Source: an uncultured bacterium
GTDB taxonomy: Bacteria; Tectomicrobia; Entotheonellia; Entotheonellales; Entotheonellaceae
Direction of reading: 5' to 3'
Assembly: GCA_965178525.1 (NCBI GenBank)
Contig: CBCXVS010000137.1
Coordinates: 1-19,046, forward strand
Length of the DNA stretch: 19,046 bases
This document shows positions 1 through 19,046 of the stretch, one piece after another; positions within the stretch are counted from its first letter, which is position 1; the number at the start of each line of letters is the position of its first letter. Made by a program: the position numbers and the translations under genes. Below the pieces are notes generated by a model. That model saw only the letters and a list, made by a program, of their open reading frames with translations. It had not been told where the DNA came from and did not search any database.

Positions 1-33
1 AAATGGACTTTTGAATTGGGCCAACCTGTTGAT

Positions 34-2811
34 CTACTTAACCCTCCGCCTATTCTGCCAGGGGAACTTCGGGCTAACGTTGGCATTGAGGCTGTCGCAC
101 CGGGCGTAAACCAACAATTGCGAGTGGTCGGGATCGTCGAAGTTGATCCGATCGCGGGCGGAACTGAGCGTCCGGGACATCGACGTATTGATATTGCTCT
201 GTGACAGGAAACGGGAGAACGCCGTATCCTCTTTTTGCGCCAGGTGGGAATGGATGAGGAGGCGCAGATAGCGGCTGCGCAAATCGCTGGAACTCCGAAA
301 GCGTTTCTGCAACGGCAGGCCGAAATCTTCGGCATTGATCCCTTCGCTGGTGTGATCATTGTGGCAGTTGAAGCATTGCCGCACCAGGGCTTGATAGGCT
401 TTTTGCCCGGCCACGTTGCTAGTATAGCCGTTGCCTTGCGTGTCAAACGCGATACGGTCGGAGAGACCTACCATGGACTGCGTGGTGGAGTAGGTGATCA
501 ATGCCTGCATCTGGGCCGGTGTCCAGTGTTGGGTGTGGTCGTATTGCGCGTTGATGGTCGCGATGGCGTCGACGATGCGCGGATCAAATGTGGCGCCATA
601 ATCTCCGAAACGCGTCAAGTCGCGGCTACGGTCATCCGGGAATCCCGGCTCTTCCGGCCGACTCAGGTCATCGCCCAACAGCAAGGCCCACAGGAACGGC
701 GCGGCATGATAATTGTCATCAAAGCCCATGGGATTAATGGAATTGTTGATATACGGCGCCACCTCCTCCGTTTCACGGAGTTTGTGTGCGCCGCGGACGA
801 GGGCGAGCCAGGCCGGACTCTGGGAGCGTGCGCCGGTCGGGTTCGAGAGATCCAATGGGTGCCGCGAGTCGTGGCAATCGGCACAGGCGAGGCCGCTGCG
901 GGTCTCGGTCGTGGTAAACAGAGGCATGATGTCCCGGTGGAAGTCCGGCGCCGCGCTCTCGGCATCGTAGCCGCTCGCATCCTGCACGCCGGAGAGGTCG
1001 TCACCTTGCATCTTCTGCGAGGCGACGGTCTCCAACGCCTTGTATCGATCAATGTTTTCCTGCGAGCGTTCCTGATGACACTGATTACACGCATTGACCC
1101 GATTAGGCACGAAGCTGATCTCTTGCCGCTCCGCGCGGATCGGAATGTAGAGGTACGAATCCTGATAGGGAAAACTTTTGTAGAGTTTCCAGATGTAGAG
1201 ACCGGGGTTCAGGATGGCGCCGATGGAGCCGTCATTTTCGAGTTCCAGGAAGGTGCTGGCGGGTACCGACAATTCCGGTGAGCTGCTCCACCCCAATTTG
1301 CCAATGGCCTGGGAACTCGAAAAGGTGTGGGAGGGGATAAAAAATTTCAGTCGGAGATCCTCGGGCAACATCCCATTGGTTTGGTGTTGCACGCCGTTGT
1401 CCGATTGCGTCAAATTTTGCACGAGAAAGCCGGCATGGCTATTAAGGGCGAGGTTGGTGAACGAGGTGCGGCTTTCGCTGATATCGCCTTCGTTCGGCGC
1501 GGCGATGCGGCGCTCTGGCGGATAGAAGCTGCGCGGCTGAACGAAGTGGAGATCGTCATGGCTCATGATGAGCGTGCGGACGCCAGCGGTGGTGTCACCG
1601 TTTAGGTCGGTGGGATAGTCCTTGAGGTAAATGCCGTAGCTCCGCTCCTTGGTCTCCCGATAGGCATAGACCATACTTTCGTCGTTGTAATGCTCTGGAT
1701 TACGGGCGATATGCATCCCATCATCGTGCACTTCCAAAGGGACGCGGTCGCTGCGGAGATCGAAATGCTGCCGCCGCGTCATCATGACGCTGCCGTCGGC
1801 AACGAAGCTCGCGCGCCCCTGGGCCATGAGAATATACCGGTTGTAGGGGCCAGACTTGATTTCCCGGGCTTGGAAGATATTGGCGGCGCTGCGGTCGGTG
1901 GCGGATTCCTGTCCAAAGAAGGTAAAGTTATCGCTGCCATCCACCTGGATTTTCCACAAGGCGAAGCGGTTGGTGGTCTGTTGGTGTTCCCACTGCGTAA
2001 AGACGACGAGACGCATGCCGTCCTCGAGGTCGATGGCGAGCGGTTCCGTTTGGTGTGAATTGTTGAAGCCGATGCGTTGGGTATCACCGCTTTCGGCGTC
2101 CAGAATATGGATCAGGGGTGTGGCGTCACGATCGTATTCATCGAGCAGGACGCCATCCGGCGGCCCCCCGTAATTCAGGGGGAGTTCGGATGCCTGCACC
2201 GATTTGGCGACAAACAAGACCGGGTGGCCGGTGTCCTGGTCGTCACCGACATAGGTGGGATGGATGAAATGCACGGTGTTGTCGTGCGTGATCTTGCGGA
2301 AGGTAAAGGTGGTAAAATCGAAGTCGTAAATACCCAAATGGGTATCGCCCTCACGGCGCATCGAGACGTAGAGACTCTGGCCATTGGGCGCGATGTCAAA
2401 GCTGTGAACGCGAATCTTTTCGGTGTCCTGGCAAGTTTCGTCGAGCAGGGGCAGAAGCTGCCAGCTTTGCACCGTGCCGTCTTCTAACTTCCGGGAGACG
2501 AAGAGCTTATCCTCGAAGCCATCCCCGCTATAGCCTTTGGTGGGGAAGCGCAGATCGTTGCGCTCATCGAGCTTGGACCAGCCGATATAAAAGATATCCG
2601 GATGCAGGCGCGCATCACTGGCAAACCGTGGCGGGCTTTGCGGCACGTAATCTTTGCCGTCGAGTACCGTTTCCAGGACGGCGCACTGTGTAATATCCGG
2701 CGTTCCGCCACCCTCGGGGCCGGCTCCTGTGTCGATGACCGGATTGTCTGTCCGAATACAAGCGTGTAAGACAAAGGCAAGGAGCCAGAGCAAGGGCAAG
2801 AGCCGTTTCAT
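34..2811 (-). CDS. Secreted (possible lipoprotein) c-type cytochrome. N-terminal beta-propeller-like region, C-terminal region with three CXXCH heme-binding motifs (CNQCH, CADCH, CFNCH).
   Basis: Long ORF ending at TAG 34-36. ATG at 2811 follows AAGGA (6-nt spacer) and begins a classic signal peptide MKRLLPLLWLLAFVLHAC; the ORF-track start at 2841 lies 10 codons upstream and lacks an SD. Three CXXCH motifs seen in the translation. Plus-strand ORFs overlapping this gene are shadow ORFs. Confidence 0.8.
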   Translation of the reverse strand: MKRLLPLLWLLAFVLHACIRTDNPVIDTGAGPEGGGTPDITQCAVLETVLDGKDYVPQSPPRFASDARLHPDIFYIGWSKLDERNDLRFPTKGYSGDGFEDKLFVSRKLEDGTVQSWQLLPLLDETCQDTEKIRVHSFDIAPNGQSLYVSMRREGDTHLGIYDFDFTTFTFRKITHDNTVHFIHPTYVGDDQDTGHPVLFVAKSVQASELPLNYGGPPDGVLLDEYDRDATPLIHILDAESGDTQRIGFNNSHQTEPLAIDLEDGMRLVVFTQWEHQQTTNRFALWKIQVDGSDNFTFFGQESATDRSAANIFQAREIKSGPYNRYILMAQGRASFVADGSVMMTRRQHFDLRSDRVPLEVHDDGMHIARNPEHYNDESMVYAYRETKERSYGIYLKDYPTDLNGDTTAGVRTLIMSHDDLHFVQPRSFYPPERRIAAPNEGDISESRTSFTNLALNSHAGFLVQNLTQSDNGVQHQTNGMLPEDLRLKFFIPSHTFSSSQAIGKLGWSSSPELSVPASTFLELENDGSIGAILNPGLYIWKLYKSFPYQDSYLYIPIRAERQEISFVPNRVNACNQCHQERSQENIDRYKALETVASQKMQGDDLSGVQDASGYDAESAAPDFHRDIMPLFTTTETRSGLACADCHDSRHPLDLSNPTGARSQSPAWLALVRGAHKLRETEEVAPYINNSINPMGFDDNYHAAPFLWALLLGDDLSRPEEPGFPDDRSRDLTRFGDYGATFDPRIVDAIATINAQYDHTQHWTPAQMQALITYSTTQSMVGLSDRIAFDTQGNGYTSNVAGQKAYQALVRQCFNCHNDHTSEGINAEDFGLPLQKRFRSSSDLRSRYLRLLIHSHLAQKEDTAFSRFLSQSNINTSMSRTLSSARDRINFDDPDHSQLLVYARCDSLNANVSPKFPWQNRRRVK

Positions 2812-3021
2812 GATCCGTCCTTTTAGTGCGCGACATGACATACGTCTTCATAGCATGCGGTAAGGGGAGGGCAAAAAATGTGCCATTTTTTTTGTGTATG
2901 TGGTGAACGCCGCACCTATCAGGCGAGGAACATTGGCGAGGTGCGCCGGGAGGACGACGTGATGCAAGGAGTTATCAGGAAAGGAGAGGTGTCAGGGAAA
3001 TGGCGGCATATGCCAAGAAAA

Positions 3022-3072
3022 CCACACAAAGAAAAATCATCATGGCCCGGTTGATCGCCTGTGCCAACCGGG
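3022..3072 (-). terminator. Candidate intrinsic terminator for the epimerase gene: 8-bp GC-rich stem CCCGGTTG/CAACCGGG (3046-3053 / 3065-3072), 11-nt loop, then a U-rich tract on the minus strand (plus-strand A-run 3028-3045).
   Basis: Inverted repeat read directly, ~24 nt downstream of stop 3096-3098. The U-tract is interrupted and sits ~8 nt from the stem. Confidence 0.3.
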
Positions 3073-3095
3073 TCTGGTCATAGCGTACCCCAAAC

Positions 3096-4073
3096 CTACC
3101 GCCAGCTCGGTGGCAGGTTGCAATGGATCTCGATATCCTGGAAAATGCGACTCGATCGAGCACCGTGGGTTTTGACCCACGGTGCCATCCGGTGGATCCC
3201 ATCCTCGAGGGTCATGTTTTGGCGGGCACCGAAGACGCGCTCGAGCTTACCGTGGTCGGAAAAGGCGTGCTGTACTTCCTGACGAGCGTCGAGATATCGC
3301 ACGCGACATGCACGACCCATGGCCCGTGCCACGGTCTGCGCCAGATCGTTGACGGTATGGGGTGTATCGGCACCCACGTTGAAGACCTCGTTGCGCGCCT
3401 CTGGCATCCGGACGGCCTCGGCAATAATGGGTGCCACGTCGCTAATGTGTGTGAAGGCTCGGGTTTGCGTGCCATCGCCAAAGATCGTCATCGGCTCGCC
3501 GCGCAGTAATTGATTCATGAAGATGCCCACGACGTTGCGGTACCGATCCCCTATGTTCTGGCGTTCACCGTAGACATTGTGGGGGCGAAGGATCACGTAA
3601 TCGAGGCCGAACAGGTTCTGGGAAGCGACGAGTTCTTGCTCTACCGCCAACTTGGCAATGCCATAGGAGTCTGCAGGAGTTGGCGTCATCGGCGTCTGCC
3701 CCGCGCCGTAGACGGCGATGGAGGATGTGAAGACGAAGCAGGCAATGTCGTGGTTGACCGCGGCGTTGATGAGGTTGACTGACCCAATCAGATTGTTGTT
3801 GTAGTTGAAGCGCTTGATGAAGTGGCTTAAGCCCTCAGCCGCATAGGTGGCGAGATGGTATACATAGGTGAACCCGTGCTCGGCAAACAGGCGGTCGACT
3901 AGCGTATGGTCGAGGATTGAACCCTGCACGCAGGTCGCCCCTGCCGGAACGTTCGCTGCAAAGCCGCCGCTCATGTCGTCGAGGACCACGACATCATGAC
4001 TCGCGCTGAGCAAGTGTTCCGCCACGTGGGATCCCATGAATCCGGCTCCGCCTGTGACGAGGGAGACGGGCAT
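3096..4073 (-). CDS. NAD-dependent epimerase/dehydratase (extended SDR family, GalE/RmlB-like).
   Basis: N-terminal Rossmann motif VTGGAGFMGSHV and catalytic YGIAK (YxxxK). Length 325 aa. AAGGAG SD 8 nt upstream of ATG 4073. Confidence 0.9.
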   Translation of the reverse strand: MPVSLVTGGAGFMGSHVAEHLLSASHDVVVLDDMSGGFAANVPAGATCVQGSILDHTLVDRLFAEHGFTYVYHLATYAAEGLSHFIKRFNYNNNLIGSVNLINAAVNHDIACFVFTSSIAVYGAGQTPMTPTPADSYGIAKLAVEQELVASQNLFGLDYVILRPHNVYGERQNIGDRYRNVVGIFMNQLLRGEPMTIFGDGTQTRAFTHISDVAPIIAEAVRMPEARNEVFNVGADTPHTVNDLAQTVARAMGRACRVRYLDARQEVQHAFSDHGKLERVFGARQNMTLEDGIHRMAPWVKTHGARSSRIFQDIEIHCNLPPSWR

Positions 4074-4400
4074 TGGTATGACTCCTTGATTGCAGCCTCA
4101 TAAATCTCAATAGATCCAGAAATATCTGGGCCTATTAATTCCTGTAAGGACCGAAACAAAACCCAATTTGTATTTTTCCTCTGGAGAATTGCCTCAAGGT
4201 CATTCTGTCCAGGTATTTATACATGCCATGTTGCCTCCGTACGTATGGTTCGCAGAGATCTTGTAAAAAGTAGATCACCCTAACGGTGTTTATGTCCACC
4301 TCAATCACGGCCATGATCCGATCATCGCGTACCGTTTGCGGCACGTTGAGGACGTGTTGGTAGGCGTTCTCAGGTACGTGTCGAGACTGGGTCAGTGCAT

Positions 4401-4428
4401 GCTGAGGACTGAGGTAGAAAAATGACAT
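4401..4428 (-). repeat. Degenerate partial copy of the heptamer-repeat element (~1.5-2 GGACTGA units plus flanking gtcatttttctac).
   Basis: ctgaggactgaggtagaaaaatgac matches the core of the elements at 5555-5600 and 14950-14985 in the same orientation as the 14933-15030 copy. Lies in an AT-rich 540-bp divergent spacer. Confidence 0.4.
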
Positions 4429-4614
4429 CTGGCGACGTGATGGTGACGAGAAGAAAGAAATTTTTCAGGCGATTCGTGGCCAGGTATATGCGATAAGTGC
4501 CTCGGCAACATGAGTGACATGTTTTTTCCGGAGGATCGTGTCATGATAGTGTCCGAATCCTGATATTGCTGTATACTCATTTCCCTCAGCCATACACGCC
4601 AATACGTTCTACTC

Positions 4615-5418
4615 GTGGCAGCTACTATGACCGCAAAAGCCAATCCCTGGATGATATGTTCCACGCCGCAGCCACAGGCGCGCTTGCGTCTTTTCTGTTT
4701 TCCGTACGCGGGAGGCGGCGCCTCAGTGTATCGTACCTGGTCTGACGTGTGCCCGCCGGAAATAGAGCTGTGGCGTATTCAACTTCCCGGACGGGAACCC
4801 CGGCTTAGCGAATCGCTGTTTACCCGTTTGACACCGCTGGTGCAGACACTGGCCCCGATCCTCCGCCCGCATTTGCATAAGCCGTTTGTGTTCTTCGGCC
4901 ATAGTATGGGGGCACTGGTCGCCTTCGAACTCGCCCGGCGCCTGCGTCGGCATGACCGTCTCAGCCCGCTGCATCTATTCGTATCGGCGCACCGGGCGCC
5001 CCAGCTCCCGGATCCCGACCCACTCACCTACCCCTTGTCTACACCGGCGTTCATCGAGACCTTGCGCCGCTTGCAGGGGACGCCAGAGGCCATCTTGCAC
5101 AACGCGGAACTCATGGAGTTGATGTTGCCTGTCGTCCGTGCCGATTTTGAGCTCTGCGAGACGTATACCTATACGACAGCGGCGCCTCTGCCGTGCCCGA
5201 TTTCGGCCTTTGGCGGCTTCCAAGATGAGAAGGTAAGCCGTGACGAACTTGCCGAGTGGCGCGCGCAGACGCAGAGCGCCTTCATCCTGCGGATGTTTCC
5301 CGGCAACCATTTTTTCTTACACAGTAATCAGGCGTTACTATGGCGCGTGCTCTTCCGGGAGCTGGAGCCGCGCCTGCAGCAGATGACGGAGGAGGGCGTG
5401 TCGACCGAGTCGAGGTGA
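4615..5418 (+). CDS. Type II thioesterase (alpha/beta-hydrolase editing thioesterase of NRPS/PKS systems).
   Basis: LRLFCFPYAGGGASVYRTW N-terminal signature and GHSMG nucleophile elbow. Starts with GTG 4615 (in-frame ATGs at 4627 and 4651); no clear SD. Stop TGA 5416-5418. Confidence 0.88.
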   Translation: MAATMTAKANPWMICSTPQPQARLRLFCFPYAGGGASVYRTWSDVCPPEIELWRIQLPGREPRLSESLFTRLTPLVQTLAPILRPHLHKPFVFFGHSMGALVAFELARRLRRHDRLSPLHLFVSAHRAPQLPDPDPLTYPLSTPAFIETLRRLQGTPEAILHNAELMELMLPVVRADFELCETYTYTTAAPLPCPISAFGGFQDEKVSRDELAEWRAQTQSAFILRMFPGNHFFLHSNQALLWRVLFRELEPRLQQMTEEGVSTESR

Positions 5419-5523
5419 TATGAAGGGCCATTCCGTTTTCCACTTGTAGACGATTCCCCTTTTGGCAAAGGGGGCGAGGGGGAGAAAGGGAGGCGTTCCG
5501 GTTATCTATGCATAGGAGTTGTC

Positions 5524-5607
5524 ATGCCGCGCCTGCGGCACCCGGAAATAAGGAAAAACGTCTTTTACTCAGTCCTCAGTCCTCAGTCCTCAGTCCTTTT
5601 TTCATAG
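5524..5607 (+). CDS. Candidate upstream/leader ORF, 27 codons (MPRLRHPEIRKNVFYSVLSPQSSVLFS). TAG stop 5605-5607 overlaps the AGGAG SD of the downstream gene.
   Basis: AGGAG + 5 nt + ATG. The ATG lies in the 5' arm of the hairpin. The frame reads through the heptamer repeats and ends in CATAGGAG. The equivalent uORF exists in copy 2. Confidence 0.3.
   Translation: MPRLRHPEIRKNVFYSVLSPQSSVLFS
5569..5596 (+). repeat. Perfect heptanucleotide tandem repeat (TCAGTCC)x4.
   Basis: Read directly. The 14953-14973 copy has 3 units; the 4401-4428 copy has ~2. Confidence 0.95.
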
Positions 5608-5610
5608 GAG

Positions 5611-6228
5611 ATGATGATGGCAACGGCGCCGCGAGACGACCAAGAAGATACCACCATCTACAAAGTCGTGATGAATCACGAAGAACAGTATTCGATCTGG
5701 CCGGCCGACCGCGACAACCCACTTGGCTGGCAGGATGTGGGCAAGAGTGGGCTGAAGCCGGAATGCCTGGATTACATCGAGGAAGTATGGACGGATATGC
5801 GTCCGCTCAGCCTGCGCAAACAGATGGAGGAGGCGGCGCAACGCCCCGCGCCCCCTCCGCCGCCTCCGAGTGAGGAACCCGTGGCCGCTGACAGCCGGAC
5901 GGGCGACTCGCTTGTCGACCGCTTGAGCGAGGGGGACCATGCAGTGGAGGTTGGCCTGCGGCCTGACCGGACGGCGCAAGCCTTCAAAGAGAGTCTCGAC
6001 CGTGACTATGTCCATATCAAGTTCACACAGACCCAGGGCGGCACCGAGTTGGGTGTACGCCTAGACCGGGAACGAAGTGATTTGAGTCAGGCCGATTTTG
6101 AAAGCGCCTCTGGAACCGTGCATGTGGAAGGGGGGCTGACTCTGAACTATGTGTCCGTGCGATGCGTGGCGGATATTGATCTGACGACGCTCAGTGGGCG
6201 GGGCCATCTGGAGCCGGTGGAAGCGTAA
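5611..6228 (+). CDS. MbtH-like domain protein with a Pro-rich linker and an uncharacterised ~105-aa C-terminal domain.
   Basis: Residues ~15-75 carry the MbtH signature ([49 protein letters not shown]), then [12 protein letters not shown], then a domain with no motif I recognise. Three consecutive ATGs at 5611-5619; the third gives 6-nt SD spacing. Stop TAA 6226-6228. Confidence 0.85.
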
Positions 6229-6284
6229 GGGCATGGACGGCGCCGGGCAGAGTGTGGTGCTTTTTAGGCGTTTTTAGAGCGTTG

Positions 6285-6304
6285 AACGTTTAAACTTATA
6301 AGTT
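6285..6304. promoter_or_regulatory. AT-rich island with three overlapping palindromes (AACGTT 6285-6290, GTTTAAAC 6288-6295, AACTTATAAGTT 6293-6304) plus a TTTTTAG direct repeat at 6261-6277. Candidate operator/promoter for the downstream ATPase-fragment gene.
   Basis: Read directly. Compositionally distinct from the GC-rich flanks; ~170 nt upstream of ATG 6471. Confidence 0.3.
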
Positions 6305-6470
6305 CCTGGACAAAATTAGCGACATCGTTTTTCCAGAGGAAAAATATGAATTTAATTCTGTTCGGGCACTTAGGCGACATTTCCCGCCGGCTCTGTCCGC
6401 GTTCCTTCTATTGTGCTGTACTGAGCCAACGTATGTGGGGAGAGGCTGGGAGTTCGGGAGGGCAGGGAAG

Positions 6471-7256
6471 ATGCTCATCAGCGGTGCCTGCGTTGCTGCC
6501 GGGATCATGTATGCGGGACTCAAAACCTTGATCAGGCAGCGATCGCAACGAAAAGCGGCTAGGATTATTACGCAAAATGGTCAGGCCAACCAGACATCCT
6601 CGCCCGTGATCGAGGAAGATCGCCACCAGGAGATCGAGGTCCAGCTCTCTCGCGCCTGTGCGATTTCCTCAATTGCTGTAGGTTTATCGATCGTCAGTGC
6701 GTTCGGTTACCCCTTGTTCGGCGTCCTCAGCGCACCTCTCACGGTGTATGGCGCGATTCCCGCCTTCGAACAAGCCTCCGCTGCCATGCTCACCGAAAAT
6801 CGAAAATATATGTCGGTCGTGTGGTCCGCAGTTGTCATTGGCTCCCTCGCCACTGGGCGTTTCTTTTCGGCCGCAGTCCTTACCTGGCTCGATGATTTTG
6901 TCGTCCTGTGGTCCAATCGTTTGTCTTTGTTCAACAAACTCATTGTGGGCGAATTGGAACATCGCTACCAGCTCCTCACCCAACTCTACGGCGTCAAGCC
7001 CGCGTCCGTCTGGGTGCTGGTCGATGACGTGGGGCTCGAGATTCCTTTCTCGGAATTGCAAGTCGGTGATACGGTGGTAATGAGTACAAAAGAAGTGATT
7101 CCCGTCAGGGGTACGGTTGTCGACGGCACCGCGAGAGTCGTCCGGTGGCGGCCGGGCGGAAATGGACAACCCGAGAACAAAGAGATAGGGGATCAGGTTA
7201 CGGCCTCGACCTTGATCCTATCGGGGAGTATTAAAGTGCAAGTGGAAAGTCTCTGA
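6471..7256 (+). CDS. N-terminal fragment of a P1B-type (heavy-metal) P-type ATPase: transmembrane helices plus an actuator (A) domain. TGES motif degenerate (RPGGNG); no phosphorylation/nucleotide-binding domains. Possible pseudogene or repurposed truncated protein.
   Basis: A-domain signature LEIPFSELQVGDTVVMSTKEVIPVRGTVVDGTARV...ASTLILSGSIKVQV matches the CopA/ZntA actuator domain. Ends at TGA 7254-7256 with no DKTGT downstream in any frame. ATG 6471 is preceded by a purine-rich SD (gggagggcagggaag); the ORF-track start is an upstream TTG at 6411. Confidence 0.7.
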   Translation: MLISGACVAAGIMYAGLKTLIRQRSQRKAARIITQNGQANQTSSPVIEEDRHQEIEVQLSRACAISSIAVGLSIVSAFGYPLFGVLSAPLTVYGAIPAFEQASAAMLTENRKYMSVVWSAVVIGSLATGRFFSAAVLTWLDDFVVLWSNRLSLFNKLIVGELEHRYQLLTQLYGVKPASVWVLVDDVGLEIPFSELQVGDTVVMSTKEVIPVRGTVVDGTARVVRWRPGGNGQPENKEIGDQVTASTLILSGSIKVQVESL

Positions 7257-7287
7257 TCGTCCCGACACCACATAGGAGGAATGTCCA

Positions 7288-7542
7288 ATGGCTTTTGTAA
7301 GTTCTTTTTTCATCGTTGGAGGCGTTGGCGCTGTCATTTGGCAACTCAATCGCCGCAAGCAGAGACGGCTGTCAGGACAAAACGGCGACGAGGCGGTTCC
7401 CGCTGCAGCTCCGAGCGCGCCACCTGATGCCTCCCCAGCCCCAGCCGCACCGTCACCTGACCAACACGATGCGCCCGAGGCCTCTAGCGAGGAGCCTGAC
7501 GAGCCCTCTCCGCCACCGGAGACGGCGGCGCCAGAACGCTAA
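7288..7542 (+). CDS. Small single-pass membrane protein with an acidic Pro/Ala-rich disordered tail (84 aa).
   Basis: AGGAGG (7274-7279) + 8 nt + ATG 7288. N-terminal hydrophobic helix FVSSFFIVGGVGAVIWQL, then RRKQRR, then a PAAAPSAPPDASPAPAAPSPD... tail. Stop TAA 7540-7542. Confidence 0.6.
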   Translation: MAFVSSFFIVGGVGAVIWQLNRRKQRRLSGQNGDEAVPAAAPSAPPDASPAPAAPSPDQHDAPEASSEEPDEPSPPPETAAPER

Positions 7543-7562
7543 AGCGCCTCCGCTGATACGCT

Positions 7563-7609
7563 CGCATCCCTGGGCCAGGAGCGTCTGTCTTGATGAGCTC
7601 AGGGATGCG
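7563..7609. other. Strong hairpin: 10-bp stem (7563-7572 / 7600-7609, core GCATCCCTG/CAGGGATGC) with a 27-nt loop, between convergent genes. Possible bidirectional terminator lacking a clear U-tract.
   Basis: Inverted repeat read directly. Only a weak T-run (ggttta) follows on the plus strand. Confidence 0.3.
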
Positions 7610-7641
7610 GACCCGGTTTATGCCCAGCGCTTCCCCCCAGT

Positions 7642-8166
7642 TTATCTCTTGTGCATGATCGCCACGGGAGGCGGTTGAAAATCACGTGGCCACTGTGTCC
7701 TGTCCGTGTAGTGAGCGCCTTGCAAATCAGTCGATGCCTCGCCTTCCGTTGTGGTCAAGACCGCGTTGCTAAGATTGGCTCTGTGTAGTCTGGCGCCGTT
7801 CAAGAGGGCGTGTTTCAGGTTCGCACGGACCAACGTGGCAAAATCCAGACACCCGCCGCTGAGCATGGCTGCCGAGAGATCAGCGCCACTGAGATTGGCC
7901 TGGGTCAGATGGGCCCCTGACAGGCTGGCATGTACCATGGCGTCCACCAAATGGGCACGAATCAAGTTAGCGCCTGACAAATTGGCGCCCGACAAATTGG
8001 CGCTGCTCAAGTTAATCGAACGCAAATCCGCACCACGCAAATCCGCACCGCTCTGCTGCGTGGACGGCTCGCCCAGGTTGGCGCCCGAGAGATTGGCGCC
8101 AACCAGGTTGGCTCCTACCAAAAGTTGGCATGCATCAATTGCGCGCCGCTCAGGTTCACGCCCCAC
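7642..8166 (-). CDS. Pentapeptide-repeat protein, C-terminal portion. Likely the 3' part of a single gene with 8115-8786, disrupted by a 1-nt frameshift.
   Basis: Tandem A(N/D)LxG pentapeptide units. GTG start at 8166 overlaps the upstream ORF by 52 nt and has a stop 9 codons upstream in frame. Inserting one nt after AAC (~8122) fuses the frames into a continuous array ...MHANLLVGANLVGANLSGANL. Contains 15-nt tandem duplications at 7976-8005 and 8021-8049. Confidence 0.7.
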   Translation of the reverse strand: MGREPERRAIDACQLLVGANLVGANLSGANLGEPSTQQSGADLRGADLRSINLSSANLSGANLSGANLIRAHLVDAMVHASLSGAHLTQANLSGADLSAAMLSGGCLDFATLVRANLKHALLNGARLHRANLSNAVLTTTEGEASTDLQGAHYTDRTQWPRDFQPPPVAIMHKR

Positions 8167-8786
8167 AATGCCGCCCCAATCAGACGCACGCTATTCATGA
8201 CCGCTGCCCTGAGGTTGACGTTCGTGAGATTGACGCGCGTGAGAATCGTTCCGGTCAGGTCGGCGCCCGAGAGGTCAGCGCCATCGAGAATCGCTGCTGC
8301 CAAGTTGGCGTCTCGTAAATCGGCGCCAACGAATTTGGCTCGCGATAGGTTGGTTCTCACCAGGTCCGCGCCGCGTAGATTCGCCCCCGAGAGATCGGCG
8401 CCCGAGAGGTCGCTGCCCCGAAGGCGTGCCTGGGACAATAAGGCTCTGCTAAGATTGGCGTTACGGAGATCTAGGCCGCTTAACTCTCTCCCGCGTAGAT
8501 TGACGCCGATGCACGTCGGAGGACACCCGGCTGGCAAGGCGGCAGACTGGCACCCCGCCACGATGGCCAGGAGCGTCGCCATCGCCATGACCGGCCGGCA
8601 CACGTAAAGCGCCAGTTTGAGGGCCACAAGGTTTACAACATCAAGGTAAACAGGTGGCCACTCGGCGGTACGCCGTACGATGGCGATCAATCCTTGTAGA
8701 TGCGCCGGCGGCATAGGGACGCCGTTGTTGTCCATGACCTCTTGCCTCTCGGGGAACGGTGGCGGCGGTTTAAGGCGGCGGCGCAT
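8115..8786 (-). CDS. Membrane-anchored pentapeptide-repeat protein, N-terminal portion of the probable fused gene. TM helix, then a CPPTC-IGVNLRGR motif, then the repeat array.
   Basis: Paralogous to 8887-9807 (shared TM + CxPxCxGxNLRGR + pentapeptide architecture). Start uncertain: ATG 8786 lacks an SD; internal ATG 8735 (MDNNGV) is an alternative. Stop TAG 8115-8117. Confidence 0.75.
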   Translation of the reverse strand: MRRRLKPPPPFPERQEVMDNNGVPMPPAHLQGLIAIVRRTAEWPPVYLDVVNLVALKLALYVCRPVMAMATLLAIVAGCQSAALPAGCPPTCIGVNLRGRELSGLDLRNANLSRALLSQARLRGSDLSGADLSGANLRGADLVRTNLSRAKFVGADLRDANLAAAILDGADLSGADLTGTILTRVNLTNVNLRAAVMNSVRLIGAALWGVNLSGAQLMHANFW

Positions 8787-8886
8787 GCATCCGGAGAGCC
8801 GGGGGCAAGCGGGTCATGGCATCCACATGGATGCCTCGCGTCTCGGCCTGACGACACACCTTGCTCCGTTGCTGCGGATTTAAGCC

Positions 8887-9807
8887 TTACAACACCGGAT
8901 CCAGTCCCAAATGGTAACACTCATGCTGTGAGACGAAGACGCGAACTGCCGTGAGATCTGCCGACCTCAAGTCAACGCTGTGGAGGACGGCGCCGACTAA
9001 CAGCGCGCCGATTAAGTTGGTTTTATACAGGTTGGCAGACGCCAATGTGCTCCCGGCCAAGCTCGCGCCGGCGAGGTTGGCCTGCGTCAAGTCCGCTCCC
9101 GTCAGGTTGGCAAGGTTCAGCCATGCCCCCGAGAGATCGGCTTTGGTTAAGCGGCTGCCGCTTAAATCGGCTCGGCTCAGGCGACTCCCGCTCAATGTGG
9201 CTTCCCGCAAATCTGCCCCGATCAGACGTGCCGCGACCAGTTCAACCCCTGAGAGGTTGGCGCCACGCAAAAGCGCTTGGGTCACATCCGCCCCGTTGAG
9301 GATGACGCCGTCAAGTCGCACTTGCGTTAAGTCAAGCCCCGCCAAGTCGGCACGAATCAGGCGCGCGCCGCGCATATCGGCGCCACGCAGGATGGCTCCA
9401 CCCAAGTCCGCATCCGTCAAATCCGTCCCGAGCAGGGTGGCCTCTGTCAAGTCCGCATGTTTTAGATTCGCGCCAATGAGGCTGGCGCCTGAAAAATCCG
9501 CCGCGATCAGTTTGGTCGCACTCAGATCCGCCCGGCGCAAATTCGCTTCGATGAAGCCGGTTCCGCTCAAATCGAGACCATGCAAGTTGCGGCCTCTCAG
9601 ATTCATACCGACACAGTCCGGGGAGCATCGAACCGTGTGCACGATCCAAGAGCGTGCCACAAGAATCATGGCGCCGACAAGCGCCAGGGCGATAGCAATC
9701 CGAAGGTAGAGCATGCGTTTTAAAGTCGCACCCGATTGACCCAGCAGTATGGTACAGAGAACAATCAAGCCGACGAGAGCCGAGAGGATCACGGGTATAT
9801 GTATCAT
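8887..9807 (-). CDS. Membrane-anchored pentapeptide-repeat protein (two N-terminal TM helices, CSPDC-VGMNLRGR motif, ~40 pentapeptide units).
   Basis: 306-aa ORF. AGGAG immediately abuts ATG 9807 (0-nt spacing), so the start is somewhat uncertain. Stop TAA 8887-8889. Confidence 0.85.
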   Translation of the reverse strand: MIHIPVILSALVGLIVLCTILLGQSGATLKRMLYLRIAIALALVGAMILVARSWIVHTVRCSPDCVGMNLRGRNLHGLDLSGTGFIEANLRRADLSATKLIAADFSGASLIGANLKHADLTEATLLGTDLTDADLGGAILRGADMRGARLIRADLAGLDLTQVRLDGVILNGADVTQALLRGANLSGVELVAARLIGADLREATLSGSRLSRADLSGSRLTKADLSGAWLNLANLTGADLTQANLAGASLAGSTLASANLYKTNLIGALLVGAVLHSVDLRSADLTAVRVFVSQHECYHLGLDPVL

Positions 9808-9872
9808 CTCCTGTCTCTTCAGTTCGATGGCGCATGCATTCGTGTCACCTTCAGGGTAGGGGATACACCTTC

Positions 9873-9900
9873 CACACGTCCGGCAACTGCCGGGCGTGTG
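9873..9900. other. 12-bp-stem hairpin (CACACGTCCGGC aact GCCGGGCGTGTG; one position is a G.U wobble on the plus strand and an A/C mismatch on the minus strand) in the intercistronic gap between the 252-aa gene and the first pentapeptide gene.
   Basis: Read directly. No U-tract in either orientation, so likely a regulatory or stabilising hairpin rather than a canonical terminator. Confidence 0.3.
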
Positions 9901-9971
9901 AGTCTATCATACGTACGGGTTGGAGGGACGAGGCTGATTGATGTAGACGAATTCGGCGTCGTTATCGTGTC

Positions 9972-10730
9972 TTAGCTCTCCGATTGGGATGCTGCTGTGG
10001 ACGGTGACACGGCTGCCGGCCCTTGTCCCACTTCCTGCAGTGCCCGCTTGAATGCCTCGTTGTCTTTTTCGGCGACCTCGTCGATCGCCCGCAAGATGAG
10101 TTGTGGCTTCTCGTTTGTTGGCACGGCATCGTAATCCGACAGCGTCACGGACGTCAAATTATTCTCCACGAGTCTGACGAAAAGTGCTTGCCCAAAGGCT
10201 TGATTCCGCCTGCTGTCCGGATTGCGCTCAAATGCCAGGAGTTGCTTGTAAACATTCAGGTCATACTGCGATACGGCCGCTTGCTGGCAGGCCCAGCAAT
10301 ACTGCAACACCACCTGACTCATATCTTGCGCCAGTTGAGGATTTTTGTTGAGTTTGCCCTCCACTAATTCCCCAAGTTCAAAGCCCATATCTGAACAGAA
10401 TATCGCTAAGTGGTCGGTGAAGGCCTGAAGGCTGTTCTCAGAGAGCGACGCGATCCAATTTCTCACGTCCTCATTGGCTGCAGGCGCATTGGCGACCCAC
10501 GTGTGAAACTGCTGCGGTAACTCGGCGGATTGCCGGTTCATCACTTTATCGTACCAGCCTTGGAGCCAACTCGTCCCGGCCTCAATACCACTGCTGATCG
10601 TTTCTTGTATCGGCTCGGTCATGGACCCCCAGGTCGGTAGTTGCTCCTGCTTCTGCAAACGCCTATCCACGACGATGGACGCCGCCCCAACGACGACCGC
10701 GAGAAGGGCCAGAGGGACAAGTACCATCAT
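9972..10730 (-). CDS. Hypothetical protein with an N-terminal TM anchor and a ~230-aa helical soluble domain of unknown function.
   Basis: 252-aa ORF. AAGGAG SD 4-7 nt upstream of a tandem ATGATG. Start overlaps (ATGA) the stop of the 30-codon upstream ORF. Stop TAA 9972-9974. Confidence 0.75.
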   Translation of the reverse strand: MMVLVPLALLAVVVGAASIVVDRRLQKQEQLPTWGSMTEPIQETISSGIEAGTSWLQGWYDKVMNRQSAELPQQFHTWVANAPAANEDVRNWIASLSENSLQAFTDHLAIFCSDMGFELGELVEGKLNKNPQLAQDMSQVVLQYCWACQQAAVSQYDLNVYKQLLAFERNPDSRRNQAFGQALFVRLVENNLTSVTLSDYDAVPTNEKPQLILRAIDEVAEKDNEAFKRALQEVGQGPAAVSPSTAASQSES

Positions 10731-10819
10731 TCGTCTCCTTTTCTGAAGAACTTCCTATCCACGGCGATCGACCCGATCGTTGCCACAATGCATACAAGCA
10801 GCACAGATAGGATTCCCAT
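10727..10819 (-). CDS. Small hydrophobic peptide, 30 aa (MGILSVLLVCIVATIGSIAVDRKFFRKGDE), translationally coupled to the downstream 252-aa gene.
   Basis: Perfect AGGAGG (rc of 10825-10830) + 5 nt + ATG 10819. One TM-length hydrophobic stretch plus a basic tail. TGA stop overlaps the ATG of the next gene. Not in the ORF track (<60 aa). Confidence 0.45.
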   Translation of the reverse strand: MGILSVLLVCIVATIGSIAVDRKFFRKGDE

Positions 10820-10867
10820 AAAAACCTCCTTTAGTTTTTCGGCACGGGGAAACGACCCTCACCCCAA

Positions 10868-10891
10868 CTCTCTCCCTCGCCAGGGAGAGGG
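10868..10891 (-). other. GC-rich hairpin (8-10-bp stem CTCTCCCT cgcc AGGGAGAG) 58 nt downstream of the SPFH stop. Possible attenuator or partial terminator.
   Basis: Read directly. No adjacent U-tract. Confidence 0.3.
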
Positions 10892-10948
10892 GGTAAAATT
10901 GATGCCCAGGTACTTCGTTCCCTTTTCACGCTAAGAGCCCCTCGCCAT

Positions 10949-12028
10949 CTACGGAGGCGGTCTTGATGTCATCAAGTCGGGCGATGAGGCATCCATCGAC
11001 AGCGGCCGTTGTCTGCCGTCATGTTCATCTAGTTTCGGGAGGGGCAGGATCAACGGCGTGTGACTGGGTACCAGTATGGCGTGCAGCTTTGGTGACAACT
11101 TCTCAATATATTGATAGGTCAACAAATTGGGATTTTGTTCCAGCGCTTTTGCGATCAATGCTAAGGCATCCGCTTGGCCTTCGGCCTCGATTTTGATCGC
11201 GTCCTTTCGGCCTGCAGCCATGTTGCGCATCTGTTGGGCTTTATGTAGCGCTTCCTCCTTTCCTTCTAAGGCAATTTGTTTGCGCTCAATCGACTCGGCA
11301 TACTCCGCTGTAAAGGTAACATCACGAAGGAGGACCTGGTCCAGAATGAAACCTCTGTTCGCAAATTCTGTCCGCAAGATCCGATCGAGCGTGGTTTCTA
11401 GGTCTCTGAGGTCCGAACTATTGACTTCTCGCACGGTAAATTGTGAGACTTGCGTGCGGACGAAGCCCCGCGTCACCGGTCGTACCAGATCGACGATATA
11501 ACGGTTTTGCCAGTCCGTATGTACCGAAACGGCCTGTTCGGTGTCAACACGGAAGATGACCGAGCAATCCAGGCGTACTTCTTGGCCATCGCTGGTGCGG
11601 GCCCGGATCGAATCATCACCCAGCTCCGCCCCTTCGGCAGGTCTGCCAGACATGGTATAGGTTTGCCAGTAGATGGGATACGAGACATCACGCTCGAGAA
11701 AAGGCAGAATCCAATGCAACCCGGCTCGTAACGGCTGTGGCCGGATGCCGCCTGGAGAGACGAGAGAGACGACCACCGCCACGTAGGGGGGTTGCACAAA
11801 AACCAGGGCGGCGCTGAGTAGACTAATGCCAAGGATCAACAAAAACGGCAGCATGACGCGAGAGGAAAGCAACCGCAGAATACCGAAACGAACCCCCTGT
11901 CGCCACCCGGTGGCGATACACATGTAGATCGCATATATTGCAAAGAGCCACCATAAGATGACGGTGGTATATCCCAACAGTGTATCGAATGTGGTGATGG
12001 TGAAGGAGCCTGTCCCTTGCATAGGCAC
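10949..12028 (-). CDS. SPFH/band-7 domain membrane protein (stomatin/prohibitin/HflK-C family).
   Basis: Two N-terminal TM helices followed by an SPFH domain (…QVSQFTVREVNSSDLRDLETTLDRILRTEFANRGFILDQVLLRDVTFTAEYAESIERKQIALEGKEEALHKAQ…). GTG 12028 or ATG 12022 start. Stop TAG 10949-10951. Confidence 0.88.
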   Translation of the reverse strand: MPMQGTGSFTITTFDTLLGYTTVILWWLFAIYAIYMCIATGWRQGVRFGILRLLSSRVMLPFLLILGISLLSAALVFVQPPYVAVVVSLVSPGGIRPQPLRAGLHWILPFLERDVSYPIYWQTYTMSGRPAEGAELGDDSIRARTSDGQEVRLDCSVIFRVDTEQAVSVHTDWQNRYIVDLVRPVTRGFVRTQVSQFTVREVNSSDLRDLETTLDRILRTEFANRGFILDQVLLRDVTFTAEYAESIERKQIALEGKEEALHKAQQMRNMAAGRKDAIKIEAEGQADALALIAKALEQNPNLLTYQYIEKLSPKLHAILVPSHTPLILPLPKLDEHDGRQRPLSMDASSPDLMTSRPPP

Positions 12029-12149
12029 AGCTATCTCTAATGGCTTTGGTTATCGAGGAGAAGCCGTATTGGCGCGGCCGATGAGATACATCACCAACGG
12101 TGCGGAAACTATGGTTATACGTCAATATATGTGGCTCTAAGCCCAAGCT

Positions 12150-12177
12150 ATTATAGAGACCACTTCGCATAAGTCAA
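12150..12177 (-). promoter_or_regulatory. Near-consensus sigma70 promoter on the minus strand: -35 TTGACT (rc of 12172-12177), 16-nt spacer, -10 TATAAT (rc of 12150-12155), oriented toward the SPFH gene.
   Basis: Hexamers and spacing read directly. ~115-nt leader to start 12028. Striking in a GC-rich genome. Confidence 0.45.
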
Positions 12178-12220
12178 GGGCAATCGTAAACTTGAATACG
12201 TTGCTGCAGCGCCGAACACA

Positions 12221-13330
12221 CTACGAGGTTGGACTCGCTTTGTTACTGTAGCGCTTCTGCCATTCGTGCAGAAGGCGGCGGCGATTCGCCGATGCCCATG
12301 GCACGTCTGTGCCGAACCGCCGCTCTGCCGCCGCCTCGGGAACGCCTTTGGGATGGGGGACATCCGTCTTCATGGCCGTGACGGCATGGTATTTCCAGTC
12401 GACTCGCATGGCACGCGCACTGAGGGTCCAGTCGAGAAAGGTCATCGCGGCGGGTTTGATGCGGGGGGTTTTGAGTAGGGCGCTAGCCGCTATGTCCCAA
12501 GCCGCGCCCTCGGCGGGAAAGACGATGTCAATCGGCGCCTCCTGGTGGTTTTCGATGATCGCTATGCCGGCACCGCCATACGAAATCCCGATGGGGACAT
12601 CCCCGCTTGCGGCCAACTGGCAGGGCTTTTCGGAGGAGGGGAGGTACTGCGCGATATTCTGATGCAACGCATCGAGAAAGACCCAGCCCTTGGCCTCTCC
12701 CAGATGATGTAGGATCGCCGCCATCACGAGGTAGCCGATCTTGGATACGGTAGGATTCGGCATGACGATATGCCCGCGATAGTCTGGCTTGATCAAATCT
12801 TGCCAGGACAAAGGCACGTCCGCGTCACGCTTCGCCGTCTTGTTCTTCAAGGCATCGGAATTGACGCAAAAGGCCGACATCCGCACCTGCATACCGACCC
12901 AATACGGTGGGGTATGGGTATCCCGGAACAGCGGGGGCACATCCGCAAGCCCCTTGGGCGCGTAGGGGCGGAGCATGCCGTGCCATTCCAGGAGCATCAA
13001 AAAGGTCGCGGATACGCCCCACATCACGTCGGCTTGCAGCGTGTTGCGCTCGGCATACAACCGCTTCACGAGCGTGTCAGATGAGGCTTCGGTGACGACG
13101 GTGACGTCGATCTTGGGATAGGTGGCGCGAAATGTTGCCAGATCATGTGCGAGCCGGTCAGAGTGCCGCGCCGTATAGACAGTGATCGTCCCCGCCTCAG
13201 GTGAGTTGGGTTCGTGGCGTGTGCAGCCACCCGCCGTGATCAGGATGACGAACGCGACCGCACGCACCAGGACGCTATACATCGACGATCTCGCGCCCCT
13301 GGCGGCGCCAGAGGCAACACATCCGGGCAT
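12221..13330 (-). CDS. ABC-transporter substrate-binding protein, family 1 (FbpA/AfuA-like Fe3+-, thiamin- or 2-AEP-type); probable lipoprotein.
   Basis: Signal/lipobox-like N-terminus (…VAFVILITAGGC), then ITVYTARHSDRLAHDL…ADVMWGV, typical of this family. Start ATG 13330 is 3 nt after the upstream gene's stop; alternative ATG 13282. Confidence 0.8.
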   Translation of the reverse strand: MPGCVASGAARGARSSMYSVLVRAVAFVILITAGGCTRHEPNSPEAGTITVYTARHSDRLAHDLATFRATYPKIDVTVVTEASSDTLVKRLYAERNTLQADVMWGVSATFLMLLEWHGMLRPYAPKGLADVPPLFRDTHTPPYWVGMQVRMSAFCVNSDALKNKTAKRDADVPLSWQDLIKPDYRGHIVMPNPTVSKIGYLVMAAILHHLGEAKGWVFLDALHQNIAQYLPSSEKPCQLAASGDVPIGISYGGAGIAIIENHQEAPIDIVFPAEGAAWDIAASALLKTPRIKPAAMTFLDWTLSARAMRVDWKYHAVTAMKTDVPHPKGVPEAAAERRFGTDVPWASANRRRLLHEWQKRYSNKASPTS

Positions 13331-13333
13331 CTC

Positions 13334-14932
13334 CTATGGGTCTATCCACACACTATGGTAGCTTCCGTTATCGTATCCCGTCGGCGCCGGCACCCAGCCT
13401 TTCAACTTCTTGGCCATGAACCAGGGGCCGGTCGGCCAGCCCAAGGTCACGATGGGCGTCGCGCCCTTCAAGATACGGCGCTGATACGCGTGAAAGATCG
13501 CCTGACGTTTGCTCTCATCAAGCGCACGCAACCCCTGTTCGTGCAATTGATCGAGTTCAGGCATCTGCAGCTTGCCGTAATTCCGTGGGGCATTTGACGT
13601 CCAGGTAAACGAAAACAGCGTACTTGGATCCATCATAATCAACCCCGTTCCCTGCACCCCGATCATGGTAAAATCGCCCCGGGCCCAAGCGGCAAAGCCG
13701 GCGGCGCTTTCCCAGGTCCGAAGGTTGGCTCGGATGCCGATCGGCTTCAACTGTTGGATGACCAAAGAGGCCACATCCACGTAGTTTCCCACGGAGCGTA
13801 CGGCGACTTCAATATCCAGGCCATCGGGATAGTGCTTGGCCACGAGGCGTTTGGCTTCGGCAATATCCGGGCCTTTGGGCTGCCGACAGCCAGGCGCTTG
13901 CAAGACTTCTTCTTTGGGGAGGGCATAGTCGCCAAACACTTCTGATGGCATAATCACACACGGTACAATAAACCCATCATATGCTCTGGCGGCAATCTCC
14001 TGGCGATCGATTGCCAGGTAGACGGCCCAACGCATCTCTGGATTGTCGAACGGGGGTTTGGTGCTATTCATATGGATCTGCGAGATACCCCCAGGGCCGG
14101 ATTGCTGATACTGCAGATCCTTGCGGGCCTTGCGGATCTCTTCGATTTGCTTGCTATTGAGCGGCGGCCAGCCATACCAGAAATCGACTTTCCCAGCCTT
14201 AATCGCCGCGATTTGCGTGGCGCGCGACGTGATGATGTACTGCTTGACGCCATCCAAATAGGGCATGCCCTGAATGAAGTAGTTGGGATTACGCTCCCAC
14301 TCGATGATATTGCCACGGACGTATTTCTTCAACTTGAACGGTCCCGTGCCAATCTGACTATCCGGCTGGGTCAGATCGCCGTCGCGTTCCAGAATATGCT
14401 TGGGTAGGATCTTGCACCACGCCGAGGCCAGAGCCGACAGGATAATCAGATTGGGGAACTTGAGCTGCACGATCACGGTAAAATCGTCCGGCGCTTCCAC
14501 GCGCTCGATCATCGGACGCAGCATGGAACCGCATCGCGGGCTGCGGAATTCCGGATCGAGCATCCGTTGCAAACTGTATACGGCATCGGCCGACGTGAAG
14601 GCGGCCCCATCATGCCATTTGACGCCCCGGCGCAGATGGAAGGTATAGACCGTGCCGTCATCCGAAACCTCCCAGCGCTCGGCGAGATCCGGGCTGACCG
14701 TCTTGGGTTTTTCCGGACCCCATTGCAGCAAACCGCTGTAGAGCCCAACCACCGATTGCGACACGGCAAGTGGCGTCTCGGTATGCAGGTCCAGACGCGC
14801 CGGGTCGGCATAATTGAACCAGTTCAAGATGCCGCCGCGTTTCGGTGTGTCCTCTCCCCGGGCACTTCCGAGTCCCAGGGTCCATAGCGCGACGATGCTC
14901 ACGAGAACGACATAGTGCAGATGGCGGCGCAT
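13334..14932 (-). CDS. ABC-transporter substrate-binding protein, family 5 (DppA/OppA/NikA-like peptide/nickel/metallophore type); secreted.
   Basis: Signal peptide MRRHLHYVVLVSIVALWTLGLGSA, then GGILNWFNYADPARLDLH…LYSGLLQW (SBP_bac_5 pattern); 532 aa. AGGAGG + 5 nt + ATG 14932. Stop TAG 13334-13336. Confidence 0.9.
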   Translation of the reverse strand: MRRHLHYVVLVSIVALWTLGLGSARGEDTPKRGGILNWFNYADPARLDLHTETPLAVSQSVVGLYSGLLQWGPEKPKTVSPDLAERWEVSDDGTVYTFHLRRGVKWHDGAAFTSADAVYSLQRMLDPEFRSPRCGSMLRPMIERVEAPDDFTVIVQLKFPNLIILSALASAWCKILPKHILERDGDLTQPDSQIGTGPFKLKKYVRGNIIEWERNPNYFIQGMPYLDGVKQYIITSRATQIAAIKAGKVDFWYGWPPLNSKQIEEIRKARKDLQYQQSGPGGISQIHMNSTKPPFDNPEMRWAVYLAIDRQEIAARAYDGFIVPCVIMPSEVFGDYALPKEEVLQAPGCRQPKGPDIAEAKRLVAKHYPDGLDIEVAVRSVGNYVDVASLVIQQLKPIGIRANLRTWESAAGFAAWARGDFTMIGVQGTGLIMMDPSTLFSFTWTSNAPRNYGKLQMPELDQLHEQGLRALDESKRQAIFHAYQRRILKGATPIVTLGWPTGPWFMAKKLKGWVPAPTGYDNGSYHSVWIDP

Positions 14933-15030
14933 TTACCCCTCCTATGAGAAAAGGACTGAGGACTGAGGACTGAGTAAAAGACGTTTTTCCTCATTTCCGG
15001 GCGCCGATGGCCTCGGCATGACGGTTCCTC
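14933..15030 (-). promoter_or_regulatory. Conserved leader element, copy 2 (minus-strand orientation). GAGGA SD, hairpin (GCCGA/TCGGC, 15003-15017), a 25-codon uORF (14942-15019) ending TAG inside the AGGAGG SD, and (TCAGTCC)x3 (plus-strand GGACTGA at 14953-14973).
   Basis: Reverse complement aligns with 5511-5610. Differences are concentrated in the hairpin, where the base-pair changes are compensatory (C-G to A-U, G-C to G.U), and in heptamer copy number. Confidence 0.6.
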
Positions 15031-15112
15031 GATTCTGTCATCCAACATTGCGACACAGTGCCCGCCGACAATTTTCTGATGTCCAAGCCTCTCATGCATC
15101 CACAAATAGGAC

Positions 15113-15170
15113 ATGCAAACGCATTTTTGCATCTGCAGAGAGAAATCGCAAGTCTCTATGCTAGACTTGC
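15113..15170. promoter_or_regulatory. Candidate operator sites in the divergent SBP-operon/Uma2 intergenic region: ATGCAAA-n6-TTTGCAT (15113-15132) and a perfect 8-bp inverted repeat GCAAGTCT-n7-AGACTTGC (15148-15170).
   Basis: Inverted repeats read directly. Clustered TGCA/ATGCAT motifs at 15094-15138. Confidence 0.3.
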
Positions 15171-15337
15171 CCCCCGCTCTTCGTGCTCGTAGTATCGTCA
15201 AGAGCTTTGAAGATTTTGCCTAAGGATTCCGCGAATCTTGCATTGCACAGGTTTATACCTCATACTCAAATCGAACCAGAGATGGCCGCTATCCCAGGCG
15301 GCCACAGGGGTTTCGAAGTCTTCCATGAGGTGTTTCC

Positions 15338-15889
15338 GTGCGCACTCAAACTCGGGCGACAATCCAAGACCTTTATCGACTGCCGGACCATGCCAAGGCC
15401 GAACTGGTTAACGGAGAAGTGGTTCTCATGTCGCCGACCGGAGATTTGCCAAGCCGTGCGGGCTTCAACATAACGGTCAGCCTGCGTGCATACGAACGCC
15501 AAACAGGACTGGGCAGAGCCTATCCGGACAACACGGGTTTCCGAGTCCATTTGCCACACCGAGAGTCTTTCAGCCCCGACGCGTCCTTTTATATCGGCCC
15601 GCGCACCGGGGCCAAGTTTCTCGACGGTGCTCCCGTTTTTGCTGCGGAAGTTCGGAGCGAGTCCGATTTTGGCCCGCAGGCCGAGCAGAAGATGGCAGAA
15701 AAGCGTGCGGACTACTTTGCTTTGGGTACGCAGGTGGTCTGGGATGTCGACGTTCTCAGAGAGCATGTCATCCGCGTCTACCGAGCCGATGATCCCACCA
15801 ACCCGACGATTTACCGACTCGGTGAGGCAGCAGAAGCCGAGCCGGCGTTACCTGGCTGGACGATGCTGGTGGCGGAGTTGTTTGATTGA
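15338..15889 (+). CDS. Uma2-family (DUF820) putative restriction-endonuclease-like protein.
   Basis: AELVNGEVVLMSPTGDLPSRAGFNI … PDASFYIGPRTG … PVFAAEVRSESD pattern (PD-(D/E)xK-like) and ~183-aa length typical of Uma2. GTG start 15338 with GAGG 7 nt upstream. Confidence 0.8.
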   Translation: MRTQTRATIQDLYRLPDHAKAELVNGEVVLMSPTGDLPSRAGFNITVSLRAYERQTGLGRAYPDNTGFRVHLPHRESFSPDASFYIGPRTGAKFLDGAPVFAAEVRSESDFGPQAEQKMAEKRADYFALGTQVVWDVDVLREHVIRVYRADDPTNPTIYRLGEAAEAEPALPGWTMLVAELFD

Positions 15890-15916
15890 GACGGATAAGA
15901 GTTTCAGAGCACATTT

Positions 15917-16909
15917 TTGCGCCTCGCCCGGCTACCCGGCAGCCGTTCGGGTAACCCGCGGCTCTACCCGGAATCGCGGCCCATCATCCACCCGGGAAAA
16001 AGCGAGTTCTTATCCATCACGACTAGCACGAGAGATAACCTCATCGCCTTGTTCAGCGGGTCGGGAATCGGTCTGCTAGTGGGCGTCCTGATGGGAATCG
16101 CCGTCTCGCCGACCGTGGGTATCGTCATAGGCGCCCTGGCCTCGTCTCTTGCTTTGATGCTGGGACTCAACGATCAGCATTTCAGCCACGCCAAGGCGTT
16201 TCGAATCGGGTCCTTCGGTTTCGTCTGTGTCGCCGGTGCGTTTCTGGGAATCTTCATCCGCACACACCACCTACTGGCCCCGAGTCTTCAGACCCAGCTG
16301 AATGACTACGCCAAGGCCGGATACACGAAGGAAGAAGCCCTGGATTTCATCAAGTTCACCAAATTCGGGATCTTGAACCCCAACTGGAAAATAGCTAGCA
16401 TGGAAGCTGAACGTGACGAAGGTAAGGGTGAGGGAGAGCAGCTAGGAGCCGGAAAACCCTCACACCCTATCGCACCGCTCCCGCAATTGGCGGCGACCGG
16501 GGTGCTGTATGGTGCGGAGATCGACGCAAGCGCATGCACCATATTGAAAGATAAAGACGAGAAGAACGTGTCCGACCAATTCTACATTCTGGGGGATGTC
16601 TGGGAGCGTCTGGCCACAGCCGTCGAACAGGACTTCGACGAGCGTACCACGCCAGGTGTGCTGCTGACCATCAGGGATGGCATCTGTGGTGACGACGGCG
16701 CGGCCAAGGCGAAGTTCGAGAAGTGCCCGACACTGGCGAATCTCAACGAGCAGACGGGGCTACCACAGATCGCTCGCAGCTTCGAGAAAGCCGGTCCATC
16801 CTGGCAACGGCTCGTCGACGCCGTGCAGGAACGCATCGACCAGGAGCATCAGAGCAAGGTCTTGCTGATCCTCCAAAGAAAGATCTGCCATGAAGAGAAG
16901 CAAGGTTGA
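15917..16909 (+). CDS. Hypothetical membrane protein (three predicted TM helices, then a ~200-aa soluble C-terminal domain of unknown function).
   Basis: 330-aa ORF from TTG 15917 (start uncertain). The 3' end overlaps the protease gene by 20 nt (operon). TM segments LIALFSGSGIGLLVGVLMGIAVS, PTVGIVIGALASSLALMLGL and FRIGSFGFVCVAGAFLGIFIRTH. Stop TGA 16907-16909. Confidence 0.7.
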   Translation: MRLARLPGSRSGNPRLYPESRPIIHPGKSEFLSITTSTRDNLIALFSGSGIGLLVGVLMGIAVSPTVGIVIGALASSLALMLGLNDQHFSHAKAFRIGSFGFVCVAGAFLGIFIRTHHLLAPSLQTQLNDYAKAGYTKEEALDFIKFTKFGILNPNWKIASMEAERDEGKGEGEQLGAGKPSHPIAPLPQLAATGVLYGAEIDASACTILKDKDEKNVSDQFYILGDVWERLATAVEQDFDERTTPGVLLTIRDGICGDDGAAKAKFEKCPTLANLNEQTGLPQIARSFEKAGPSWQRLVDAVQERIDQEHQSKVLLILQRKICHEEKQG

Positions 16910-18677
16910 CCACAGGTTAGTCCGGATCGTACTCGCCCTCATTCTCAGTGGCCTGGTCGCTAGCGAGGTACCTGCGCTCGACCAGCGACTGTTGAACCAG
17001 GCGCTCGCGAAAATCACCGTCCTCGAGAAAGGAAGCCCAACGGCCCGCGCGAGTGGCTTCGCATGGAAAAAGAAGGAGTGGGTCGTCACATCTCTCCACG
17101 CCATGCGGAAAGGCGCCAGATACCAGGTCGAACGACCAGAGGACAAGGGAATATGGCAGGCCGTACCGATCGCCCACGTCACGGACCACGACCTCGTCCT
17201 TCTCGAGCTTCGATCCCCCAAGGGTAAGAAGCTCACCGCGAAAAAGCTTCCCAGTTGGAACCCGTTGAAAACGTTCGCCCAGGCCCCTGGATTTGGAAGG
17301 GACGTTTTCGCTCTGGGCTACTACGGGGATACGCCGAAACCGAGATTCATCATACTGAAAGTCGAGGGCAGTAGCCCGCTGGAGGAAAAGATTCCAGCGG
17401 CGCACGCGGCGAAGATCAAGCGCGCAAAAATGCCGAACGTTGTGCTTCCGGTACTCCACTTCATGACGACGAGTCTCTTGCCGGGCTTCTCCGGCACACC
17501 GTTGGTCAATGAAGATGGGCACCTCGTCGCCATTGCGGACGGGGGACTCGAGAAGGGTGCGATCGACATCAGCTGGGGGATTCACGCCGCTCACCTGGAT
17601 CACCTCCAGAAAGCGGTCGGGACCGGCCTTCCGGCAAACTTGGGGGCAGCCGCGCAACACTACTCGGCAGGGTTGGGCGCGGGTCAGAAAGTACAGAGCG
17701 TCAAGTTCGGTCCGTACGAGTTCGTCCACAAGAAGACGAGGACCTTCGGTCAAATGCTCGAAACGGTCGACAATCGTACAGACCTGGAATACCAGCTTAA
17801 GGATTTTCAGCATGTCGACATTTCATCCTTCCGGTACGACATCTATCAAGATCTGGACAACGGTTTCATTATTGCCGTGCCTGCCGGCCATGACTTGAAA
17901 GTAAACGCGGACGACGGCCTCCCTGCCGTCCAATTCAAGGGTTATCCGATCATCTACAACGCCGGGATGGATCCCGAGAGCATGCGGAAAGTGCTGGGAG
18001 CGGAAGACATCCATCAGGCGCTGGTTGACATGTTCCGGGAGGTCGTCGGCGAGGGCGCCGCGGCTTTGTCGTTTGACGACGACGGGTCTGCTTGTGACAG
18101 AAGTCGGGACGGCGGCGTGCTGGCGACGTTGGCCTTCAATGTCGGCGACCCGGTCGCAGGGTACAGCTTCACGAAGGTAGCGGCCAAAGGCCAACTCTTC
18201 CTGGGGGCGACAACGTTCCTGGCGGACTACAACGAAAAGGTGGCGGTGCAACTGGGACAGAATGGGTGCTTCCAGCAACGAGTAGACTGTAGGCAGCAAA
18301 TCGATCCCTCCGCGCCCTGCGCCACAGTCTGCAACTGGTTGCACGTGTTGACGAGCGTTTACCTCACAACTTTTTCGAACTTCAAGGCTGCCGGCAAAGG
18401 TTGCAACCGGGCCAACGAACCGGAGGTGTTCAAGGCAACCGACCTTTCCCGCACGATCCACGGCGTGATCGACTGGGCCAGCTTCGAGCCGAATGCGATC
18501 AGCCTGGCTGAACAGGGGTTGTATCTGCGTGACCTGGAGGTTCTTATAGAAGGGGGGCAGTGGGTGCTCGGAGGTGTCCATCAACCGCTTCCCGTTCAGA
18601 CATTCTGGAGATACGGATACGACATCAACACGTTCAGTTCCAAAGTCGGGAGACTCGCTCAACAAGGCTCCAACTGA
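16890..18677 (+). CDS. Secreted trypsin-like (S1/chymotrypsin-fold) serine protease with a large Cys-rich C-terminal extension; the reading frame very likely continues to 19003 after a 1-nt frameshift.
   Basis: Signal peptide MKRSKVDHRLVRIVLALILSGLVASE. Catalytic triad candidates H70 (TSLHAM), D101 (DHDLVLLEL) and S201 (PGFSGTPLV). >=8 Cys in the C-terminal region. Ends QQGSN-TGA exactly where the next frame begins a homologous repeat. Confidence 0.85.
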   Translation: MKRSKVDHRLVRIVLALILSGLVASEVPALDQRLLNQALAKITVLEKGSPTARASGFAWKKKEWVVTSLHAMRKGARYQVERPEDKGIWQAVPIAHVTDHDLVLLELRSPKGKKLTAKKLPSWNPLKTFAQAPGFGRDVFALGYYGDTPKPRFIILKVEGSSPLEEKIPAAHAAKIKRAKMPNVVLPVLHFMTTSLLPGFSGTPLVNEDGHLVAIADGGLEKGAIDISWGIHAAHLDHLQKAVGTGLPANLGAAAQHYSAGLGAGQKVQSVKFGPYEFVHKKTRTFGQMLETVDNRTDLEYQLKDFQHVDISSFRYDIYQDLDNGFIIAVPAGHDLKVNADDGLPAVQFKGYPIIYNAGMDPESMRKVLGAEDIHQALVDMFREVVGEGAAALSFDDDGSACDRSRDGGVLATLAFNVGDPVAGYSFTKVAAKGQLFLGATTFLADYNEKVAVQLGQNGCFQQRVDCRQQIDPSAPCATVCNWLHVLTSVYLTTFSNFKAAGKGCNRANEPEVFKATDLSRTIHGVIDWASFEPNAISLAEQGLYLRDLEVLIEGGQWVLGGVHQPLPVQTFWRYGYDINTFSSKVGRLAQQGSN

Positions 18678-19003
18678 AGGACTTGGAGGTCAGCTGGGAC
18701 GGGAACTGGAAGTACGCCAGTGTGTTTCAGCCGGACGCCAGGGCGACGATGTTCAGGTCCTATCAGGATTGGCAGCAAGTGCTGGCCGACTTACAGTGGC
18801 TCGAGCAGAACGGCTGGAACTTGATTGACCTCGAGGTGCCTTGGAGCGGGCAGCGCTTCTTCATCGTGGGCCTGTATCAGTACAACTCCAGTCCGAGCAC
18901 CTATCGTTTGGGCGATTGGGACAATTTCTGGGCACAAACGCAGCAGCTTGCCCAACAGGGGTTCCACCTGAATGGCCTTAAGTTAAGCCAACTCCTTTCT
19001 TGA
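18668..19003 (+). pseudogene. Frameshifted 3' continuation of the protease gene, encoding repeats 2 and 3 of a ~50-aa W/Y-rich repeat (…QxG-[WFL]-xLx-DLEV…).
   Basis: Frame +2 of the track ORF 18560-19003 reads LQLKDLEVSWDGNWKY… from 18668 (its ATG at 18560 lies inside the protease gene), homologous to the last ~55 aa of the upstream frame. Inserting 1 nt at ~18666-18668 gives QQG-L-QLK-DLEV in frame. Could equally be a sequencing error in an intact gene. Confidence 0.55.
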
Positions 19004-19046
19004 TGAAGCAGTTACGCCGATTGCCTGAGACCGACTCTCCTCTCAT

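Follow-up and report, generated by a model that had tools for sequence, protein, structure and literature searches.

A small heptamer-bearing repeat in two inverted copies ahead of unrelated genes of an uncultured Entotheonellaceae bacterium

Heptameric repeats and other small repeats of bacteria

The MITEs and the REP/BIME elements are small, non-coding, dispersed repeats that contain a hairpin, may be flanked by a target duplication, and can alter expression upon intergenic insertion. Inversion switches, such as the sap locus of Campylobacter fetus and the invertons, use the conserved 5' ends of genes as inverted repeats. Heptameric simple-sequence repeats form an over-represented class in bacteria and in some cases immediately precede start codons (PMC4679880, PMC4692102, PMC2700814). 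The TAACTGA heptamer direct repeats are intergenic and occur in marine Beggiatoaceae, and also in some Cyanobacteria and Bacteroidetes; a translational role has been proposed for them but is unproven (MacGregor 2015, PMC4679880). The heptameric long simple-sequence repeats (LSSR/STRR) include the over-represented 7-nt class of Mrazek et al. (2007; cited in PMC4679880, PMC4692102), as well as GGGAATC in Xanthomonas and GGGGAYT in Nostoc (PMC4692102). Geobacter metallireducens has elements in many copies that contain four or five heptanucleotides in tandem, including the GGACCGG family with 49 copies and the MTYCTGA sites, which are annotated as putative regulatory elements (Aklujkar 2009, PMC2700814).

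Structure of the duplicated element and its likeness to described repeats

The window analyzed here, a 19,046-nt stretch of DNA from an uncultured bacterium of the Entotheonellaceae, contains two inverted copies of an intergenic element: copy A of 90 nt (5521..5610, forward strand) and copy B of 84 nt (14939..15022, reverse strand). Copy A comprises, in that order, a hairpin, an A/T-rich spacer, 4.3 units of CTCAGTC, a run of six T residues and CATAGGAG; copy B has the same layout with 3.3 heptamer units and one additional base in the hairpin loop. In a pairwise alignment the copies are identical at 77 of 83 ungapped positions (93%; 6 mismatches), with one gap of 1 nt and another of 7 nt that equals one repeat unit. 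An inverted-repeat search recovered the arms 5531-5590/14952-15011 and 5575-5610/14939-14974. Exact identity extends over at most 40 nt (5551-5590 = 14991-14952), rather than the 46 nt or more that a prior sequence-only reading had claimed. Nevertheless, the duplication noticed in that reading is real and far above chance, as the window has two exact occurrences of the 24-mer core GGAAAAACGTCTTTTACTCAGTCC (5552-5575, forward; 14967-14990, reverse), with 0 expected from 200 shuffles. The inner 60 nt are near-invariant and the divergence is limited to the outer ~30 nt, with the changes concentrated in the hairpin loop. Around the array, 45 nt on the 5' side and 15 nt on the 3' side are non-repeat sequence common to both copies, whereas the 40 nt flanking the copies on either side are unrelated (11/40 and 12/40 matches). 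The homology earlier proposed for 5511-5610 (~95 bp) holds from 5521 on, while 5511-5520 is not homologous to copy B save for AGGA.

Both arrays (5568..5597, forward, in copy A; 14952..14974, reverse, in copy B, reading AGGACTG on the forward strand) are 100% perfect according to TRF, and perfect arrays one unit apart are what is expected for slippage. The predicted hairpin of copy A (5525..5540, forward) is UGCCGC-GCCU-GCGGCA, with most A/B substitutions in its loop and closing pairs. The corresponding hairpin of copy B (15002..15018, reverse), read from the sequence, is UGCCGA-GGCCA-UCGGCG, whose stem has A-U in place of the inner C-G pair and U-G in place of the outer U-A. RNAalifold retains a 5-bp stem across both copies and records 0 compensatory pairs. 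Neither promoter-like nor terminator-like sites were found within the element, and it has no terminal inverted repeats.

As had been noted from the sequence, each copy lies directly 5' of a start codon; each also holds the Shine-Dalgarno (SD) sequence of that gene. The right-end CATAGGAG of copy A (5603..5610, forward) provides the AGGAG of a gene encoding a fusion of MbtH (PF03621) with a CBF_beta-like region (5611..6228, forward; 205 aa) and directly adjoins its ATG at 5611. That of copy B (14939..14946, reverse) provides the SD of a gene for a solute-binding protein of the SBP_bac_5 family (SBP5; 13334..14932, reverse; 532 aa), and here 6 nt (GGGTAA) intervene before the ATG at 14932, so that the claim of an element end followed by ATG is correct for copy A alone. 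SBP5 is joined to the gene for a second solute-binding protein, SBP_bac_6/8 (12221..13330, reverse), through a CATAGGAG-ATG junction (13338-13328) with the same TAG-GAG-ATG arrangement as at the element ends. The identification of these downstream genes is borne out, and both start codons are backed by orthologs of matching length (P0001, 202 aa; P0121, 532 aa). The description of the MbtH gene as an orphan was overstated: a type II thioesterase partner is kept upstream of copy A (4615..5418, forward), syntenic with the thioesterase-MbtH pair of the related locus L004, and in relatives the pair or a lone MbtH gene adjoins NRPS/PKS genes. Synteny with relatives extends to this pair and nothing beyond. 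Rearrangement scars are seen nearby, namely a P-type ATPase cut short at ~280 aa and split pentapeptide ORFs.

The window contains 6 occurrences of CATAGGAG where 0.32 would be expected, and 5 of them precede start codons, among them the one between the SBP5 stop and the SBP_bac_6/8 start. One occurrence (5511..5518, forward) directly adjoins the left side of copy A, which is thereby flanked on both sides by the 8-bp motif (5511, 5603); this left-hand occurrence could be a target duplication of 8 bp or a displaced native SD. Copy B has AGGA alone on both sides, which is also the plain SD consensus. The left-hand motif stands 5 nt ahead of the ATG (5524) of mini-ORF A (5524..5607, forward; MPRLRHPEIRKNVFYSVLSPQSSVLFS), which has 27 codons, is open across the entire element and stops at the TAG (5605-5607) inside the right-end motif. 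Likewise, mini-ORF B (14942..15019, reverse; MPRPSAPGNEEKRLLLSPQSSVLFS) has 25 codons, GAGGAA 5 nt before its ATG, and its TAG at 14944-14942. The two share start and stop and differ in frame mid-element, with the middle of the peptide not conserved; the frame nevertheless stays open in both despite the +1 and -7 indels. By our own rough estimate an open 27-codon frame has a chance of ~27%, and a common stop frame of ~1/3.

In common with the MITEs and REP/BIME elements, the repeat is small, non-coding and intergenic, with a hairpin and a possible target duplication; unlike them it lacks terminal inverted repeats, contains an internal microsatellite, and has no visible partner transposase or RAYT. 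Genes for a transposase, recombinase or invertase were likewise not found in the window. As in the sap locus and the invertons, the inverted repeats sit at the 5' ends of genes, but they are just 84-90 nt long with a 40-nt exact core, have no recombinase nearby, and two orientations are not in evidence. The window arrays resemble the TAACTGA repeats in being perfect tandem heptamers (2-6 units in TAACTGA sets), in their intergenic position just 5' of start codons (mostly in one orientation for TAACTGA), in preceding functionally unrelated genes, and in their patchy phylogenetic spread (PMC4679880). Furthermore, the reverse complement of the window unit, GGACTGA, has ACTGA in common with TAACTGA. 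However, the unit is a different one and is oriented differently, CUCAGUC being its mRNA sense; the window array lies inside a longer duplicated unit with common non-repeat flanks and is followed after 8 nt by a strong canonical SD, whereas the TAACTGA repeats overlap the position of the ribosome-binding site and rarely have canonical SDs; and 2 copies are known as against 169 sets (PMC4679880). The LSSR/STRR heptamers are likewise perfect intergenic arrays with unit number varying between copies, and some of them lie in inverted pairs that can fold into stem-loops. Ordinary simple-sequence repeats have unique flanks, whereas in the window the duplication takes in ~60 nt of non-repeat flank besides the array; and since the window unit is not G-rich, it has no quadruplex potential, unlike the heptameric LSSR/STRR compared. 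The Geobacter metallireducens elements are also short and dispersed, with about 4 heptamer units and alignable flanks, but they differ in sequence, lie both within and between genes, and number in the tens; a linkage to SDs and start codons, as seen here, is not described for them (PMC2700814).

Absence from relatives and distribution of the core array

The element is not upstream of the closest orthologs (87-89% at the amino acid level) of either downstream gene. The thioesterase-MbtH spacer measures 76 nt in L004 (~73 nt by a second estimate) versus 192 nt here, and tblastx homology with L004 restarts exactly at the SD/ATG (window 5607 = L004 9994). In the related locus L001 the SBP5 gene is preceded by an unrelated 67 nt, with the sequence there reading ...ATGACtgagaAGGAGGAGTAAATG, and by a different upstream gene. 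Without the insert, the copy B locus would read ATGACagaatcgAGGA joined to GGGGTAAATG; the intergenic regions of the orthologs have diverged too far to show a clean empty site. Searches with nhmmer of 1.48 Mb of DNA including 80 MbtH-fusion loci, and of ~110 kb from Entotheonella relatives, gave no matches beyond the heptamer array itself (nothing below E=1 in L123-L202; nothing at E<=10 in L001-4/L203-208). Exact cores had 0 matches in GTDB genome contigs (24-mer), JGI metagenome contigs (20-mer) and IMG/VR viral contigs (19-mer), collections that do not include the source genome; the 2 known copies are both in the window.

The array, on the other hand, is an ordinary, generic heptameric simple-sequence repeat: more than 118 stretches of (CTCAGTC)n are found in GTDB genomes of many phyla, and IMG/VR has 33 stretches of 3 units, against 13, 6 and 3 for control units of the same composition. 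These arrays occupy all kinds of position, phage ORFs included, and an SD plus start codon follows within 45 nt in 9 of 128. The sequence-only reading had held that occurrence elsewhere without bias to 5' positions would argue against a leader; this is essentially what is observed, for the core array only. In one relative, an SD is preceded at 10 nt by a (CATCCTT)3 array.

Origin of the copies and possible effects on translation

The 93% identity over 83 ungapped positions, set between random flanks, points to a recent common origin. We suggest that a small non-autonomous intergenic repeat (~84-90 nt) was duplicated or inserted at the DNA level, recently and within this lineage, and that the copies do not go back to an ancestral leader, an explanation with about an even chance of being correct. 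Weighing against it are the lack of terminal inverted repeats and of any transposase or recombinase gene in the window, and a duplicated flank that is clean in copy A alone. We infer both its polarity (gain over loss) and the copying mechanism; mobility and target preference are putative, judged from n=2 copies.

The sequence-only reading had instead proposed a conserved RNA leader defining a regulon. The element would then be the 5' UTR of both units, through which a trans-acting factor controls the MbtH-fusion gene together with the SBP operon post-transcriptionally, an arrangement we regard as unlikely. Candidates for the factor would be RNA-binding proteins of the S1, Csp or CsrA type, as proposed for the TAACTGA repeats, acting on (CUCAGUC)n or on GGA motifs (CGGAAA, AAGGAA, UAGGAG). 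In keeping with a leader, the copies agree in orientation and placement relative to the start codon, SD included, their inner 60 nt hardly vary, and the changes in the hairpin loop preserve the stem; heptamers directly 5' of start codons have been proposed as translational regulators (PMC4679880), and the relative's (CATCCTT)3 array is similarly placed. A predicted UCCU:AGGA pairing would also sequester the SD of copy A (P~0.96), but occlusion is not significant relative to shuffled upstream sequence, 20% and 5.5% of shuffles being occluded at least as much. The fold as a whole is no better than that of shuffles (z-scores -0.4 to -0.8), compensatory pairs are lacking, and an Rfam search with the element found no family. 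Moreover, a regulon-defining leader is at odds with the absence of the element from the examined orthologs and the 80 MbtH-fusion loci and with the 9/128 figure for arrays elsewhere, and the A/B identity fits recent duplication as well as constraint.

It is improbable that the copies are inert leftovers, that is, independent or duplicated microsatellite spacers without effect on expression and coincidentally adjacent to start codons. Heptamer arrays do arise commonly, as the control units in IMG/VR indicate, and in every type of context, but an independent origin cannot explain the common 45 nt and 15 nt of non-repeat sequence. Furthermore, since the distance from the end of the copy to the start codon is of the same class in both and each copy carries the only SD of its gene, they cannot be neutral for translation initiation. 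Most improbable is recombination in the 40-nt core that inverts the bracketed 9.3-kb segment (5611-14938) and swaps the genes behind the thioesterase operon and the right-hand flank, whether as an expression switch or a mere source of rearrangement: the inverted copies are fused to the start codons of inward-facing outermost genes, their divergent outer ~30 nt would remain with the flanks, and the neighborhood shows rearrangement (the truncated ATPase, split ORFs and synteny loss), but RecA works poorly on an identity of 40 nt, the window yielded no gene for a site-specific recombinase or invertase, the alternative orientation is without support here, and the segment has miscellaneous contents with no evident either/or logic.

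Under recent duplication or insertion, each copy would have entered in or beside the AGGA(G) SD of an unrelated gene, and the end of the unit, TCATAGGAG, would re-supply an SD at the proper distance from the start codon, so that the downstream genes remain translatable. The left-hand or displaced SD (AGGAG in A, GAGGAA in B) might then drive translation of the mini-ORF of 25-27 codons, which would cross the element and terminate at the TAG within the new SD. Such a stop could couple translation to the downstream gene, like the native TAG-GAG-ATG junction between the SBP genes. As gain or loss of a 7-nt unit would alter both the frame of the mini-ORF and the length of the leader, the array could make expression at both loci heritably variable.

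The two copies and their gene neighbourhood

Two inverted copies of a non-coding element are present in the window, as the sequence-only reading had proposed, at coordinates corrected here to 5521-5610 (+) for copy A and 15022-14939 (-) for copy B. Their alignment comprises 77 matches and 6 mismatches (93% identity), with one gap of 1 nt in the loop of a hairpin and another of 7 nt, which is exactly one CTCAGTC unit and the sole long indel between them. The longest exact run common to the copies is 40 nt (5551-5590) rather than the 46 nt or more reported earlier, and a 24-nt core is found at just two places in the window, as against no occurrence in 200 shuffles. In the 40 nt beyond each end of the copies, similarity is at chance level (11/40 and 12/40 matches).

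Toward the downstream gene the element reads, in order, GTC, ATG, a hairpin, CCCGGAAAURAGGAAAAACGUCUUUUA, (CUCAGUC)3-4 and CUUUU(U/C)UCAUAGGAG. The GC hairpin has a stem of 5-6 bp (UGCCGC-GCCU-GCGGCA in copy A; UGCCGA-GGCCA-UCGGCG in copy B), and most differences between the copies fall in its loop and closing pairs, the stem being kept. The arrays detected by TRF contain 4.3 (copy A) and 3.3 (copy B) CTCAGTC units with a 100% match, and a 14-mer of the unit has 5 matches in the window versus 0.12 expected. As the copies also have in common 45 nt of non-repeat sequence 5' of the array and 15 nt 3' of it, the element is more than a simple sequence repeat (SSR). Both copies end on the right in CATAGGAG. 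The start codon had been placed immediately after this end in each case, which holds for copy A (ATG at 5611), while in copy B 6 nt intervene before the ATG at 14932.

Copy A lies between a type II thioesterase gene (4615-5418) and a gene encoding an MbtH + CBF_beta-like fusion (5611-6228, +). Proteins with this C-terminal fusion are numerous; their family counts 3536 homologues at E<=0.001, and most of these come from metagenomes of soil and sponges. Downstream of copy B is the SBP_bac_5 solute-binding protein gene (SBP5; 13334-14932, -), followed by a second such gene of the SBP_bac_6/8 type (12221-13330, -). The best protein matches are from Candidatus Entotheonella or other Entotheonellaceae (Tectomicrobia), to which the MbtH fusion is 87% and SBP5 89% identical; a search for an exact protein match gave none. 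The MbtH-fusion gene adjoins NRPS/PKS genes in relatives, and synteny with the window is limited to the thioesterase-MbtH pair. This pair is bracketed by a 44-nt inverted repeat (4145-4188 and 6329-6372), whose arms are 75% complementary and match exactly over a core of 15 nt, TCCAGAGGAAAAATA; the repeat could be the mark of a mobile or recombined two-gene module. The ORF at 6411-7256 (+) aligns with a heavy-metal P-type ATPase over the ~280 N-terminal residues alone and is hence truncated; an Entotheonella relative (L206) has a full-length ATPase of 703 aa beside its MbtH-fusion gene, which suggests that a breakpoint of rearrangement lies near 7256-7290. At 7642-9807 (-) lie three pentapeptide-repeat ORFs (174, 223 and 306 aa), consecutive or overlapping, with a periodicity of 15 nt (repeat family D1); frameshifts in a single large gene may have produced them. 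The truncated ATPase and these split ORFs are rearrangement scars of the neighbourhood. Just upstream of copy B there are two terminator-like hairpins with T-rich tails (15170-15114, -); these would keep upstream transcription from reaching the SBP operon, whose promoter would then lie at most ~90 nt from the element.

A proposed recent gain at two ribosome-binding sites

The element is absent upstream of the orthologues in L004 (the relative with the MbtH-fusion orthologue), in L001 (the relative with the SBP5 orthologue), in six further Entotheonella-relative loci (L203-L208) and in L123-L202, and no copies were found in these 80 further metagenome MbtH-fusion loci or in ~110 kb of Entotheonella-relative DNA. 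In L004 the thioesterase-MbtH spacer consists of 76 nt of unrelated sequence, as against 192 nt in the window; in a tblastx comparison the homology ends at the end of the thioesterase and resumes at window position 5607, just 5' of the ATG. Similarly, the 67 nt upstream of the gene in L001 are unrelated to the element, and their sequence, ...ATGACtgagaAGGAGGAGTAAATG, resembles that of the copy B site minus the insert, ...ATGACagaatcgAGGA/GGGGTAAATG. A clean empty-site alignment with the orthologues was not obtained, the intergenic DNA being too diverged. Exact scans with the non-repeat core gave no match in GTDB species genomes, JGI metagenomes or IMG/VR. This leaves only two sequences, for which a covariance model is of no use; nhmmer was used instead, and all its matches outside the window are due to the heptamer array alone.

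Given that 93%-identical copies occupy two non-homologous sites and that both are absent in the nearest relatives, a recent gain is simplest. A small SSR-bearing repeat that was recently duplicated or inserted, in a lineage-specific event, at two ribosome-binding sites best accounts for the findings. Under such insertion the empty sites would read ...CATAGGAG-ATG and ...TCGAGGAGGGGTAAATG, and the insert would carry a replacement Shine-Dalgarno (SD) sequence, allowing the gene to survive insertion into its ribosome-binding site.

The right end of the element is the only SD available to each downstream gene, and the element is therefore not neutral for initiation. There are six occurrences of CATAGGAG in the window (3662, 5511, 5603 and 7271 on the + strand; 13338-13331 and 14946-14939 on the - strand) versus 0.32 expected, five of them just 5' of start codons. 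At 13338-13328 the TAG of the octamer is the SBP5 stop codon and the octamer directly adjoins the start codon ATG of the gene that follows, so that TAG-GAG-ATG looks like a native or preferred coupling junction or ribosome-binding context of this genome. Both element copies reproduce a junction of this type. Copy A is flanked on both sides by CATAGGAG, and copy B on both sides by AGGA only, which is also the SD consensus.

MITEs are characterized by terminal inverted repeats, target-site duplications and many dispersed copies, and REP/BIME elements by an imperfect-palindrome core, high copy number, an associated RAYT gene and a location that is usually 3' of genes. The element has a 5-6-bp GC hairpin and lies 5' of genes, with two copies in 19 kb and no RAYT in the window. 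Neither copy with its flanks contains terminal inverted repeats of at least 8 nt, and the Pfam, NCBIfam and PHROG matches of the window ORFs (several of which have no match at all) include no recombinase or transposase; mobile-element signatures of these two kinds were looked for and rejected.

The closest kin of the element are heptameric SSRs generally and, among described sets, the TAACTGA repeats that lie near start codons in Beggiatoaceae and the multicopy elements of Geobacter metallireducens in which heptamers occur (PMC2700814). The TAACTGA repeats, of which a genome carries many sets strongly biased to positions 5' of start codons, differ in their unit, as against CTCAGTC here, and in that the array stands a few nucleotides from the start codon and substitutes for a canonical SD (PMC4679880). 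In contrast, the window arrays end 13 nt (copy A, 5597 versus the ATG at 5611) or 19 nt (copy B, 14952 versus the ATG at 14932) before the ATG and are followed by a canonical AGGAG.

Coupling, inversion and regulatory readings

Both copies contain a mini-ORF, whose ATG at 5524 in copy A is preceded at 5 nt by AGGAG and at 15019 in copy B, also at 5 nt, by GAGGAA. The mini-ORFs (27 and 25 codons, respectively) are open through the element and stop at the TAG inside CATAGGAG, and the +1 and -7 indels together preserve their frame. The peptide is not conserved between the copies, so that a role of the mini-ORF, if it has one, would come from its being translated and not from the product. A leader peptide was dropped as a candidate, the two mini-ORFs running in different frames through the middle. 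Masking of the SD by a UCCU:AGGA hairpin is predicted, but no better than in shuffled controls. An effect of the insert through translational coupling and slippage is plausible but unproven. An improbable further reading makes the element a translation module, portable and hypermutable and copied onto two loci, in which a mini-ORF initiated from the displaced SD couples ribosomes to the gene and 7-nt slippage switches this coupling. On such a model translation of the mini-ORF would begin from the displaced native SD and stop at the TAG in the SD of the element, passing ribosomes on to the downstream gene, and gain or loss of one 7-nt unit would shift the frame once, turning coupling on or off.

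The sequence-only reading had also raised inversion of the segment between the copies. The pair has the inverted-repeat arrangement of a programmed invertible segment (inverton or shufflon); it brackets 9.3 kb, and since the two flanked genes face inward, a crossover within the 40-nt core would exchange what lies upstream of each. Among the Pfam, NCBIfam and PHROG matches of the window ORFs there is no adjacent site-specific recombinase, and flipping of the 9.3-kb segment by the element pair is improbable.

Neither comparative nor structural nor database evidence supports the proposal that the copies represent a shared RNA leader defining a regulon. Besides the absence of the element upstream of the orthologues, there is no significant fold: the MFE z-scores are -0.79 and -0.40, and RNAalifold finds no compensatory pairs, although two sequences give it little power. 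Rfam, to which the earlier reading had pointed, has no match at gathering score in the whole window, and scans of both regions at E<=10 gave only noise with E>1. None of the marks of a structured cis-regulatory RNA, namely a match to a curated covariance model, conservation 5' of orthologues, or a stable or covarying fold, is seen in the element. Neither copy contains a sigma-70-like promoter or an intrinsic terminator, and reading by eye for sigma-54, ECF, Fur and IdeR motifs gave no convincing match.

Heptamer arrays in other genomes and implications

Heptameric SSRs are a known over-represented class in bacteria (PMC4679880, PMC4692102). The window arrays resemble such repeats (LSSR/STRR) in having at least three perfect head-to-tail units and a unit number that differs between the copies, but the flanks of the arrays within copies A and B are not unique to each locus. 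The triplet (CTCAGTC)3, whose unit has the reverse complement GGACTGA/GACTGAG, is present in more than 118 stretches of GTDB genomes from many phyla, including, among the matches listed, Acidobacteriota, Chloroflexota, Cyanobacteriota, Gemmatimonadota, Desulfobacterota, Nitrospirota, Planctomycetota, Bacteroidota and others. In IMG/VR it is found in 33 contigs, as against 13, 6 and 3 three-unit stretches for control heptamers of the same composition, which makes CTCAGTC only moderately enriched; TAACTGA has 107 stretches there. Across 128 arrays listed in other genomes no bias toward positions 5' of start codons was found, an SD and start codon following within 45 nt in 9 of them; judged by crude ORF neighbours, many lie at gene 3' ends. 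The CTCAGTC array is accordingly a moderately favoured member of the known heptameric SSRs and not the signature of a shared mobile element.

Several further features of these arrays were observed. Many genomic examples are palindromic with two arms, (GACTGAG)n-loop-(CTCAGTC)n, and are flanked by A- and T-runs in the manner of bidirectional terminators (for example L057 3450-3512, L090 3457-3574, L095 3216-3291, L111 1183-1242 and L078 6766-6860), and in the GTDB loci (L005-L122) the arrays adjoin others of the related units CTCAGCA, CTCATCA and CTCAGCC. Three units of GACTGAG place TGA in all three frames. Related phages in IMG/VR keep the spacing of arrays, with inverted pairs 687 nt apart (L210, 771-791 and 1458-1478; L217, 4663-4683 and 5350-5370) and direct pairs 2236 nt apart (L228 and L240); one phage copy lies inside a 487-aa ORF and encodes SVLSPQSSVL. 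A different perfect array, (CATCCTT)3.3 on the gene strand, is found in L001 at 12719-12741 (also in L002 and L003), and an Amidohydro_2 gene has its AGGAG SD 10 nt downstream of the array. The same Entotheonella-like 8-Mb genome has a 17-mer repeated three times in tandem at 4029-4080.

Initial hints that (CTCAGTC)n might define a mobile element of pan-bacterial range came from the number of stretches, the two-armed palindromes and a 12-mer, AGAYGTTTTTCC, beside arrays in Syntrophobacteraceae-like and Blastocatellia genomes (L015, 2074-2230; L081, 3742-3802; L005, - strand, ~75 nt downstream of a 3-unit array at 4763-4783). The idea was dropped because the flanks have no conserved positions across 167 arrays, because in those loci the 12-mer has the opposite orientation relative to the array from that in the window element, and because the control heptamers also form arrays. 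The common occurrence of the 12-mer could be chance or reflect a palindromic loop in common.

These observations serve mainly as a caution and add one more case to the heptameric repeats of bacteria, which are poorly understood; no long-standing question is opened by them. An apparent shared leader in a single genome can be a recent duplication and not a regulon signal. Were the translation module real, it would be a microsatellite-driven phase switch acting on the NRPS helper MbtH and on solute uptake in a sponge-symbiont lineage. If recent insertion into two ribosome-binding sites is correct, the window would offer a worked example of a microsatellite-bearing repeat entering a ribosome-binding site without killing the gene, and an Entotheonella-type symbiont, a lineage of natural-product value, may have loci whose expression depends on repeat number, namely those of the MbtH helper and of two orphan binding proteins.

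Follow-up and report, generated by a model that had tools for sequence, protein, structure and literature searches.

A heptamer-containing repeat at two ribosome-binding sites may mimic a designed leader in a Tectomicrobia genome

The 19,046-nt stretch of DNA analysed here (the window), a complete NCBI contig, contains a segment of ~95 nt twice, in inverted orientation, at 5514-5610 on the plus strand and at 15030-14938 on the minus strand, and each copy lies directly 5' of a different, unrelated gene, an MbtH-like fusion gene in the case of copy 1 and the gene of a family-5 ABC-transporter substrate-binding protein (SBP) in the case of copy 2. Both copies present the same succession of a Shine-Dalgarno (SD) sequence, an ATG, a 6-bp hairpin, three or four CTCAGTC heptamers, a T-run and a TAG within the downstream SD, an arrangement that had been tentatively taken in a first-pass annotation for a regulatory leader with a small upstream open reading frame (uORF). 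The explanation that we prefer, at roughly even odds (about 0.5), is that these are paralogous copies of a lineage-specific intergenic repeat, which derives from a heptamer hairpin and was copied onto two ribosome-binding sites (RBSs), with the uORF as a by-product. The repeat pairing itself is far beyond chance, with inverted-repeat arms that are 93-97% identical over ~70 nt within unrelated flanks and a 25-nt core (GGAAATRAGGAAAAACGTCTTTTAC) that occurs exactly twice in the window but not once in 200 shuffles. Only these two full copies are present in the window.

Re-reading of the sequence confirmed the coordinates originally given for the SDs, the ATGs, the uORFs of 27 and 25 codons, the TAGs lying in an SD and the 6-bp hairpins. 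Copy 1 opens with an SD-like AGGAG (5514-5518) that is part of CATAGGAG (5511-5518), matching the native SD context of the MbtH gene in orthologues, and that is followed after a 5-nt spacer by the ATG (5524) of a uORF of 27 codons plus TAG (5524-5607, MPRLRHPEIRKNVFYSVLSPQSSVLFS). The hairpin UGCCGC-GCCU-GCGGCA (5525-5540, -10.6 kcal/mol), to which folding adds a possible 3-bp outer extension (5519-5521 pairing with 5543-5545), precedes a purine-rich GGAAATAAGGAAAAACG and the signature TCTTTTA (5544-5567), which may be read as the decayed 5' arm and the loop-proximal part of a heptamer hairpin. Four heptamers (5568-5595) then lead to a CTTTTTT run and CATAGGAG (5596-5610), the latter occupying 5603-5610 and holding both the stop TAG (5605-5607) and the main SD AGGAG (5606-5610). 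Copy 2, on the minus strand, starts with an SD-like GAGGA (15026-15030) separated by 6 nt from the ATG (15019) of a uORF of 25 codons plus TAG (14942-15019, MPRPSAPGNEEKRLLLSPQSSVLFS). Its hairpin UGCCGA-GGCCA-UCGGCG (15002-15018, -11.9 kcal/mol), with outer CCG/CGG pairs (15024-15022 with 14999-14997), is followed by a purine-rich GGAAATGAGGAAAAACG and TCTTTTA (14975-14998) that include an inner imperfect palindrome (UGAGGAAAA/UUUUACUCA), by three heptamers (14954-14974) and by a CTTTTCT run with CATAGGAGG (14938-14953), in which the stop TAG is at 14944-14942 and the SD AGGAGG at 14943-14938. The two arrays, both intergenic, thus differ by one unit. A third, partial heptamer site at 4400-4424 reads GTCATTTTTCTACCTCAGTCCTCAGC on the minus strand, with two units and a loop-proximal-like signature; it lies where an ORF of 97 aa on the minus strand has its 5' end, and its plus strand is of the arm type complementary to the array of copy 1.

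Divergence between the copies is uneven, since the 28-nt 5' domain has accumulated seven substitutions and one indel while the next ~70 nt differ by only two substitutions. The ends, read directly, show no terminal inverted repeats in either copy. What flanks the copies instead is SD-like: CATAGGAG stands on both sides of copy 1 and AGGA on both sides of copy 2, a duplication of unequal length (8 nt versus 4 nt) in which CATAGGAG may itself belong to the repeated unit. With SD-like sequence on both sides, the element looks like the outcome of an insertion or copying event at an RBS, in which the SD was either duplicated or made use of.

The case for a leader peptide had been built in part on uORF products that start with MPR and end alike. 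The MPR and the heptamer-encoded tail are indeed common to both, but the remainder differs, the invariant nucleotide core CCCGGAAAT.AGGAAAAACGTCTTTTAC being translated as PEIRKNVFY in copy 1 and as PGNEEKRLLL in copy 2. The best-conserved nucleotides are therefore read in different uORF frames, and conservation is at the level of nucleotides, not of the peptide. No homologue of the uORF peptides was found among 5.8 billion proteins, and when both open frames of both copies were used as queries for ORFs running through other copies, only P0241, a translated heptamer array, was recovered. The uORF contains neither a regulatory codon run nor a known arrest motif. With amino acids not conserved where the nucleotides are, and no homologue in the peptide search, the idea of a leader peptide is not supported.

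An open frame is, moreover, expected from the array itself. In every sense frame (CTCAGTC)n cycles through CTC AGT CCT CAG TCC TCA GTC, which is free of stops, so that an open frame through the array comes about by itself; across the whole element, two frames out of three stay open in both copies. From its ATG the uORF may end at the TAA or TGA within GGAAAT(A/G)AGG, end at the TAG, or read on. The chance that both copies end at the TAG is accordingly between 1/3 (given copy 1) and 1/9, and the original observation that the same terminal frame is reached despite a 1-nt indel and the loss of a 7-nt unit stands as it was offered, that is, as suggestive only.

The TAG of copy 1 does lie inside the SD of the main gene, as first described, but the start codon of that gene was probably misplaced. 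Although the ORF is open from 5611, the NCBI gene call (P0242, 203 aa, 5617-6228 on the plus strand), an MbtH-like protein fused to a C-terminal domain, starts at ATG 5617; orthologues begin with MAT, and in an exact protein look-up the version starting at 5617 was on record while the one starting at 5611 had no match. Judged from these sequence comparisons, ATG 5617 and not 5611 is most likely the true start. The spacing between SD and start is then 6 nt for the MbtH-fusion gene and 5 nt for the SBP gene (13334-14932 on the minus strand, 532 aa, ATG 14932), and the distance from uORF stop to main start is exactly 9 nt in both (5605-5607 to 5617; 14944-14942 to 14932).

Some structural evidence exists for the 5' hairpin, where compensatory changes had been proposed. 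The double change from C-G to A-U was correctly identified, whereas the second change is from U-A to U.G (A5540 versus G15002) and not from G-C to G.U. Overall, the hairpin has survived one double change and three one-sided ones, all compatible with pairing, and an outer helix of 3 bp appears in the consensus fold, where both differences (UU versus CC opposite GG) likewise preserve pairing. Taken singly, each hairpin has a z-score of about -1.2; when the GC-rich 28-mers were shuffled 200 times, 27-29 of the shuffles folded equally well. When a divergence of seven substitutions and one indel in 28 nt was simulated, the six pairs survived by chance in ~2-11% of cases, depending on the substitution model. 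For a comparison of two sequences this is suggestive of structural constraint on the 5' hairpin, although palindrome-templated mutation at the DNA level could produce the same pattern.

The rest of the leader folds no better than expected. Whole-leader minimum free energies (MFE) have z-scores of -0.1 to -1.1, which is the level of shuffles, and the stems in which the main SD pairs with the array (UCCU-AGGA) reach -5.4 and -6.2 kcal/mol with z-scores near 0, even though UCCU is the partner of both SDs in the consensus fold. The inner palindrome barely forms in copy 1 (-3.8 kcal/mol) and is more stable in copy 2 (-9.0 kcal/mol). A promoter and terminator scan revealed neither a promoter nor a terminator-like site in 5300-5700, where the U-run follows an unpaired array, and no mutually exclusive terminator and antiterminator were found on folding the leader. 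At E<=1, Rfam gave no relevant match to the window, the two that were returned, to mir-1913 and to a flavivirus stem-loop, being spurious. Upstream of copy 2 there are two weak terminator-like hairpins, which do not belong to the repeat.

These results bear directly on the attenuator that the first-pass annotation had proposed. In a classical leader-peptide attenuator, ribosomes stalling on the uORF peptide or its codons would switch a terminator-antiterminator pair or expose an SD, and a short, SD-preceded leader ORF with a U-run downstream is what such a system would display. Here, no terminator-like hairpin stands ahead of that U-run, the codon run and arrest motif that would cause stalling are missing from the uORF, the peptide differs within the conserved nucleotide core and has no homologue in the protein collection, and the orthologues examined have no leader at all. 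Together with the shuffle-level z-scores of the leader and of the SD stems, this leads us to regard such an attenuator as essentially excluded.

A reading without a sensing peptide, in which the arrangement is a translational-coupling leader under selection, fares better but still seems rather unlikely to us. A ribosome translating the uORF would melt the pairing between UCCU and the SD, terminate and reinitiate at the main gene, the 5' hairpin over the uORF AUG would set how frequently this happens, and the module would place an accessory gene of a nonribosomal peptide synthetase (NRPS) under common control with an SBP for uptake. Each uORF begins with an ATG that follows a good SD at a spacing of 5-6 nt, the stops are at an identical 9 nt from the main starts, the frame has been retained over the indel and the lost unit, the hairpin has been retained through its double and one-sided changes, and both SDs pair with the UCCU of the array in the consensus fold. 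On the other hand, the SD-sequestering stems and the leaders as a whole are no more stable than shuffles, the main genes possess strong SDs of their own that make coupling unneeded, no homologous leader examined carries the element, and the frame coincidence has a chance of 1/3 to 1/9. Of the coupling initially suggested, what stands is a geometry that permits termination and reinitiation, with good SDs and ATGs and stops 9 nt before the likely starts, together with a 5' hairpin retained through pairing-compatible changes.

The heptamers offer another way of giving the uORF a purpose. Only the current number of units (modulo 3) makes the uORF end at the TAG, which is true of both copies: one unit more would lead to an out-of-frame overrun of the main gene by 260-272 nt, and with one unit fewer the uORF would terminate at +1 in copy 1 and at +31 in copy 2. 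Slippage might thus change where the uORF ends, in the SD (coupling), at or after the start codon, or far downstream (occlusion), and so produce heritable ON/OFF or graded expression. That the copies are one unit apart would be in line with such a switch, and there is a precedent in hmw1A of Haemophilus influenzae, which is controlled by a heptameric simple sequence repeat (SSR), (ATCTTTC)n, in its 5' UTR, requiring at least 11 units and forming a long hairpin cleaved by RNase III (PMC12721329). As in hmw1A, where repeat number affects expression, the window has a pyrimidine-rich heptamer, presumably within a 5' UTR, that is able to pair with a purine-rich partner; unlike hmw1A, it has only 3-4 units, no stable partner and no sign of length variation, and phase-variable tracts are usually much longer (at least 11 units in hmw, PMC12721329). 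The unit number is identical in all eight of eight near-identical locus pairs of the related hairpin family in metagenomes (see below), and the main genes have independent SDs. A repeat-number switch is for these reasons very unlikely. We would say nearly the same, giving it slightly more room, of the bolder notion of a portable frame-counting module in which a uORF runs through an SSR and the unit number (modulo 3) selects between coupling, a near-start stop and an occlusion of ~260 nt, with the 5' hairpin gating uORF initiation.

Where the repeat may come from is indicated by its 3' part. Searches with its most specific segments found nothing beyond chance: the 17 matches of an 18-mer core in 185,579 species genomes are as many as would be expected at random, none of them extending past the seed, and there were no matches for a 21-mer core in JGI metagenomes or for a 20-mer 5' core in viral contigs. 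By contrast, the last two heptamers with the T-run (CTCAGTCCTCAGTCCTTTT) matched >120 metagenome contigs, and among the matches listed 55 of 117 non-redundant arrays have an opposing arm GGACTGAGGACTGAG within 120 nt. Those 55 hairpins, with a mean MFE of -59 kcal/mol, are mostly found after ORF ends or between convergent ORFs, and they have the form AAAA(GGACTGA)n-loop-(TCAGTCC)nTTTT, from which they are predicted to be bidirectional terminator-like hairpins uncatalogued in Rfam, no Rfam model matching them. Exact protein look-up assigned carriers to the Acidobacteriota (L117, L105) and the Desulfobacterota (L054, L066), and one locus (L056) carries an Acido-Lenti-1 RNA.

The array of the window, its T-run and the adjoining CGTCTTTTAC fall within this family, and there is a subfamily with the same loop-proximal signature (C)GTCTT(T/C)(T/C)AC, as seen in L138 (AAGTCGTCTTCCACTCAGTCC) and L131 (GCAGTCTTTTACTCAGTCC) beside the window (AAAACGTCTTTTACTCAGTCC). 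When both window copies were combined into a profile (nhmmer), family loci matched it over positions ~35-93 only, and these matches never cover the 5' hairpin with its ATG or the CATAGGAG end. In alignment, L113 reads GGACTGAGGTAAAAGG...TTTTTTACTCAGTCC where the window reads GGAAATGAGGAAAAACG.TCTTTTACTCAGTCC, and since the purine arm GGACTGAGGTAAAAGG aligns with GGAAATGAGGAAAAACG, a decayed 5' arm is the best interpretation of the purine-rich stretch in the middle of the element. The window copies have no opposing arrays that could form a long stem, only this decayed purine segment. They therefore share with the metagenome hairpins the unit, the loop-proximal signature and the T-run, but they have no real purine arm, so that a terminator-like hairpin cannot form; they alone in the family carry the 5' GC hairpin with ATG and the 3' CATAGGAG; and they sit at RBSs, whereas the metagenome hairpins mostly follow ORF ends. 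A 5' similarity in L035 (AGGAGTTGTAATG) was judged to be due to chance, since it coincides with the 3' end of coding sequence and has a low posterior probability. Readings of the conserved core as a sigma-54, sigma-70 or Fur-box site gave no convincing match by eye, and the heptamer as a literature search string returned only irrelevant eukaryotic primer matches.

The closest relatives of both downstream proteins are in Candidatus Entotheonella (Tectomicrobia), where the homologous loci were examined for the element. The SBP, whose exact sequence had no match in the protein collection, is 89% identical to a protein on an 8.0-Mb contig, and the MbtH fusion is 80-87% identical to its relatives, including ETSY1_00155 of E. 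factor. Loci were compared for five MbtH-fusion homologues (E. factor L021-L028; L029/L030; L031; L032; L033) and three SBP homologues (L018-L020; L154; L155-L157), and in every fetched Entotheonella locus the element is absent upstream of the homologue. Neither blastn nor nhmmer found it in ~227 kb of related Entotheonella DNA, in which there is not one two-unit heptamer array, against three sites in the 19-kb window. The native start regions in relatives read (C/T)ATAGGAGG-N5-ATGGC for the MbtH homologues and GAGAAGGAGGAG-N3-ATG for the SBP homologues. Empty sites are thus available for both copies, for copy 1 including the one confirmed syntenic locus (L031, a thioesterase (TE) gene followed by the MbtH-fusion gene, with a gap of 76 nt versus 192 nt in the window) and for copy 2 from non-syntenic homologues. 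Where the first-pass annotation had pointed to homologous copies and to whether they keep the ATG and the frame, the leader proves to be wholly absent from the homologous genes of the relatives examined, and in related elements from elsewhere the similarity is confined to the array part, without ATG and hairpin.

Gene order indicates that the locus is rearranged. In relatives the SBP gene lies 3' of its two permease genes, from which it is detached in the window, being alone there with a Uma2 gene opposite; the neighbouring P-type ATPase, which has 703 aa in E. factor, is reduced to a fragment of 281 aa; and a 44-nt inverted repeat is found at 4145-4188/6329-6372. The copies, inverted and 9.3 kb apart, flank a segment with which they may have arisen, or which they might invert, as a DNA-level by-product or agent of rearrangement, and such an inversion would swap the upstream regions of the MbtH-fusion and SBP genes. 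This would account for synteny breaks at or near both copies, including the detached SBP, the truncated ATPase and the 44-nt repeat. However, L031 shows that the neighbourhood of TE and MbtH, which spans copy 1, is ancestral, which means that copy 1 is not at a breakpoint, and no contig in the alternative orientation was found; we consider this reading improbable. The same ancestral adjacency led us to reject a composite transposon for the 9.3-kb segment.

To return to the preferred reading of a repeat copied onto two RBSs, its proposed history can be outlined as follows. The 3' two-thirds of the element (GGAAAT.AGGAAAAACG-TCTTTTAC-(TCAGTCC)3-4-TTTT) would be a lopsided derivative of the AAAA(GGACTGA)n-loop-(TCAGTCC)nTTTT palindrome, in which decay has left only about one mutated unit of the purine arm, which is why no terminator forms here. 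Each copy lies exactly on the RBS of a gene, and the SD-like AGGA(G) bracketing it on both sides might be a target-site duplication or reflect copying via SD microhomology. The upstream SD would thereby come to lie 5-6 nt from an ATG in the conserved 5' end of the repeat (GTCATGCCG), and the end of the repeat (...TCAT), once joined to AGGAG, would create the TAG. With a duplicated SD, an ATG in the repeat, a stop-free array and this junction, a SD-preceded uORF ending in the next SD would be largely automatic. The repeat is presumably transcribed within the 5' UTR, and the insert was probably tolerated because an SD with proper spacing was restored at its 3' end. Translation of the uORF, if it takes place, would stop 9 nt ahead of the start codon, would permit reinitiation and would clear the weak UCCU-AGGA pairing, and since reinitiation after the uORF is possible, we propose that the insert is harmless rather than regulatory. 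If expression is affected, the change is likely to be small or constitutive and not signal-responsive. Against the repeat reading stand the small number of two full copies, the missing terminal inverted repeats, the unequal flanking duplication and the non-syntenic origin of the empty site for copy 2. What speaks against a by-product is that the hairpin has been kept despite the divergence of the 5' domain (2-11% by chance) and that both uORFs share the TAG end (1/3 to 1/9) and the 9-nt distance from stop to start.

A platform for a trans-acting factor, either a CsrA-type protein binding GGA motifs or a small RNA (sRNA) carrying (GGACUGA)n, might also be imagined, as each copy has four GGA motifs (AGGAG, CGGAA, AGGAA and AGGAG), one of them within an SD. 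These motifs lie outside the hairpin loops, this analysis produced no evidence of CsrA in the host and no candidate for a complementary sRNA emerged except the two-unit site at 4400-4424, which makes this extremely unlikely.

Miniature inverted-repeat transposable elements (MITEs), Correia/NEMIS, ERIC and REP/BIME sequences are small non-autonomous intergenic repeats that are co-transcribed with neighbouring genes. The window element resembles them in being ~100 nt long and non-coding, in having filled and empty sites, a short flanking direct repeat and an internal hairpin, and in presumably lying in a 5' UTR. It departs from them in that it has no terminal inverted repeats and no link to a transposase, is seen in two copies, and has a flanking duplication that is SD-like and of unequal length. 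Leader peptides and uORF-mediated coupling are exemplified by ermCL, tnaC, mgtL and trpL, with which the window shares a short SD-preceded leader ORF, a stop <=10 nt from the main start and a hairpin near the uORF start. Unlike these systems, it shows no conserved peptide, no arrest motif, no alternative terminator and anti-terminator and no conservation in orthologues, and its main SD is not strongly sequestered.

Heptameric SSRs are an over-represented and unexplained class of bacterial intergenic repeats, some of them occurring as inverted pairs, with examples such as the cyanobacterial STRR of Nostoc and Calothrix (CCCCAGT/GGGGA(C/T)T) and GGGAATC in Xanthomonas (PMC4692102). The arrays described here are similar in consisting of tandem 7-nt units that are intergenic, close to gene ends, variable in copy number and in some cases arranged as inverted pairs, and the unit CCTCAGT is only 1 nt from the STRR unit CCCCAGT, both being mixed in L128. 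They nevertheless differ from STRR SSRs in the unit itself, which has no G-quadruplex potential, in a host phylum that is Tectomicrobia, and in that the array is embedded in a 95-nt repeated unit with a hairpin and SD-like ends.

The importance of the uORF finding itself is modest, but it illustrates how a small repeat landing on an RBS can mimic a designed leader, complete with SD, uORF and a stop in the next SD, and it calls for caution with motif-based attenuator calls from a single genome. Should the improbable frame-counting module be real after all, an NRPS accessory gene and an SBP for peptide or metallophore uptake would be co-controlled by a copied device of this kind. Of wider relevance is the GGACTGA/TCAGTCC heptamer, of which long terminator-like hairpins, uncatalogued in Rfam, are made in at least two further phyla; mobility or a shared function, if either applies, would make these hairpins a new class of intergenic element with a wide distribution. 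The probable decay of heptamer hairpins and their recruitment into the 5' UTRs of genes for secondary metabolism and transport are illustrated by the copies in the Entotheonella-like genome.

The gene downstream of copy 1 (5617-6228) encodes an MbtH domain joined by a proline-rich linker to a C-terminal domain of ~130 residues (weak Pfam match to CBF_beta). Homologues of this fusion protein number 3,535 (E ≤ 1e-5), and the best 120 of these, which include Entotheonella and many metagenome proteins, are all ~200 aa long. The block formed by the thioesterase (TE) gene, the element and the MbtH gene is bracketed by the arms of a 44-nt inverted repeat (4145-4188 and 6329-6372; arms 75% complementary). 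Beyond it lies the N-terminal fragment of a P-type (E1-E2) ATPase (6411-7256; 281 aa, TTG start), whose counterpart in E. factor (7635-9746 in the MbtH-fusion locus L021) has 703 aa and is divergent from the MbtH gene. The window fragment is probably a pseudogene left behind by rearrangement.

A third heptamer site, with two units on the minus strand (GTCATTTTTCTACCTCAGTCCTCAGC, 4400-4424), sits at the 5' end of an ORF of 97 aa without a Pfam match, and the arm at 6329-6372 looks like a piece of the 3' end of the same ORF (..FSRGKI..). The plus strand of this site is of the type complementary to the copy 1 array; the array lies 1.15 kb downstream, beyond the thioesterase gene. In the syntenic relative L031, the element-free TE-MbtH spacer (9925-10000) has the short inverted pair CAGTCCG...CGGGACT, whose arms are single heptamer-like half-units. 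A heptamer element might have started from this pair or left it behind, or the pair may be due to chance.

Between the two copies, the direct repeats D1-D3, with a period of 15 nt, stem from three adjacent or overlapping pentapeptide-repeat ORFs on the minus strand (7642-8166, 8115-8786 and 8887-9807); the first two, which overlap, may be a single frameshifted gene. In relatives (L154, L155-L157), the substrate-binding protein (SBP) gene is third in a permease-permease-SBP operon; in the window, no permease genes lie close to the gene (13334-14932), and the genes after it encode another SBP, from a different family (12221-13330), and a Band-7 protein. Upstream of copy 2, a non-coding stretch of 300 nt, which separates the SBP gene from a divergent gene of the Uma2 family (15338-15889), contains two tandem terminator-like hairpins on the minus strand (15114-15170).

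Long hairpins built from the heptamer of the element, of the form AAAA(GGACTGA)n-loop-(TCAGTCC)nTTTT, make up a widespread family, seen among the metagenome matches listed (L034-L153), for example at L138 807-892, L113 5554-5647, L131 684-760 and L056 1373-1455. At these listed loci their mean MFE is -59 kcal/mol and they are mostly found 3' of ORF ends or in the gap separating convergent ORFs. No Rfam family matches them. One metagenome contig with such a hairpin (L153) also has 13 or more tRNA genes arranged in an array (8901-12567), and its hairpin immediately adjoins a tRNA 3' end. The contigs with hairpins of this family include ones from Acidobacteriota and Desulfobacterota, the GGACTGA/TCAGTCC unit being found repeatedly in different phyla.

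Follow-up and report, generated by a model that had tools for sequence, protein, structure and literature searches.

P1B-type ATPases such as CopA, ZntA and CadA (TIGR01525, PF00122) are the closest described relatives of the protein reported here. In the textbook P-type pump, the actuator (A) domain has meaning solely as a phosphatase acting on the P-domain. One shortened P1B-ATPase product that has its own role is CopA(Z), which programmed frameshifting in E. coli copA yields as a truncated N-terminal polypeptide; it is a soluble metal-binding domain of ~70 aa, encoded by the pump gene itself. P-type ATPases are also regulated by single-helix proteins (KdpF, FXYD, phospholamban, sarcolipin), and SPFH proteins have partner systems of their own in HflK/C-FtsH and the SPFH-NfeD operons. 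We analyzed 19,046 nucleotides from an uncultured Entotheonellaceae bacterium (contig CBCXVS010000137.1; hereafter the window), in which ORF 6471-7256 (+ strand; ATG 6471, TGA 7254-7256) encodes a 261-aa truncated P1B-ATPase-like protein with the working name tATPase. Its MA, MB, M1 and M2 helices and A-domain beta-core are homologous to those of the P1B-type pumps, but unlike CopA, ZntA and CadA it has no M3-M6, CPx, DKTGT/P-domain, N-domain or N-terminal metal-binding domain. Like CopA(Z), tATPase is a shortened P1B-ATPase product; unlike CopA(Z), it is encoded by a separate gene, has no CxxC metal-binding domain and is built of membrane helices and an A-domain.

The initial annotation had proposed a truncated P1B-type ATPase with TM helices and an A-domain, and the proposed A-domain similarity holds in both profile and structure searches. 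tATPase scores 41.9 bits against Pfam E1-E2_ATPase (PF00122; gathering score 28.1, E 1e-10), with the match confined to profile positions 3-86 of 181. Residues 30-260 align with positions 94-314 of 731 of the NCBIfam ZntA model, and residues 3-92 of 113 of the A. fulgidus CopA A-domain (2hc8) align with tATPase. The AlphaFold model (mean pLDDT 82; helices at residues 2-33, 45-77, 81-94, 96-107, 113-127 and 131-172) can be superposed on 2hc8 with an rmsd of 2.3 A (92 residues), and its top Foldseek matches are P1B pumps at probability 1.0. The protein opens with TM0 (6471-6569, + strand), an extra N-terminal helix (residues 1-20; model helix 2-33) followed by a basic cluster, which stands where classical pumps have the metal-binding domain. 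Equivalents of MA, MB (the kinked platform), M1 and M2 follow at residues ~56-172 (6636-6986, + strand), as placed by the ZntA alignment, the model and Foldseek. The A-domain beta-core occupies residues ~176-261 (6996-7253, + strand); from the coverage of the profile, 2hc8 and the model, this domain is recognizable yet lacks its last ~21 residues, and is therefore incomplete. The description as TM helices plus actuator only is thus right about the helices and the A-core, while the A-domain itself is shorter than that description implied. The basic residues after TM0, together with P1B topology, suggest that the N-terminus lies outside, with five helices and a cytoplasmic A-like domain.

The dephosphorylation loop is degenerate, as had been noticed from the sequence: GGNG (G229-G-N-G232; 7155-7166, + strand) aligns on SGEP/TGES, so that Asn takes the place of the catalytic Glu. 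The DKTGT motif, P-domain and N-domain are absent from tATPase, which stops at residue 261; M3-M6, with the CPx-type ion site in M4, are also absent, leaving TM0 and MA-M2. In agreement with the initial annotation, when seven pump-derived sequences, five of them full-length and two degenerate, served as tblastn queries, no P- or N-domain was found in the 19 kb window beyond 6471-7256. tATPase failed every test for a functional P1B-type ATPase, namely DKTGT, TGE(S), eight helices with CPx, an N-domain and the TIGR01525 whole-protein score (41.1 bits against a cut-off of 346). These results show that M3-M6, the P- and N-domains and constraint on the TGES loop have all been lost, and therefore that tATPase neither hydrolyzes ATP nor transports ions by the P-type cycle. 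Two ways of extending the reading frame were rejected. Read-through past the stop yields an alignment with a full-length relative as far as 7343 that rests on two Trp matches, and a frameshift fusion with the small downstream ORF meets TAG 7273-7275 in that ORF's frame, before its ATG.

tATPase is intact and belongs to a family of membrane proteins of ~260 residues that is rare, conserved and apparently undescribed; the family is defined by an alignment (A2) of truncated P1B-like proteins. A relative at 63% identity and another at 49% are each exactly 261 aa long and align without gaps, and exhaustive searching with HMMER added ~30 cluster representatives, 250-285 aa long, with the same end position. 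Among the 37 representatives at E<=1e-30, those of 250-285 aa match tATPase end to end. A word-indexed homology search with the 31-member alignment returned 9 proteins; it was with exhaustive HMMER that the family became visible. When another alignment (A1) was compared with genome contigs, the matches listed consisted of nothing but an ordinary P1B ATPase from Paraburkholderia, 22% identical. The C-termini of 26 of the 31 aligned truncated members fall within 0-3 residues of a common end after '...SGxIxxRVExx' and the other 5 extend 4-13 residues past it; length and end-point are kept in sequences down to ~26% identity. Stop codons vary among the truncated orthologues (TGA, TAA, TAG), and GC3 ranges from 0.31 to 0.86 across the family. 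tATPase carries the family signature of TM0 (ML(I/F)xN..GG..YAG), MA-M2, the A-core and a C-terminus right after 'SGxIxxRVExx', and the family HMM, whose alignment itself included the window sequence, gives the window ORF a score of 324 bits. A literature search of incomplete coverage and a review (PMC10654040) contain no description of stand-alone TM plus A-domain proteins, which is absence of evidence only.

The pattern of substitution shows that the truncated form is under purifying selection and that only its catalytic loop has decayed. For tATPase, dN/dS is 0.32-0.38 overall and 0.22-0.28 in the A-domain part, at dS 0.8-1.3, and other family pairs give 0.23-0.44; values of 0.3-0.4 denote moderate constraint only. 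Across the 31 members, column entropy is 1.6-1.9 bits over TM0, the MB platform and the A-core (1.7-1.9 in the A-core), with TM0 the most conserved segment of all (mean 1.62 bits). In the TGES loop it rises to 2.71 bits, near the 3.05 bits of the inter-helix linker. TGE is kept in only 3 of the 31 members, and the catalytic Glu is lost in tATPase and in 28 of the 31.

These data bear directly on one of the two explanations first offered for the gene, a decaying pseudogene, that is, the remnant of a full-length P1B ATPase that lost its 3' part and now drifts without function. A protein that ends within its A-domain, with TGES destroyed and no P- or N-domain after it, would look much like this, and in some distant loci a full-length relative does sit beside the Band_7 gene discussed below (L030). 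A drifting remnant does not account for orthologues that are also 261 aa and gapless at 49-63% identity and dS 0.8-1.3, for one end-point shared by ~30 diverse representatives, for dN/dS of 0.22-0.44, for a constrained core in which the catalytic loop alone is free, or for a conserved translation-initiation region. Comparison of orthologous loci found the same truncated form in the close orthologues, not a full-length gene. We therefore consider the pseudogene explanation refuted and scarcely credible. The other explanation, a stand-alone regulatory or scaffold derivative of a pump, gains support from the conserved length and end-point, the purifying selection and the restriction of decay to the catalytic loop.

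From comparison of sequences, the true start of tATPase is assigned to ATG 6471, because all family members open with ML(I/F)(V/I)N at this point and because a purine-rich stretch (GGGAG..GGGCAGGRAAG-ATG) is common to the window and the locus L002. This predicted translation-initiation region (GGGAG...GGGCAGGGAAG; 6445-6470, + strand) lies immediately 5' of the ATG. The family N-termini and the initiation region shared with L002 led us to reject TTG 6411 as an upstream start. Further upstream lies an intergenic stretch of ~69% A+T (6280-6360) in which positions 6293-6304 form a perfect palindrome of 12 bp, AACTTATAAGTT. The initial annotation had called this island operator-like, a label that we do not retain since the palindrome is neither enriched nor conserved: the window holds 3 perfect 12-bp palindromes against ~4.6 expected by our own estimate for random sequence, and AACTTATAAGTT is absent from all 94 fetched loci. 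The AT-rich stretch may be a promoter region. A scan of 6000-7900 found no promoter or terminator and scored no sigma-70-like site around this stretch, and an Rfam scan of the window gave no match.

Full-length relatives with the same N-terminus possess TGE(S/A), DKTGT and GDGIND, and have no CPx; they include P0037 (719 aa), P0045 (670 aa), L030 (786 aa) and L028 (765 aa). No other full-length proteins match the family profile as well, and full-length ATPases align to it from position ~35-60 on. TM0, the platform, the VW motif and the A-core are common to tATPase and these CPx-less proteins, and the TM0-type N-terminus is found in P0037 and P0045; tATPase corresponds to only their N-terminal ~40%. 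The CPx-less full-length relatives keep their motifs and pass the TIGR01525 cut-off, which makes them look like working pumps. The same surveys yielded degenerate full-length and A-less forms (L033, 585 aa; L019, 608 aa; L010, 459 aa) and TM-only paralogues of 180-201 aa (L044, L054, L007). tATPase probably derives from this CPx-less branch of the P1B-type ATPases. In L007, L015, L028 and L054, full-length and truncated paralogues are no more than 10 kb apart; the 19 kb window contains no full-length one.

Downstream of tATPase, a second ORF (7288-7542, + strand) encodes an 84-aa protein, preceded by a ribosome-binding site read from the sequence (AGGAGG, 7274-7279, + strand) 8 nt 5' of ATG 7288. 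It consists of a Gly-rich N-terminal TM helix (MAFVSSFFIVGGVGAVIWQL; hydrophobic residues 2-20), the basic cluster NRRKQRR and a tail of 57 residues, of which 15 are P, 13 A, 12 D/E and 1 K/R, which confirms the earlier description of one TM helix and an acidic Pro/Ala-rich tail. This ORF, first treated as incidental, is a recurrent partner of tATPase: homologous small ORFs adjoin the tATPase gene, upstream or downstream, in five other loci (L002, L006, L007, L008, L010). An HMM built from four small ORFs, with the window's excluded, ranked ORF 7288-7542 first of 1046 window ORFs, at E 0.0017; the similarity is weak at this E-value and covers a hydrophobic helix. A small partner was looked for and not found in L004/L005, L015, L028 and L040. 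A very small one-helix protein beside a P-type ATPase-like gene recalls KdpF, FXYD, phospholamban and sarcolipin, but the small protein has no sequence relationship to them and its partner here is a non-catalytic pump fragment. Its long acidic Pro/Ala-rich tail, replaced by a helix-hairpin-helix domain in L008, is also unlike the KdpF/FXYD type.

A gene of the SPFH/Band_7 (prohibitin) family (PF01145; 10949-12028, - strand) lies 3.7 kb from tATPase in the window and recurs beside tATPase genes elsewhere; it is 61-67% identical to Band_7 proteins at other tATPase loci, with 61-65% for those of L008/L009 and L010. In L008/L009, L028 and L040 the orthologous gene immediately follows tATPase, and in L010 a single gene separates the two. 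It likewise comes immediately after a full-length relative in L030 and after a degenerate one in L033. A gene for a 252-aa protein with an N-terminal TM helix (9972-10730, - strand) comes after Band_7 here and in L010, L028 and L040, its homology in L028 and L040 having been assessed by eye; the protein matches no Pfam, NCBIfam or PADLOC family. Genes for pentapeptide-repeat membrane proteins (PF00805; 7642-9807, - strand), one of 306 aa and then a split pair of 223 + 174 aa, have counterparts after Band_7 in L028, L040, L091 and L093. The window holds, in rearranged order, the L028/L040 set of genes for tATPase, Band_7, the 250-aa protein, a solute-binding protein (part of the set in L028 only) and a pentapeptide protein. 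The anti-phage defense models of PADLOC gave no match for tATPase or for the small, Band_7, 252-aa, pentapeptide or MbtH-like proteins.

The SPFH link is not obligatory for tATPase. No Band_7 gene was found near tATPase in L004/L005 or L007, and the neighborhood of L004/L005 is a different one, with ferredoxin-like genes, a C1 peptidase, no small partner and no Band_7; there is therefore no universal operon. L015, L028 and L040 are biased towards the link because they were found through Band_7. About 85% of 80 metagenomic loci fetched by the Band_7 query have no ATPase-like neighbor, nor do the Entotheonella and Tectomicrobia loci that are the closest named relatives by Band_7 identity. The arrangement resembles HflK/C-FtsH and SPFH-NfeD in that a membrane-protein gene recurs beside SPFH/Band_7 on the same strand. 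It differs in that tATPase is not a protease, nor is it of the NfeD type (PF00122 is its sole Pfam match, and no NfeD domain is reported among its Pfam or NCBIfam matches), and in that most loci carrying this Band_7 clade lack the link.

Taken together, we favor, with a probability of roughly 0.6, the interpretation that tATPase is an intact, selectively maintained, non-catalytic derivative of the CPx-less P1B branch acting as a scaffold or regulatory subunit, a putative role that gene neighborhood alone suggests. As such a structural or regulatory subunit, tATPase would use its MB 'platform', TM0 and A-core as a docking module that may pair in the membrane with the co-encoded Gly-rich single-helix protein (7288-7542). 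The module might then act with the neighboring SPFH/Band_7 scaffold or, alternatively, with paralogues from the CPx-less branch, whether full-length or degenerate. A bolder version, which we hold only tentatively and think rather unlikely, is that the CPx-less branch has repeatedly been made non-catalytic and that its products, with the small protein, are clients or adaptors of a prohibitin-like SPFH scaffold. The forms included under it are truncated TM+A proteins, TM-only proteins, and A-less or N-less proteins with a dead phosphorylation site.

tATPase could instead regulate full-length paralogous pumps in trans and independently of SPFH, as a dominant-negative or assembly partner. The close spacing of truncated and full-length paralogues in the four loci named above would fit this, as would the TM0 and the VW motif at W181 that both groups share, and regulation of P-type ATPases by small single-helix proteins is well established. 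Such regulation would involve heteromerization via MA/MB/M1/M2, with the small protein in a phospholamban- or FXYD-like role. We consider it doubtful, since no full-length paralogue is near in the window, L004/L005, L008 or L040, and no need for hetero-oligomerization is known for P1B pumps. A split active pump, in which the A-domain half and a separately encoded M3-M6/P/N half rebuild an ATPase in trans, is suggested by L010, where the product of the following gene resembles a P-type ATPase and is missing exactly the A-domain. That partner, however, has its own MA-M2 helices and a DKTGT degenerated to IDVNL, and no complementary half is present in the window, L004/L005, L008, L028 or L040. 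Loss of the TGES Glu from tATPase and most of its family, and of the final A-domain segment with its link to M3, also speaks against a rebuilt enzyme, which we judge highly unlikely. Finally, the persistence of TM-only paralogues suggests that the helices alone can endure, as in an autonomous five-helix bundle, for example a sensor or oligomeric channel in which the A-like domain serves as the plug on the cytosolic side. This is very improbable indeed, given that tATPase has none of the helices (M4-M6) with which P-type ATPases bind ions and that Pfam, NCBIfam and PDB gave no channel-like family match.

For annotation, these findings imply that such genes are neither a 'cation transport ATPase', the name used by one source, nor discardable pseudogenes. 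A conserved, selected protein composed of an A-core and the first four or five helices, with no P-domain for the A-core to dephosphorylate, suggests that this part of the pump has its own role, for instance in docking, scaffolding or regulation, and the family offers a natural minimal construct for study of the MA/MB platform and A-domain separately from the catalytic cycle. Should the link to SPFH and the small protein prove true, it would represent a new type of partner for the SPFH/prohibitin systems of bacteria, few of whose clients are known; and if non-catalytic pump derivatives do serve an SPFH scaffold as clients or adaptors, they would constitute a previously unrecognized SPFH partner system.

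The open reading frame at 6471-7256 (+) of the window encodes a truncated, P1B-ATPase-like protein of 261 residues (tATPase), running from ATG 6471 to a TGA at 7254-7256. A TTG at 6411 is a possible alternative, longer start; in the family alignment, the N-terminus common to all relatives, ML(I/F)(V/I)N..., begins at the position of ATG 6471, and the purine-rich stretch directly 5' of this codon is also present in the orthologue of the comparison locus L002. The protein matches Pfam E1-E2_ATPase (PF00122; 41.9 bits versus a gathering score of 28.1, E 1e-10) over model positions 3-86 of 181, the first half only. NCBIfam heavy-metal ATPase models match with scores far under their cut-offs; the ZntA model aligns its positions 94-314 of 731 with tATPase residues 30-260, and the similarity therefore takes in helices N-terminal to the A-domain. 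In a search of solved structures, residues 3-92 of 113 of the A. fulgidus CopA A-domain (2hc8) were aligned, so that the tATPase ends approximately 21 residues short of a normal A-domain end; G229-G-N-G232 is the counterpart of the SGEP/TGES loop in this alignment, and the catalytic Glu is thus replaced by Asn. Thus, the A-domain recognized in the initial annotation is confirmed by the PF00122 and 2hc8 matches but is itself incomplete.

From the family alignment, AlphaFold gave a confident model (mean pLDDT 82) with helices at 2-33, 45-77, 81-94, 96-107, 113-127 and 131-172 and, C-terminal to these, six strands. The top Foldseek matches of the model were the P1B pumps 7r0g, 4bbj and 3j08 (probability 1.0), and the A-domain superposed on 2hc8 with 2.3 Å over 92 residues. 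Seven pump-derived sequences, of which five were full-length and two degenerate, served as tblastn queries and found no pump-like sequence elsewhere in the 19-kb window, which bears out that no P- or N-domain follows. A tblastn extension through the tATPase stop, into a 48-aa Arg/Trp-rich ORF (7281-7427, +) that shares its frame and overlaps the start of the downstream small-protein gene, was judged spurious, with only two Trp matches. Profile, structure and tblastn evidence show that the original description (a truncated pump half, TGES lost, followed by a small acidic one-TM ORF) was correct.

We found two relatives by word-indexed search, at 63% and 49% identity, that are both exactly 261 aa and align without gaps. 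Among the three 261-aa genes, dS was 0.8-1.3 and overall dN/dS 0.32-0.38, falling at 0.22-0.28 for the A-domain part (Nei-Gojobori); other pairs of truncated members gave 0.23-0.44. Searched exhaustively with HMMER, 1.84 billion cluster representatives yielded 37 proteins with E<=1e-30, among which proteins of approximately 250-285 aa match the tATPase profile from residue 1 to about 260; scores then pass gradually into the range of full-length pumps (650-850 aa). We aligned 31 truncated members, which share 26-63% identity with the window protein; most stop a few residues past the same '...SGxIxxRVExx' strand, with differing stop codons (TGA, TAA, TAG) and a GC3 from 0.31 to 0.86. Mean column entropy was 1.62 bits for TM0, the extra N-terminal helix, 1.7-1.9 for the A-domain core, 1.89 for the MB platform, 2.71 for the TGES loop and 3.05 for the linker, and TGE is kept in only 3 of the 31; this pattern is the signature of a pseudoenzyme. 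The suggestion that the gene is a decaying pseudogene is refuted by the 261-aa orthologues, identical in length and gapless at 49-63% identity, by the common end-point, by dN/dS values of 0.22-0.44 that denote purifying selection, and by loop-only variability. We therefore consider the tATPase a real, selected, non-catalytic gene, with a probability of approximately 0.9.

The best full-length matches have the extra N-terminal helix and subfamily-specific residues in common with the truncated family. These relatives carry LTGE(S/A)QP, DKTGT and GDGIND, exceed the TIGR01525 cut-off and are without the CPx motif in M4; they include P0037 (719 aa), P0045 (670 aa) and genes in loci L015, L019, L028, L030, L054 and L089. 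Degenerate forms coexist with them: a 585-aa protein of L033/35/37 (L033 8213-9970), in which ATGD, VIDGKTL and GNGQDD replace the three motifs; a 608-aa protein without DKTGT (L019 2227-4053); and a 459-aa protein without an A-domain and with IDVNL for DKTGT (L010 2161-3540). The first and last of these lie directly upstream of a Band_7 (SPFH/prohibitin-family) orthologue. TM-only forms of 180-201 aa were found at L044 2073-2678 and L054 12786-13328, which match profile positions 1-143 only (TM0, MA, MB, M1) and lack the A-domain, and at L007 4633-5226, a 197-aa ORF included solely on N-terminal likeness judged by eye, with no match to the family HMM or by tblastn. Because degenerate and TM-only forms coexist, the tATPase is one stable state within a branch that lost catalysis repeatedly.

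Downstream of the tATPase, an ORF at 7288-7542 (+), with AGGAGG 8 nt upstream of its ATG, encodes 84 residues: a single hydrophobic helix rich in Gly, then a basic cluster, and last a tail of 57 residues (15 Pro, 13 Ala, 12 Asp/Glu, with a single basic residue). Related small ORFs, which open with M(G/S/A)F...F(L/I)xGxxxG(S/G)xxxW and continue with a basic cluster and then a tail rich in Pro and Ala, adjoin the truncated gene at five further loci. Those of L002 and L006 lie downstream of it and those of L007 and L008 upstream; in L010 the ORF is also upstream, separated from it by a phosphopantetheinyl transferase gene. The L008 partner (531-953), a 140-aa protein, is a fusion of the Gly-rich helix with a helix-hairpin-helix domain; in L007 (1822-2203) the helix (a 66-aa ORF) and the HhH-like part (2012-2203) are in different frames, which suggests a frameshift or assembly error. 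An HMM from four related ORFs, with the window sequence left out, ranked 7288-7542 top of 1046 window ORFs (E 0.0017; next best 0.8). No such ORF was found near the truncated gene in L004/L005, L015, L028 or L040.

The window Band_7 gene (10949-12028, -) is 61-65% identical to those of L008/L009, where it lies directly downstream of the truncated gene, and L010, where it lies one gene further. Among 80 metagenomic loci fetched with it as query, Band_7 is directly preceded by a truncated gene in L028 and L040, by a full-length relative in L030 and by the degenerate relative in L033/35/37, and relatives lie within 10 kb in L015, L019/20, L044, L054 and L089. The order in L028/L040 is tATPase, Band_7, a 250-aa protein, a solute-binding protein (L028) and a pentapeptide-repeat protein; the same set occupies the window's minus strand from 14932 down to 7642, and we therefore regard the window as a rearranged form of this neighbourhood. 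The link is not obligatory: a pump-like neighbour is absent in approximately 85% of the 80 loci, and no Band_7 was found near the truncated gene in L004/L005 and L007. The nearest named Band_7 relatives are from Ca. Entotheonella serta (64%), a Tectomicrobia MAG (63%) and Caldilineaceae MAGs (about 64%), so the window may come from a Tectomicrobia- or Chloroflexota-like organism. Among the loci examined, those of Entotheonella and Tectomicrobia have pentapeptide genes after Band_7 and lack the truncated pump. In several loci Band_7 is followed by a protein of approximately 230-256 aa (N-terminal TM helix plus helical domain; no Pfam, NCBIfam or PADLOC match), seen in the window at 9972-10730 (-), in L010 at 4699-4788 (by tblastn) and, by eye, in L028 at 11069-11785 and twice in L040 (6393-7091 and 11227-11997).

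Two overlapping minus-strand pentapeptide-repeat ORFs, 8115-8786 (223 aa) and 7642-8166 (174 aa), align with residues 5-161 and 161-320, respectively, of one 328-aa Tectomicrobia protein (L093), and likewise a single 339-aa protein of Ca. Entotheonella (L091). Since they match consecutive parts of one protein, the gene is frameshifted or split near 8115-8166, by either sequencing error or real disruption. A 205-aa protein (5611-6228, +) combines an MbtH domain at its N-terminus with a C-terminal extension matching Pfam CBF_beta (E 2.6e-7), and its gene adjoins a type II thioesterase (4615-5418, +); NRPS and PKS genes are absent from the window. Together with the transferase gene that adjoins the truncated pump gene of L010, this makes NRPS accessory genes recurrent near the family. 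A 935-aa protein (34-2841, -) with an N-terminal hydrophobic segment and three CxxCH motifs (CNQCH, CADCH, CFNCH) has no Pfam or NCBIfam match and may be an unclassified multihaem c-type cytochrome. At 15917-18677 (+), a 330-aa ORF with no Pfam match overlaps the 5' end of the gene for a 595-aa protein with an N-terminal trypsin-like peptidase domain.

Upstream of the tATPase, the proposed operator-like island was upheld in composition only: 6280-6360 is AT-rich, contains AACGTT and TTTAAA, and includes the perfect 12-bp palindrome AACTTATAAGTT at 6293-6304, but such palindromes are not enriched (3 observed in the window versus about 4.6 expected in random sequence of the same length, by our own rough estimate) and none of the 94 fetched loci contains this one. 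The scan scored no sigma-70-like site in the island, which may reflect simple promoter-region composition.

The tATPase cannot run a P-type cycle, because it lacks the phosphorylation site, the nucleotide site and the ion-binding helices, and because no constraint acts on its dephosphorylation loop. An active ATPase assembled from this half and a separately encoded other half is unlikely: L010 does have an adjacent candidate, but that candidate is itself catalytically dead and most family members are without the catalytic Glu. Selection has kept TM0, the kinked MB platform and the A-domain core, and we infer a topology of five helices with the N-terminus out and the A-like domain in the cytosol. 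In genuine P1B pumps, chaperones and metal-binding domains dock on the MB platform. Because these parts are preserved, we propose that the tATPase could be a docking or scaffold subunit, which would partner the small Gly-rich helix protein within the membrane and might act together with the SPFH scaffold or paralogous pumps; a specific scaffold or SPFH role is tentative, and we would not bet on it. That it instead regulates full-length paralogous pumps is favoured by the presence of such paralogues close to truncated genes in four loci, and seems to us less probable still.

The truncated form has no curated family of its own: PF00122 matches in part, and no Pfam or NCBIfam family reaches a whole-protein cut-off. 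One member is labelled 'cation transport ATPase' in one source, and stand-alone TM plus A-domain proteins were not found in the literature searched, including a recent review. We regard the truncated proteins as a family of pseudoenzymes that derives from pumps and is conserved, and whose small partner and SPFH neighbourhood both recur.

What the first reader, a model, noticed from the sequence alone, without database searches (positions are those of the whole stretch)
7642..9807. Tandem array of paralogous membrane-anchored pentapeptide-repeat proteins sharing a Cx(2)PxC-x-G-x-NLRGR juxtamembrane motif
Three consecutive minus-strand genes encode pentapeptide-repeat (A(D/N)LxG) arrays. The first two N-termini have TM helices followed by nearly identical CSPDCVGMNLRGRNL / CPPTCIGVNLRGREL motifs, indicating recent paralogy. 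Pentapeptide-repeat proteins (Qnr/MfpA-like beta-helices) are usually cytosolic; membrane tethering by a conserved Cys-Pro-Cys junction is unusual. These genes head a co-directional cluster with an unknown TM-anchored protein, a small membrane-peptide ORF and an SPFH scaffold protein. This may be an uncharacterised membrane-associated module.
Basis: partly seen in the sequence, partly recalled or inferred. Interest (0 to 1): 0.6.

Follow-up and report, generated by a model that had tools for sequence, protein, structure and literature searches.

The report
Membrane-tethered pentapeptide-repeat pair in SPFH module
The interval holds two (not three) genes for rod-shaped pentapeptide-repeat proteins anchored on the outer face of the cell membrane; the pair belongs to a previously undescribed gene module found in dozens of Chloroflexota and Entotheonella-like genomes, and both copies here are interrupted by mutations.

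Summary
The three minus-strand pentapeptide-repeat (PRP) ORFs are real, but they are two genes. ORF 1 (8887-9807) is a TM-anchored "type A" PRP. It is cut short by an in-frame TAA, and the 38 codons after the stop still match the C-terminal end of its orthologues. ORFs 2 and 3 (7642-8786) are one lipoprotein "type B" PRP, split by a frameshift in a T4 run.

The shared Cys motif is not evidence of recent duplication. It is an invariant C-P-P-x-C N-terminal cap, present in 87 of the PRPs found beside one SPFH subfamily.

In a genome-wide scan, 42 of 55 loci with that SPFH subfamily carry capped PRPs, usually as a pair. None of 25 loci with more distant SPFH genes do. The module also includes a small TM peptide, an uncharacterised single-pass protein and solute-binding proteins. 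Most loci, but not this contig, also have a C39-peptidase ABC exporter pair.

Type A PRPs elsewhere are fused to solute-binding, pLGIC ligand-binding or LamG domains, so the beta-helix sits outside the cytoplasm.

Function is unknown. My best inference is rigid, probably disulfide-capped stalks or scaffolds for ligand-binding domains within an SPFH-organised envelope complex.

The parts
8770..9807 (-). It has two TM helices (residues 4-22 and 32-50), a CSPDC cap, about 46 pentapeptide units and a C-terminal cap. It is interrupted by an in-frame TAA at 8887-8889; the ancestral stop is at 8770-8772.
   Evidence: Pfam PF00805, E = 2e-69. Hydropathy scan. AF2 model with pLDDT 93.4: a TM helix followed by an uninterrupted four-sided beta-helix. 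Read-through alignments to orthologues.
8887..8889 (-). In-frame TAA nonsense codon in the type A PRP. It aligns with Gln in the closest orthologue (L085), which is consistent with a single CAA>TAA change.
   Evidence: TAA is also the normal stop of the type B gene, so there is no sign of codon reassignment.
9589..9627 (-). N-cap motif CSPDCVGMNLRGR of the type A PRP (Cys61 and Cys65).
   Evidence: Sequence reading. Both Cys are invariant in 87/87 module-linked PRPs. In the AF2 register, P-D-C-V-G forms the first pentapeptide unit, with the second Cys at the core position (inference).
7642..8627 (-). It has a lipoprotein signal peptide, a CPPTC cap, the PRP beta-helix and a C-terminal 'TQWP' motif. 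It is split by a frameshift at 8120-8123. The likely start is GTG 8627 or ATG 8591; the upstream ATG at 8786 is probably not the start.
   Evidence: L003 4207-5136 and L085 7710-8708 are intact orthologues of 309 and 332 aa.
8120..8123 (-). T4 run that carries the frameshift (a net +2 or -1). Removing TT restores ...GAQLMHAN|LVGANLVGANL... in perfect five-residue register.
   Evidence: Sequence reading. Junction alignment to L006, L007, L010, L005, L061 and L085.
8487..8561 (-). Lipobox V-A-G-C (8550-8561), followed by QSAALPAG and the cap CPPTCIGVNLRGR (8487-8525).
   Evidence: 44 of the 91 module-linked PRP ORFs classified have a lipobox 3-16 residues before the cap.
9972..10730 (-). U252, an uncharacterised protein with one N-terminal TM helix followed by a basic stretch and a conserved helical domain (F..W, W..L, FC, L.WL, Y(C)..C, NP, ER). 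It is probably cytoplasmic.
   Evidence: No Pfam, NCBIfam or PDB match. Orthologues occur in 29 of the 55 SPFH loci and in L002, L085 and L087.
10727..10819 (-). 30-aa single-TM ORF whose stop overlaps the U252 start (ATGA).
   Evidence: A 48-aa ORF in the same position in L085/L086 is 40% identical, including the G-S-I-x-x-D-R-[RK]-F stretch.
10949..12028 (-). SPFH/Band_7 protein with two N-terminal TM helices. The SPFH domain is inferred to face outwards.
   Evidence: Pfam PF01145, E = 4e-30. 47-63% identical over its full length to the SPFH genes of L003, L005, L007 and L085. Mean K+R count is 3.0 in the inter-TM loop against 0.26 in the 15 residues after TM2, across 47 orthologues.
12150..12177 (-). 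Promoter-like site TTGACT-16-TATAAT (11 of 12 matches) in the 192-nt gap upstream of the SPFH gene.
   Evidence: This is a consensus match only; the number of sites in the region is not above the shuffle expectation.
12221..13330 (-). Solute-binding lipoprotein (SBP_bac_1/6/8/11 type; signal peptide ending ITAGG|C).
   Evidence: 37-43% identical orthologues lie in the L005, L061 and L007 loci. The same SBP type is fused to the C-terminus of the type A PRP in L020.
13334..14932 (-). SBP_bac_5 (peptide/nickel type) solute-binding protein. No ABC permease gene is present on the contig.
   Evidence: SBP5 genes also occur in the L006, L007, L008, L013 and L049 loci.

Best explanation
SHOWN.
- The interval encodes two ancient paralogues, not three genes. 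One is a TM-anchored 'type A' PRP and the other a lipoprotein 'type B' PRP.
- In both, the beta-helix begins directly after the membrane anchor with an invariant Cys-x3-Cys cap. The consensus is LP.G-C-P-P-x-C-[IVL]-G-x-N-L-x-G-[RK]-D-L.
- The pair belongs to a conserved module made of a two-TM SPFH protein, a small TM peptide, the uncharacterised single-pass protein U252, and PRP-A plus PRP-B.
- Solute-binding proteins recur nearby. In most genomes a C39-peptidase ABC exporter plus a second ABC half-transporter sits immediately upstream of the SPFH gene, together with a ~170-aa TM/beta protein.
- The module occurs in Caldilineaceae, Anaerolineae, Chloroflexia and Entotheonella/Tectomicrobia.
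- On this contig both PRP genes are interrupted, one by a nonsense codon and one by a frameshift. No ABC exporter gene is present.

INFERRED.
- The PRP helices lie outside the cytoplasm. The evidence is the lipobox on type B, the C-terminal fusions of type A to solute-binding, pLGIC ligand-binding and LamG domains, and the paired Cys.
- The two Cys probably form a disulfide. It would staple the N-terminal tail onto the first rung, closing the open end of the helix next to the membrane.
- The helices then act as rigid, membrane-proximal stalks or scaffolds about 55-60 Å long. They would carry or dock ligand-binding domains.
- They would work inside an outward-facing SPFH assembly that is coupled to the peptide exporter.
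- The copy in this window is either decaying or carries sequence errors.
For: - Gene count and lesions.
- Cap conservation: both Cys present in 87/87, P+1 in 66/87, P+2 in 76/87, and D or N at position +3 in 40/87. Only 3 of 120 generic PRP hits have the cap, and all three lie next to Band_7 genes.
- Neighbourhood: 42/55 loci with the closer SPFH subfamily have capped PRPs (38 with two or more), against 0/25 loci with distant SPFH genes; p = 1.5e-11.
- The association persists when the PRP pair is on the opposite strand, next to a ParA-like gene.
- Anchor types: 44 lipobox and 41 TM-anchored. One of each is the commonest combination.
- Fusions of type A PRPs: Peripla_BP_5/6 (L008), SBP_bac_1/6/8 (L020), Neur_chan_LBD (L012), Laminin_G_3 (L024), PBP_like_2 (L038, L061).
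- AF2 model: pLDDT 93.4, a continuous quadrilateral beta-helix directly after the TM helix. Foldseek top hits are HetL, Np275/276, Qnr, and the lumenal Rfr32, Rfr23 and At2g44920.
- ABC pair present in 50 loci. The C39 domain has an intact Q...DCG / H / D triad in most.
- SPFH topology by the positive-inside rule.
Against: - No experiment bears on any component, and the function is inferred from context only.
- The disulfide is not demonstrated. I could not read coordinates from the AF2 model, and pLDDT is only about 68 at the TM-to-cap junction.
- The outward orientation of the SPFH domain rests only on charge bias.
- The ABC exporter is missing from this 19-kb contig, and from L005, so its link to the PRPs is not obligatory.
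- Both PRP genes here are broken, so this copy may do nothing.
- 13 of the 55 close SPFH loci lack PRPs. Most of these have short flanks or are gammaproteobacterial, but L034 and L044 have adequate flanks.
- The locus set was seeded with the SPFH gene. I did not measure how often capped PRPs occur without SPFH.
Confidence: 0.55

Rival explanations
1. One reading: three recently duplicated, membrane-anchored PRP paralogues at the head of a lineage-specific cluster.
For: Three ORFs with PRP repeats are present, and two share the Cys motif.
Against: - ORF 3 has no anchor and is the out-of-frame continuation of ORF 2.
- A-type and B-type genes have separate orthologues across phyla.
- Identity between A and B is 46%, no higher than between unrelated PRPs, which run at 40-50%.
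Confidence: 0.05
2. The nonsense codon and the frameshift are sequencing or assembly errors. Both PRP genes are intact and functional in the organism. This rival concerns only the state of this copy, not what the module is.
For: - The frameshift lies in a homopolymer inside internally repetitive DNA, where polishing errors concentrate.
- Sequence after both lesions is still well conserved: 52-55% identity to L085 across the lesions, with perfect repeat register.
- The source is a 19-kb contig from an uncultured organism.
Against: - Every other sizeable gene on the contig that could be checked against an orthologue or a Pfam model (SPFH, U252, both SBPs) matches at full length, with no frameshift detected.
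- A base substitution that creates TAA in non-repetitive sequence is not a typical assembly error.
- Two random errors both landing in the ~2 kb PRP pair out of 19 kb has a chance of about 1% (inference).
Confidence: 0.3
3. The PRPs are self-protection (immunity) or decoy proteins at the membrane surface, acting against a peptide exported by the neighbouring C39-peptidase ABC transporter. This would parallel the immunity roles of McbG and AlbG.
For: - A catalytically intact C39 ABC exporter lies next to the module in 50 loci.
- PRPs serve as immunity proteins in microcin B17 and albicidin clusters (established knowledge; AlbG and the McbG-like protein appear among the fold hits).
Against: - Known PRP immunity proteins are cytoplasmic gyrase mimics, whereas these are extracytoplasmic.
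- The fusions to solute-binding, pLGIC ligand-binding and LamG domains point to ligand capture rather than shielding.
- I found no conserved precursor-peptide gene. The clustering considered only ORFs of 90 aa or more, so it could not have detected a typical precursor peptide.
- This contig and L005 keep the PRPs without the exporter.
Confidence: 0.12
4. Qnr/MfpA-like cytoplasmic DNA mimics that act on topoisomerases.
For: They share the pentapeptide-repeat fold. Weak NCBIfam hits to Qnr and MfpA models and Foldseek hits.
Against: - Scores are far below the family cut-offs (Qnr 70.9 against 240; MfpA 70 against 360).
- The proteins have a TM anchor or lipobox, paired Cys and extracytoplasmic fusion partners.
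- They are 300+ residues long and lack the Qnr loops.
Confidence: 0.02

Closest known systems
Lumenal and secreted pentapeptide-repeat proteins: Rfr32 (PDB 2f3l/2g0y), Rfr23 (2o6w), Arabidopsis TL15/At2g44920 (3n90), Caulobacter YjbI (PMC12864828), Pseudomonas PedD (PMC12997753)
   Same: - A right-handed quadrilateral beta-helix exported from the cytoplasm.
- Cysteines in an oxidising compartment. Rfr23 and TL15 have disulfide brackets (from my own knowledge), and YjbI has four Cys that were probed for disulfides.
- PedD also sits next to a periplasmic solute-binding protein gene.
   Different: - Those proteins are soluble, short (about 130-190 aa), single genes, and their disulfides are C-terminal.
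- Here the helix is 230-550 residues long and is tethered by a TM helix or a lipid.
- It starts with a CPPxC N-cap that no solved PRP matches. All PDB hits align only to profile positions 16 and above.
- It comes as an A/B pair and is linked to an SPFH gene.
HglK of Anabaena PCC 7120 and the SV2 luminal domain (Pfam PF23894)
   Same: PRP domains attached to integral membrane proteins on the non-cytoplasmic side. HglK is needed to place envelope glycolipids that are exported by an ABC/HlyD-type system (from my own knowledge; HglK is cited in PMC12997753).
   Different: - HglK has four TM helices and no reported CPPxC cap or SPFH partner.
- SV2 is a eukaryotic MFS transporter.
- No sequence relationship beyond the repeats was tested. 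There was only a faint LD_SV2 hit, E = 0.007.
HflK/HflC-FtsH and SPFH-NfeD operons
   Same: A membrane-anchored SPFH protein encoded next to, and probably organising, a membrane machine. Here the SPFH gene directly abuts an ABC exporter gene in most loci, with a 1-50 nt gap or an overlap. The SPFH domain is inferred to face outwards, as in HflK/C.
   Different: - There is a single SPFH gene with two TM helices.
- No FtsH or NfeD turned up among the conserved neighbours.
- The partners are PRPs, U252 and a C39 ABC exporter. I found no paper describing this combination.
NHLP/NHLM bacteriocin export cassette (TIGR03794, TIGR03796, TIGR03797)
   Same: The same three-part architecture: a C39-peptidase ABC, a second ABC half-transporter and a small HlyD-like membrane protein. 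TIGR03796 is the best NCBIfam hit for ABC1.
   Different: - Scores are far below the equivalog cut-offs (173 against 853; 122 against 709).
- The ~170-aa protein matches no family.
- I did not identify any NHLP or Nif11 precursor.
- The cassette is absent from this window.

Membership tests
Pentapeptide repeat family (Pfam PF00805) | Tandem A(D/N)LXX units detected by the family model above its gathering score | tested here: met
   229, 121 and 101 bits against a cut-off of 20.2 for the three ORFs.
Pentapeptide repeat family (Pfam PF00805) | Right-handed quadrilateral beta-helix (Rfr fold) | tested here: met
   AF2 model with pLDDT 93.4 and one strand every five residues from residue 33 to 262. 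Foldseek E = 5e-14 to HetL, plus Np275/276, Qnr, MfpA and Rfr32. This rests on a predicted structure, not a solved one.
Qnr/MfpA/McbG-type topoisomerase-protecting PRPs | Score above the NCBIfam family cut-off | tested here: not met
   Qnr 70.9 against 240; MfpA 70 against 360; QnrB 67 against 460.
Qnr/MfpA/McbG-type topoisomerase-protecting PRPs | Cytoplasmic, soluble protein | tested here: not met
   Two TM helices on type A and a lipobox signal on type B. Orthologues are fused to extracytoplasmic SBP, pLGIC ligand-binding and LamG domains. This is a sequence-based inference; no localisation experiment exists.
Secreted/lumenal PRPs (Rfr32, Rfr23, TL15, YjbI) | N-terminal export signal with the PRP domain outside the cytoplasm | tested here: met
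   Lipobox V-A-G-C after a hydrophobic segment in type B, and a TM anchor in type A.
Secreted/lumenal PRPs (Rfr32, Rfr23, TL15, YjbI) | Soluble after signal cleavage, with a C-terminal helix pair held by a disulfide bracket (Rfr23/TL15) | tested here: not met
   The proteins stay membrane-tethered. The conserved Cys pair is at the N-terminus. The cap profile finds no counterpart in any PDB PRP.
Bacterial lipoproteins (type B PRP) | Lipobox [LVI][ASTVI][GAS]C at the end of a signal peptide | tested here: met
   ...MATLLAIVAG|C in the window. 44 of the 91 module-linked PRP ORFs classified have a lipobox 3-16 residues before the cap. Lipidation itself cannot be tested here.
SPFH/Band 7 (PF01145) | SPFH domain above the gathering score | tested here: met
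   105.6 bits against 23.6.
SPFH-NfeD or HflK/C-FtsH systems | A conserved NfeD or FtsH partner gene | tested here: not met
   Unbiased clustering of the neighbours in 59 loci gives ABC, PRP, U252, a small TM/beta protein, ParA, a P-type-ATPase-like gene and SBPs. No NfeD or FtsH cluster appeared. Individual ORFs were not all scanned against Pfam.
NHLP/NHLM bacteriocin export ABC cassette (TIGR03796/TIGR03797) | Equivalog score cut-offs; presence in this window | tested here: not met
   173 against 853 and 122 against 709 for the L007 ABC genes. tblastn of four ABC proteins against the window finds nothing.

The most novel reading that the evidence does not exclude
The module may be a previously undescribed envelope machine of Chloroflexota and Tectomicrobia. 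In this reading an outward-facing SPFH assembly surrounds a C39-peptidase ABC exporter. A heteromeric pair of disulfide-capped PRP beta-helices serves as a rigid extracytoplasmic stalk that presents interchangeable ligand-binding heads: solute-binding domains, pLGIC ligand-binding domains or LamG. That would be a new receptor and scaffold architecture, and the first defined role for extracytoplasmic pentapeptide-repeat proteins.
Probability: 0.25. Interest if true: 0.8.

Novelty: new variant of a known kind. Interest (0 to 1): 0.55.

Why it matters
Pentapeptide-repeat proteins number in the tens of thousands. A biochemical role is established only for the cytoplasmic gyrase-directed ones.

This finding defines a recognisable extracytoplasmic subclass. 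Members have a membrane anchor followed by an invariant CPPxC N-cap, and they occur as an A/B pair. Their gene partners are fixed: a two-TM SPFH protein, an unknown single-pass protein, a small TM peptide, and usually a C39 ABC exporter. Their fusion partners are informative: solute-binding, pLGIC ligand-binding and LamG domains.

That gives concrete, testable hypotheses for PRP function and for what a bacterial SPFH protein organises. The test organisms could include a relative of the cultured Anaerolinea thermophila, since the L037 MAG carries the module.

For this particular contig the practical message is about annotation. The 'three genes' are two interrupted genes.

Tried and rejected
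1. Exact-sequence look-ups of window proteins to find the source genome found nothing on record.
2. A search of the 5.8-billion-protein database with a 45-residue cap profile returned only fragments shorter than 80 aa, so it was uninformative.
The ranking was dominated by long generic PRPs whose repeat matches sum up. Only four new capped proteins were seen, so family size could not be estimated.
4. I considered that the N-terminal extension of ORF 2 ('AHLQG...TAEWP') was the displaced C-terminus of gene 1. I rejected this: the in-frame read-through aligns without gaps and scores 24.7 bits, while the ORF 2 frame scores -2.3.
5. I considered that the 281-aa E1-E2 ATPase fragment (6411-7256) was a truncated pseudogene and therefore a sign of regional decay. 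I rejected this: L086 has a stand-alone 262-aa gene that aligns over its full length at 39% identity.
6. U252 has no Pfam, NCBIfam or PDB relative.
7. Literature searches for PRP with SPFH, Band 7, C39, HlyD or solute-binding proteins found no description of the module.
8. The AF2 output gave no coordinates, so I could not measure the Cys-Cys distance.
Full report
**1. What is in the interval**

Three minus-strand ORFs occupy exactly the stated coordinates: 8887-9807 (306 aa), 8115-8786 (223 aa) and 7642-8166 (174 aa). All three are strong matches to Pfam Pentapeptide PF00805, at 229, 121 and 101 bits against a cut-off of 20.2.

- ORF 1 has two hydrophobic helices (residues 4-22 and 32-50), followed by CSPDCVGMNLRGR.
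- ORF 2 has one hydrophobic segment ending in a lipobox (LLAIVAG|C). Eight residues later comes CPPTCIGVNLRGR.
- ORF 3 has no hydrophobic N-terminus.

The raw observation is therefore real. The motif is C-x-P-x-C, that is Cys-x3-Cys, and not Cx(2)PxC.

**2. Two genes, both interrupted**

ORF 2 and ORF 3 overlap by 52 nt in different frames. At the overlap the DNA reads gcc aac tttt gg tag. Dropping two T from the T4 run (8120-8123) gives ...GAQLMHAN-LVGANLVGANLSGANL..., in perfect five-residue register. The corrected 315-320-aa product aligns end to end with single intact genes in other genomes. The junction matches Entotheonella '...VSLVGAN-LSGANLVGANL' and L085 '...AQLLGAN-LSGANLVGANL'. Overall identity to L085 is 55.5%.

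ORF 1 ends at a TAA (8887-8889), and the reading frame stays open for 38 more codons. That segment, GLNPQQRSKVCRQAETRGIHVDAMTRLPPALRMHAPPP, aligns without gaps to the C-terminal cap of type A orthologues. It ends at the same position as the Entotheonella proteins. It scores 24.7 bits against an HMM of those caps. No shuffle out of 1000 exceeded 5.6 bits, and the other two frames score -2.3. In the closest orthologue (L085) the codon at the stop position encodes Gln, so a single CAA>TAA change would suffice. TAA is used as an ordinary stop elsewhere in the window.

I cannot tell whether the lesions are real or are sequence errors. Every other sizeable gene on the contig that could be checked against an orthologue or a Pfam model (SPFH, U252, both SBPs) matches at full length with no frameshift detected. 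I therefore lean towards real lesions (about 0.7 real, given 0.3 for the error rival).

**3. The two genes are ancient paralogues**

ORF 1's best match in every related locus is the TM-anchored gene. The best match of ORF 2 and ORF 3 is the lipoprotein gene. I call these type A and type B.

Identity between A and B within the window is 46% over 140 residues. That is no higher than identity to unrelated cyanobacterial PRPs, at 40-50%. The duplication therefore predates the split of Caldilineaceae, other Chloroflexota and Entotheonella.

**4. The cap is the family signature**

I collected every PRP ORF from 80+ related loci and anchored them on the first Cys. This gives:

(L-P-x-G)-C-P-P-x-C-[IVL]-G-x-N-L-x-G-[RK]-D-L

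Both Cys are present in 87 of 87. P+1 is present in 66, P+2 in 76, and D or N at position +3 in 40.

Among the 120 best generic PRP hits, only three carry the motif. All three lie beside Band_7 genes.

In the AF2 model of ORF 1 the TM helix is followed directly by an uninterrupted quadrilateral beta-helix (pLDDT 93.4, pTM 0.84). The strand register makes P-D-C-V-G the first pentapeptide unit, so the second Cys occupies the inward-pointing 'L' position. A disulfide to the Cys four residues upstream would staple the tail over the open N-terminal end of the helix. This step is inferred. I could not read model coordinates, and local confidence at the junction is only about 68.

No solved PRP contains this cap. 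A profile of the cap region matches PDB PRPs only from profile position 16 onwards, which is the repeat part.

**5. The neighbourhood is conserved**

The contexts of the three capped hits already showed solute-binding protein, Band_7 and PRP genes together. L003 reproduces the window's order: SBP, SPFH, PRP-A, PRP-B.

I then scanned one genome per species (GTDB) with an alignment of the SPFH protein, a query that is blind to PRPs. It returned 80 loci. Most are Chloroflexota: Caldilineaceae, Anaerolineae and Chloroflexia. Three are Candidatus Entotheonella and a few are Gammaproteobacteria.

I mapped stop-to-stop ORFs against seed proteins:

| SPFH group | Loci | With capped PRPs | With two or more PRPs |
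|---|---|---|---|
| Closer to the window (about 41-63% identity) | 55 | 42 | 38 |
| More distant | 25 | 0 | 0 |

Fisher p = 1.5e-11. Most of the 13 misses have less than 2 kb of downstream flank or are gammaproteobacterial.

The PRPs remain next to the SPFH gene even where they sit on the opposite strand beside a ParA-like gene. That argues for a functional link rather than simple operon inheritance.

Of the capped PRPs, 44 have a lipobox and 41 a TM anchor. One of each is the commonest combination.

**6. Other members of the module**

- **U252 (window 9972-10730).** This is an N-terminal TM helix, a basic stretch and a conserved helical domain. It is present in 29 of the 55 loci, and in L002, L085 and L087. 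It matches nothing in Pfam, NCBIfam or the PDB.
- **The 30-aa TM ORF (10727-10819).** Its stop overlaps the U252 start. It has a 40%-identical counterpart in the same position in L085 and L086.
- **An ABC pair.** Unbiased all-against-all clustering of the neighbours found it in 50 loci, usually abutting the SPFH gene. It consists of a ~950-aa C39-peptidase ABC with an intact Q..DCG / H / D triad, and a ~735-780-aa partner.
- **A ~170-aa TM/beta protein**, found in 26 loci.
- **A P-type-ATPase-like gene**, found in 13 loci.

The ABC genes resemble the NHLP bacteriocin exporters in architecture only. Their scores are far below the equivalog cut-offs. None is present on this contig.

The window instead has two solute-binding proteins directly upstream of the SPFH gene. 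The SBP_bac_1/6/8 one has orthologues in the L005, L061 and L007 loci. A near-consensus sigma-70-like site lies between it and the SPFH gene.

**7. Topology and likely role**

Type A PRPs in other genomes carry C-terminal extracytoplasmic ligand-binding domains:

| Locus | C-terminal domain fused to type A PRP |
|---|---|
| L008 | Peripla_BP_5/6 |
| L020 | SBP_bac_1/6/8/11 (the same type as the free SBP in the window) |
| L012 | Neur_chan_LBD |
| L024 | Laminin_G_3 |
| L038, L061 | PBP_like_2 |

Taken with the lipobox on type B and the paired cysteines, this places the PRP helix outside the cytoplasm. It also links it, in Rosetta-stone fashion, to solute-binding proteins.

The SPFH protein has two TM helices in 45 of 50 orthologues. 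Mean K+R is 3.0 in the inter-helix loop against 0.26 just after TM2. This suggests an outward-facing SPFH domain, as in HflK/C. That is an inference.

My best mechanistic reading, at roughly 0.3 confidence for this part, has two elements. First, the A/B pair forms rigid, capped, membrane-proximal stalks or scaffolds that carry or dock ligand-binding domains. Second, they work within an SPFH-organised complex that in most genomes is coupled to a peptide-processing ABC exporter.

An alternative is a surface immunity or decoy role against the exported peptide. A Qnr/MfpA-type cytoplasmic role is excluded by the topology evidence and by NCBIfam scores.

**8. Comparison with what is known**

Extracytoplasmic PRPs are not new. 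Examples are Rfr32, Rfr23 and At2g44920, secreted YjbI (PMC12864828), PedD next to an SBP gene (PMC12997753), HglK, and the SV2 luminal domain.

What I found no description of is the following combination:
- the membrane-anchored, CPPxC-capped subclass;
- its occurrence as an A/B pair;
- its fixed association with a particular SPFH subfamily, U252 and a C39 ABC exporter.

Literature searches for these combinations returned nothing relevant. The library does not cover subscription journals.

**9. Verdict**

The conserved membrane module is real. Recent paralogy and the claim that tethering is unusual are not supported.
- The finding is a new variant of known kinds, of moderate interest (0.55).
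- The copy in this window is probably degenerate.

Noticed in passing
window 6411-7256 (+): A 281-aa ORF that contains only the N-terminal TM region and part of the actuator (E1-E2_ATPase) domain of a P-type ATPase. It is not a local truncation: L086 has a stand-alone 262-aa gene that aligns over its full length at 39% identity. Full-length relatives (710-830 aa) lie beside the module in 13 loci, and the one I read lacks the usual CPC motif. A conserved 'half ATPase' is odd.
   Followed up: partly
L001 1330-9277; L012 11934-20903; L013 11933-20997: In three Caldilineaceae/Chloroflexota loci a block of four genes lies between the SPFH gene and the PRP pair: a guanylate/adenylate cyclase, an MscS-type channel with a cNMP-binding domain, a PBP_like_2 protein and a stand-alone Neur_chan_LBD protein. 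In these loci the type A PRP itself ends in a Neur_chan_LBD domain. This looks like a signalling variant of the module.
   Followed up: partly
L018, L026, L027, L037, L039, L046-L048, L054, L056 (about 1.2-3.5 kb after the SPFH gene, minus strand): A ParA/MinD-like ATPase gene follows the PRP pair on the strand opposite to the SPFH gene in 10 of the listed loci (ParA-like genes occur in 12 of the 55 close loci overall). In L002 it is followed by a U252-like protein (U276). The reason a ParA-type ATPase accompanies extracytoplasmic PRPs is unexplained.
   Followed up: no
L085 1350-1535 and 3834-3995: Two small ORFs (61 and 53 aa) flank the 715-aa ABC gene. Both contain a '...(L/V)RAG|(A/Y)' stretch that could be a double-glycine-type cleavage site for the C39 peptidase. 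They are possible cargo precursors. I did not check them in other loci.
   Followed up: no
window 4615-6228 (+): A type II thioesterase (PF00975) is followed by an MbtH-like protein. The MbtH domain (residues 10-58) is extended by about 145 residues that give a weak CBF_beta hit. These are NRPS accessory genes, but no NRPS is on the contig.
   Followed up: no
window 34-2841 (-): A 935-aa ORF with no Pfam match at E <= 0.001.
   Followed up: no
window 7288-7542 (+): An 84-aa ORF: one TM helix, a basic stretch (NRRKQRR), then a Pro/Ala/Glu-rich tail. The TM-plus-basic-stretch pattern resembles the N-termini of U252 and the 30-aa ORF. It may be coincidence.
   Followed up: no
window 12221-14932 (-): Two solute-binding protein genes (SBP_bac_1/6/8 and SBP_bac_5) lie 3 nt apart, with no ABC permease or ATPase gene anywhere on the 19-kb contig. 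These are 'orphan' SBPs.
   Followed up: partly
whole window: The window is an entire public contig. The nearest relatives of its proteins are unnamed metagenome contigs (L085/L086; SPFH 63% identical), a Caldilineaceae MAG (63%) and Candidatus Entotheonella/Tectomicrobia (57-60%).
   Followed up: partly
L002 1676-2747 and 3173-4010: In this 1.97x-coverage metagenome contig the SPFH and U252 genes are each split into two or three ORFs by frameshifts. Low-coverage assemblies of this module do contain indel errors, which bears on how to read the lesions in the window.
   Followed up: no
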